From NCBI RefSeq assembly GCF_006345805.1, contig NC_043000.1, positions 120,776,001 through 120,840,000 of the forward strand: a DNA stretch of 64,000 nucleotides, read 5' to 3'. Position numbers and translations under genes: made by a program. Below, piece by piece: positions 1 to 64,000 of the stretch. Each line of letters starts with the position of its first letter. Positions within the stretch are counted from its first letter, which is position 1. Below the pieces are notes generated by a model, which did not search any database, was not told the DNA's origin, and worked only from the letters and a program-made list of their open reading frames with translations. This DNA is from Octopus sinensis. Taxonomy: Eukaryota.

Positions 1-489
1 TTGGTTAAATATTGATTGTGAAATATTAATAAAACCCTATGTATGTCGCAAAATTATTTTTCGATAATTCAGATTCGAGAATTTTAGGGAGATAAATTCC
101 TATTCTCCGTAACATAGCAGTTCGGCAAAAGATATCGCTAGAATAAGTTCTGGGCTCCATTTGTTCGACTAAAAGTCCTCCAAGATGGTGCCGCACTCAA
201 AAGACTTTAAGCAAGTAAAGGATAAAAAAATAAAATATGTATGTTTTGCTGAAGATTTAAAAAAAAAATAATGGCTGTGTGGTAAGTAGCTTGCTTACCA
301 ACTGTATGGTTCTGGGTTCAGAGAGTAATGGACTGAACAAGAATGGTGTTTAGTTACTGGTTTTGTTAAAGATATCAGCCAAATGTGTTTTACATAAGTT
401 TTTAATTATTATTTTGAGCTCTAGACCTCTCTGAACGGGACACCGGTCCACTGCAGGGTTGAACAACAGGAATTTTGAGCGTAGGGGAT

Positions 490-625
490 AAGTACATTAT
501 TTACATTATTTACATTTGACGTATATTTGCGCTCATCTTGTTTGTTGTTAACACAACGTTTCGGCTGGTATATCCTCTAGCCTTCTTCAGGTGTCTTGGG
601 GAAATTTCGAAATTCCATTCCAAAG
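490..625 (-). mobile_element. Penelope-like pLTR-type fragment with minimal hammerhead ribozyme
   Basis: Minus strand 595-550 reads GACAC CTGAAGA A GGCT(12 nt)AGCC GAAAC GTT GTGTT; an inverted homologue lies at ~2845-2975. Confidence 0.6.
550..595 (-). ncRNA. Minimal type I hammerhead ribozyme motif (canonical core)
   Basis: CUGAAGA core, 4-bp stem II, GAAA, palindromic AC/GU stem III, GUU site, stem I GACAC/GUGUU. Confidence 0.65.
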
Positions 626-638
626 GTATTTTTCTATC

Positions 639-639
<1 letters not shown>

Positions 640-705
<66 letters not shown>

Positions 706-722
706 CATTATTATTATTATTA
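640..722. repeat. (ATT)n microsatellite
   Basis: Direct reading. Confidence 0.95.
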
Positions 723-796
723 TAGCGTAGGGGTTAAGAGCGAGGGCAACTAACCTCAAGATCCGAGTGTCATTCAAGGCAGTGACCTGAATAATA

Positions 797-799
797 TTC

Positions 800-841
<42 letters not shown>
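797..841. repeat. (AAT)n microsatellite at 5' junction of R4-type fragment
   Basis: Direct reading. Confidence 0.95.
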
Positions 842-844
<3 letters not shown>

Positions 845-2014
845 TGTCTCAAAACATGAAAACAAGAAAGCATCATACTCAGTCACAAAACAGGCAAAGG
901 AATATCTAAGTGAATTCCGAATACAACCAATTTCGGAATTAGAGATAGACATACAAGAAACAAGCACAGAAAAAGCTAGGCGCATGAAAACCCGTACCAA
1001 AACTGCGGCCTTAGATATTCTGAATAATAAATGGCAAGAAAAACCTCTCTATGGCAAATACCCAAAGAGAGCGAATAATGCAGATATCGACAAAGCCCTG
1101 ACCCTTCAATGGTTAATGGCCTCTGGCTTAAAATCTGAAACAGAGGGGTTTATCATAGCAGCTCAAGATCAATGCCTACCAACAAGAAACTACCAGGCCA
1201 ACATATTAAAGACGGCAGTAGCCCAACATGTCGTGTATGCCGACAACAAAATGAAACCATTGATCATATTGTCTCCAAATGCAGTCTTCTAGCGCCTACA
1301 GAGTACCTCAATAGGCATGATATAGCTGCACAATATATTCACTGGGTAATTTGCAAAAACCTGGATTTGCCCCATGAAAAAAACTGCTGGGAACACAATC
1401 CACCTCCAGTGCTTGAAAATGGCCACATCTCACTCCTCTGGAACTTCACCATTCAAACTGACAGGAAGATAGATGCAAATAGGCCAGACATCATATTGAA
1501 AGACTTCAGACAAAGAACATGCCTCCTCATTGATATGACTGTCCCAATCGATATAAACGTATCTGTCAAGACCTACCAAAAACTGAGCAAATATAAAGAT
1601 CTTGAAATAGAAATCAGCAAAATGTGGAAGCTGAAGACTAAAACAATACCTGTTGTCATAGGTGCCCTGGGAATGATAGCGAAAGGGACTGATTGCTACC
1701 TAACTCAGATACCAGGAAACCCCAAAATGGCAGAAATTCAAAAGATAGTGCTCATGGGAACTGCTCATATCCTACGCAAAATACTCTCTATGTAATCCCA
1801 AGGTTTAAAACAAACTTTTTTTAATTTTTTATTTTATTATTATTTAAATTTTTTAAAATTTAATATTATTTTTATGTATTAGACATTCACTAGTACAACA
1901 CCAAAAAAAAAACCCCCAAATATATGGCACAGAACTTCCAACCTGCTGTCTCTTGAGGTCTCTGGGTGAGACTTGGAGCCAACTTGTACAGACATAAAGC
2001 AAAAGTCAAACATA
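842..2014 (+). mobile_element. 5'-truncated R4/Dong-clade non-LTR retrotransposon (CCHC knuckle + restriction-like endonuclease + 3' UTR)
   Basis: ORFs 984-1292 and 1172-1795 (one frameshift): SGLKSETEGFIIAAQDQ, CRVC..ETIDHIVSKC, RHD, RPDI..LID..K..KYKDL; flanked on both sides by (AAT)n, the known Dong/R4 target. Confidence 0.85.
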
Positions 2015-2038
2015 GAATAATAATAATAGTAATAATAA

Positions 2039-2069
<31 letters not shown>

Positions 2070-2098
2070 AATAATATAATAATAATAATAATAATAAT
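2015..2098. repeat. (AAT)n tail/target tract
   Basis: Direct reading. Confidence 0.95.
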
Positions 2099-2820
2099 GA
2101 GATTAAAACTATAGACCACCTTATCTGAGGATATAGAATCTTAGCACCTGTAGAATATAAAGCAAGACATGACATAGTCGGTCAGTAGTTACTCCTGACA
2201 ATATATCGGCATTATAAAATCAAAACCGCTGGCAACTGGTATAATCACCATAAGCTGTGACTGGGGGAGACAATGTGTCGATTCTATGGGACTTCCCCGT
2301 ACATACCGACAAAACTATACATGCTGATAAACCGGATATTATTATAAAAAGGTTACACAAAAAGGTGTATTTACTAATTCACATGAGTATTCCTTGCGAT
2401 CACCATATAGCGGCGAAAGAATTTGACAAGATCAGTAAATATAAAGACTTGCTAATAGAAATTGAAAAACACGTGGCATCTCAAGGCGACTACAGTACCA
2501 GTGATTGTAGGATCTCTAGGAATGATAAAAAAAAGGTACTGAAACCTATTTGAAAATGATACCAGGCTTACCATCCCTACAGGAAGTGCGAAAAATCGTG
2601 TTAACTGGAACGACTCATGTAATGAGAAGATCATTATGGCTGTGAAATCAACATCCATTCATGAATTTATTTATTTATTAATTCATTTTAAATACATATT
2701 TTACCTGTGAATTTGCGTGTGTAATCTGGGACTGCATACAATGAGCTTCTCTGCCCTAGGTGTACGGAAAACACTCGGCGAAAAATGGAAGAAAATATGA
2801 AGAAAGAAGAAAAAAAATAA
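2099..2820 (+). mobile_element. Second, more decayed R4/Dong-type RLE fragment (different subfamily)
   Basis: TIDHL..LAPVEYKARHD, SILWDFPVHTDKTIHADKPDII, KEFDKISKYKDLLIEIEK, with stops and frameshifts. Confidence 0.75.
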
Positions 2821-2844
2821 TCGAAACATACCTTAAGAATGAGA

Positions 2845-2975
2845 AGCCATGTTCGAAATTCCCCCAAGACACCTGATGAAGGCTGAGGGGTATATCAGCC
2901 AAAATTTTGTTTTAACAAACAAGATGAGGACAAATATCCGTCAAATGTAAGTAATGTAAATGATGTACATAATTC
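2845..2975 (+). mobile_element. Inverted homologue of the 490-625 pLTR-type fragment, degenerate hammerhead
   Basis: GACAC CTGATGA A GGCTGA..TCAGCC AAAAT at 2868-2905 (GAAAC mutated). Confidence 0.55.
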
Positions 2976-3835
2976 TTTATCTCTTAAATATAAAATTGTA
3001 GGGGACAAGGAAATTTCATTGGAACGATTACTTGAGAAGTACTGTAATTTATCGGTCCGAAGGGATGAAAAATAAATTTGATCTCGGTGGATTTGAACTC
3101 AGAAAAAAAGAGAATAGAGAATACACCGGATAATGATGTCTTAGGCATTGTGGTCGCGGCTTGAATGCCTTTGCTTTTGGATCAGTTAAATCGCGTTAAT
3201 CTGGGCTTAAATAACAACCATCACTACTGAAAGATATTGCGCATCTTAATTTTAAGCGTAAACAAATATCCAAGCTATACTTCCTTATATGTCATAACCA
3301 TATATTAGTTGTATTCCCCTCGGAGGATTGCTTACGAGAAAAAAACAACAACAGCAACAACAACCCTACAAAAATTGGGACACAAAAACGATTAAATAAC
3401 ACAGCAAATAAACTTACGAAGCAGCAACAAAAATAAAAAAAAAGTGGGGTTGGGATTCGATTGAATCTTGCTGCTGAAGGAAAGCTGTGTTGACATAATA
3501 TTCCTCTGAGATTAAAAACTAACATGATTCCAAAATATATATTGATATGGTGGGAACGAATTTGATGAAAACTATCAGATATTGTGCATGGAATGCATTT
3601 GATTGCTTCTAAAATAACATCCATTCGTGACTTAATGTCACATTTTCAATATTTACAATAAAGGATCACGCACACACAGACACACGCGCGCGCGCACACA
3701 GACACACACGCATCTTTGTATATTTGATTCCTGTAAAATGTTCATCTGTAATAATATCATCGTGATATAGTGCGAAAGTAAGAATATCTTTGTGACAGCC
3801 ATTTTTTTTTATGTGAAATCTATATTAAACAGGAT

Positions 3836-3861
3836 TAATCTATCTAACTATCTATCTATCA

Positions 3862-3912
<51 letters not shown>

Positions 3913-4012
3913 AATCTTTCTACCTATCAATCTATCTATCTATATTTCTTTCTATCTATCAATATATCGATCGATCGATCTATTTGTCTATCTATCTATC
4001 TACCTATCTATC
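3836..4012. repeat. (ATCT)n tetranucleotide microsatellite
   Basis: Direct reading. Confidence 0.9.
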
Positions 4013-5179
4013 TTTTTCCCCTTTTTTCTTCTTTTTCATTTCTCTTTTCTTTTGTTCCTTTTCCTTTTCTTTTTTTTCTTTTTATTCTTTTTATTTTTTA
4101 TTTTATTTATTTATTTATTTTTGGTTCTTTTCTTCCCTTTTACGATCCCTCTTGATCGAAAACCTACGCCACCCCTCTTTTTCTTTGTTTTTTTTCTTCT
4201 GTTTTTTGTTTTTTTCATCCCTCAAAAGAAAAGCTCTACCTTGTAACTTGTCCCATCTGTGTGCAGCCCTGTGTGGCCAATAAAGAAACTTATCTTTCGA
4301 ATGATTGAAAAAATCAAAAGGAGTTATGTAATAACTTCGTTTGGCTTACAGCCGTTTCTTTTGTGAGAAACGTTACATTCAATCCTGAGTGTTTGTGCAG
4401 CTTCTTATAGCTTTCACAGAGACATTTACGTGAGGCCTTTATGTAAATGACTTCGGTGAAGCTACAATATACTATACAAGCATCCCATTCTAAGTGTAGT
4501 GCTCTTTAGTGCAGGAAGCGCTAACTCAAGTGGCTGCATACTTTCAGATCTTTTTATTCATAAATTAACATTACGTTTTGTATCCACTTGTAGTTATATT
4601 CTAAGCAACGACTGGTTATTATTATCACGATGCCCAAGGCGAAACCATAACGCACACCCACACACACACAGTAAGATAAAGTGTTCCAAAAGACAGAAGC
4701 AATAGGTCTCTACTATTCACTTTCTCATACAAATGTTAAACATGTTTATTAATCATAACTTATACATGCATACACTCACTAAGTGCTTTTATTAATGTAT
4801 TAATATAAGTTGATTTCTTAAGACATTACAATGCCATGAGAAATATATATTTGTAATTATTAATTTTTAGCATACACATACCTTAAAAATTAGTGGAAAT
4901 GACGTAGCAGATTCTGCCACAGAATGTATTAAATTTGTATGCAATTCACATATCTCAGGAATGAAATTTAAATCGTATAAGTAGGACCGTAAAAAAGTAA
5001 CTCAGACTGTAGCTAAATATATCACAGTCTCCTACTTCCAAATAGTCGTTGCCTGTGATATATTTAGAATATCATATTCATTAATTTATTTGACGCCTAT
5101 TTCATAGATTTATGATTTTGTTCTGTTTATTGTTTACCTGCTGTTGGAAGCAGTGATGATTCTCTATTTTGAAGAGAAA

Positions 5180-5390
5180 GGCGGCGAACTGGCAGAAACT
5201 TTAGCACGCCGGACGTAATGCTTAGCAGTATTTCGTCTGCCGCTATGTTCTGGGTCCAAATTCTGCTGAGATCAACTTTACCTTTCATCCTTTCGGGGTC
5301 GATAAATTAAGTATCATTTGCGAACTGGGGTCGATCTAATCGACTAAACTCCTCCCCCAAAATTTCGTGCCTTGTGCCTAGAGTAGAAAA
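5180..5390 (+). mobile_element. tRNA-derived SINE family A, with TSD
   Basis: GGCGGCGARCTGGCAG head, CCTTTCATCCTTTCGGGGTCGATAAA body; flanking direct repeat GATTCTCTATTTTGRAGAGAAA. Confidence 0.85.
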
Positions 5391-5937
5391 GATTCTCTAT
5401 TTTGGAGAGAAAACATCGTATTTCTTAGAAAAGTATATGTTTAATTGAAATGACTTCAGTATAAGAATGGTGCTTATAATATGGATCCCTTCTTTTTCTC
5501 GAGTCTTGGAAATCATTAAGACTTTTATGAGGTTCCCATGGCTTATAAGTGGCCGTGATCATAACATTCCTCTCAACGGGACACCGATTCGTTGCAGGCT
5601 TCAAGGGCAGTAATTTTGAAGGAAAGCAGGAAGTCAATGGTATCCACCCTATTTACTTCCCTTACACTTTACTTTATAAACTCTGAAGGGATGAATGGCT
5701 TTGTCTAACGTGCTACCGATTCTGCCAGTTATCCCCTCCTTCATTGATACACATGGATGGGTAAAATGTAGAATCGCCTCACTGTGACTTAAACTCGAAA
5801 TTCCAGCACAGTAAAGGATTACTGCACGCCCTTTGTATTAAGAATCACATACTTTCTGCCTTTACGGTGCCGTTACTAAGGTGATAATAGCAATATTTTC
5901 TCTCACACAGAAAGGCAAAAATGTGTATGATGAAGGC

Positions 5938-6395
5938 GTAGGAGTGGCTGTGTAGTAAGAAGATTACCAGCCACATTGTTCCAGTGTTCCGTCCCACTGC
6001 GTAGCACCTTGGGTTAGTGTCTTCTACTATAGCCGAGAGCCGACCAAAGCTTTGTGAGTGGATTTGGTAGACGGAAACTGAAAGAAGCCCGTCGTATATA
6101 TGTATATATGTATATATATATGTATGTATGTATGTATGTATGCTTGCATGTATGTATGTGTGTGTGTGTATATGTTTGTGTGTCTGTGTTTTTCCCCCAA
6201 CATCGCCTGACACACATCGCTGGTGTGTTTATGTCCCCCGTAACTTAACGGTTCGGCAAAACAGACCGATAGAATAAGTACTAGGCTAACAAAGAATAAG
6301 TGCTGGGCTCTATTTGCTCTCGAGTAAAGGCAGTGCTCCAGCATGGCCACAGTCAAATGACTGAAACGTGTAAAAGAGTAAAGAGAGTAAGAGTT
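5938..6395 (+). mobile_element. tRNA-derived SINE family B (internal microsatellite), near full length
   Basis: GGAGTGGCTGTGT head, CTTGGG..AGTGTCTTCTACTATAGCC, internal (TA)/(TG)n, tail CCAGCATGGCC..AGTCAAATGACTGAAAC. Confidence 0.85.
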
Positions 6396-8504
6396 ATAAA
6401 TTTGTTCCTTGTTTGGATTCGTTTGTTTCAAAAGAAACAGAAGGAAGTGTCTACGATGTTTTAACCTTCTGCTTCAAATAACGATCGATCTTCCCTCAAA
6501 CATGGTCTACTGTTTTAAAAAGGCCATTTTATATATGTATATAGAAGTTAAGACAAAATGTTAAGAGCTGCATCGTATTTGATGGTATCTCTACCGAATT
6601 AAGTTTAACCTGGGACGAACATATGCCCAATAACGAACATAGTACAATATATACTCTGATACGATATCAACACCGGAGAAATGAAAGCGAAGTTGGCCCT
6701 CGCGATATTTAAATTTATATATTAAATATCACAAACATTATTTCTCGAATCCTTTTTTGTCGTACTCAATTAATGCGTTCTAGTGGTACTTTTCTTTTAG
6801 CGATGACGAATAAAAAGAATCAAATTAAAATTGGCGAATATTATCAGAGAGTTAATGGATTTATATATTCGTTTGCACTTTCCAAACTTACGTCATCGTT
6901 TCGTGAAAGTCTAAAACATGAAATTGAATGACACTTTTGTGAATTAAATTCGTGTCATTCAATGATAAGCTAAAGGAAGTGGTATGCCTGTAGTGAGCAA
7001 TATCAACATCGCAGTTTTATTTCTCAAATTTAGTCATCGCATAGCATTCAAATGATACTACATATGACAGAGAAAATCGTGAACACGGCAAATACCTAAG
7101 TAACATCAATCCTTATTACTAGCACTGTTGTTACAAGTATCATTAAGAGGGTGAACTGGCAGAATCGGTAGTGCGTCGAACAAAACAATCAGAAGCATTT
7201 TTTTCGGCTCTTTACGTTTTAGGGCCGATTTTACATTACATCCTTTTATGGTTGATAAAATAAACACTCGTTTAATACCGTGAGTCATTGTAATCGACTT
7301 ACCCACTTTTTTGAAATAGCTAGCCTTGTGCCAATTTTGAAAACATTATTATCATTAAGAAGACAGCGAATTGGCAGAAACGTTAGCAGGTCAGATATAA
7401 TGCTTTGTAGCATTTTGTTCGGCTTTTTACGTTTACGGTTCAAATTCCCGTCTGCTCAGCTTTGCTTTTCATCCTTTCGGGGTCGCAAGAATATGTTCGA
7501 GTCGAGGACGGGGTCGAGTGTTGGTGCAGTATAATCGACGTACGCCACCCCTAAACTGTCTGACCTCCTGCTAAAATTTTAAAACTTTTGCTATTACTAT
7601 AATTATGATGGCTTAGAAGTATTCTTAAAAGCGTTAACAAACCTGATTAGAAATATTTGTTCCGGCTCTCCACATTCTGAGTTCAAATATTGCTGAGGTC
7701 AACTTCACCTTTGATTCCTCATTGCTCAATAACTGGAGTCGTTCATTACCGGAGTCGGAAGATCTTTAACTTTTGACCGAGTGATATCATAAATAACAGT
7801 GATAAATGAAAAATACATCACCAGAAGTTCTTGTTGACAAAAAACAGCAGTAATTTTATTCAGCTGAATACACGTCATTGATTGGTTGAAATTACCAAAA
7901 TAGGATAACTTTAACGTGAAATAACTTCGTAAATATAAGTTTTTCTCAAAAATGCTAAGAGTAAAAGATGCTTTACATGACACATTCAACCAGTGTCCGA
8001 AGTTTGAAAGCGTTTAGTTACAAAAAATTATTTTTTTAAATCTGTAGGCCAAAAGGTAAAGATCCGAGTCACATTTATCCACTACTACCCACCTCAAACA
8101 ATTTCAGACCTTGAGTACCAATCACAAATAATATTATTCCAGTGAATGGGCAGAATCGTAAAAACGTAGGACAAAACTAAAGAGGCGCGATAAATAATAC
8201 AAAATACTTTGTGGTGTTCGTTCCAGCTCTTTAGTTTCTGAGTTCAAGTCCCACACCGGACATCATCATTTCCATTTCTTTACCTTACAAAACCTTACAG
8301 CTTTTTACAGATAATTCTTTTAACCGACTCTTCTCTCGAACCGTATTTCTGAATTTGTGCTTATATACAAAATTATCATTACTACTCCATAGTAAAAATA
8401 TAGTATTTCCATCATACTGGTTTCAAATTTTAGCACAAGGCCAGCATTTTCGTGGGAAGTAGTAAGTCGATTACATCAACTCGTATTTATTTTATCGACC
8501 CCCT

Positions 8505-8645
8505 GTCACCAAAAACGGTTCGGCAAAAGAGACCGATCGAATAAGTACTAGGTTTACAAAGAATAAGTCCTGGGGTCGATTTGCTCGATTAAAGGCGGTG
8601 CTTCAGCATGGCCGCTGTCAAATGATTAAAACAAGTAAAAAGTAA
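8505..8645 (+). mobile_element. SINE family B 3' half
   Basis: Matches the tail of the 5938-6395 copy. Confidence 0.75.
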
Positions 8646-9324
8646 AGATTATTATTATTATTATTATATTATTATTATTATTATTATTATGGCTAGTTAA
8701 CAGAATCGTTAGTACGCCGGGGGTTGCCTGACAAAACGCTAAGCATCTTTACCTTTCGGAATTCGCCCGTCCTTACGTTTCTGAATTCAAATTCCGCCGA
8801 AATTGGCTTAGTCTTTCGTGCATTTGGAATCGATAAAAAAAGTAGTCGTTGAGCACTAAGGTCGATGTAATCGATTTAGCGTCTCCCTCGAATCTTCTGG
8901 CCATGTGCCAAAATTTGAAACCGTTATTATTATTACTACTACCTGTGTTGTCTAATTTGTATTACAGACTTTCGCTGAAGTATCGAGCACAATCCAACTC
9001 AACTTCGCTCTGTACGTACATAGTGTGTTGTTGTTTGTTGCTTTTTTTCTTTGTTTTCTAATATATCGATTTCTAACATAGACACAAAACTTAAATTTTG
9101 GTGAGAAAACAATCGATTATATTGATTCCCGTACTTGACTGGCACTTCAATTTCACATACCTGGAAGGATAAAAAGCTGGATGCAAACGCAGAACGTCAA
9201 GTATGGCGACTATGTTATAATACAAGAAATTTTGTCTGACGCCATATTGACTCTAACAGTTCGTAATCATAAAAACTATATGTAACATATATAATCAGTA
9301 ATTGCAATATTTTGAGTATTTAAT

Positions 9325-9473
9325 ATAAGTCCTGGTACTATGTAGTACGGCGTTCGCTTCCCAGCTATATGTTTCTGTGTTCAGTCCCACTGTATGACAC
9401 CATGGGCATTAGATTTTTATTATATCACCGTGGTGTGATGTGTGGATTTGCTGGACAGAAACTGAAAGGGACC

Positions 9474-9478
<5 letters not shown>
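9325..9478 (+). mobile_element. SINE family B 5' half, ending in (AT)n
   Basis: Degenerate match to B head up to GAAACTGAAAG..GCC. Confidence 0.6.
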
Positions 9479-9515
<37 letters not shown>

Positions 9516-9539
9516 ATACATATATATATGAAAGCGCTA

Positions 9540-10268
9540 AAAGTGTCTCAAATAACAGTAATAGAAAAGCCGCACTATTCCAAGTAGGGATAATTCCTCC
9601 GCAGGATACTGATATCCCGGGTTGGCTTGGAGAAAACTTACAAATATACAGTCATCACGACAGTTTATACAGCCCTCTGCGCTTCTGCCTTCTTCACTAC
9701 CTCGACTCCCACCTCCTCACAACATCACACCACACTACACTACACCATACAACATTACACATCACATCACAACACACCACCCACAGCACACCACCCACAC
9801 ACCCATCCCCACATTTTTACACCTACACATACCTATACATATCACATCACAACACACCACCCACACACCCATCCCCACATCTCCACACCCACACATACAT
9901 ACATACACACGTCCAGACCACCAGCCCTCTTTCAAACGCAGATACATACTCTCTTATACACACACGCACCTTTGTGTTGGGGGCACCTTCGTTTTGGGAG
10001 TCACTTGGCCCTGTTATCTCCCCTACTGTCTGTCTAGCGTCTGACCTCTGACCACTGCCCGAAGTCAGAACGCCATGATAGATCGTTAGCTCCTACACGC
10101 ATTTGTTTTCTCTCCTTGTTTTTTTTCTGTGTTTCTTTCTGTCGAAGAGCGTAGGCTCGAAACGTAAAAGACTTGTTCTATTTCTATTCCTGAGCGCCAT
10201 ACTAATACATTTGTTTCTTTGTACTCCACTGTCTTCGTCTTTTGTTATTTTCGTAAAACTTCCTGTTA
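9540..10268 (+). mobile_element. Short Neptune-type Penelope-like 3' copy (3' UTR + pLTR)
   Basis: 9715-10268 closely matches 41940-42498; carries a hammerhead motif; ends in (AT)n. Confidence 0.75.
10134..10171 (+). ncRNA. Minimal hammerhead-like motif with CUGUCGA core
   Basis: TCTTT CTGTCGA A GAGC GTAG GCTC GAAAC GTA AAAGA. Confidence 0.55.
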
Positions 10269-10269
10269 T

Positions 10270-10323
<54 letters not shown>

Positions 10324-10337
10324 ATATATAAAATATA

Positions 10338-10374
<37 letters not shown>

Positions 10375-10393
10375 ATATATATAAATATATATA

Positions 10394-10427
<34 letters not shown>

Positions 10428-10740
10428 ATATATATAAATATATATGTATATATTATATAATATATAATATATATATATAAAGATATATTAAATATATATA
10501 TGTATATATATATATATATAAATATATATATGATATATATATATAAAGATATATATAAATATATATATATATAATATATATATAATATATATATATATAT
10601 AGATATATATAAATATATATATAGATATATATAAATATATATATAGAATATATATAAATATATATATTAGATATATATAAATATATGTATATATATATAT
10701 ATATAAATATATATAATATATAATATATATATATATATAT
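10269..10740. repeat. Compound (AT)n microsatellite
   Basis: Direct reading. Confidence 0.95.
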
Positions 10741-10903
10741 AAAATATTATTTGAGACAAAAACCACTATTTGCAAAAACAAACAAGGAAGACTTAATCAA
10801 TACATAAAATTAATAAATAGTCATTTATTAAATTTTATGTATTGATTAAGTCTTTCATTGTGTGTTTTGCAAAATAGTGGTTTGTCTCAAATAATATTTA
10901 TAA
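10738..10903. repeat. ~165-bp near-perfect palindrome (4-nt loop AGTC)
   Basis: Arms AAAATATTATTTGAGACAAA..TAATAAAT / ATTTATTA..TTTGTCTCAAATAATATTTT. Confidence 0.85.
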
Positions 10904-11030
10904 TATTTTACTATAAAATTGGATTTAATCCTAAATCTGATTTTTTTCCCCTGTTAAAATTTGGATATATTCCCTAATATTTATTATTTATATATATATA
11001 TATTATATATATATATATAATAATTATATT

Positions 11031-11072
<42 letters not shown>

Positions 11073-11079
11073 TATACGT

Positions 11080-14000
11080 TTAAATATTTGTTGTGCAAGA
11101 TTTTTTATGTGAAGTCGTGTGTTGAAACAGATATTGTTATATTTCGGAATGGTCATATTGCCAGTTTAGCCAATAAAAACACACGCACTATATATTGGTG
11201 TTATTTTGCTTCAGTGATATTTTTTTTACATTAATCTTAATCTTATTTCGGCCAAAGTTCTTTCGTCACACTCCTGTGACCGCATCAGTGGTCCTTGTTT
11301 TTCTCACTACTTGTGTCTCTCCTTACTAACCGTCAGCCATTTTGTATTTCTATGTATGTCTTCATTGCGCATGCTTATATCTCTATGTGCGTCTATGTTT
11401 ATTTAGTGTGTGTGTGGGGGGATGCCTGTAATATTTGTATCTTCTGGTTATATACATTCTTGTAATTTGTATTTTGTTTTTGTTGTTGTTGCTTTTGTTC
11501 TAATTTTGTTCATGTGTTTACATCCACCCCATTATTATCATTACATATGCTTGTATGTATGTATAACAACAATATTAGTAAAATAATAATAAATCTAATC
11601 GAAAAAAAAAAAGAAAAGAATATACATATACATATATATATACAAAATATACATATACATATATATATATACATAATACACCACATATATACACATATAC
11701 ATATACATATATATACACATATACATATATATAGATATTCATTTTATTCTTTAATTACTGTGTATTTATTATGTTTGCAGGATCCACTATTGTCATATGT
11801 TGTGGTGTGCGCTATTGCTCCATTCTAGTTTTCTATTCAGGCTAGGTTTATTTTCTATATATGTGTAGCTTCTGTAATTTGTCTAATTGTTGCATCTGTT
11901 CTATGTGTGGACAATATCTTAATCTCTATGTTATTGATTGATCCCCCGTGTTCTTGTTCGGCGTGTTGGTACAGAATCGATGAGCTTTTACCTTCCTTGA
12001 GTTGTCTCCAATGTTCATTCACCCGCTCACCAATGCTTCTTGCAGTTTCCCCTACGTATGTTACTGTCTTGTTACTGCATCGTCCCTCTATACATCTTAT
12101 ACTATAGACCACATTCTGGCTTTACAGTTCGTTTGTGGGCTAAATTTACATACAGTGCAATAGCTATCCGTACAGAGAGTTCTACTAAAAGGATAGCTTC
12201 TACCAATTATAGATCTGATAGGGTTGCCTGGCTTTTCAACAACCTTAATTCTTAGTTTAAGTTATCTAGGGTCCTTCTAAAGCGGTACGCTAGTTCACCT
12301 CCAGGGGTGGTGTCAACGAACATGACACTCTGGTATTTATGGCTATCATACCAAGAGTTGGCCTTCCCTATTTTCTTTTTTGTCCTTTCTATAGTGTTCC
12401 ATGACTTGTTCCTATAGAGTGGGCAAATCCCATTCCTATCATTACATAATATATTATCAAATTTCTTCATGGCTCCTTTATACTCTGATCCTTTCTTTAT
12501 GGCTGTAACCTGAGAACTGCATGCGGTGAATGAAATACTGTATGTGTCTCTTAATTCTGTAGGCTCGCACATGCGTGACACATTTCTCATTATTCTGACG
12601 AGGTCTGCCATCAAAAAATTGATTTGGCATTGCCCGCAATGGCTGAGTTCCGGTGGATCAGGTATTTTGAGGCCATAGGTTTTGCATAGTATGAATGAGG
12701 ATTTGGGTTTTATTATTCACAATTTCTAGCCAGAGTTCGGTGTCTAGTACTGGTAGTCTATGGTTGGGGTGTTTAGTGGGGTAGTCTATTGTGACCTTAA
12801 TACTCTGGTGGATGGAGTTAGCTATTTGCTGGATGCTCTCCATAGTATTAGTTTCTATTACTATATCAACAGTACTCTCTGTGGGGGTGCCTTTACTACT
12901 ATATTGATATCATCAACATAGCGAGAGTACATGTTTACGAGTATGGATTTTTGCAGTAGGCATCTTTAAGCCTTCTGTCCCACCATACCATGAAGAGGTT
13001 GGCCACATCACCAGTGATACTAACACCGATGGCTGCCCCCTCGTCCTGGGCATATATTTTATTATTAAATTTAAATGTGTGGCCTTTTAGGGTAACTCTT
13101 ATACTAGCTCCTAGTGCATGTGCGATCATTTTCTTTACCTGATGGACATTTGCGCGGGCTCCGTATGGCTCTGGTCCATCCGCGCCATCTTTCTATATGT
13201 GTCTTCCTAGCCATAGAAGTAATTGTAGGCGGTCTACCTCTTAAACATCTACTGGGGCAGAAACTACTAAGATTATGTTATCTAAGTATTCACTATTATA
13301 TGTCAGTCTAAGTAGGAGGCCCAGTTCTTCTGTGTCGACATTACAGAAACTCCACCTGGCTCTCGTTGATCATCTCCATGCACTTCTCCACTGCAAAATC
13401 TACGTCAATCGATGGGTATAGGGATACCACATCCATGCTACCTACTATACATCCTGTCAAGTCACAAGTTTTGTTACAGTCACTGATCCTGCTTAGGAGA
13501 TCTTCTGTGCTGTCATAGACATCAGGTGACATCCTGATTATAGGGCGTATGATCATTGAGAGGAAGTAGGAGATTCTGTAATTGCTAGCGATATTCGCTC
13601 CACAGACTGGTCTTGTTGGTGGTCCTGCTATAGGGTCAGTAAAACCTTTATGGTCCTTGCGAAGTCCATACAGTGCCGGGATATCATTGTTCCAGGCTTG
13701 GAAATTCTTTCCAGTACGTTTCTGAGGTCCCAGAACAATTGTCCACATCATCATGTGGGCATTGAGGACCTTTTCTCTCTCCTCATGCGCCTGTACAGTT
13801 GTTACTTTCGTATTGGCGATATGAAGTTGCATTGCCTGGATGTAGTTCGGTAAGCTGTCTATTGACATCCTGCCGGACTTATCCGTGGGAAGGCATATCA
13901 CCTCTCCGTTCCTCGTGCGCTGAATGAGCTTCTGTAGGCCACATGAAGGTTTAATCCCTAGTTGTTGGGCATCTGTCTTATTCTGTCTCTGTCTCTTAAT

Positions 14001-14389
14001 GTATAATCCTAAAATCTGTCTAAGTTTGGTCCTAGCTATAGTGAACTGTGCTTCCATGTGGTCATTAGTACGTCTTGGGATGTATACTCTTTTGTATACA
14101 CACACTAAATAAACATAGACGCACATAGAGATATAAGCATGCGCAAATGAAGACATACAATAGAAATACAAAATGGCTGACGGTTAGTAAGGAGAGACAC
14201 AAGTAAGTGAGAAGAAAACAAAGGACCACTGATGCGGTCACAGGACTGTGACGAAAGAACTTTGGCCGAAATAAGATTAAGATTAATGTAAAAAATAAAT
14301 ATCACTGAAGCAAAATAACACCAAATATATAGTGCGTGTGTTTTTATTGGCTAAACTGGCAATATGACCATTCCGAAATATAACAATAT
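11080..14389 (-). mobile_element. Decayed Penelope-like element (RT + C-terminal GIY-YIG) with sense 3' pLTR and inverted 5' pLTR
   Basis: Broken ORFs 14171-11855: PTDKSG, LYGLRKDHK, GSMDVVSLYPSID, GAAIG, VYSIRC..YVGETAR..R..EH; ~290-bp inverted repeats at 11134-11421 and 14100-14389. Confidence 0.9.
14224..14267 (+). ncRNA. Hammerhead-like motif in pLTR (variant core; inverted twin at ~11250-11293)
   Basis: GACCA CTGATGC G GTCAC(6)GTGAC GAAA GAACT TTGGCC; A9 replaced by C. Confidence 0.45.
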
Positions 14390-14420
14390 ATAAATATATA
14401 TATATATATATAAAATATAA

Positions 14421-14511
<91 letters not shown>

Positions 14512-14518
14512 TATAAAT

Positions 14519-14607
<89 letters not shown>

Positions 14608-14705
14608 AATATATTATAAATATATATATAAATATATAAATATATATATAAATTATAAAGATATATATAAATATATATATCTTTATATATATAATATATA
14701 TATAT
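14390..14705. repeat. Compound (AT)n microsatellite
   Basis: Direct reading. Confidence 0.95.
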
Positions 14706-15046
14706 GTTCGTTTTGGGAATTGGTTCTCTGAGTACACAGAAAATTATAAATAATAGCATGTAAATATTGGTCATAAGAATTGTGTCTATAACCTATATAT
14801 ATATATATAAGTATTTCAAAATAGAAAATTACCCTTTAACAGGTAATTTTACATGCTAGAAATAGCAGCCAACACGGCCAAATAACCACAATTTTATAGC
14901 AAATTTCGAAGTAAATGAAAAATAAAAACCTTTACCTTGTTATATAACGGTTATACCATGGTTTCGGATTACTTTAGCAGAACAATATCGTTTGCTATCT
15001 TTTAATAGATAATTTAGCAAGACCATATTATCTCCCAGGCGAATCT

Positions 15047-15095
<49 letters not shown>

Positions 15096-15122
15096 CTATT
15101 ATTATTATTATTATTATTATTA

Positions 15123-15326
15123 TAATCACAACAAATGTTTCGACACATCTAGCATCGACGCTTCTTGTGGGACACAAAATCTAGTACAGGATTATCCGGT
15201 GGTGCAGACGTATCTCAGCGGGTGATAAATAAATAAAATATCTTGCTAAAATGAGAGTTTCATATTGTAACTTTTCGTTTTGTAGAAGAGTCGATGCTAG
15301 ATGTGTCGAAACAATTGTTGTGATTA
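15123..15326. repeat. 43-bp inverted repeat pair, ~118-bp spacer
   Basis: 15123-15165 vs 15284-15326; contains AGAAG..CGAAAC. Confidence 0.75.
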
Positions 15327-15519
15327 ATAATATATTCTCGTATATTCCATTTTCTGTCTTTCATTTGTTATTTACCTAACGATCACTTTGAAAGTGACCG
15401 TGCTCTACCATTAAACTACCAGGTGTAAACCATTCGTTTTATTATCAATTATATATATATATGTGTGTGTGTGTGTGTGCATATGTATGTATATACATAT
15501 GTCAACATACACGCATACA

Positions 15520-15775
15520 CATATTTTTATGTAGCCCTACCTCATTGTCAAGCGGGAATGAGGTGGAAATATACATATCCCTTCCTTTTTCTCGTTTGTA
15601 ATCTCTTTCCTCTGAACGTTTTCCTTCTCTCCATCTACATTTCTGAAGAAGAACCTAAGCTCGAAACGTTAGGGAACTCTTCGACATTTATCGGCTCTCA
15701 TTAAGTGGCACACGAACAGTTACGCCTATTCAGCTTTTTCTCATGTTGTCAGCCTCGCCGTTAATTATGTATATA
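15520..15775 (+). mobile_element. Solo pLTR-like fragment with degenerate hammerhead
   Basis: CTGAAGA A GAAC CTAA GCTC GAAAC GTT at 15643-15670; pyrimidine-rich upstream segment as in the other pLTRs. Confidence 0.5.
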
Positions 15776-15913
15776 TGCTTGTGTGTTTGTGAGTCTGTTT
15801 TGTGTACGCAACAAAAGAACGGTGACCTTATTTCCTTGGCTGTTCCTACTGTAGCACTTCAATTTATAAACATGGCTTCTTTCTATACAAAGCCGAACGA
15901 AATATTTCAACAT

Positions 15914-15948
<35 letters not shown>

Positions 15949-17199
15949 CATGGTTCTTTACCTCAACCTCTCTAGTCTTATAATACATTCTCCAAATCAC
16001 TACAAATTTTGAACTAAGTCCGCTCTTCTTCAGTGACAGACGGCGAATGTAGATTGAATGTTTCGTTACTCTTTAGTTTCGTGTTTTTGCTGTAACAAAC
16101 AACACTTATTTTTCTCTTTCATTATAATGCTTTCTTTTTTTAGAATAGCTTGCTTTGATACGCTTAAACCTCCCGATAGAGCTAAACCTTATTTTTCACG
16201 TCTGCAGAAATCGTTATTTCTTTTTGATTTACACTGGTACAGCTTCATTCTTCCCTTCGACCGTAATTTACTCTACGTTCAACCACTTCTATTTCAATAT
16301 CTGCATTCAGCATGTTTCAGTTTTTATATAATTCTTTTCCATTTATTTTTATACTATTTGCCATTTTTAAATATATTTTATAAGAGTTCTTTTGTTAGGT
16401 TTTCAGTCCAATGTCACTTTCCCATTTTGTCTTTATTTCCTTTCAATCGAATCTCTATTTCCTTCAGTTAACGCTTTAGTTGCATTTAATCTTTTATAAC
16501 ATTGATACGGGAGAAGGTTGATTAAATGGATCAGTTCGAAATTATTTGCAATGTAAAAATGTGACAAAACTGTCGTGAAATGAACAAAGTTTCCAAAAGA
16601 ATTCATTTGCTTCAATAAAATTTCGAGAACAAAACCAAACTAATACACTGACACTTACGCGCAAGAACACGCAAAGACGGACACATAAACACACAAACAT
16701 AGAAAAATGTACGTACTTAATAAAAACGAAGACAAAGATAATGTAATTTTATTCCAATTTCTGACAGAAATTCCACGACACCAAATTGGCTGTCATTATT
16801 GTCTAAAATTGAAATCGGAATCAAGAATCTAATAAAAGAGAAGAAAAACAAAAAAAAAACAAAACAAAACAAAAAGACAAGAAACATAAATTCAATTAAA
16901 AATTAAAGAACGAGTTGACGTCTTTATTTCTATTTAGAGGGATATGGAATGTCTTTTATTCACAGGAGAACAATATTAGTGTTTGTGATATCTAAAAGTA
17001 TTGGCTGCTAAATTCTGTAGTATAAATGCTAGTATCTCCCTTAACTAAATCTGTAATGTTGGTATGTTATGAAGTAACAAAGGCGTCGTGTTCTTTCTAT
17101 CTTTCTTCATATTATTTGTGGTTTTCTGCACGTTTAATACAATATTAGAAATATTGAATTTCTAAATGTCTCAGAGAGACATGAGCGGTGGTGGGGCGA

Positions 17200-17498
17200 T
17201 ATAGTGGTTGTATACTGTCAACTCAACGTGACAATCCCATAAAGGGAATCACACCACCGCTATTTAGCTCTAGGAAGCATCGACGCTTCCTGTCGCCTTT
17301 GAAATATTTCCTGTGTCGTTATATTTGCAAAGGGGAGACAAGCACTCCCGCCAGCTAGGATTAGCACCTGTAAATATAAGGACACGGGAAATGTGTCAAA
17401 GGCGACAGGAAGTGTCGATGCTTCCTAGGGCTAAATAGCGGTTGTGTGATTCCTTTTATGGGACTGTCACGTTGAGTTGACAGTATACAACCACTATA
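17200..17498. mobile_element. MITE-like fold-back element (~118-bp terminal inverted repeats)
   Basis: TATAGTGGTTGTATACTGTCAACTCAACGTGAC.. at 17200, reverse complement ending 17498; ~63-bp spacer; TA at both ends. Confidence 0.75.
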
Positions 17499-17919
17499 AT
17501 ACAATATTGATATCTATTAAAAATAACAGTGATTGCAAGCTTGAGGTCTTAATACGGCTCGACTATGTGGTCTATAGCTTAAGAAAAAAGAGATATAATT
17601 CTTTTTCGTTTCGAATAATCGTTGACAGAAGGATGGAAATAATCCTGTTGAGCGACAGTTCTAACTTTGTCTGTAATACATTTCATCTCCATTTCCTTGA
17701 TATTGAATATGGCTTGCATAAGCTTACTTATATACATTGAAGGGGAAAGTAATGGAAGCAGAAGCAATAGAGCCAATAGAATTTCAGGGGCCCTGGTTTA
17801 TTTCAAAATAAGAGGTTTTATAAGAAGTAAAAATAACACATCCCTAAAGGTGCAAACTATTAACGAACTCCCTTCAGTGAAATAAAACACATTATACACG
17901 GTCAGGGCCAATAATAATG

Positions 17920-17920
17920 A

Positions 17921-18001
<81 letters not shown>

Positions 18002-18010
18002 TAATAATAA
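17920..18010. repeat. (CTA)n(ATA)n compound microsatellite
   Basis: Direct reading. Confidence 0.9.
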
Positions 18011-18514
18011 ACAATGTGTTATCATGCACATTGTTTTGTCTTGGTATAAGAGATGGGCTACAGCAAATATTCTGCTCAATATCACAGATTTGCTTGTCGG
18101 TTGTTTGACCGTAACCAGTTGAGCATGTCCCTTAGTGACTGAAGATATGTGCATCTCTGATCACGAGCAGAAGTAGTTGGGATGCATTATAACCATGTGT
18201 TGAGAGGGATTCTCTGAGGTTTGAATAATTCACACCTGAAAATATGGTGTTTCGTTCAACATCCTTAAACAACCCTTATTCAGAGACCTTTTGAGCGAGA
18301 TGGGTTACTCGATCAGGAGAAAGTTTCAACTGGGCCCCACCCGCAAGGTTATGTGCTGTTTATCTTGATATGAGATCACCATATCGCGCACATATGGTCG
18401 TGATGCATGTGCCTGGTGTACCCTTATCAGACGGGTAGTCATGATAGGTATACTGGGCTTCGTATATTTTACTCCATTGTCACTTTGTTGGCGTGCACTG
18501 TTCTCTCACTCACA
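18011..18514. mobile_element. ~500-bp non-coding insert bounded by (AAT)n on both sides
   Basis: Complex sequence with sharp boundaries against AAT tracts; no ORF. Confidence 0.45.
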
Positions 18515-18563
<49 letters not shown>

Positions 18564-18692
18564 TTACCAAAAATGAAGTAGATTGACAAGTTAAGTTTTT
18601 GAACCTGTGGAAGACACACTAGATGCCGAAATATCGTTCACTTGATAACAATGGCACTCATCTTTTTGTTGCTTCTAATAATAATGATAATA

Positions 18693-18746
<54 letters not shown>

Positions 18747-18779
18747 GAAGAAGAAGAAGAATAACAGCAAAAATAATAA

Positions 18780-18900
18780 TAAACCACAAGGATATTTAGT
18801 AACGATATTGAGATGACTTTCAGATAAAAGAAGTCTTTCCTAGTAGAGAAGAAATATGAAAGACCATGAAAATGACTGCAATGAAAAATAAATGGTGTGA
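18780..18900 (+). mobile_element. R4-type RT fragment (FSNDIEMTF motif)
   Basis: Resembles the R4 RT FSDDI.M.FG motif; near-duplicate at ~19905-20010. Confidence 0.5.
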
Positions 18901-19254
18901 CTTTAGTTCGCTGGTAGTGGACAGCTGACACCGTAATACATCTCCAGCGTTAGAAGCTTTGCAAAGACAATAAAATAATAATAATAGAAATAATTTCCTT
19001 ATTAACCACAAAGAGCTTACATTAGGTAAATCATTCTTAACAGCACAGGACAAATAGAACGTGGGGTTACATGAAAGTCGTGCAAACAATGAAAGACAAC
19101 CGATTATAACAACAAAATTCCTCAAAAGTGGGAGACTTCCTAGAACTGCTCGTAGAAACCAATAATAATATTACATTTTACTGTCACCTTAAGATCACAC
19201 AATCATCTTATAATAAAATTACTTTTAAATCAAAGTTCTAATATTCTTATGTTT

Positions 19255-19402
19255 TGACAGACATTCTCAAGAACAATACTTCGTGCAAACCCCTCAAAAT
19301 ATGGCACCCTAGTCATAATATCAACTTGAATTTCTAACTTGACTCTTGAGGTCTCTGGGTGAGACTTGGAGTCAACTTATACAAATACAAAGCAAAAGCC
19401 AA
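19255..19402 (+). mobile_element. R4-type 3' UTR stub
   Basis: CTCTTGAGGTCTCTGGGTGAGACTTGGAG.CAACTT.TACA shared with ~1951-1991. Confidence 0.7.
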
Positions 19403-19430
19403 TACTACTACTACTACTACTACTACTACA

Positions 19431-19471
<41 letters not shown>

Positions 19472-19503
19472 CAGTAGTAGTAGTAGTAGTTGTAGTAGTA
19501 GTA
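19403..19503. repeat. (TAC)n then (TAG)n microsatellite
   Basis: Direct reading. Confidence 0.9.
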
Positions 19504-20150
19504 GTAAAGACCATTTATTGAGTGACAAGATAGCCATGGGAAATTTCAAAATATGAAAGATTGAGAAATGTATACATTGAAGGAATCGGTTATAGAAAAG
19601 AATATGGCTTAGTTTCCCACTCAGTGTCAAATAATGCCTAGAACTCCTTAAAAAGATTAAGAGCCTGGTAGAGAAGGCAATGAATGAGAAGTCATATAAT
19701 TAACAGGTATAAAGATCAGAAGAGAAATCCCAAGCTACAAACTTTTTACCTTATTGATAGTAATCACACTGTTCCATTTGTTGAATATAGTAAAGAAACT
19801 AAAATAAAGGGCCAAGAATGTGGGAAAATTGAATAATTTATCAATGAATAATTTAAAGCTCTATGACAAAGTCAAGAACTATGTTGATTCTTTGGTGCAG
19901 AACATAAGGATTTTTAGTAACGATATTGAGATGACTTTCAGATAAAAAAAAAATGTTCGCTGGAAGAGAAGTACGAAAACCCATAAAAATGACTGCAATA
20001 AACCTAATGATGAGAATATAATATCATTAAACGCAGTTGAATCAAATAAATGTCTAGAAATACTAGAGAATGGAAAAATAATTTGTATAAAAATTAAGGA
20101 ACTTGTCAGTAAAGACTACATTTGCAGAATGCAGGTATTAAATTATAATT
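19504..20150 (+). mobile_element. Decayed R4-type RT fragment
   Basis: KDHLLSDKIAMGN..IGYRKEYGLVSHS resembles RT DHLL.DK..M.N..IDY.KAYD.V.HS. Confidence 0.55.
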
Positions 20151-20249
20151 AAATGTGAAACCATACGAGGGATCAGCAAAAGGGTTGAAACGCTGTTTAT
20201 AGTCTGAAACATCGAACGGAGAAAGGAGGAAACTGAAACGTATCGACTG

Positions 20250-20600
20250 TATTAAAAGGAAACCTGGAAGCAGCTCACAACACGCGGTATATAATGGAAA
20301 AGAGCAGAAGGAGGAAAGGAATTAACGATTCTCAAAACGGTTGTAAAACTGCAGGTAGGAGGCGGGGGATGATTTACAAGATATGAAGAAGCAAAAACGA
20401 GAAAACAAGAAAAATTCGAAAAGTGGAAGTGAAGCTTTGAAGGAAAGAAGCTTCTCTCAATGTTTTTTAGGAAGACGGAAGAGACACGAGATGACAAGAA
20501 CAAATGGCTGTACCTAAAGAAATGGTTATTGGATTACCGAAGAAGGGAAATAGAGGAATGATGTAGGCAGGAGTAGAAGAGATCTGTCGAAAAGACTGTG
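20250..20600 (-). mobile_element. Possible 3' end of a CR1/L2-group LINE
   Basis: SFTTVLRIVNSFPPSALF resembles the SFFPRT.RLWNSLP..F terminal motif. Confidence 0.3.
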
Positions 20601-20621
20601 CACCCAAATGAATAATATCTT

Positions 20622-21000
20622 TTCTACTCTAGACACAAGGCCTGACATTTTGGGGGAGGGGGGACAGTCAATAAGATCGACCCCAGTATGCAACTGGTAC
20701 TTAATTTATCGACCCCGAAAGGATGAAAGGTAAAGTCGACCTCAGCGGAATTTGAACTCAGAACACGAAGATATGAAATGCCTACTTCCTTACTACCCAC
20801 AAGGGGCCAAACACAGAGGGGACAAACAAGGACAGACACACGGATTAAGTCGATTACATCGACTCCAGTGCATAACTGGTACTTAATTTATCGACCCCGA
20901 AAGGATGGAAGGCAAAGTCGACCTCCGCGGAATTTGAACACAGAACGTAGCGGCGGACGAAATACCGCAACGCATTTCGCCCGTCGTGCTAACGCTTCAG
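20622..21000 (-). mobile_element. SINE family A dimer
   Basis: Two bodies in tandem with the two alternative tails. Confidence 0.8.
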
Positions 21001-21480
21001 CTAAGACTGAAATGTGACCATAGCTGATATTGCATCGAAATATCTAATGAAGTTACAGGCAACAATAAAGTGGAATTTGTATTGGAAATTTGCTTTTGTC
21101 TGCGTATTAAAAAGCCAGTAGAGTTATCAACGTAGCTGACTGCCTCACTGATCAGAATCATACATATCGTTAAAGGAACAGCAAAACCGAAAAAGATATC
21201 TCGATATCTGTCTTCTTAAATCATCATTATTAAGTGTCATTTATTCCCAGCAGGTTAAAAAATATCAAGGATTTCCATTAGGATTTTTTCTCTGCCATTT
21301 TTACAAGTTCACCATGTTTTTGTTTAGTCCCGTCCTTGAAGTTATCTAATCAGTTTGTTCTATATTTTCCTCTTGAACATTTGCCATTTATTTTTCCTTC
21401 TAGTAGTATACTTTTTATACCTTCGGCTCTTACTATGTGACCAAAGTACTTTAGCTTGTTTTTAATATTAGCTGAGAGTA

Positions 21481-22290
21481 AGGTAGCGAGCTGTCAGAAT
21501 CGTTAACACACCGGGCGAAATGCTTAGCCGTATTTCGTCTGCCGGTACGTTCTGAGTTCAAATTCCGCCGAGGTCGACTTTGCCTTTCATCCTTTCGGGG
21601 TCGATAAAATTAAGTACCAGTTACGCACTGGGGTCGATGTAATCCACTTAATCCGTTTGTCTGTCCTTGTTTGTTCCCTCTGTGTTTAGCCCCTTGTGGG
21701 AAGTAAAGAAATAGATATTTCATCTGCTGTTACGTTCTGAGTTCAAATTCCGCCGAGGTCGACTTTGTCTTTTATCCTTTCGCGGTCGATTAAATAAGTA
21801 CCAGTTACGCACTGGGGTCTATATAGTCGACTTAATCCGTTTGTCTGTCCTTGTTTGTCTTCTCTGTGTTTAGCCCCTTGTGGGTAGTAAAGAAATAAGT
21901 ATTTCGTCTGCCGCTACGTTCTGAGTTCAAATTCCGCCGAAGTCAACTTTGTCTTTTATCCTTTCGGGGTCGATAAATTAAGTACCAGTTGCGTACTGGT
22001 GTCGATCTAATCGACGGCCTCTCCCCCAAAATGTTGGGCCTTGTACATAGAGTAGAAAAGTATATTAAAGGAGAGTAAGGCAGCAAGCTGGCAGAATTGT
22101 TAGCACGCCGGGCAAAGTGCTTGGTGGCATTTCATCTGTCCTATGCTCTGAGTTCAAATGTCGTCGAAGGCTTCAATCCTTCTAGGGTTGATGAAATAAG
22201 TACCAGTTAAGAACTGAGGGGTTGATATCATCGTCTTAGCCTTTCCCAAAAATTGCTGGCCTTGTTCTAAAATATGAAACCAATATTAGG
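21481..22290 (+). mobile_element. SINE family A tandem trimer plus an older degenerate copy
   Basis: One head, three bodies joined at GAAATA(G)RTATTTC; a second head at ~22078. Confidence 0.85.
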
Positions 22291-22793
22291 TGAGAGTAAT
22301 CATTTATTGACTGTTTACAGATTGTAGCACTTCATTAGTTTCGTTTTGTGCAATATATTTTAAACATTCTTCTGTATGTCTATACTGTACGTTCTAGTTT
22401 GTCAGATAACATTTTCTACGCTCCCCATGTTTTACACAATATGTACTGCACGTAACTTTCATACAGATGTTTTCGTCTTTCTATATGAATATTCCTTGAT
22501 GTTAGCGATTTTGACATGATTTTCAATGTTTTCCTTTGACATTTCTTCTCTTCCTGCAACTTACAGACGTTTAGCAATAATAATATCACAGAGATTGTAA
22601 GTTCTGTAAATTGCTCGATTCGTTAGTCATGGACAATATACCTTTCAGAATTTATTCCAGATCGCTCCACTCTCAGTTCAAATCTTGCGGACCAATGTTA
22701 CCTTCCATCCATTAAGGATCAATAAAAATTACACTAGTCTAGGGCAATGGTGTAGCGGACGTGATACCTTACAATATATGTTCTACCTATTTA

Positions 22794-23210
22794 AGGCGGC
22801 GAGCTGGCAGAGTCGTTAGCAACCCGGCCGAAATGCTTAGCAGTATTTCGTCTGCCGCTACGTTCTGAGTTCAAATTCCGCCGACGTCGACTTTGCCTTT
22901 CATCCTTTCGGAGTCAATTAAATAAGTACCAGTTACGCACTGGGGTCGATATAATCGACTTAATCCGTTTGTCTTTCCTTGTTTGTCCTCTCTGTGTTTA
23001 GCCCCTTGTGCATAGTAAAGAAATAGATAATTCGTCTGCCGCTACGTAATGAGTTCAAATTCTACCGCGATCAACTCTGCCTTTCATCCTTTCGGGATCG
23101 ATTAAATAAGTACAAGTTTCGCACTGGGGTCGATGTAATAAACTTAGTCCCTTTATCTGTCCTTGTTTGTCCCCTCTATGTTTAGCTCCTTGTGGGCAAT
23201 AAAGAATTAA
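22794..23210 (+). mobile_element. SINE family A dimer
   Basis: Head plus two bodies. Confidence 0.85.
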
Positions 23211-23400
23211 ATATATGTTCTACATCTTTGTTTTCTGAATTTTTATGTGGTAGATATAATTCGTTGCACGGTTTGACACGATTACTTTCTTCTTAGAAGA
23301 GAGTTCCTTTAGAAGTCTTCACACTGCTAACACTTGCTTGAAAGGTCTCCGGCTTGAGAATAATTTTTTCCTTATTACCATCAAGCCCGGAGACTATATA

Positions 23401-23424
<24 letters not shown>

Positions 23425-23438
<14 letters not shown>

Positions 23439-23890
23439 ATTGAGGTAATCAGATCAGATGGTTCATATTTGTAGATATTTATTTATATATTACATTTTTT
23501 ACATATATATCATATCATTCGGATTAGCGCTTGCTCCCATTCTAGTGGGTTTTCAAATCAAATCAGTTGTGGGTAGTTTGAACCTTTTTATAGTTTCGTA
23601 GTAGTGGGTGAGGAGGAAGTGAGACAGAGAGAAAATATGTGTGTATGTGTGTGTGTGTGTGTGTGTGTGCGTGTGTGTGTGTGTGTGTGTGCGCATTTAT
23701 ATCTGAGAGTGAAGAAGTGTTATTTCCGTTGGTCTGCTGGACCCCCTGTGGTTTTATAAGAACTTTGGCCGTCCATTTCAATGTCACTGAGTGTGTGTTG
23801 TGCATAGGTTGGCCTGGCAAATGTCATTTGGGGTCACACTTTCTATGATCATTCTGTGGAGGTGTGTGTGTGTGTGTGTCTCTGTGTGTC

Positions 23891-23922
<32 letters not shown>

Positions 23923-24251
23923 TGTGTGTGTGTGTGTTTGGAGAAGGGGAGAGAGACAAAAAGAGAAAAGGGAAAATAAAAATAATAATAATAAAAATAA
24001 AAAATATATACACATATATACAAAAATATATACACACATATTTTCTCTCTGTCTCACTTCCTCCTCACCCACTACTACGAAACTATAAAAAGGTTCAAAC
24101 TACCCACAACTGATTTGATTTGAAAACCCACTAGAATGGGAGCAAGCGCTAATCCGAATGATATGATATATATGTAAAAAATGTAATATATAAATAAATA
24201 TCTACAAATATGAACCATCTGATCTGATTACCTCAATTTTTCTAATATATA
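23425..24251. mobile_element. Fold-back element with 222-bp apparently identical inverted arms
   Basis: 23425-23646 vs 24030-24251, no mismatch seen by eye; ~380-bp spacer with (TG)n; (AT)n on both flanks. Confidence 0.85.
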
Positions 24252-24278
24252 ATACCTGTACATCATCTCCAAACCTTC

Positions 24279-24325
<47 letters not shown>

Positions 24326-24946
24326 ATATATCACTTCTCACAAAACGACGAAGAAAGAAATCATGGATTTTTTTTTTTGAGAAAAACAGAATAGATGTGA
24401 CAAAGGCTCTTATGGATGCAAGTATCAGTAAGTGTCAACAATGTTTTGAACTTAAACTGTAGAAGCAAGAGTGACAGCATGCCATGCATTGACTACCAGG
24501 AGGCTGTTATCAGCGCGTAAGTTAGCCTGGAAAATCATTAAAATTATAATCATTAAGATTATATGACAAATAATTCTGCATATTCGCAAAATGAAAAAAG
24601 AAAAGGAAATATATACATCGAGAAAACTCCAATAGGTATGGTATATATTCTAAGTTAACAACCAGTTTTCACTCCATTTCTCCCTTGCTTTAACACCTTT
24701 AAGTGACATATTAAATAATAATGCGCGCTAATAGAAATACTGTCAGAGAATGATGTTAAGTTGTAAGTGGCTGATTATAGACAATTAGAGATACAGCCAG
24801 AAATATTACACTGGATTATCAAAAGCATTGATATGGGATTCGCATTAGAAAAATGCACACCAAGGCAAACCTGAAGAGAGGAAAACTAAGAACGTGACAA
24901 TGATATTTGTTAAAGAAATTAGAACGGACACAAACTTACATATATT

Positions 24947-25890
24947 CTTTTCTACTCTAGGCACAAGGCCTGAAATTTTGGGGGAGGGAGTCAGTCGTTT
25001 AGATCGACGCCAGTACGCAATTGGTACTTAATTTATCGACTCCGAAAGGATGAAAGGCAAAGTCGACCTCGGCGGAATTTGAACTCAGAACTTAAAGACA
25101 GACGAAATAACAAGCGTAAATATTATATTCTTTTCTACTCTAGGCACAATAGCAGAAATTTTTGGGATTGGGGCCAATCGATTAGATCGACACCAGCATG
25201 CAACTGGTACTTAATATATTGACCCCGAAATGATGAAAGGCAAAGTCGACTTCGGCGGAATTTGAACTTAGAACGTAGCGGCAGACGAAATACCTATTTC
25301 TTTACTACCCACTAGAAGCTAAACATTGAGGGGAAAAACAAGGACAGACAAACGGATTAAGTCGATTACATCGACCCCAGTGTGTAACTGATACTTAATT
25401 TATCGACCACGAAATGATGAAAGGCAAAGTCGACCTCAGCGGAATTCGAACTTATAACGTAGCGGCAGACGAAATACCTATTTCTTTTTTACCCACAAAG
25501 GGCTAAACACAGAGGAAACAAACAAGGACAGACAAACGGATGAAGTCGATTACATCGACGTCAGTGCGTAACTGGTACTTAATTTATCGACCACGAAATG
25601 ATGAAAGGCAAAGTCGACTTCGGCGGAATTTGAACTCAGAACTTAAAGACAGACGAAATAACAAGCGTAAATATTATATTCTTTTCTACTCTAGGCACAA
25701 TAGCAGAAATTTTTGGGATTGGGGCCAATCGATTAGATCGACACCAGCATGCAACTGGTACTTAATTTATCGACCCCGAAAGGATGAAAGGCAAAGTTGA
25801 CCTCGGCGGAATTTGAACTCAGAACGTAGCGGCAGACGAAATATCGCCAAGCATTTCGCCCGGCGTGCTAACGTCTCTGCCCGCTCGCCG
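24947..25890 (-). mobile_element. SINE family A tandem array (about five bodies)
   Basis: Single head at ~25890, alternating tails, internal ~550-bp-period duplication. Confidence 0.85.
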
Positions 25891-26554
25891 CTGTATAAAC
25901 TTCCATATATTGAGGAATCAATGAGGTATGCGAAGCACAACACAAATAATAGAACATTTAGGAAAGACAATTATAAATGCATTTGATTAATCTTCCAACA
26001 GAGTTAGGTACAAATAAATAAGTAAATAAATAAGATAAAATAGGAGGATGCTAGTCTTAATAATACATTATATTTATAATACTCTCAGTTGAAACTAAAT
26101 TACTTAGCAAGAGTTGACAGGAAAACAAAAAAAGAATGACAACTTAAAAATTTATCATCCGAAATCTGATCGGTAATGGCCTTATGCAAATAATATTCTT
26201 TCATGAAATATCTATTGTAGGACTAAAAACATATGTCTAGTAAAGGAGAACAAATGGAGAATAAATTTACAGAAGTTCAAAGAGTTAAATAAAAATTGTT
26301 TCATCTTCAAGATAGAAGAGATATAAAAACCTGGAGCTAACATGACATTTTTTGCTGTGAGCGAAATGGAGAAATAAATAGAGAAAATATATAAAAGAGA
26401 AAACTTAGCTAAAAATATTCTTACAATATGTCATCATGACGCAATGGCAGAATATGCTTGACCAAATAACTGCGAAGATATAGATAAAAGAAAATTCCAA
26501 CACTGGCTGAAAAGTTCAGGACTGCAAACTGAGACGTCAAGATTATTAATTATA

Positions 26555-26785
26555 TATTTCTTTACTATCCACAAGGGGCTTAAACACAGAGGGGACAAAC
26601 AAGGACAAACAAAGGGATTAAGTCGATTACATCGACCCAGTCCGAAACTGGTACTTTACTTATCGACCCCGAGAGGATGAAAGGCAAAGTCGACCTCGGC
26701 GGAATTTGAACTCAGAACGTAACGACAGACGAATTACCGCTAAGCATTTCGCCCGACGTGCTAACGTTTCTGCCAGCTCACCGCC
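26555..26785 (-). mobile_element. SINE family A, full monomer
   Basis: GGCGGTGAGCTGGCAG head through GTAAAGAAATA tail. Confidence 0.9.
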
Positions 26786-26804
26786 TCACTACGAAGTAAC
26801 ACAC

Positions 26805-26878
26805 TGCCCCAAGTGAGGTTCGAACTCACGACTTCTGGTTTACGAAACCAGTGCTCTAAACCACTGAGCTATTGGAGC
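26805..26878 (-). tRNA. trnT-CGU: tRNA-Thr(CGT), complete cloverleaf
   Basis: GCTCCAA TA GCTC AGTGGTTTA GAGC A CTGGT TTCGTAA ACCAG AAGTC GTGAG TTCGAAC CTCAC TTGGGGC A; all four stems pair (one G-U); A and B boxes intact. Confidence 0.9.
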
Positions 26879-27848
26879 TCCACAAGATTATTATTAATTA
26901 TAGCTTAGAATGAGAAGCATTCTAGCAGTAACAAACAAAAGTAAATAATGAAACAGAATACAGTAAACCACAGTAGATTATGTGCAGGTTGGTAAGAAAT
27001 AGTGGACTTCCTTCTCAAGGGATTGCAGTCTTAGGCGAGTTAAAATGCATCCACAAGCATGATAGTTGGGACTTGCACTGGAGTTTATCTGAAGATTATG
27101 AAATGCCAACAGGAGAGTGAATGAATTAATATTCCGAAACAAGGACGAATCCACAATGATGTGTGATATTTCAGTACAAGCAGGCAAAGAGGTCAGATGT
27201 AATGACGCCGTCATTCTTGCTATGAATCATTCGAAACAAGTGCCTCCTAGTTAAAGCATCATGCACAATCAGACGATGATGTACGCTTCTCAAAAAATGC
27301 AGAAATGATTTAGAGATAAAGAAAAAAGCTACAGCTAAATGTTATATGAACACGGATACTGAAAACAAGCAATCTTAATTAGAAAAGATTAAACCATGCA
27401 GATAAAGGAATAACCAAGATTCCAGCTTTCCGAATAGCAGAGCATAGAGAAAATAGCTCTACAAGGAACTTCACACGTTTCTAACACATTTGTGATACAA
27501 TAAAACTACAAAATCGAAACAAATCATCAATCTATAGTTTATTGATGGTCTCCTCCTTCCTCAGTAACTATTATATGCAGCACAGAGCAAGAAGCAATTT
27601 CATAGGCGCTGTCTATACTCAGAGTCGTGGATATGGTTCAGTGGAGGCGCAGCTATGGCTTTTGCTGTTTCTTCTCCTCCTAAGCAAAAAAGTATTTGTG
27701 AATCTTCCTCTAACTCATGCCATTCCAGTAATTTCTGCCCTAAAACACCATTCTAACTTTCTTTCTCTTTTCATCCACAATGGAGTACAATCCTGGCATA
27801 GATATGTCATACTCGAGAGTCATTCTAATATATATATTGTTAAATGTA

Positions 27849-28062
27849 AGGCGGCGAGCTGGCAGAACCGTTAGCACGCAGGGCGAAATGCGTAGCTGTA
27901 TTTCGTCTGCCGTTACGTTCTGAGTTCAAATTCCGCCGAGGTCCACTTTGCCTTTCATCCTTTCGGGATCGATAAATTAAGTACCAGTTGCGCACTGGGG
28001 TCGATGTAATCGACTTAATCCGTTGGTCTGTTCTTGTTTGTCCTCTCTGCGTTTAGACCCTT
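27849..28062 (+). mobile_element. SINE family A
   Basis: Head and body match; tail truncated. Confidence 0.85.
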
Positions 28063-28564
28063 GTTAAATTTTTCCTTTTCGCTCACTGGCCCTGCGTACG
28101 GCTCAGTAAAGTTAACCAATGTCAATGGCTCATGGATTCTTTACGGTACGCATGCAATTATCTGTGACTCTTGTATATTATTGCGGCTCCTGTTTGTGGC
28201 TAGACTTGTAGCACATCAGGCGCTTGTTTTCTCACCCCTGTCCTCTCTCAAAAACTAGACACTCACTTTCATAAAACCTTTCCTCATGGATGATGTCCAC
28301 ATACTAAACGCCGATCAGTATCACCCTCTAACTACTGCTTTGATGGGATATGGAATTCCCTTCTACTTTTCGAGCGGCAGAACTACTTTCCTATCTTTTT
28401 CTTCTTCGTCCACCATATCGTATAATAATGTTTCTGGTGTATTTCCCCTTTCCTTGGAATTGGTTGGTATACAATCAATTTCTCTAATTGCGCTCATGAT
28501 GCTGTAGCTGCTTTTATAATTAAAGGTATTAGCGATTCTACAACAAATGATTTTCATTTTTGTT

Positions 28565-28856
28565 TACTCTTTTACTTCTTTCAGTCATTTGACTGCGGCC
28601 ATGCTGGAGCACCGATTTTAGTCGAGCAATCGACCGCCGATGCTGGGGGACATCACAGACACACAAACATATACACACACATATATATATATACGACGGC
28701 CTTCTATCAGTTTCCGTCTACCAAATCCACTCACAAGGCTTTGGTCGGCCCGAGGTTATAATACAAGACACTTGCCCAAAGTGCAACGCAGTGGGACCGA
28801 ACCCGGAACCATGTGGCTGGTAAGCAAGCTACTTTCCACATAGTCACTCCTGCGCC
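28565..28856 (-). mobile_element. SINE family B, internally deleted
   Basis: Head, microsatellite and tail present; middle missing. Confidence 0.8.
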
Positions 28857-30387
28857 TGTTTGTTAAAGTTTAAATTCTGTGTTCATATCTATGTCTAATA
28901 CTACATTTATTAACAGTCTTTATTTTTTTTACATTAGTAAAATTTTAAGAAATATTTTTCAAAGCAGGAAGTCCGAATTCTTAATCCCCTATTAGTGCGA
29001 TTTTCCAACGGAGCCTACAGAAAGTCATGAATAACAAATATTTTCTTGTTCCGTGACAAACCTTATTTCTCCAACGATTCCTGCTTAGTGGGAGCGAACA
29101 CTTGAACATTCTCGAATATTTTGCTGACAAAATAATATATAAAAAATGAGAACCCTTTTTACCATCGAGAGAAAGATACTCTGATAAACACAGCCTTTTA
29201 TTGCAAACACCAAAAACAACAACAACAATAACAACATCAGGATCGATGCAAATAATGGTAATGATAATGATAGGGTAATCTGTTTCAGTCTCCTAATTTT
29301 TTCCCTGTTAACAACCGAACATCGTTGTTTTGTGGGCTTTTTGTGTTTGAATAACAGTCTTTTTATTCAATTATAGACTTGATGTGTTGGCGACATTTTC
29401 AAAGGACTCCTCTGTGTTTGCAGACTAACAAAAATATATGTTGTATATATTTTCCAATTGATCTTTTTCCTCCTGTTTATGTGTTTTCAAATGGCAAGTC
29501 GTTGTCCCAGTTAAGCTTCAATATTTCTTTGGCCTCCTATTGAATGTACTTGTCAAGTTAATGATATAAATGTGAAGAAAGAATTAGCTCCGTGTTATTT
29601 ATTAACGCCTCTTTCATGAGGTTAAATATTTGGTACAGGCCAGCCATCGTTGCTATTATGTTTCATTGAACATAAAAGAACATAAATAATGCAGAAGAAA
29701 TTTTGAATATAATGCGAATGAAAAAGACGAAATCCTATTTATGTGCAGTCATTTAAAGTTTATCTATCTTTATACAGCATTCCTAGTTGATTGAAAAGCT
29801 TGGTATATCCAACTTCTAATGTGTTCTTCGCATTGTAGTCTAACCACAAAGGAAGGTTTGTGTGTGAATTAACAACGTTATTGCTATCATTGTGCCATGG
29901 GCAGATCCAAAGACCAGGAATTGGATGATCCGACAGTACTTAATTTAAAAACTAAAGGTATAGAAACCTCGGCCAAAATCTACATTAAGTGATTTCAAAT
30001 TACTTTAAACAGATCTAAAGTAATTCAATTCTTATCAAGTTACTAATGGAGTAATATGCAACTTTCAAGTCTTAGAACTCGTATGGAGATAACTGAGAAA
30101 ACTACAAAGAAACGACATTTCATCTAGAATGCAAATACAACAATTGAGGGTGTTTCATATTTCCGACGTATTACAAGTCCTCTTTGACCGTCGCTCAAAC
30201 TGATACTTGCTTTTGTGGAATTTATGAATACGTTGCATAAATGTACCTGTTATACTCGACTTTAGATTTATCTGTGTATCCATCTTTGATGTGGTTCTTC
30301 ATCTACTTAACCTCGTGTGTTTTACCTACTAATGATACTAGCTATCATAATGCTACCTATTTCATGGTTAGATAATAGGATGGTAGA

Positions 30388-30560
30388 TTTCTAAATGCTG
30401 GTGTGATTACGTCCCCGTAACTTAGCGGTTCGGCAAAAGAGATCCGATAGAATAAGTACTAGGCTTACAAAGAATAAGTTCTGGGGTCGATTTGCTTGAC
30501 TAAAAGGCGGTGCTCCAGCATGGCCACAATCAAATGACTGAAACAAGTAAAAGAGTAAAA
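30388..30560 (+). mobile_element. SINE family B 3' half
   Basis: Matches B tail. Confidence 0.8.
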
Positions 30561-30811
30561 ACTAAAAGAATGTAGATATCCCTTTTATAAGTAGAACTTT
30601 GAATGTAAGAAAATGTTATTCCAACTGAAAATATATTCTTTAATAATAGAATGGAGAGATATTTTTGTAATGGTTTGGGGTTTGCTGAAATATGATGAGC
30701 AAAATGTACCGTATTGGTTTCAAATTTTGGCAGGACGCCAAGAATTTTAGGTAAGGGAATAAGTAGCATACTTCGATCCCAGTGTCCAAATGGTATTTAT
30801 TTTATCGATAT

Positions 30812-31045
30812 AAGGCAGCGAGCTGGCAGAAACGTGAGCACCCCGGACGAAATGGTTAGTGGTATTTCGTCTGCCGTTACGTTCTGAGTTCAAATTCCGC
30901 CGAGGTCGACTTTGCCTTTCATCCCTTCGGGGTCGATTAAATAAGTACCAGTTACGTACTGAGGTCGATATAATCGACATAATCCGTTTGTCTGTCCTTG
31001 TTTGTCCTTTCTGTGTTTAGCCCCTTGTGGGTAGTAAAGAAATAG
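30812..31045 (+). mobile_element. SINE family A nested in an older minus-strand SINE
   Basis: Flanking direct repeat GGTATTTATTTTATCGA. Confidence 0.85.
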
Positions 31046-31856
31046 GTATTTATTTTATCGACAGCAAAATAATGAAAGGTAAGGCTGACCACGGCGGGAT
31101 TTGAACTGAGGACGTTAAGACGGAAGAAATGCCGCTAAGCGTTTCTCCCGGCGCGCTAACAATTCTGCCATGTCGCAGATAATGGACATAGGTCACAGTT
31201 TAGTGTTGAGTCAAACACAAAAGTATTACAGGTTTCATGGTGCCTAAAATTAACTTAAATTCAGTGATACATTACGGACTGATTTCCAGTATAATATGTT
31301 CAAATGGTTTAACAAGTAAGCCATTCGCTATCTGAATTATTATCAAGATTTGTGCCCAAACTAGCGATTATGATAACTGGAAAGTAATCGGCAGACAAAG
31401 CACAAAAGACATACTAATTAATTCAAAGTGAGTGAAATGCGAAGATTGGATGATATGCTCGTGATATTTTGAGAGGAATAGTTTGTACATAAGGCTTGCG
31501 GGAAGAACTAACTGGGGAATAAAATAATTAGAATTTGCCAAACAATTCATCAGTACAAACTGTCAAGAACAATAATATAATCTTCGTTGGTGGGATATTT
31601 AAGAATTACATCGATTTTATTCTCCTCCATTTAAAGATATTATTCGATTATAAATGGAGCCAAATTTCCAGTGCTTCCAGATGCAGTGATAGACAGCATT
31701 CTTAAATTTTTAATATTGATATAAATTATCTTCGCCTTAGTCAGATGAGATACTTGGGAAATAACCCAAAATATTTTTAAAGGCTCTTATTTCTTAAAAT
31801 ATTTGTTGCATTTCGCAAGTTTCATTGCACCAATGTTAAACATACGCACTGGTTCT

Positions 31857-32270
31857 TATTCTCTATTGCCCACAAGGATCTAAGCATTGCGGGGACAAAC
31901 AAGAACAGACAAACGGATTAAGTCGATTATATAGACCCCAGTGCGTAACTGGTTCTTATTTAATCGATCCCAATTGGATGAAAGCAAAGTCGACCTCGGC
32001 AGAATTTGAACTCAGAACGTAGCAGCAGAAGAAATACCTATTTCTTTACTACCCACAATGGTCTAAACAGAGAGAGGGCAAATAAGGACAGACAAAGGCA
32101 TTAAGTCGATTATATCGACCCTAGTGCGTAACTGGTACTTAATTTATCGACCCCGAAAGGCTGAAAGGCAAAGTCGACCTCGGTGGAAATTTAACTCAGA
32201 ACGTAACGGCAGACGAAATACCGCTAAGCATTTCGCCCGGCGTGCTAACAATTCTGCCAGCTCGCCGCCT
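31857..32270 (-). mobile_element. SINE family A dimer with TSD
   Basis: Flanking AACATACGYACTGGTTCT at ~31839 and ~32272. Confidence 0.85.
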
Positions 32271-33057
32271 TAACATACGTACTGGTTCTATTTCACTGCT
32301 TTAATTATTATCAGTCAATTTAACATTTAACCAATTAACTAATCGTTTAATCAATCGGTAAGTGAGTAGGTTTGTCAAAGTGCTTTCGTCGCTATCCGCG
32401 ACCCAAACCATGGAAATTTTTTTTCTACTTCAGATCGTGTGGTGCACCTGAGCACTGTATACAATAATTTCATTATTATTACTTTTTTTATTATCTGCGA
32501 CAGGCTGTCTGTCTATTTCCTTGCTATTTCTGCAATAATAATTTCACTATTACCTTTTCTAGTCCTCCTGTCAGTCTTTTGAGAGTAGTGAACAGCAAGA
32601 CATAAAATCCTAGTTCTGCTGATATGATAGGTATACGTGCTTGTTGTTTTTTTAGGGTATGGAAATCATCGCCTTCTACAGTTCAATTAATACAGATGAC
32701 GATGCAGTCGATATGATAGTAGAGGCGTTTCACATTTCAAAAATGCAGCTTCTCTTGATATTTCATTGTTTTTACATACAAATTGTTGAACTGGAAATTT
32801 AATGAATAAATCAATGTACTCGCCCTTTTCAACTGTAATTTCAAAAATTGTAGTCATGATCTCGATGCCACACTGATGAGATTTAGAATTCGAAATCAGT
32901 TGGAACTTCATGAATTTGTTATTAACGACTAAATAAAAAAAAGATAATACAAAAAACACTACCTTTTTGTTGATCGTCTGGAAATACATTTTATTTATAT
33001 GCTTATAATTCATAGAATAAGTTAAAGCACTAGCACTTCATAAAAAAAAAAAAAACG

Positions 33058-33450
33058 TCTGCGAGCTGGCAGAATCGTTAGCACGTCGGGCTAAATGCTT
33101 AGCGGTATTTCGTCTGCCATTTCGTTCTGAGTTCAAATTCCACCGAGGTCGACTTTACCTTTCATCCTTTCGGGGTCGATAAATTAAGTACCACTCAAGC
33201 ACTGGGGTTGATATAATCGACTTAATCCGTGTGTCCCCTCTATGTTTAGCCTCTTGTGGGTAGTAAAGAAATAGGTATTTCGTCTGCTGCTACGTTCTAA
33301 GTTCAAATTCCACCGAGGTCAACTTTGCTTTTCATCCTTTCGGAGTCGATAAATTAAGTACCAATTGCGTGCTGGTGTCGATCTAAACGACTGACTCCCT
33401 CCCCAAAAATTTCGGGCCGTATGCCTAGAGTAAAAGAGTGTTTAGCCTCT
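33058..33450 (+). mobile_element. SINE family A dimer
   Basis: Tail-1 unit then tail-2 unit. Confidence 0.8.
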
Positions 33451-34535
33451 TGTGAAAGACAATCTAAAAGAGGAGAAAAGACTCCATTAGAACGTACATC
33501 TTTACAAGATATCAGAGCAGGTATTACTAGATTATTTCCAGAATTTCTACAATATTTTATGTCCAGCCATAATTATCACATTCCTGTATCATTATTTCGA
33601 ATTGTTTGTATAAATTATATAAAATGCATCTAACAAGATGCAGCTTTCTGTTCTTTATCGTAAAACCAATAAGTGTATATCATTATATGCATAATGCTGT
33701 GTTTTTACGTACTAAATAAGAATTATAGTCATCGCCTTTTGTTATTTCGCGATTTTTTAAAAAAGGATGATTAGATTTAAACGAATAAAAAAACACCAGC
33801 AACAGCAAGCAATGCATGTTGAAACATGCACCATGTATGAATATATTTAAGAAGATTATAACATAGCCTTATTTGTTTTTAATAGAGTGTTGTAACATGA
33901 TACTGTATGAACGATATTCGAAGATACTGATTGTTCCTCAGATTCAAATTAGTCAAGAAGAACCTAAATATAAGAATAAAATATGATCGTCAAAAATTTA
34001 AAGACTTTAACATAACAGAATTTAAAACAGAGATATGAGGAAAATTTGCACCTTTATTATTATTAGATGCAAATATTCAAGAACTGAGAGGAACCTTTGA
34101 AGAAATAATGACTGAGAACATTCTTGGAAGAAAATAAAAAGAAAGTTAAGAATCTTTGAATAAATGAAGCTGTTTTAATCAATTCTGATAAAAGAAAAGA
34201 TCTGAAACAAATGACATGGAAAGGAAACTTTAGAAAATGAATTTGGATTGGTCAATTGGGAAGTAAAAAATGAAATGAGGAAATGAAATAGAGCGGCAAA
34301 TGAGTAGAGTTAATGGATCTTCGTCATTTTCGACGATGAAGATTCCGTTTTTTCACCAGCTGAATTATTACCAGCTCGTTGAATTAATGTGAGTGTGGAT
34401 GTGTATTCTGCAAATACGTAACTTTAATATGATATATAAAATCGGAACGAGATTGAGCGCGACAAGGGTCGAGTTTCGAATTACAAGTATAGTCCGTCCA
34501 TCGGGTTTCTGGATACTTCCATTTATCCAACTTCA

Positions 34536-34927
34536 TCTTTATATATAAAAGTGAGGTTGTGTGCTGTCTGTCTCCTACGATTTAGATTCCTAACTACTCC
34601 CACATTTTGCGGTGCAGTTTAACCAAAACCGGGTATCTTATAGTCGTGATTCATATTGAGCCCTTCTGGATATTAGCGCGCGTCTACGATGAGTCTAAGA
34701 TTAAAAAAAAAATTACCATCAATTTTTCTCATTTTTAATGCATTTCTGGCATATATAAGGGAGGTAACTCTCTAAAAATTTATTATTAAATCTCAGAACG
34801 TAAAATGCTACAGTAACCCCCCCTTGGTGGTTAGCCATATTGAGATAGCTATTATACTTTACATCTCTAAAAATGCTATATAGTTATTTCCCTTACAAAC
34901 CCGAGCAACGCCGGGCGATACTGCTAG
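34536..34927 (+). mobile_element. Non-autonomous Helitron
   Basis: A|TC..CTAG|T junctions, subterminal hairpin CCCGAGCAACGCCGGG, no TSD. Confidence 0.8.
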
Positions 34928-35399
34928 TATATTATAAAAGATGACATGTCCAAGAGGTCACGTAATGGAATTAATTTCTGGACATCCTGATTCTGAAACA
35001 AGCTTCCTGGTCATTCGGTCATACTGCAGAGGTCTCATTGATTACTGAATGTATTGAAGACAAATATTTCAAAACGGCAAATATCAAATGTTTAAAAACT
35101 ATAACCGAAAATAAGCATGCAATTGTTATTTTAGATATGAATATGACAACATGCCATCTATAGCAAATGAAGACAGATATAAAGGAAGATACCATTCTGA
35201 AAAGTGTTTCACCCAGAGCAATATATATTAAATTGCTAAAATAGTTTAGAAACGAAAATTCTGTTTAAAATACAGTAAAATCCAGATTTCACCCAAGAAA
35301 AATAAAGCACAGGTACAGTGTTTTGAAACTCAAAAAATCCCTTCAATATCTTGCAAAAGGGTAAAGCTGTTAAAGTTTAAGCCAACCATTCTTAGATAA

Positions 35400-35630
35400 A
35401 GGCGGCAAGCTGGCAGAAACGTGAGTAGGTCGGACGAAATGCTTTGCGGTATTTCGTCTGCCGTAACGTTCTGAGTTCAAATTCAGCCGAGGTCGACTTT
35501 GCCTTTCATCCTTTCGGGGTCGATAAATTAAGTACCAGTTACACACTGGGGTCGGTGCAATTGCCTTAATCCGTTTGTCTGTCCTTGTGTGTCCCCTCTA
35601 TGTTTAGCCCCTTGTGGGCAATAAAAAAAT
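35400..35630 (+). mobile_element. SINE family A
   Basis: Full monomer. Confidence 0.85.
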
Positions 35631-36164
35631 AACCTACTTAGATAATCCCGACTATCTCATCTTTTCTCATTTTGCCATTATTTCCATCCCACAGTTCCTA
35701 ATTCTCAGAACGTCATCTCTTTATCTTGAAATTCTTTCTACACTTATGTCTTTCATACAGTTGTTGAATTACAGTTCACGTTGAATATTAAGGCTATACG
35801 TTTAACCTGTTTCGGAGGGTTTCCAAACATCATGAACACCACTACCTCCTCCTGAATCAAGAAATGATGAATAAAAATTTATGCAAATACGGTAATTAAA
35901 ACTTTAAAAAAAATGACATATCAGAAAATGATTCTGTAAATGGCTATAAACAATAGCAAAATAGCATAAATCAAACCGAAAAATTCCGAAATAAACATTT
36001 AGTTTATAAGCCATGCCATACGACTTTATTTACTCGAATTAAACAAGCAAAGAAAATCTTATTTGAAGAAAGTGATTTGTTGCCACGGAAGGAGATATAG
36101 TGTGAAGTATATTTATAGCATTTGGAAAATGCAAGACAAGTTAATTTGGAAAACTACAAGACAT

Positions 36165-36305
36165 GCGCAGGAGTGGCTGTGTGGTAAAGTAGCTTGCTAA
36201 CCAGCCACATGATTCCGGGTTCAGTCCCACTGCGTGGCATCTTGGGCAAGTGTCTTCTGCTATAGCCCCGGGCCGCAGTCAAATAACTGAAACAAGTAAA
36301 AGAAA
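36165..36305 (+). mobile_element. SINE family B, head joined directly to tail
   Basis: GCAGGAGTGGCTGTGTGG..GGCCGCAGTCAAAT. Confidence 0.75.
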
Positions 36306-36444
36306 TAAAAATAACAAAAGAACATGTTCATCCATCAATGCCTTAATAATTGAAAAGAAAATTATTTTGCGAGGGCATGTCATGAGTTAACGTGTTCTGA
36401 AAATATATTGCAGCCTATGAATAGAGAGTATTATAAAACCATTC

Positions 36445-37035
36445 AGAGGCGCAGGTGTGGATGTGTGGTAAGAAGCTTGCTTCGCAATCACAAGATTTTG
36501 CGTTCGGTCCTAATACGTGGCATTGGGCATGTGCCCAACTACTAAATCTTGGGCCCGAACAATGCTTTGTGAGTGGATTTGGAAAACGGAAACGGAAAAA
36601 AGGCCCATCGTATATATATGTAAAGGGTGGTGAGATGGTAGAATCGTTAGCAAGCCGGTCGAAATGCTTAGAGGTATTTCGTCTGCCGCTACGTTGTGAG
36701 TTCAAATTCCGCCGAGGTCGACTTTGCCTTTCATTCTTTCGGGGTCGATTAAATAAGTATCAGTTACGCACTGTGGTTGATATAATCGACTTAATCCGTC
36801 TGTTTCTCCTTGTTTGTCTCCTCTGTGTTTAGCCCTTTGTGGGTAGTAAAGAAATAGGTATTTCGTCTGCCGTTGCGTTCTGAGTTCAAATTCCGCCGAG
36901 GTCGACTTTGCTTTTCGTCTTTTCGGGGTCAATTAAATAAGTAACAGTTACGCACTGGGGTCGATGTAATCGACTTAATCCGTTTGTCTGTCCTTGTTTG
37001 TCCCCTCTACGTTTAGCCCCCTGTAGGCAACAAAG

Positions 37036-37091
<56 letters not shown>

Positions 37092-37240
37092 ATGTGTGTG
37101 TGTGTGTGTACCTGTGCTTAACGTCCCTAGTGTCATAGCCTTTCTGAAAAAATAATCGATAGCATAAGTACCAGACTTTAACATGAAAATAAGTAATACG
37201 GTCGATTTGTTCGACTAAATTTCTTTAAGACGGTGCACTA
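36445..37240 (+). mobile_element. Old SINE B with a SINE A dimer (~36625-37040) inserted in its internal microsatellite
   Basis: B head, (AT)n, A dimer, (AT)(GT)n, degenerate B tail. Confidence 0.7.
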
Positions 37241-39446
37241 GTCAAGCTAGGGAAGCACGTGGAATATACAAGTCAAAGATTAAACTTTATGACTATTCAT
37301 AATATCTAGTTTCCATTGGAAGATCACTAAATAAGTGGTTTGGAAGAATAGTAGGTCTCAGTGAAGAAAGGGTGTAAATTGTTTCCAGGCCTATTCAAAT
37401 ATATAACAGTCGCCATTGAATCTTTTGAAGAAAAAAATTGTTGACGTATGATTTGGATTACTTAATAATCTGTGTATCAGAGATAATATTGATTCAAGAG
37501 GGTAAATTAAAGAGAAAATTAGAGATCTTACAAAATGCTTTGATATAATTGAGACACAATATGGAATACTGACAAAAAAATAACGATAAATAATCTAGTT
37601 GAAACAAAAAAAAATTTAATCCAACTGAAATTGTTAATCCAATTGAAATCGTTAGCCCACTGAAAATGTCCATTCCAAATATAATTAAAACAAAAGACTC
37701 TCAAACAAGTTGATTATAAATATTTAAGAAACATAACAGGAGACATGAGATCAAAGACAGACAGTAAAATACCAGAATGTTACAACCACAACATCTTTAG
37801 CAAGATTACAACTTGTTTGCCGGATTAAAATTATTATAATGGCTCCAAAAATTTTTTTTCTTGTAAGAGCCATATTAATTTCAACTGTACACTAAGAATA
37901 AAACATCATGGATGCTAGTTGCAGAATGTGAAGAAATACAAAGTTCTCTGAAGTGAAACATTATTTTGAAATGAAATGAAATAAAACATATTTTGCATTC
38001 CATAAACAGTATATCGAAATAAATTGAGAGTTAATAAAGAAATTTCTAGGAAATCAGCGTGACGTTCAGTTCATCCATCGATTGATCTAAGGTAGAAAAT
38101 AAAATGATTTAGTCATTACAACACGGCATCATACTACGAAAAAGAACGACAATATACTTCTTTTAACACCAGGCATTATCTTAGACCGTCTATGTTTGAA
38201 GTAACACTTAACTCTCCTTGAAATTACGCACTGCTGATTTAAAATATAAAGAACACATTGTTTGATAAATCAGATCTGATCGGTTCCTAAACAGTAACTA
38301 AGACAACAAATTTTAGCGAATATGGCCATGAACAGGCAATAAACTTAGGAAAAAGCGCATAGGAAAAACACAAAGATGGATGCGTGCGTAGCATTAAGAA
38401 TTGACCCGGCAGAAACGAATATATGCGTTTTGACCGAAATCGATTTTTTCTATCTCTGGCGAGTTAACTCGTCAAAAGATAGACTCGCCAAAATCGACAG
38501 CAAACGAGTTCCTTTGTCTATTATAAACTCTTTTTTGACATATATGAGTATATTCGCTCACTTTATACGTCTGGCAGTGACGATTTCTGCCACCTTTCGC
38601 TTGAGTAAGGCATTGAAGACCGAGTATGATTATTTTGTATCTCTTTTTTGTCATTACTAACAGTTTTGAAGTAATAAAATCAACAGAAGTAAGCAATCAT
38701 GTTTTGATCATTCATTCTAAATTTGGAAAATAAGATAACCAAATAAAATAACATGATTTTTTGTAAAAGTAATATGATTTATCAAAAAACCGGGTTAACT
38801 CGTTTCTGCCCAAAGTGGTAATTTAAAATCAATATTATTGAATTAAAATTCATAATAAATAAGGTTTGAAATATACCTCGAAATCACCATTCAAAACATA
38901 GTAAAATAAAACAATTAAAAAATATGTCTGAAAAAATACATTTATTTTCAAAATAATTGTTGGGTAAGGGGTTAAGCAGAAATGTCGTGAAGAAATGAAG
39001 ATGACTCAAATACGGAAACGATAGAGGGGAGTCATTGTTCTCTAGTATATTGTTGGTTTACTTATTTTACAAAATTGATTGATTGAAACACTTAATAAGC
39101 ATCCTCCCTCATCTATATGCACGGGAACATAAGGTTGGGGGAAAATGTTTTCTCAAGCAAACTCGCATCATCCTAGTAACATTATTTTTTTGGCGAAACG
39201 ACCAAGGGAGACAAATTAGAGCAATTCTGATCAATAAGTCCCTTTAACGAAAATACGGAATAATATTAACTAAAAGATATGCTATTTAATCACCGTATTA
39301 ATCTCTGAAATGAATATTTTTTGATACTGAAAGAAAAAAAAAACGAGAATTAAAATGTTCATATCTTAACTACGTAAATATATTATCAGCGACTGTTTAT
39401 ACGTAAATTATCAATTAATATCATTTCTTAAAATCACCCGAGGATT

Positions 39447-39642
39447 CTCTTTTATTCTTTTAATCTTTTACTTGTTTCAGTCATTTGACTGTGGGCATGC
39501 TAGAGCACCGCCTTTAGTCGAGCAAATCAACATCAGCACTTATTCTATCGGCCTCTTTTGCCGAATCGCTAAGTTATGGAGATGTAGACACACCAGCATC
39601 CGTTGTGAAGCGATGTCGGGAAGACAAAACACAAACACACAA

Positions 39643-39700
<58 letters not shown>

Positions 39701-39855
39701 GACGGGCTTCTTTCAGTTTTCGTCTACCAAATTCACACACAAGGCGTTGGTCGGCCCGAGGCTATAGTAGAAGACACTTGCCCAAGGTGCCACACAGTGG
39801 GACTGAACCTGGAACCATGCTGTTTGTAAGCAAGGTACTTATCACACAGCCACCA
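39447..39855 (-). mobile_element. SINE family B
   Basis: Near full length, reverse orientation. Confidence 0.85.
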
Positions 39856-42498
39856 GGCGCCACCGCCGCCTCAACATATCCCCGGCTGAGCTCTCGGCTC
39901 TTCGTTCTATCCAACGGCGCGCTGACATTGTCATCAAACCGGCTGACAAGGGTGGGGCTGTGGTGGTGTGTGGCGAGCGGACCTCTACAGGGCCGAGGCG
40001 CTCCGCTAACTCAATGACACCTCTTTCTACTCCCCTCTGTCCTCTGACCCCACGCTTAGCTTCCAACAGACGGTATCCTCTACTGTCCACGACCTCATCT
40101 CGTCCTCCCGTCTCCCCCATACCGCATCCAACCTCATTGTCCGAACCCCACGCACCCCCACAATTTACTTCCTCCCCCAAATCCACAAACCCAACAACCG
40201 TCTCCGCATGTAACTGCCCCACGGAGCTCATCTCAAAATACCTCGACCGTGTCCTTGCCCCCTAGTGGCGGCTCATCCCTCCCACATCCACGACACCAAC
40301 CAATGCTCTCCGGCTTTTCAACTCTTTCTCCTTTCCTCCCGGCTCCTCCAAAATCCTTTTTACAATGGACATCCAGAGCCGTCATCCCTCACCATGAAGG
40401 ACTGCGGGCACTTCAACACTTTCTCGACCTCCGCCCCAACCCCGAACCCAACACCTCCACACTCATTCGTCTGGCCGAACTTGTCCTTTCTCTTAACTGC
40501 TTCTCGTTCGCGGGCGAGTTCTACCAATAGTCTCGGGAGTGGTCATGGGAACGCGAATGGGCCCCAACTATGCGAACCTGTTCGTTGGCTATGTTGAGGC
40601 CCAAATATTCTCTAGTTTCACTGGTCCCACTCCCGAACTATACGGTCATTACATTGACGACATTATCGGTGCCACTTCACTCTCCCGTGAACATCTAGAT
40701 TCCTTCCTCTCTTTCGTTTAATCCTTCCATCCTGCCCTCCACTTCACCTCCACTATCTCCAACACCTCTGTCTCCTTCCTCGACATTTCGGTCAGCATTC
40801 ATCACTCCACTCTTATCACCTCCATTTACTACAAACACACAGACTCACACTCATACCTAAACTTCTCTTCCTCCCACCCCAAACACACCAAGCTTTCCAT
40901 CCCTATTCCCAATTACTCCGTCTACGTAGGCTCTGTAGTGACGACCATGACTTTGGGACTCAGTCTCAACTCATGGCTCGCCACTTCATCCTATGTGGAT
41001 ACCCCCTCACCACCATCCACACCGCCCTTGCCAGAGCACGTTCCGTAGACCGTGAATCTGCTCTCTCCCCCCGAACCCGCCCTGCAGTCTCCCGCCTCCC
41101 TTTTCCCCTCACTTACCACCCCACCACCCTACCTCTCCAACGCACCATTCTTCGAGCTTTCCGGCATCTCCAGTCCGACCCGTCCACTTCACACCTCTTT
41201 CCTAACCGACCCCTCCCCTCTTTCAAACGTGCCCATAACCTACGAGACCTCTTGGTCCACAGCTTCTTCCCTGACCCTAGCTCCCAACCTGGCTCGTTCC
41301 CCTGCTCCCGCCCACGTTGCCGCACTTGCCCTTACCTCTCCAACACCACCGTCCTCACCGGCACCCATCATCAACACTATCGCATCATCTACTCCTTCAC
41401 CTGCTCTCTCTGCCATTCCCTGTACATCGGACAAGCGGGACGCCGCTTGGCTGACCGGCTCGCGGAACACCTCCGAGACATCTGCGTTGCTAATGACACA
41501 CCGGTCTCACGCCATTTCCGCTCCGCCGGTCACTCCTTGCAACACCTGTCTGTGTTCGGATTGTCCTTGCACAGAGGCCATCCGGATTCCCTGTGAGCAG
41601 GGATTAATCTTCTCTCTTCGCTCTTTTACGCCATTTGGTCTCAACTCTCCCCCCCTTTTCATCTACCCCCCTTTTCATCTAACCTCCCTCCCGACAGTCC
41701 TTCTTCTTTTCACCCCGACTCTCTTTCCCTCCTCTTCCCTTCTTTCCCTTCTTCCCTCTTCTTCTTTCTTCTTTCTTCTTCCTTCTTCCCTTTCTCTCTT
41801 TCTCTCTGCTCCCTCCCTTCCCTTATCTCTCTCCCCCTCCCCTCCTCCCCTCCTCTCTCTTCTCTCCCCACAACCCCCACTCTACTACAACCCCCAGCCG
41901 AACCCACACCCCACATGGGCTTTCTCCACTCTCGCCCCCACCTCCCCACAACATCACACCACACCACACTACGCTACACCATACGACATTACACATCACA
42001 TTACAACACACCGCCCACAGCACACAGCCCTACACCCATCCCCACATCTTTACACCTACACATACATACACATATCATATCACAACACACCACCCACACA
42101 CCCATCCCCATATCTCCACACCCACACATACATACACACGTCCAGACTACCAGCCCTCTTTCTCACGCACATACATACTCTCTTATACACACACGCACCT
42201 TCATGTTGGGGCGATGTCACTTGACCCTATTATCTCCCCTACTATCCCTCTAGCGTCTAACGTCTGACCTCTGATCTCTGACTTCTGCCTGAAATCAGAA
42301 CGCCATGTTGGACCGTTAGCTCCTACACGCATTTTTTCTCTCTCCTTGTTTCTTTTCTGTGTATCTTTCTGTCGAAAAGCGTAGGCTCGAAACGTAAAAG
42401 ACTTGTTTTATTTCTATTCCTGAGCGCCATACTAATACAATTGTTTGTTTGTACTCCACCTGCCTTCGTCTTTTGTTTATTTTCGTAAACCTTCCCGT
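39856..42498 (+). mobile_element. 5'-truncated Neptune-type Penelope-like element (RT, Cys linker, GIY-YIG, 3' UTR, pLTR)
   Basis: KPADKG, MGTRMGPNYANLFVG, YIDD, FLDI, PCSRPRCRTCPY, YIGQAGRRL.DRL.EH, EQ.LIF.L....P.GLN; several frameshifts and stops; hammerhead-like motif at 42364-42401. Confidence 0.9.
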
Positions 42499-42560
<62 letters not shown>

Positions 42561-43464
42561 TATACATATTTCTATATTAGAAGCTATTCACTAGAGAGCC
42601 AGAGAGTTAATCACTGCAAAACCAGCAAAGCAGTTGCTACCAAACCAGTAATGAAGACACTACGCGTATACCAAGTGAGATTGTCAGTATGATAATAGTT
42701 ACGGAACCAGTAATCTAGTTTTAAGACAACCAGCAAGCAACGATGAAGTCTATACATTTGCCCATAAGGCTTAATGATAAAGAATTTTCGGAGTCATCTA
42801 CTTCGTTGCTCATCACAAGAATAATGTTTGGAAACATGTGATATCTTTCCTAATAGCGTATTTGGCTCTGGTACGTTCTGAGTTCTAATTCCGCCGAGGT
42901 TGACGTTGCCTTGCATCCTTCCGAGGTCGATAAATTAAATACTAGTGAAATACTGGAATCGATGAAATGGAGTATCGCCCTCGCCACAAATTCCAGGCCT
43001 TGTGCTGATAATAGAAATTATTATTTTGTGTGAAATAGGCAGAAGAATACTTAACATTTTTCTGACGTACCTTATTGACCTAAAATTCTACTGAGATCAG
43101 CTTTGCCTTTCATTATTATATAAAATAAGTGCCGTTTAAGCACTGGAGTCAATGTAATTGACTAACCTTCACCCATCACAAGATTTCGGTATCTATGCCT
43201 ATTGGAAGAAGGCGTTATTTAGCGCGATAAGTCGGTGGCCAACTGTCAGAATTGTTGGCACGCCGGGCACAGTGCTTAGCGGGATTTCTTCCGTGTTTAC
43301 ATTCTAAGTTCAAATTCTGCCAAGTTCGACTATCCTTCTCCACGAAAGTTTCAGGCCTTGTATCGATAGAAGAAAGAATTATTTAGTGTGAGAGGTAGGC
43401 TGTGAATTGGCAAAATCGACAGAGCGTCGAAGATAATATCATGTGGTATTTTATCTGACAAGGG

Positions 43465-43880
43465 CGCTGAGCTGGCAGAAAAGTTAGAACGGCGGGCGAA
43501 ATGCTTAGCAGTATTTCGTCTGCCGTTACGTTCTGAGTTCAAATTCTGCCGAGATCGACTTTGCCTTTCATCCTTTCAGGGTCGATTAAATAAGTACCAG
43601 TTACGCACTGGGGTCGATATAATCGACTTAATCCGTTTGTCTGTGCTTGTTTGTCCCCTCTGTGTTTAGCCCCTTGTGGGTAGTAAAGAAATAGGTATTT
43701 CATCTGCCGCTACGTTCTGAGTTCAAATTCCGCCGAGGTCGACTTTGCCTTTCATCCTTTCGGGGTCAATTAAATAAGTACCAGTTACGCACTGGAGTCG
43801 ATATAATCGAATTAATCCGCTTGTCTGTCCCTGTTTGTCCTCTCTGTGTTTAGCCCCTTGTGGGTAGTAAAGAAATAGGT
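43465..43880 (+). mobile_element. SINE family A dimer
   Basis: Head plus two tail-1 bodies. Confidence 0.85.
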
Positions 43881-45321
43881 ATTTTATCTGACTTTATAAA
43901 TTTTGAATTCACATCCCAGAGATCAACTTTGCCTATCTTCCCCAGATTCTCAATAAAATATAGCAGTGCTGAATTACTTGGTGGAATTAATCAACTAAGC
44001 CCCTCCCACCAGATATCTGTTCTTGTTCCAAATTTAGAAAGGATTTTAAGACGACGAGTAACGCTTATTTCTTACGCAAGCTTTCCTCAGCAATATATTT
44101 TAACCTTTATGAAGGTCGTAACGACCAACTTTATGATGATAAATGTAAAATGCTTTACTTTGATTGGATTCAAGTGGGTGGTACTTTCTAAAGATTTGCT
44201 AACTACAGCTGGCTGGCAAGAAAATTGAGCTATGGAGAGTTAAACATTTAACTGAAATAGACAGATAAAGTCTTTTTTAATGGTTAGTGGAGGAAAGATA
44301 ATATACGTGACCTTTCGCAGAATGGCCAGTACTGATGGGAAGAAAGGAAGAAACCACGGAGCATGGTTTCTGCATCAGGAAGCGAATTCATTCATATTTC
44401 AATGACCTTCTTGTAATAGAGCAGTCTCGGCTAATAACAATCAGGTTAGTACCTTCGTACTTAAATATAGCCAGCACAAAAAAAAAAGAGAAAAAGAAAA
44501 ATCAATACAACTTATGCGGCGAGAAGAATAAACTTATAACATCAGTCTCTTATGATATTTTAATCTAATTTTGTCGTGCTAAGTGTGTTTTGGCTTTATA
44601 TAGCTTCCCTACGGAAGCACGTCTTTAGTATATGCTTATTTCCTGGTAACCGTATCCTTATAAACATACACAATAATACACACAGGTAGACGAGAACTTA
44701 TTCTGAACACGCTGGAATGGTGACGTAGAAAAGAAAATCACTTTGCAGCCACGTGGTATTAGGGTCAGTTCTTATATACACATTGAAGTTTTACTATAGC
44801 GTCGTAAATGTATCGACTGCTATTTCCAGTAAACATGGCTGCTTTGTTGTACCACTACTCTATATTTATACTTCTATCTTTATTGTGCTTTATTTTACTG
44901 CAAAGTAATACATTTCTATCTAATATCTATTGTAATATTTTATTTTTCATTGAAACTTTTATCACTGTTCTCGGTCTGTGAACGGCTAAGCGTCCAGACG
45001 AGTATACTGGCTTTGATGTAGCAGCATTTGAAATGTTGTCCAGGTAAATCCAGTTCATGAAGACTAATCAAATTTACGATAACAAACGTATTTGAAGAGT
45101 CTGAAACCTAGGTACTGAATTATCCGATTCTGCGTTGTCCATTTATATAATTTTCTTCCTAGAAGGTAAGACAATTTCATTTTTCATGTTTGCTGCCCTC
45201 ACACGTCTTTGTCAGTATAACGCAGTAAAGCTTTACTGTAGCGTCGTCAATGTATCGACTACTATTTCCAGTAAACATTGCTGCTTTGTTATACCACTAC
45301 CATCTCTCTCTCTCTCTCTCA

Positions 45322-45387
<66 letters not shown>

Positions 45388-45388
<1 letters not shown>

Positions 45389-45593
45389 ACATGTGATCTC
45401 TTGAGCACCACCAGCAAAAATATTTTTTCCTCTGTCTTCCCTTCTTGAGATCTTTCCTTCTCCTTGTTTCCGACGAAGAGCTCCGCTCGAAACGTTAAAC
45501 CCTCCTTCCCTTCTTTCCTGAGCGTCAAATTATACTTTAATTGTTCAACGTCCTCGCGTTGCTGTGTTTTTTTCTGTGTTTTCTTGTTTGGAT

Positions 45594-45598
<5 letters not shown>
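45388..45598 (+). mobile_element. Solo pLTR-like fragment between two (AT)n tracts, hammerhead-like motif
   Basis: GTTT CCGACGA A GAGC TCC GCTC GAAAC GTT AAAC at 45466-45500; downstream TTCCTGAGCG shared with the Neptune pLTR. Confidence 0.6.
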
Positions 45599-45638
<40 letters not shown>

Positions 45639-45825
45639 ATTGGCAGGTGGATGTCTCCGGGATCGTTCGGCAGGATGCCCGAGACGTCAGCCTAAGGCGC
45701 CGTCAGCCCGGCGGGTGGCCGCCGCCTTCACGCCACCTTGCTTTCTCCGTGTAAAGGCGATGCTCCTGCATGGCCGCAGTCAAATGACTGAAACAAGTAA
45801 AAGAGTACAAAGAGTATATATATAT

Positions 45826-46062
45826 GGAGGCGCAATGGCCCAATGGCCCAATGGTTAGGGCAGCGGATTCGCGGTCGTAGGATCGCGGTTTCGATTCCCA
45901 GACTAGGCGTCGTGAGTGTTTATTGAGCGAAAACGCCTAAAGCTCCACGAGCCTCCGGCAGTGGGTTTTTGGCGACCCCTGTTTTACTCTTTCGCCCCAA
46001 CTTTCTCTCACTCTTTCTTCTGCTGGCCTGCTCGCTTAGCCAGCGGGGTGGCGTCACTTGAA
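45826..46062 (+). mobile_element. tRNA-derived SINE family C, 3' truncated
   Basis: GGAGGCGCAATGGCC..GGTTAGGGCAGCGG..TTCGATTCCC head; matches 48131-48440. Confidence 0.8.
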
Positions 46063-46475
46063 GAACTAAGTAGTGGGGTCAATTTATTCGACTAAGGTTA
46101 TTCAAGGGAAAATCCAGCATGACCGCAGTTCAGTGACTGAAGCAAGGAAAAAAACCAAGAAAACAATAGATATGTCGCTCAGATAGTGATGTTCATTTGC
46201 AAAACGGATTAGATATACTAACAAATAACAACTACTGTTTATTTGGCAGGCTTCCGTACAGTTGTCACTGATTTAATTTTACATGCAGCTAATATATTAC
46301 AACTGAAATTTCACGTAGAGGCAACGCACGATGTGCCGATTAGAAGATAAAAATAGCTTATATTGATTCAAAAATAAAATATCGATTCAATTTTACCTCA
46401 TATTTGCTCCTGAATATTACGGATACCATTGTAAGGAGTGAATTAGGCATCAGGCGCATATTTACAGATGCTTAC

Positions 46476-46522
<47 letters not shown>

Positions 46523-47442
46523 TACATATATTTGTGTGGTGTGTGCGTGAGTGTATGTGTACATCTGTACAGAAATATGTATGTATTTCAGTAGGAGACA
46601 GAGAGACAGATGGAGAGAGAGAGAGAGAGGGAGAGAGAGAGAGAAAGAGAGAGGGAGAGAGCGAAGAGCGAATGGGTGAGACAGCAGAATTTTATTTGTT
46701 ATTGATCGTCAACTGAACAATACAGATGCAGTCATTGGACAAGATTGCTAATTGAGCTCGCAGACGTAAAATCAGCAATCTTAGGAATTAATAGCCACGT
46801 GAGTGCCATCATAGTTAATGTAATGAAGAAAATCTAATTAATTAATAATATTTATGCAATGAGGAGAACAAAACATTAGCTGAATAACAAATAGTATTTT
46901 AATCTAATTTTCTCAGGTATGGATGACAACTCCGGATGTGTTCCGATCTTATAAGATCTCGTTAGTGAAACATAACTTCCTTAGTGATTGCGAAATTCTT
47001 GGCAAGGGCATCGCTATATTCTTGTACTTTTCTAGACGTGTACAAGATTAAAATTAATAGACAAGTTATACAAACACCAATGAAAACTAACGAAAAGTAA
47101 TTATGTAGTGTGAATATAAAAATATATATTAATGCTTAAGTAATATTATAATCTAATTTTCCCATGTATGGACGACAACTTCGGATGTATTCCGATCTTA
47201 TAAGATCTCGTCTGTGAAACATATCTTCTTCAGGGATTGTCATATTTAGGATAAGAACATCGCTCTGTTTTTATTCGCTTGTACGAGGTTAAAATAGTCA
47301 AGTTAGTGTTATAGAAAAAACAACATTGAAAAACTAACCAGAAATAATTAGTTTGAGCGTAACAATGCAAATTAATAACTAATGCCATTCCTCCCATAGT
47401 TTAATTACAAGTGACAAAGGCAGCGAGCCGCCAGAATTGTGA

Positions 47443-47615
47443 GCCGCCAGTCGATTAGATCGACCCCAGTGCGCAACTGGTTCTTAATTCATCGACCCCG
47501 AAATGATGAGAAGCAAAGTCGACCTCGGCGGATTTGAACTCAGAATGTAGTGGCATGCGAAATACCCCTAAGCATTTCGCCCGGCATGCTAACGATTCTG
47601 CCAGCTTGCCGCCTT
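47443..47615 (-). mobile_element. SINE family A, partial
   Basis: Head and body match. Confidence 0.75.
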
Positions 47616-48130
47616 ATAGGTCCCGGCTCATTGCGGATCGACAACGCTTGTGATGACACTGTTGACACGGTTAACGGCCGAAGTTTTTGACTTTCTTTTG
47701 GATAAACACCATTTGCGTGACGAAGGAAAATTTCCATGAATTGTCACTGCAAGTCTTTTTCAATGAAACCTGATCTTGCCAGAATATACATGTGCCGAAC
47801 TACGGTCTTCATCTATAAACGAGAAAACGTTACATAATTTATTCCTACGTACGTAATAAAAGGTAAAGAACAAGGAAGGGTGGATGTAACTGAGATTGGA
47901 TTTTGATATGGCCTATCAGGCTTGAGTTTTAGCTAAAGAAACAACAACAGATCAACAACATCCGAGCAGATGCATGTTAAAAAATCCCGCAGATATCTCC
48001 CCTCTTAAAGATGAAAGATAACCCTGTTATATTGTACTGGCTCCAATTCAAATACGTTAAGGAGAAATGAATATACTTTCCCTCAGCGGTCTGAGGACCT
48101 GGTGCAAATATGTCAATATGTATAAATAAT

Positions 48131-48440
48131 CACCGTGATCACGTTGACCGACCAGGCTATCAGATGTTGCTACACATCGCTGGTCTGAATGCGCCTCGCA
48201 TTGCTTTAGCCTTCAAATGACGCCACCCCGCTGGCTAAGCGAGCAGGCCAACAGGAAGAGAGAGTGAGAGAAAGTTGCGGCGAAAGAGTACAGCAGGGAT
48301 CGCCACCACCCCCTGCTGGAGCCTCGTGGAGCTTTAGGTGTTTTCGCTCAATAAACACTCGCAACACCCAGTCTGGGAATCGAAACCGCGATCTCACGAC
48401 CGCGAGTCCGCTGCCCTAACTACTGGGCTATTGCGCCTCC
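48131..48440 (-). mobile_element. tRNA-derived SINE family C
   Basis: Longer copy of 45826-46062. Confidence 0.8.
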
Positions 48441-49162
48441 ACGTATAAATAATACACATAGAAATTAGTTCACAAGTTTCTATGGTGAATGTGCCATATC
48501 AAATCACGATTGTCCATTTGGATTTCAAGACTATCAACAAATGATCAAGGATGACAGATACTCTCGTGTTCAAGAGTAACATAGTCTTTGAGATGATCTG
48601 CTGTAGAGAATGTTATTTGCTGAGTAATTGTGAAATATTATCAGATAATCTGCATAAATAATTCAAGACATATCTATACGTAATATTTTATTCATCACCA
48701 GAAAATTGTATATTTAATTAGCAAGATACAAATTAGGTATTTTGGTTAAGCCACTCCCACATACTGTTGGTAACATGCAACTTAATGTAACTTGTCAGAT
48801 GGCGGGTCACCGGCAGCTAATCTAGTAAGTAATTAGGATAACCAAGTAAACGCGTGTATTAGAAACCCGGCAAAATAAAATAAACATGTCAAAAGATCAA
48901 AAAGCCGGTCTTACTCAGATGTTGAGCAACAGGTTATCTAGTATTAGTGTAGAGGGACATGGAAATACTCGAATTGATGACTGCCTGCCTACTATGAATT
49001 TTGGAGTTTGGGTAGACGCAAAAAAGAGGGATACCAAATCCACTTCGGTGATATATGGAATCAGATTGTAACTAAGTAACCGTAAATACGTTCTCCAATA
49101 TATTTTGTCCAGGAATTTGAATTTCCAGTAACTCATCAGTTTTCTATCAAATAAATAATGTT

Positions 49163-49410
49163 TATTCTGTTGTGTCTGGGGAGAGTCGTTTTCTTTCTGT
49201 GCCTTTTAATTTAACACACTCACCGGTAAAATTTCCACTTATTTCTTATTTTTATTTTCCTAAAATTTCCATTGCGTCTTGCAACCTTTTCAATAGTCTT
49301 GACTTTATAAGGCACAAAAAGAAAATGACTCTCCCCAGACACAACAGAATATGCTTCAACACACGAACTCATATAAAGAATATTGCAAACCAAATCCCAA
49401 AACGAAAAAT
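49163..49410. repeat. 43-bp inverted repeat plus a segment related to the Penelope 3' pLTR terminus
   Basis: 49163-49205 vs 49309-49351; 49340-49400 resembles the reverse complement of 11080-11140. Confidence 0.6.
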
Positions 49411-50198
49411 AATGTTTAGTATCCTTAGAAATGTCCTCCATGGAAACAGGTCAAATATAATTTAATTAAAAAGAAATTATAGAAGTATTTAATGAGTACA
49501 TTTTAGAATGTTCTACATGGGGAGAAACCATGCTTAATATGTTTGCATAAAGCATATTCATTTTCATGTATGACCCCTGATTTGTTTTACAAAAGCCTTC
49601 AGAAATGTTCATAAAGAAAATTTAAATTTGTGATTCAATATAATCCATAAGCAAGGGTTATGACGAAGCAGCAGCAGCAGCAGCAAAAGGTTCAATAACA
49701 TGTCATGTGATTTATAAGTAGGCTGTAATTTCAAATTCCGCCATTGTCGACTTCTGCATCTATCCTTTGGCAGTTCAGAAAATAAATTCCACAAAAGAAC
49801 CGAGGTATTATTAATCGACTGTTTCCCACTGTAAACAAAATGTGTTGCATTGTGCCAAAGTGAGAAATCAATATTATTCACAAATGTAAAATCGAATTTA
49901 GGAATAGTATTTTGCGTAAAAAATATGCTCATTCCGATGCGAAATTTTCTCTGATGAATAATAAATATGCGTAGATTGTTCTGCTAAAATTACACAGTGA
50001 GTGAAGGTAACCTTTCTTCTGGAATATTTGGATGAAGTTAACGTAGTCTTTTATATATTTATATATAATTAGGAAGGTGATGCGGTAACATCTAAGACAA
50101 AAAGCTTGGTAGTATTTCGTCCGTCTGTACGGCCTGTGTTCAAATTCCACTGAGGTTCACTTTGCCTTTCAGCCCTCTCGTTTCGATGAAATAAGTAC

Positions 50199-50430
50199 CT
50201 ATTTCTTTACTACCCACAAGGGGCTAAACACAGAGGAGACAAATAAGGACAGACAGACGGATTAAGTCGATTATATCGACCCCAGTGCGTAACTGGTACT
50301 CAATTTATCGACCCCGAAAGGATGAAAGGCAAAGTCGACCTCGGCGGAATTTGAACTCAGAACGTAACGGCAGACGAAATACTGCTGAGCATTTCGCCCG
50401 GCGTGCTAACAATTCTGCCAGCTCGCCGCC
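50199..50430 (-). mobile_element. SINE family A nested in an older SINE A
   Basis: Flanking direct repeat TTCGATGAAATAAGTACC. Confidence 0.85.
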
Positions 50431-51245
50431 CTTCGATGAAATAAGTACCATTTGAGCACATGGGCCCATGAAAGTTACTTACCCCTCCATCGAAATGGCC
50501 GGCCTCGTACTACAATGTGAAATCCCTACTTACTTATAATTAGGGCGACATGCTAATAGAACTGTTAGCATACCTCTATTGCTTAGCGGCATTTCGTCCG
50601 TCTTTACGTTCTCAGTTCAAATTCTATCGAGGTCGACTTTACCTTTCCCCCTTTGGGGCCGATAAAAGAAGTACCAGTTGAACTCTCTAGTGTCAATATA
50701 ATCGACTTGGCTCTTTCTGCGATCTTTCTGGCTTTGTTTCAAAATTTGAAACTGATATTACCAAAAGGGTTACTTCCTTCATGATGATTGGGCCGGCTAT
50801 CGAAATACCGAAACCCTCACTGCTGTCAAAATCCTGTGAACACTGTAAAGGCTGTAGTATGTGACATTGACAGCTGCATCGGATACTGCAAAGCCGTAGC
50901 CATGAGCAGGGGAAGCAATAATCGTTCTGATTGTATCTGCACGCAGGAAGCTATCTCTGCATCTTTCAGCAGGACCTTAAGCACGATTCAGTCAGCTACA
51001 TGACGCTACTGGAGTTTGTAGTGAATACATGGCTGGAGCTAATTCTTTTTGGAAGGCCATAATGTGTACCAACAATATTCAGTTTCTTGCCATACCCAAT
51101 TTTTGACCTCTCAGTTCTTCCGTTTGTAACCTCACAGTTTACGATGGGCAGTGTGCGGTTGAGAAAGCCCTCAGTCGCTCTCTTGCAAAACTTAGTCGAG
51201 CTGATCACATTTAGAAGTTACAAAATGTCACAAACATATTTTAAA

Positions 51246-51621
51246 CTAGCACTACGACCCGGCGTTGCTGGGTCATCGTGCTAGTGCATGCATATACAGC
51301 TGTATACGTGCGCACATACACGCAAGTACTGTCCAAATCTCCGACCAATCACATACAGCTAGCTGGCATTCAATTGGCGTATCAAGTTTCGGGCATTTTG
51401 ATTGGATTTTGGGTAGAAAATTCACAAGAAAGTCACTTCTATTGATCTTTTAATCGCTTTGCGGGGTGACTGGGGAAATATAAGGATGTGCACGACCACG
51501 CTTGGACGGTTTTGAATGACCATAGAAAGTGCGAGCCCTCTAACTGAAAAATTGTGGATTTGTATAAAGGAGACGCGCGCACACACACACAGACATTTTG
51601 CCGTTTATATATATAGAGAGA
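51246..51621 (-). mobile_element. Non-autonomous Helitron
   Basis: Minus strand A|TCTCTCTATATAT..CCCAGCAACGCCGGG..CTAG|T. Confidence 0.75.
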
Positions 51622-52098
51622 TAACCTGAAGTTCACAGATATGATGAAATCCAATTTTATAGATTATTATTATATATCACATATAAATCTAAATATATGT
51701 GTAACATATTAATCAGTAATAAATTCATGTCTTCATTTCATGTTGCATTATTGACATTATTTGTTTGATTTAGTCTACGTACAAAACTGTATATAGTTAT
51801 TGTAGGGCAACAACAACCTCATATTTCAATATAGATAACTGTAACCGGGATTTAATCATTGCTTATCAGGAATTTACAGTAAAGGCGTAGGTTTTGTAAT
51901 TTGTTTCGGAGACACGTTGATTCAGTCATTTTGGGCATCGACTTGTGCAACCGACCCCTACTATAGGTGTAGGCATGCTAACGTGTCATGAGTGAATCTA
52001 ATGGGGGTACTTATACTTAAGATGTTTCTATCTCCCTGATTAGTGATTCAACAAAATTATAAAAGAGCGACAAAATAAGTACTGCACTTAAATAATAG

Positions 52099-52441
52099 AC
52101 ACCTGAGACCCCCTTCGATCATGACTGACCGCGAGATTGCACCTAGAAAGTTACCCTCCCAGGCACAAGTCCGAGCAAGCTTGTTTATGGAAGAACAGCA
52201 GTCGCCCATACATACCAGCCTCCCCTCTCCAAGGCCACCGGTGTTATCCAAAGGAAAGGCAACAGCAGACACAGCTTGGCACCTGTGACGTCGCAGCTCA
52301 TTTCTACAGCTGAGTGAACTGGAGCAACGTGAAATAAAGTGTCTTGCTCAAGAACACAACACGCAGCCCGGTCTGGGATTCGAACTCACAACATCACGGT
52401 CGTAAGCTCGACGCTCTAACCACTGAGCCATGCGCCTTCAC
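52099..52441 (-). mobile_element. tRNA-derived SINE family D
   Basis: GGCTCAGTGGTTAGAGC A box, GTTCGAATCCC B box, GTGTTCTTGAGCAAGACACTTTA central motif. Confidence 0.75.
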
Positions 52442-54550
52442 TCAAAATAATCACTCATAATAGACTATAGTCGATTCAACTGACCAAAGCATTCAAGGCA
52501 GGATCGTTTTACGGCTGCAAGTCCAGGTTTAAATGTTCCAATGAAAGTCCCACTACACTTGTTTACGTTCAGAATTGAACAAACCTATACTCAATTGACA
52601 AAATCATATACCAACAAATAAAAACATGCAGATGTTATAGTATAGTTATTTTCGATGTGTGATATCACGCCAGCCAGGATCAAGCATACACAATTCTTAC
52701 ATAGTTTATCAACGCCAGACAGTGGTTTTTGTTATTGCTGTTGTTCTTAAGCGATTTAGCCCCAGAGGAAATCTAATTGGAGCAGCGTTTATGAGCAAAT
52801 GTATTTGAGGAGTAATCATACTACATTTGATATAGACTTGTGTATCTTGTTCTGTATTATATATAGATGTTTCATCCGTGACCATCTAGTCTTTTGTTCT
52901 AATCCATAGTGCATCTATGATTATATTCTCCGAACTATCCTTCCATTTTATTTAAGAGTATACAAATCTATTTGAAAGAGAAAAAATCTGCCATCTAATG
53001 GCAGATGAGAAAGCGACCACATGCTTTCGTCATTGTAGGTTTATCTAACGTAGTTCGAATTTGAACTGTGTTAGTCATGAATACATCTATGGTGCAATTG
53101 TATGTATGCCCTGCAGGCCAGTAGTTACTGTAGGACATTTCTGTAATCCGTCAAAAAGCTAGACATAGTTGAGTAACAACGAAGAAACATCTAGTTCTTT
53201 CTTCAATATAGAAATAGCAACTAAATGTCCTAAAATGAATCATAACCACATTGGAAGGGAGGGACGCTTTCAATAACATACTCATTAATTGAACATTGTA
53301 ACTAAGCTAATAATTGTATATTTTACGGATTCTCATCTCACTGCACCATAGTATTGTAATCTAATACGGACATCTTATTCTGAGTAAGGTAAGTGTTAAG
53401 TGTATCGTCATTGGATATCGAACAATACAGAAACGCGAGTGCTCCCTTTCATCTGGATGTTCCAAACACTATTGATTTGATTATCGACATGTAGTAAGCA
53501 ATTTTTACTATATATAGTAATATAAGAGGACCAGTTGGTTATGATTTTATTGACCCTATTCCCCTATTCCCACATATTGCAGCGGTCCTTCAGTTATTCT
53601 AAGCCCTGTAAAAGAACTTGGAAGTTTGGATCTCTAATCAAGCCTTTCGCGATACCCTTAAAGCCAGGAAATTTTCAGCACCCTCTCGCATGTCGGGGTA
53701 TATTTCAATATTTGGTGGCTTAAATACATTAAACGAGAATTTAATCGTCTCCTGTAACGGATGCCAGTCTATCACAATAAATATTAACATGTGATATTCT
53801 ATGTACCAGCGACAGTGAATTTACTGAGAAATATGTGAAATCTGGAGCTCTTCATTGAAATTCTTTGAAACACATGTAGTGGATTTGTATTCATGACCAT
53901 TCAGAACAGAATCTATTGATTTATCAACTCGGCAATTTCATTTCTCTGCCATAATACGACGGTCTGACGTTATTAAAACACGGGGAAATCAATAGATTTT
54001 AAAATTATTACAAACATTTTCTTCTAATGTTGGGGAATAATTGTTTTTTAGCTTGAATTTGTTAAACGACAAGAAATATATCATAGATTCACTGCATCAA
54101 AGAAAAATTATTAAATTGTCGGTTGGCTGCTACTGAAGATTCTGAGTTTCTTTCCATCAAAACAAGAAATACTTCAAAAGTTGGAAATCACTTCGTTTTC
54201 CTTCTAATCTAATACATTTACGTTATAGTTCTGAAAGACCTGTCTGTTTTATCTATCTAGCTACTTATATATAATCTAAAATGAAGAACATTATTTAAAT
54301 CTTCTAACAGCTTATAATATATTATAGAAAAAGAGAGTGGAAAAAACTATAAGAAAAACTCTAGTCCAAAAAATAGAGATTCGTCTTAAATTCATATAAT
54401 ATTTTGGGAAGACGCCAATCTAGGAGACATTATTTCCTCGTTCTAAATGTATTGGAATGCATAGATTCATATACCCATAGTGTTATAACAAGTTGACTGA
54501 ACAACAATGTTAATAAACATATACCAGTCATATAATCGTATTACGAAAAA

Positions 54551-54765
54551 AGGTGGCGGGCTGGCAGAAACGTTAGCACGCCGGGCGAAATGCTTAGCAG
54601 TATTTCGTCTGCCGTTGCGTTCTGAGTTCAAATCCGCCGAGGTCGTCTTTGCCTTTCATCCTTTCGGGGTCGATTAATAAGTACCAGTTATGCACTGGGG
54701 TCGATTGTCGCTCCTTGTTTGTCCCTTCTGTGTGTAGCCCCTTGTGGGCAGTAAAGAATTAGGTA
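54551..54765 (+). mobile_element. SINE family A
   Basis: Monomer with a small internal deletion. Confidence 0.85.
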
Positions 54766-56611
54766 TTACGAAAAGTAAAATCTCTGCTTTAATCTAAAAT
54801 AAATATTGAGCCCTGAAGTTTAAGTCATAAGCATGTAGCAAGACAATTCTAGTGGGTTAAATTTAATTGACAATCAATGGTAAGTCATTTAGTTATTCTG
54901 CTAATTACATTACAGAAACTGTAGGAATATTACATAGCTTTAGATATAGTTGTGTAAATAGATAGAGTTTTGTCTAGGTAAAGCACTCATTTTACTCCGT
55001 TAGCTTTCTTCTGTATTTTGGAGAAACGCAGGAGAAACTAAACATTTATATAATCATTCCAGAGAATCTCTTGAAATTTTAAATAAATAGCGATTTATCC
55101 TAGATATAAACAAAGCACTCTCGCATTTAGTTTACTTCTGACGTTTTTCAAATACTTTTAAGAATAACTCTATTATTAATCTCCACGCGCATTTCATAAA
55201 TATTTTTTTAACCCTTTTTTCCTCTTTGAGGATTAATTTTCGTTCGATGTTAGAGAATTATACCTTACTGTAAATATATATTTTTAAAATTGAAAATGCA
55301 ATATAAATGAATACGCATATAGCAGAGGATAAAAATAAATATTTTTCGAATATAGCAACTAATAATATTTTGCAGCATTTGAATCTCGTAAAACAACATT
55401 TACTGCTTTCAAATATAGCAAATTAAATATTTGATGTTACCAAATATTTGAATAGAATACTTCGGTAAAATAGTGATTATCCTTTTAATAGAAACAAAAG
55501 AAAGTCAGGAATTATTATTTCTATTTAAAATTAGTCATGTTGTGCATGAGTACGTGGGCGGGTATATAAAATTAAATAGATCTGATTATCCATCTGATAC
55601 TTTTGTTAATGAAACAAAGAAGAATGAAAATACAAGCTGATGTCAGTGGAATCTAATATACCATAAATTGTAATATATGCTACTTCTGTACTGCATTATT
55701 TCATTCGGTTCTTCACATTTCTATAATCATGGAATTTATGCTTCGTTCAAACAAATATCCAAGACATTATGTTCTCATTTCATTTCTCACTATTTTCGTT
55801 GGAGTTACTGCATGTCCAAAATGTACAAACGATTGCGCAATTAACAAACGCCTTACTCTCCATGATTAACTTCTGAGCTGAAAATTCACAAGAGCTTACT
55901 GACCATTTCCTCCAAGGAGTACAAGACAGTACAATAATATCAGACATTAAATCAGTTATATATCTTTCCAAATACCTTAGATATCACAATTATTTTGTAA
56001 TTGTTCTTTCGACGTTGTGTTGCTGGATCGGACAGTCCTACTAGTAAAAGAATTCCAGTCGTAAACAACCAAAAATAATCTAACGTTATCTGAGGTAAAT
56101 TTGATCGCTTATTCTAGCAACTAAAGCATCTACATATAGGCGCCTTTGTTGACTAGACGAGTGGTTTGGCAGAACAATAAGATCATTAAAAGTAAGATCG
56201 GACAGTGCTACTATTAAAGGAATTCCAGTCTTAAACAACCAGTTTTTCGGATGTCATGGTCTCCGTTATCTTTAATTCAAAATAATCTAACGTTATCTGA
56301 GGTAAATTTGATCGCTTATTCTAGCAACTAAAGCGGCTACATAGAGGTGCTTTTGTTGACTAGACGACTGGTTTAGCAGAACGATAAGATCGTGAACATA
56401 GTTTTGTGCACAGCAAATCTCGTAAGAATTTATCGACTTTCAAATGTGGAGCGTCGAACTAATGAGTCTCTGTGCGACCGTTCGGTACGCCAGAAATAAT
56501 AGAACAAATTTCACCCAAATTACATTGAAATATTTCTGAGAATTATGAACTCATTTTATTATGCTGAACAAGATACACTAGGTCTATATTAAATGTAGAA
56601 TGATCACTCTT

Positions 56612-57003
56612 TTACACTCTTTTACTTGTTTCAGTCATTTGAATGCGGACATGCTGGAGCACTGCCTTTAGTCGAGCAAATCGACCCCAGGACTTATTCG
56701 TTGGAAGCTTAGTACTTATTCTATCGGTCACTTTTGCTGAACCGGTAAGTTACGGGACTTAAACACACCAGCATCGGTTGTCACGCGATGTTGGGGGGAC
56801 AAAAACAGACACACAAACACACATATGTATACATATATACGACGGGCTTCTTTCAGTTTCCGTCTACCAAATCCACTCACAAGGCTTTGGTCGGCCCGAG
56901 GCTATAGTAGAAGACACTTGGACAAGGTGCCACGCAGTGGGACTGAACTCGGAACCATGTGGTTGGTAAGCAATTTACTTACCACACAGCCACCCCTGCG
57001 CCT
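56612..57003 (-). mobile_element. SINE family B
   Basis: Near full length. Confidence 0.85.
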
Positions 57004-57409
57004 ATACTTACCACACAACCACTCCTCAAATACATTTACTCATAAACGCTACTCCAATTAGATTTCCTCTGGGGCTAATCGCTTAAGAACAACAGCAATA
57101 ACAAAAACCAATGTCTGGCGTTGATCAACTACGTAAGAATTGCATATGAATTATAGCTCTAAACAGTACGAGTTGATCTGGCATTAAATAGCAATAACAT
57201 AATCAGCAACTATGGTCCATGGTTTACAAAACATGGTTGTTGAGTCATGTATTGTAACTGACGCGATCAGCTAAACAAAACTACAAGTTGGTGCCGAAAA
57301 TATAAATATTTATTAGCGATAAAGAATGAATTATATTTATCGTCTATGAATATTCTCCACTTTATAAATTATTATTTAATAGCGTTGTTGAATTCTTTTT
57401 TTATTGCAG

Positions 57410-57447
57410 AAACCTTGAAAAGGATCTACTCGTCAATAATTTATGAG
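57410..57447 (+). CDS. Candidate 38-nt exon (xTLKRIYSSIIYE)
   Basis: TTCTTTTTTTATTGCAG acceptor, GAG|GTAATT donor, open frame phase 1 to 0; no homology recognised. Confidence 0.25.
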
Positions 57448-57628
57448 GTAATTCAAACATTTTAAAATCTTCTAGATTTGTGTTGGAATCTCGCTTATTG
57501 TTCTCAGTAATCTTTGGCAGAAATACACACAAACACACCCACATACACACACGCAGGCACACTCGCATATATGTATACACATACACATACATACACACAC
57601 ACATACCCACACACACACACACACACAC

Positions 57629-57693
<65 letters not shown>

Positions 57694-59540
57694 TACAACA
57701 ATGTCCTACAGCAAGGCAAAGGTTATAGCTGAAGGAATATGGCATGCTAACTGGAAGTGGATAATATATTTCCCCGCTGTACTTACTAATCAAATAGCTG
57801 GTTGCAGAGGATAAAGATTCATCGGTCATCGGAGAGGTTCGTGGTTCGTACTCTGCAGTGGATTATTGGTAAAGCTATTTGTCCAAATAGCTCTATAAAT
57901 AAGTATTAGTTATACTTAAAATGCCCTTAAAATAGATATCTGGTCTTAAACTCAAGTGAGTCTCGTATGGATCTATGTCTAACATACAGAATCGAAGTCG
58001 GAAAAATAGCTTAATAATCACAAATGGCATATAATATGCAGATATAAATTCTCAAGTGTGCTTACCTTTTGGTGAAACCGGCTGCAAGATGTTGAATCTT
58101 TTAAAACACATCAAAATCAACGAGGACTAGTCCGTGCAGTCCCCTGAGCCGATGGTGCTAACAGTCAAATCTTCATTTAATAAAACTGTTGTCTGACAAA
58201 GAGAGGAACGTACTTGTAAACGTGTTTCTTGAAGCACTGTGAGTGGAAAAATTTGGAAATGGTTACTGATAGTATGCGGTTCATCTCAGACCTGCTCGAT
58301 CTGACCGGGCATTGACTTAGCCATTGTTAACAATTCAAAATACGGTGTAAGATGACAGTATCTCTACGTATTGTAGTGTATAACATTGGCGACGGTAGAG
58401 CCACTGTAAAGTATGAGAACTATACGATTACATGTTCGTCTAGTCAAACATTTCCGAGATATTTTATACAATTACTAAAAAATAGTCGGTAAGAAAGTGA
58501 CTCAATATGCAAGACGATTTTCTAGTTCTGTTGCCGTAAAAGTATATATGTATCTTCAAACAGCAATCGTATGCGTATCTTACAATTATTTTGGTAAACA
58601 CCGGCTAGAATGTCCCAGATGGACATGTGTGTAGACAACAAGAAAGTCGTCCATCTAAGCTCCCAATTTTAACAAAAGAGACGTTATTGTTATTGTAGAT
58701 TACATTTGTCTTTAATTCTATTGCGGATTTATATGGTTATTTCTGTCTAAGTAAGCTTCGGTATATTCGGTAATCTGCTGATGGGAGATTACAGGCAACA
58801 AAATTAGTTTCATAAGATTCAAGAACTACATTAAAAATTAGTTCCAATAATAACAAATCTTAGAACATAGAGAGAAGGTTTAATATAGTGAATATAATGA
58901 ACTACCAAACTCTCAAACTCTGCGCTTCTAAGGAATGACGAATTGTCGTAGCTTCCAGAATATAGAGAAAACCGTAAAATTATCTGGTGTATTTTAGTAA
59001 GCTCAGAGAAAATTCAATTTGTGTTTCTGATGGAAGCTATCATTATTTAAAGCGTAAGAATATGAACATCATTAATAAGTTTTGCGATAAAAAGAATTTT
59101 GACGTATTCAGAAAATTGTGCTTCGGTATACACGTATATAAAATTATTAAAATTATTTAAATTAATATTGTAACGTATTTAGGCAGTTCTCTATAGACTT
59201 TGTTTTAATAATTATAGTTAATCAAAGCCGGGTGGATTAGTTTTTTTTTTTTTGAAATTACCTACGTGAGTTGTAGAATATTGTTGTCTGGGAGATATCT
59301 TATGGTAGTAGAATAGTATTTTAACTGCTATTTCTAAATTTCGGTATGTGGTGAAGCAAATTTTGCTGAACCGTAATTATAACTGTGCTCATAATTATAG
59401 AATTTTTGTATAAGTTTACCGATAATGGTTCTTTTAACATACCGAACTACTTGATAAAACTATTAATTATTAATTGCGTAATTAATTTTACCCTTTAATA
59501 TTATTGATAACATAATTCACTCCCTGATAGTAAACTGCAG

Positions 59541-59652
59541 TTTCTGCGGAATTACTCGTGGCAGACGTGGCTGATAGAGGAAGATCTATTCGTCTGTTTG
59601 AATTCGGAAGTACTGGTTTTTGGAAATATGCTATTCGGTGGTGCTTGGTCGG
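59541..59652 (+). CDS. Candidate 112-nt exon (FLRNYSWQTWLIEEDLFVCLNSEVLVFGNMLFGGAWS)
   Basis: Open frame in a locally GC-richer island, CGG|GTACGT donor; acceptor AAACTGCAG has a weak pyrimidine tract. Confidence 0.3.
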
Positions 59653-59821
59653 GTACGTATTTTAATTATCATTGCTCTCAAATTTAAAACTTGAAGTACT
59701 AAACTGAGGAAGGGAATAAGTGATTAGAAATATGATTTTACATCTTTTTACATATCTTTAACCCCGAAACGCGTATATAGTTAATCAAAGCCGGGTGATA
59801 TATATATATATATATATATAT

Positions 59822-60030
59822 ATAGGGAAAGTTTACGAAAAAAAAGCAAAAGACGAAGACAGGAGGTGTACAAAACCAACAGATGTATTAGTATAACACT
59901 CAGGAAGAGAAAAAGTCTTTTACGTTTCGAGCCTACGCTCTTCTACGGAAAGGGACACAGAAAAAAAAACAAGGAGAGAAGGAAGGAGAGTAAAAAATGT
60001 GTGTAGTGGCTAACGGTCTGTCATGGCGAC
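59822..60030 (-). mobile_element. Solo Neptune-type pLTR with degenerate hammerhead
   Basis: Reverse-complement homologue of ~10075-10268. Confidence 0.75.
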
Positions 60031-60042
60031 ATATATATATAT

Positions 60043-61117
60043 ATTGTTGCATTTCGGGTTGGTCATATTTTCATTAAAAAAAACATTTTTGCCAAATAAA
60101 CACACGTACTATATATTTTTTCCTTACTTGTTTGTTACAGTTCTTATTTATTATCTTAACTCATGTCCATTTTATGGAAATTTTTTGTCACCCATCTATG
60201 ACCTCTTCAGCGACACTTTTCTTTTTCGTGTGTGTTCTTGCTCCACTTACCCTTTTTTGTTTTTCTGAGGTGTATATCCTTATGGGCGCATGCGTTTGTC
60301 TTCTTGTTTGTGCGCACGTGTATGTGTGTGTGTGCGCGCGTGTGTGTGTATGTGTGTCTGCATGCTTGTATGTGTGTCATAATTTTTATCAGCAGTGTGG
60401 CCTTCACTTCAGCAGCCCCATCCTCTCACCCCACTGTGTTGTTGCTGTCTTAAGACCCGAAAAATATGGTACAGCTCCTGTATTCTTCTGTGTAGGTGTG
60501 TTCGCCCAAGGTGTTGTCATCGTGGTAGTGGTAGTAGTAGTAGTAGTTGTTGTTGTTGTCATCGTCATCACCGCCGCTGGTGCTGTTGTTGTTAATGATA
60601 CATATAAAAGCATACACACACATACTAATACGCGCGCGCACACACACAAATACTCACAAACGAGGACAGAAACGCATGCGCATATAAGGATACACACCAT
60701 AGATAAACAGAATGCAGTAAGAAGAAGGTGGCGAGCTGGCAGAAACGTTAGCACGCTGGGCGAAATGATTCGCGGTATTTCGTCTGCCGTTACGTTCTAA
60801 GTTCAAATTCCGCCGAGGTCGACTTTGCCTTTCATACTTGCGGGATCGATAAATTAAGTACCAGTCACGCACTGGGGTCGATGTAATCGACTTAACCTCT
60901 TTGTCTGTCCTTGTTTGTCTCCTTTATATTTAGCTCCTTGAGGGCAATAAAGAAATAAGAATGGAGTAAGCAGAGCAAGAACAAACACGAAAACGAAAAG
61001 TGTCGCGGAAGAGGTCACAGATATGTGACGAAAGATTTCCATACAATGGACATCAGTTAAAATAAGAACAGTAATAAATGAGTGAAGAACGAATATTTAG
61101 TGCGTGTGTTTATTTGG
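60043..61117. mobile_element. Inverted pLTR pair related to the 11080-14389 element
   Basis: 60092-60250 vs 60964-61117 inverted; 60043-60110 resembles 11134-11190; GAAGA G GTCA(C)..(G)TGAC hammerhead-like motif in both arms. Confidence 0.7.
60727..60960 (+). mobile_element. SINE family A inside the pLTR spacer
   Basis: Full monomer. Confidence 0.85.
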
Positions 61118-61503
61118 TAAGTAGATTGCTTACCAACCACATGGTTCCTGGTGCAGTCCCATTACGTGGCATTTTGGGCAGGTGTCTTCTACTATAGCCT
61201 CGGGCAGACCAAAGCCTTGTGAGTGGATTTGGTAGACGGAAACTGAAAGAAGCCCGTCGTATATATGTATATATATTTATGTATGCGTGTGCATATGTTT
61301 GTGTGACTGTGTTTGTCCCCCCAACATCTCTTGACAACCGATTTTGGTGTGTTTACGTCCTCGTAACTTAGCGGTTCGGTGAAAGAACCGATAGAATAAG
61401 TACTAGGCTTCCGAAGAATAAGTCCTGGGGTAGATTTGCTCGGACGAAAGACGGTGCTCCAGCATGGCCGCAGTCAAGTAAGTAAAACAAGTAAAAGAGT
61501 AAA
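61116..61503 (+). mobile_element. SINE family B, head clipped
   Basis: Begins at GGTAAG, overlapping the end of the pLTR arm. Confidence 0.85.
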
Positions 61504-61940
61504 AGGATATATATATACATATATATATTACGTATGTGTGTTTTATATATGAACATATTTTTGGAGAGAGAGAGTGAGAGAGAGAAAGAGAGAGATAGAA
61601 AGACAGACAGACAGACAAACAGAAAAAGCGAGAGAAAAAGAGAAGAATATAGAAATAAGTTCGGATGCAAATACATTCGAATGTCTATATTCTTATGAGT
61701 GCATTACAGTTGTGTCAACCAAATGACTTACAAAATCATAAGAGGTCATATGCAACAAATTATGTATTTATTTTTTTTATCCGCCATCGCATATCTATTT
61801 TTCCATCGTTCGTTTCAAGAAAAAGTTTGAGAAATATATGTCGTACTCTATGCTACTTACATTTATGAATGTTTAACTTACAGCATTTAGTATATATCAT
61901 TATTAACCCCTTTACTATGGAAATCAGTTTTATATACCAA

Positions 61941-62331
61941 CTAGCAGTATCACCCGGCGTTGCTCGGGTTTGTTTCGACACTTTAGAATTGGAATTTTTG
62001 AAATGTAAAAGTTTTGCATTATGTAGCTTGTTATTCTATTTAAGTGAACATTTTTCTGGTTGAAATACACTGAAAAATGGCGACAAAGCCGTCAAAATAT
62101 CGTAAAGAGTAGGGATTTTCATAGAAAATAAAGCACCTTTTTGATGTAAATAATTTTTGGTGTTAACATGGTTCGATTTGAATCTTTTCTCCTACGGAAG
62201 GAAGAGCAAGCCTTCTTCTATCATACTCTCAATTTTGGTCAACTTGCGCCGCCGGGTCTCGGAGGAGATAGTGTTAGTTGAAGGCTACCAAACCTGCCAT
62301 ACACAGACAACTTCAGCTTTATATATATAGA
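61941..62331 (-). mobile_element. Non-autonomous Helitron
   Basis: A|TCTATATAT..CCCGAGCAACGCCGGG..CTAG|T. Confidence 0.85.
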
Positions 62332-62501
62332 TTTATCTTTTGTCGAGGAATGTCATACATTCTGTTGAGATATGTCAAATTTATTGAGGCAACGTGACTT
62401 GCAGAAAATACCAATTTTATTATTTGGTAAATGTTTAACATCATTACTGGAATAACCAGCAAATAACCTTTCGCAGTGAAAAGGGTAACCCATTAATAGC
62501 T

Positions 62502-62845
62502 AGTGGCTGTGTGGTAAGTAGCTTGCTTACCAACCACATGATTCCGGGTTCAGTCCCACTGCGTCGCACCTTGGGCAAGTGTTTTCTACTATAGCCTCGG
62601 ACCGACCAAAGCCTTGTGAGTGGATTTGGTAGACGGGAATGTATATATGTTTGTGTGTCTATCTTTTACCCTCCAACATCGCTTGACAACCGATGCTGGT
62701 GTGTTTACGTTCCCGTAACTTAGCGGTTCGGCAAAAGAGCCCGATAGAATAAGTACTAGGCTTCCAAAAAATAAGTCCTGGGGTCGATTTGCTCGACTAA
62801 AGACGGTGCTCCAGCATGGCCGCACTCAAATGACTGAAACAAGTC
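62502..62845 (+). mobile_element. SINE family B
   Basis: Head to tail; tail abuts the Helitron. Confidence 0.85.
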
Positions 62846-62846
62846 A

Positions 62847-63244
62847 TTTTATATATATATATATAAAGCTGAAGTTGTCTGTGTATGGCAGGTTTGGTAG
62901 CCTTCAACTAACACTATCTCTTCCGAGACTCGGCGGTGCAAGTTGACCAAAATTGAAAGTATGATAGAAGAAGGCTTTCTATTCATTCCGTAGGAGAAAA
63001 AGTTCAAATCGAACCATGTTAATACCAAAAAGTATTTACATCAAAAAGGTGCTTTTTTTCTATGAAAATCCCTATTCTTTACGATATTTTGACTGCTGGG
63101 TCACCATTTTTAGGTGTATTTCAACCAGAAAAATTTTCACTTAAAGAGAATAACAAGCTACATAATGCAAAAATTTTTACTTTTCAAAAATTCCAACCCT
63201 AAAGGGTCGAAACAAACCCGAGTAACGCTGGGCGATACTGCTAG
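62847..63244 (+). mobile_element. Non-autonomous Helitron, same family as 61941-62331
   Basis: Alignable along the whole length in inverted orientation; ends in a hairpin and CTAG|T. Confidence 0.85.
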
Positions 63245-63778
63245 TTAATGCTACAATTATAATGATAGGGAATGAATGAGTAATAATTTACTAAGATCCC
63301 TCGAGATTCAAAGGTCAATATCTATAATATCAATATATATAACATAGGTTACGGCATCACATACAATAGTAGTAAAAGTTACAGTACAAATTCATACCAA
63401 TAAGAATCGTAGTTGAATCTCATTGCATGCCTCTATACATATTGATCAAGGGATGAAAAGTAAACTTCTTTTGACAGAGATATTTTTGCTTCAAAATATG
63501 AAGGCGCTGTTAAATACGAAATCTGATATTTAATACGTTCCGGAAGAAGTGTTTCTAAAAAGGAAAAGAAACAGAATATTCTAGGAAAAAATATGGCAAA
63601 TGGCTAATAAATAAAATACTCAATACTTTCTCTGCAAACCTGCTATCCAAGTCTATACTCTTTTTTTTTTGTTTTTTTTTAAAATATTTCCACTGCTTTT
63701 AAATAAACCATATTACTGTACCTCCTGTATTTGAGTACTCTTTTTTTCCATGTTGTTTCACATTTATGTGCTTACTCC

Positions 63779-63851
<73 letters not shown>

Positions 63852-63892
63852 GTATGTAGGTATATAGGTATGTATCTGTATCTCTCATTCAG

Positions 63893-64000
63893 ACCTCAAT
63901 GGCCGAATACTAACCACACGTTTGAAACTCAGAGTACCAAGGAGTCTGAATGGTACTGAGGAAAACAGGAGTTCGGTAGGGTTTGGTACGCTGCTGGCTC
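63893..64000 (+). CDS. Candidate exon running off the window (xLNGRILTTRLKLRVPRSLNGTEENRSSVGFGTLLA)
   Basis: TCTCTCATTCAG acceptor; only the phase-1 frame is open to the window end. Confidence 0.35.

What the first reader, a model, noticed from the sequence alone, without database searches (positions are those of the whole stretch)
26538..26902. Intact tRNA-Thr(CGT) and a full SINE enclosed by one target-site duplication
On the minus strand the order is TATAATTAATAATAATCTTG (26902-26883), a 4-nt leader TGGA, a perfect 74-nt tRNA-Thr cloverleaf, an ~19-nt trailer GTGTGTTACTTCGTAGTGA, a complete SINE A, then TATAATTAATAATCTTG (26554-26538). The flanking repeats differ only by one AAT unit, and the unit interrupts an old LINE fragment. 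There is no CCA and no T4 terminator until ~26513, beyond the SINE. The simplest reading is that an unprocessed pre-tRNA read through into a downstream SINE and the chimera was retrotransposed using the SINE tail. That is SINE-mediated mobilisation of a potentially functional tRNA gene, or the birth of a new tRNA-SINE dimeric family. An RT template switch onto a pre-tRNA is the alternative.
Basis: partly seen in the sequence, partly recalled or inferred. Interest (0 to 1): 0.8.

Follow-up and report, generated by a model that had tools for sequence, protein, structure and literature searches.

The report
tRNA-Thr gene retrocopied together with a SINE
An intact threonine tRNA gene and a full short interspersed element (SINE) were pasted into an old LINE relic as one reverse-transcribed unit, which shows in a single locus how a SINE can carry a neighbouring tRNA gene to a new site; whether it has spread further could not be checked.

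Summary
On the minus strand, a 20-nt and a 17-nt copy of one target sequence enclose TGGA, a canonical 74-nt tRNA-Thr(CGT) (Rfam 70.4 bits), a 19-nt trailer with no T-run, and a full-length 231-nt SINE ending at the family's normal 3' end.

The repeat is a real target-site duplication. With the insert and one repeat copy removed, the flanks read in frame and without gaps across the junction, as the C-terminal region of a non-LTR retrotransposon protein. Keeping both copies or neither breaks that alignment.

So one retroposition event inserted a pre-tRNA–SINE chimera, primed on the SINE tail. I favour Pol III read-through from a donor tRNA gene with a SINE in its trailer (about 0.6) over reverse-transcriptase template jumping (about 0.2). 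My reasons:
- the junction has no oligo-T;
- the tRNA keeps its leader and trailer;
- the same window holds at least four multi-unit SINE insertions with a single duplication each, whose downstream units are older.

Copy number, donor locus and expression could not be tested, because no searchable collection holds this SINE. The organism was not identified; octopus is my guess from memory. This is a clean example of a known kind of event, of moderate interest.

The parts
26883..26902 (-). 5' copy of the target-site duplication, TATAATTAATAATAATCTTG (20 nt; one extra AAT)
   Evidence: Read directly. The 11-mer core is unique to the two repeat sites. In the empty-site test the 17-nt form fits the LINE homologues without a gap, while the 20-nt form needs a 1-residue gap, so the AAT was probably gained at or after insertion.
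26879..26882 (-). 4-nt leader TGGA between the duplication and tRNA position +1. It is either a pre-tRNA 5' leader from the Pol III start site or non-templated bases.
   Evidence: Read directly. Other copies carry 0-8 extra nt at this junction.
26805..26878 (-). tRNA-Thr, anticodon CGT, 74 nt. All stems are paired (one U3-G70 wobble), the A box (TAGCTCAGTGG) and B box (GAGTTCGAACC) are canonical, and no CCA is encoded.
   Evidence: ARAGORN; Rfam tRNA 70.4 bits, E 1.3e-14; cloverleaf as the minimum-free-energy fold.
26786..26804 (-). 3' trailer GTGTGTTACTTCGTAGTGA with no T-run. It contains GTTACTTCGT, a near-match to the SINE's preferred target GGTAYTT(CGT), 15 nt before the SINE start. The last 3-7 nt may be SINE 5' leader.
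   Evidence: Read directly. Target motif taken from the duplications of other copies. No other copy of the trailer exists in the window.
26555..26785 (-). Full-length SINE (consensus positions 1-231), 93.5% identical to the window consensus, by my count about 9-10 private changes, ending ...AAAGAAATA
   Evidence: blastn against the window and the consensus.
26538..26554 (-). 3' copy of the target-site duplication, TATAATTAATAATCTTG (17 nt), starting at the first base after the SINE
26510..26513 (-). First T4 run downstream of the tRNA (291 nt lie between the tRNA 3' end and it). It is the likely Pol III terminator for any transcript started at the tRNA or the SINE promoter.
   Evidence: Scan for T runs.
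26447..27037 (+). Decayed C-terminal coding region of a non-LTR retrotransposon (WL.SSGL.SETEGFIIAAQDQ...C..C..ET.DH region next to the zf-RVT domain). It lies on the opposite strand and is interrupted by the insert at 26538-26902.
   Evidence: The joined flanks align to the window's own LINE fragment at 1053-1229 (E 7e-5). Pfam on the raw frames gave nothing.

Best explanation
One target-primed reverse-transcription event inserted the cDNA of a chimeric Pol III transcript into a decayed LINE copy and duplicated 17 nt of the target.

The transcript began about 4 nt upstream of a tRNA-Thr(CGT) gene at a donor locus. It ran through the tRNA and a trailer that has no T-run, and on into a full-length SINE that had earlier inserted between that tRNA gene and its terminator. 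The partner LINE's reverse transcriptase recognised the SINE's 3' tail, started there, and copied back to the 5' end of the RNA. In effect the SINE 5'-transduced the tRNA gene.

Shown: the anatomy, the true target-site duplication, the exact SINE 3' boundary, the LINE target, and the lack of a terminator inside the unit.
Inferred: that the two parts were joined by co-transcription, and that a donor locus exists.

The new copy keeps intact A and B boxes and sits behind an AT-rich, TATA-like stretch. Any transcript from it would have to run about 290 nt through the SINE to the first T4, so it could yield tRNA-Thr after RNase P and RNase Z cleavage. That is not shown.
For: 1. The repeat is a real duplication enclosing the whole unit.
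- With one 17-nt copy kept, the flanks align without gaps across the junction to LINE homologues: 65 hits, best 48.5 bits.
- With the 20-nt copy kept, a 1-residue gap is needed.
- With both copies kept, alignments stop at the junction (12 hits). With none, 16-28 gap positions are needed (7 hits).

2. The duplication starts at the base after the SINE's canonical end, and its length is within the family's 12-18 nt range.

3. The SINE alone has no duplication: the trailer and the 3' flank are unrelated.

4. The 5' end lies 4 nt before tRNA +1, as expected for a Pol III start set by the tRNA's A box.

5. The tRNA has leader and trailer, no CCA, and no oligo-T at the trailer-SINE junction or anywhere in the unit. 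That fits read-through. It does not fit a terminated or mature tRNA as the acceptor of a jump.

6. The trailer carries GTTACTTCGT 15 nt before the SINE. Four of 10 independent duplications of this family begin with GGTAYT. The trailer therefore looks like the duplication left by a SINE insertion just behind the donor tRNA gene.

7. The window shows that composite retrocopies are common.
- At least four multi-unit SINE insertions each carry one duplication around the whole array.
- Their units mix subfamily variants and are no more alike than unrelated copies.
- The downstream unit is more diverged from an independent consensus: 90.3% against 94.0%, in 6 of 7 arrays, p = 0.007.
- This is expected if an older genomic copy was co-transcribed behind a younger element.
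Against: - No donor locus and no second copy could be looked for, so co-transcription is not directly shown.
- End-to-end template jumping gives the same architecture. A pre-tRNA whose U-tail had been trimmed would leave no T at the junction.
- The evidence from the arrays is by analogy. Those arrays could also be explained by jumps onto RNAs of an older subfamily.
- The target-motif match in the trailer has one mismatch, and I estimate a chance probability of roughly 0.04-0.08.
- The leader and trailer cannot be checked against a real tRNA-Thr gene of this species.
- The focal SINE's 6.5% divergence alongside an undamaged tRNA could mean selection, a diverged donor copy, or luck. I cannot separate these.
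Confidence: 0.6

Rival explanations
1. Template jump. The reverse transcriptase copied a free SINE RNA to its 5' end. It then jumped onto the 3' end of an unrelated pre-tRNA-Thr molecule and copied it to its 5' end. The chimeric cDNA was integrated with one duplication.
For: - The architecture is the same as observed: a full-length 3' partner, a sense-oriented small RNA as the 5' partner, and one shared duplication.
- Extra nucleotides at 5' junctions of other copies are typical of enzymes that jump.
- Template switching is the accepted origin of PittSINE's new tRNA head (PMC5729268) and a proposed origin of 5' extensions of SINEU-2 (PMC4494074).
- tRNA/LINE-1 chimeras exist in mammals (bioRxiv 10.1101/2025.02.02.635956).
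Against: - The acceptor would have to be a rare species: a pre-tRNA that still has its 5' leader and a 16-19-nt trailer but no 3' oligo-U. Mature tRNA is far more abundant, and nothing from it is seen (no CCA).
- The mammalian tRNA/L1 chimeras are mostly half tRNAs in antisense orientation, unlike this one.
- The trailer's resemblance to a SINE target site is unexplained under this model.
Confidence: 0.22
2. The locus is one copy of an already established dimeric tRNA-Thr/SINE family. A composite master element, however it first formed, is transcribed from the tRNA promoter and has been retroposed many times.
For: - The unit has what such a master needs: an intact Pol III promoter at its 5' end, no internal terminator, and a tail that the reverse transcriptase recognises.
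- Composite SINE units do propagate in this genome.
- Dimeric SINEs are a known outcome (SINEBase, PMC3531059; the Twin SINE is cited there).
Against: - There is one copy in 64 kb, against 14 full-length and about 44 total SINE segments.
- No tRNA-Thr remnant lies upstream of any other copy.
- A perfectly canonical tRNA is more typical of a recent capture than of a SINE head that has drifted.
- This could not be tested genome-wide.
Confidence: 0.12
3. Two unrelated events or a DNA-level process. Either a resident tRNA gene later received a SINE 19 nt downstream and the flanking repeats are a coincidence of AT-rich sequence, or a segmental duplication or DNA transposon carried both.
For: The repeat is AT-rich and microsatellite-like, and the window is full of AT and AAT repeats.
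Against: - The paralogous empty-site test shows the LINE target had a single copy of the 17 nt and nothing in between.
- The 3' repeat starts at the exact SINE end, and the 5' repeat ends 4 nt from the tRNA.
- By my estimate the chance of such a repeat is about 3e-5.
- A resident tRNA gene inside a LINE open reading frame would need its own insertion.
- 17 nt is far longer than the duplications made by DNA transposons.
Confidence: 0.04

Closest known systems
5' transduction by non-LTR retroelements (SVA and L1; Damert et al. 2009, as cited in PMC4494074)
   Same: Transcription starts at a promoter upstream of the element. The upstream flank and the element are reverse transcribed as one RNA and inserted with one duplication around both.
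   Different: Here the upstream promoter is a Pol III tRNA gene and the carrier is a tRNA-derived SINE with a specific, non-poly(A) tail. The transduced piece is a complete and possibly working gene. The donor locus was not found.
Chimeric retrogenes made by template switching (Buzdin et al. 2003; U6/L1; tRNA/LINE-1 chimeras, bioRxiv 10.1101/2025.02.02.635956)
   Same: A small Pol III RNA lies at the 5' side and a retroelement at the 3' side, enclosed by one duplication of 9-19 nt.
   Different: The mammalian tRNA/L1 chimeras are mostly half tRNAs in antisense orientation. This one is a full pre-tRNA in sense orientation with leader and trailer and no U-tract at the junction.
Twin SINE of Culex pipiens (Feschotte et al. 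[quoted passage not shown]
   Same: Two Pol III units are transcribed as one precursor and retroposed as one element.
   Different: Twin is an established multi-copy family of two tRNA-related halves. Here the first half is an undamaged tRNA gene and only one copy is known.
PittSINE (Suh et al. 2017, PMC5729268) and the U1-like 5' extensions of SINEU-2 (Kojima 2015, PMC4494074)
   Same: An existing SINE acquires a new small-RNA head at its 5' end.
   Different: In PittSINE the old head was replaced. Here the new tRNA is added in front of a complete SINE, with a trailer between them. Those papers infer the event from families; this is a single event with intact boundaries.
Quasidimeric and complex SINEs as defined by SINEBase (PMC3531059)
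   Same: The multi-unit SINE insertions in this window, and the tRNA-SINE unit, have the layout of quasidimeric and dimeric SINEs.
   Different: [quoted passage not shown]

Membership tests
LINE-mediated (target-primed) retroposed insertion | A target-site duplication encloses the whole insert, and the target held one copy before insertion | tested here: met
   Empty-site constructs compared with 73 database proteins, nearly all LINE homologues. One 17-nt copy gives gap-free alignments across the junction (65 hits). Both copies or none break them.
LINE-mediated (target-primed) retroposed insertion | The 3' boundary lies at the element's canonical tail, and the duplication length is typical of the family | tested here: met
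   The insert ends ...AAAGAAATA like 13 other copies. Duplications of other copies are 12-18 nt; here it is 17-20 nt.
5' transduction / read-through chimera | No transcription terminator between the upstream promoter and the element's tail | tested here: met
   No T4 on the minus strand from 26902 to 26514. The first T4 is at 26513-26510.
5' transduction / read-through chimera | A donor locus where the transduced flank and the element are contiguous | not testable with these tools
   The junction 21-mer is absent from the metagenome, genome and viral collections. The SINE core 29-mer is also absent from the first two, so these nulls say nothing. Protein look-ups also found nothing.
Template-switch chimeric retrogene | The junction lies at the natural 3' end of the acceptor RNA: oligo-U for a primary Pol III transcript, CCA for a mature tRNA | tested here: not met
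   The trailer ends ...GTAGTGA directly before the SINE start, with no T-run and no CCA. A trimmed or internal acceptor end is not excluded.
Complex (dimeric) SINE family, SINEBase definition | At least 100 interspersed copies per genome | not testable with these tools
   One copy in the 64-kb window, against 14 full-length monomers. No genome of this taxon could be reached.
Complex (dimeric) SINE family, SINEBase definition | A head with at least 60% identity to a tRNA, and an internal Pol III promoter | tested here: met
   The head is a complete tRNA-Thr with consensus A and B boxes.
Functional nuclear tRNA-Thr gene | Canonical cloverleaf, invariant bases, A and B boxes, and the Thr anticodon | tested here: met
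   70.4 bits on Rfam tRNA. U8, A14, G18G19, U33 and T54-T55-C56 are present by my reading of the sequence. G1-C72 and C2-G71 are present; by my knowledge these are Thr identity elements.
Functional nuclear tRNA-Thr gene | A T4 or longer terminator shortly after the gene | tested here: not met
   The first T4 starts 292 nt after the tRNA 3' end, beyond the SINE. A long precursor could still be processed.
Functional nuclear tRNA-Thr gene | Expression and aminoacylation | not testable with these tools
   This needs tRNA sequencing or Pol III ChIP.

The most novel reading that the evidence does not exclude
The unit is a founder or member of an active dimeric tRNA-Thr/SINE family. In this genome, SINEs lack their own terminator and carry a tail that the reverse transcriptase recognises. 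They would then routinely transduce upstream Pol III genes, spreading working tRNA-Thr(CGT) genes and creating new SINE heads. The many multi-unit SINE retrocopies would be the everyday product of the same process.
Probability: 0.12. Interest if true: 0.7.

Novelty: new member of a known kind. Interest (0 to 1): 0.4.

Why it matters
New SINE heads and dimeric SINEs are usually inferred from old, drifted families. Here every boundary of the event is still readable:
- an undamaged tRNA gene with its leader and trailer;
- a complete SINE;
- a verified target-site duplication;
- a target whose pre-insertion state can be reconstructed from paralogues.

The locus shows concretely how a SINE without its own terminator can move a neighbouring Pol III gene. 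That is a route both to dispersal of tRNA genes and to new composite SINEs. Together with the multi-unit SINE insertions in the same window, it suggests that read-through with capture of a downstream tail is common in this genome. That can be tested directly on the genome assembly.

Tried and rejected
Looking for other copies or the donor locus:
- Exact-protein look-up of the 36-aa open reading frame spanning the junction, and of a 390-aa open reading frame, found nothing on record.
- A protein search with the 64-aa frame spanning SINE, trailer and tRNA gave no hits, so the database holds no reading frames from this SINE.
- The junction 21-mer is absent from the metagenome, genome and viral contigs. 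The control SINE-core 29-mer is also absent from the first two, so these are uninformative nulls, not evidence that the unit is single-copy.
- Large ENA (European Nucleotide Archive) contigs carrying homologues of the LINE fragment (L001-L004) contain no copy of the SINE and belong to another taxon.

Identifying the organism:
- The 390-aa open reading frame has one weak, unnamed hit.
- The SINE string appears in no paper.
- Octopus is only my recollection of similar SINEs. It is loosely consistent with SINEs covering 10.8% of the window, against 11.6% reported for Octopus vulgaris (PMC13282606).

Other dead ends:
- Pfam on the raw frames of the joined flanks gave nothing. The LINE identity emerged only from tblastn against the window's own LINE fragment.
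- The phage DNA search was irrelevant and matched only a bacterial-phage tRNA-Thr at 80%.
- An empirical background rate for flanking repeats (2%) was dominated by real tandem repeats and SINE arrays, so I did not use it.

Readings rejected:
- A duplication around the SINE alone: no match between the trailer and the 3' flank.
- A chance repeat.
- Local tandem duplication as the origin of the 184-nt arrays: their units are no more alike than unrelated copies.

Full report
**What is there**

Read on the minus strand, 26902-26538 has the following order:
- TATAATTAATAATAATCTTG (26902-26883);
- TGGA (26882-26879);
- a 74-nt tRNA (26878-26805);
- GTGTGTTACTTCGTAGTGA (26804-26786);
- a 231-nt SINE (26785-26555);
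- TATAATTAATAATCTTG (26554-26538).

ARAGORN calls the tRNA as tRNA-Thr(CGT), and it is the only tRNA in the 64 kb. Infernal gives 70.4 bits on Rfam RF00005, against a gathering score of 29. None of the SINE heads in 25000-28500 reaches even E = 1 in that search. The tRNA folds as a cloverleaf on its own. All four stems are paired, with a single U3-G70 wobble. By my reading the invariant bases and both Pol III boxes are canonical, and no CCA is encoded.

**The SINE family**

The window holds about 44 segments of the same SINE, covering 10.8% of its bases, and 14 of them are full-length or nearly so. A consensus of 231 nt was built from these. The focal copy covers positions 1-231 at 93.5% identity. 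It starts at GGCGG like the others and ends ...AAAGAAATA like the others. No other copy has any tRNA-Thr sequence in front of it.

Other copies carry target-site duplications of 12-18 nt that begin at the base after ...GAAATA. They have 0-8 extra nucleotides between the 5' duplication and the SINE start. The focal unit differs in one respect only: 97 nt containing a complete pre-tRNA lie where other copies have those few extra bases.

**Is the repeat a real target-site duplication?**

The 11-mer core occurs only at the two sites, against 0.11 expected in the whole window. By my estimate the chance of a 17-mer with one indel within 500 nt is about 3e-5.

The stronger test came from the flanks. 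They are unique in the window as DNA. Joined with one repeat copy, however, they translate on the plus strand into a sequence that aligns with a LINE fragment at window 1053-1229 (E 7e-5). That fragment lies next to an open reading frame with a weak zf-RVT match. It has 72 database homologues, several carrying PF13966.

I built four versions of the empty site and compared each with those homologues:
- One 17-nt copy: 65 hits, and the best alignments run without gaps across the junction (for example P0043, 76 residues, 0 gaps, 48.5 bits).
- One 20-nt copy: 51 hits, each top alignment with one extra gap and a lower score.
- Both copies: 12 hits, with alignments stopping at the junction.
- No copy: 7 hits, needing 16-28 gap positions.

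The target therefore held exactly one copy of the 17 nt. The extra AAT in the 5' copy is a later or concurrent slip.

**What this establishes**

One retroposition event inserted tRNA, trailer and SINE together, primed at the SINE tail.
- The SINE alone has no duplication.
- A resident tRNA gene that later received a SINE is excluded by the empty-site test.
- 17 nt is far too long for a DNA-transposon duplication.

I put this general statement at about 0.9.

**How the chimera formed**

Two mechanisms give the same product. One is co-transcription from a donor locus, which is read-through or 5' transduction. The other is a jump of the reverse transcriptase from the 5' end of a SINE RNA onto a pre-tRNA. 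I favour read-through, for four reasons.

1. The junction has no oligo-T, and the unit has no T4 anywhere. The first T4 is at 26513-26510. A primary Pol III pre-tRNA ends in U's, and a mature tRNA ends in CCA and lacks leader and trailer. The observed form is what an unterminated transcript would contain.

2. The 5' end lies 4 nt before tRNA +1, where the tRNA's own promoter would start transcription.

3. The trailer contains GTTACTTCGT 15 nt before the SINE.
   - Four of 10 independent duplications of this family begin with GGTAYT (c50, c30, c54 and the dimer at 43463).
   - The motif occurs only 59 times on both strands of the window, mostly inside SINEs.
   - The trailer therefore looks like the duplication left when a SINE inserted just behind the donor tRNA gene.
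   - I estimate the chance probability of this match at 0.04-0.08, so it is only suggestive.

4. Composite retrocopies are common in this window.
   - Tandem Repeats Finder finds 184-nt periodic arrays at six places.
   - At four places the whole array, positions [1-231][48-231], is enclosed by a single duplication: 22795-23209 (AATATATGTTCTAC), 31859-32269 (GAACCAGTRCGTATGTT), 36626-37040 and 43463-43877 (GGTATTTTATCTGAC).
   - Units of one array are no more alike than copies at different loci (84-94% against a mean of 87%), and they mix two subfamily variants. They are therefore neither local duplications nor copies of one master.
   - The downstream unit is more diverged from a consensus built only from single copies: 90.3% against 94.0%, in 6 of 7 arrays, p = 0.007 (one search used the first consensus).
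   - Both units have been at the present locus equally long, so the extra divergence must predate the retroposition. That fits a young SINE nested at the GGTATTT motif (position 48) of an older copy, read through and primed on the older copy's tail.
   - The focal unit follows the same logic, with a tRNA gene as the leading Pol III unit.

This support is by analogy. A jump onto a trimmed pre-tRNA is not excluded.

**Function**

The copy keeps everything a tRNA gene needs internally, and it lies behind an AT-rich, TATA-like stretch supplied by the target. It has no nearby terminator. Any transcript would be about 370 nt and would need RNase Z to release the tRNA. In the minimum-free-energy fold of that long RNA, the anticodon and T arms persist but the acceptor stem does not.

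Whether the intact tRNA beside a 6.5%-diverged SINE reflects selection cannot be decided. The SINE may already have been diverged at the donor locus.

**What could not be done**

No searchable collection holds this SINE. The junction and the SINE core are both absent from the metagenome and genome contigs, and the junction is also absent from the viral contigs. Protein routes gave nothing. ENA contigs with related LINE fragments lack the SINE. Copy number, the donor locus, orthologous empty sites and expression therefore remain open. The organism was not identified with the tools. An octopus is my guess from memory, loosely consistent with the SINE load and divergence reported for O. vulgaris (PMC13282606).

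**Comparison with known cases**

- The event has the logic of 5' transduction, known for SVA and L1 and cited as one origin of 5' extensions in SINEU-2 (PMC4494074).
- The alternative is a template-switch chimera, as proposed for PittSINE (PMC5729268) and seen in mammalian tRNA/L1 chimeras. Those, however, are mostly antisense half tRNAs.
- If it has multiplied, it would be a complex SINE in the SINEBase sense (PMC3531059), like the Twin SINE.

**Verdict**

This is a new, unusually clean example of a known kind of event, not a new kind. Interest 0.4. It would rise to about 0.7 if a genome-wide search shows a propagating family or routine transduction of Pol III genes.

Noticed in passing
window 22795-23209 (+), 31859-32269 (-), 36626-37040 (+), 43463-43877 (+); also 21486-22015, 24987-25891 (-), 33061-33398, 20666-21001 (-): Multi-unit SINE insertions with a 184-nt period (SINE positions 48-231 repeated). 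Four are enclosed as a whole by one target-site duplication, so they were retroposed as units. Units within an array are no more alike than unrelated copies, and the downstream unit is more diverged.
   Followed up: partly
window 50200-50430 (-), 30814-31044 (+), 54552-54761 (+), 43463-43877 (+): Insertion-site preference: 4 of 10 independent duplications start with GGTAYT. The SINE itself carries this motif at position 48 (sense) and at positions 136-120 (antisense). The copies at 50200 and 30814 sit inside older antisense SINE copies exactly at that motif, so the family tends to nest into itself.
   Followed up: partly
window 22016-22075, 24930-24986 (-), 33399-33450, 20610-20665 (-): A second SINE type shares positions 1 to about 165 with the main family but continues with a different tail (CTCCCCCAAAATTTCAGGCCTTGTGCCTAGAGTAGAAAAG). 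Several copies elsewhere also stop matching near position 165 (5180-5348, 47449-47613, 25729-25891).
   Followed up: no
window 4239-4288 (+): A 47-nt stretch 78% identical to the SINE's 3' tail (...CCAATAAAGAAAC), with no SINE head or body in front of it. It could be the 3' end of the partner LINE or of another element sharing the tail.
   Followed up: no
window 1053-1795 (+): A better-preserved fragment of the same kind of non-LTR retrotransposon C-terminal region (WQEKPLYGKY...ETEGFIIAAQDQ), followed by an open reading frame with a weak zf-RVT match. It has 72 database homologues, nearly all unnamed, from large ENA contigs of other organisms.
   Followed up: partly
window 41052-42224 (+): A 390-aa open reading frame with no Pfam match and only one weak database relative (35% identity over 39% of the query, E 1.8e-6).
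   Followed up: no
window 10270-10741, 14386-14705 and many others: A very high load of microsatellites: (TA)n of 470 and 320 bp, several (AAT)n, (TAC)n and (ATCT)n. The AAT slip in the focal duplication fits this background.
   Followed up: no
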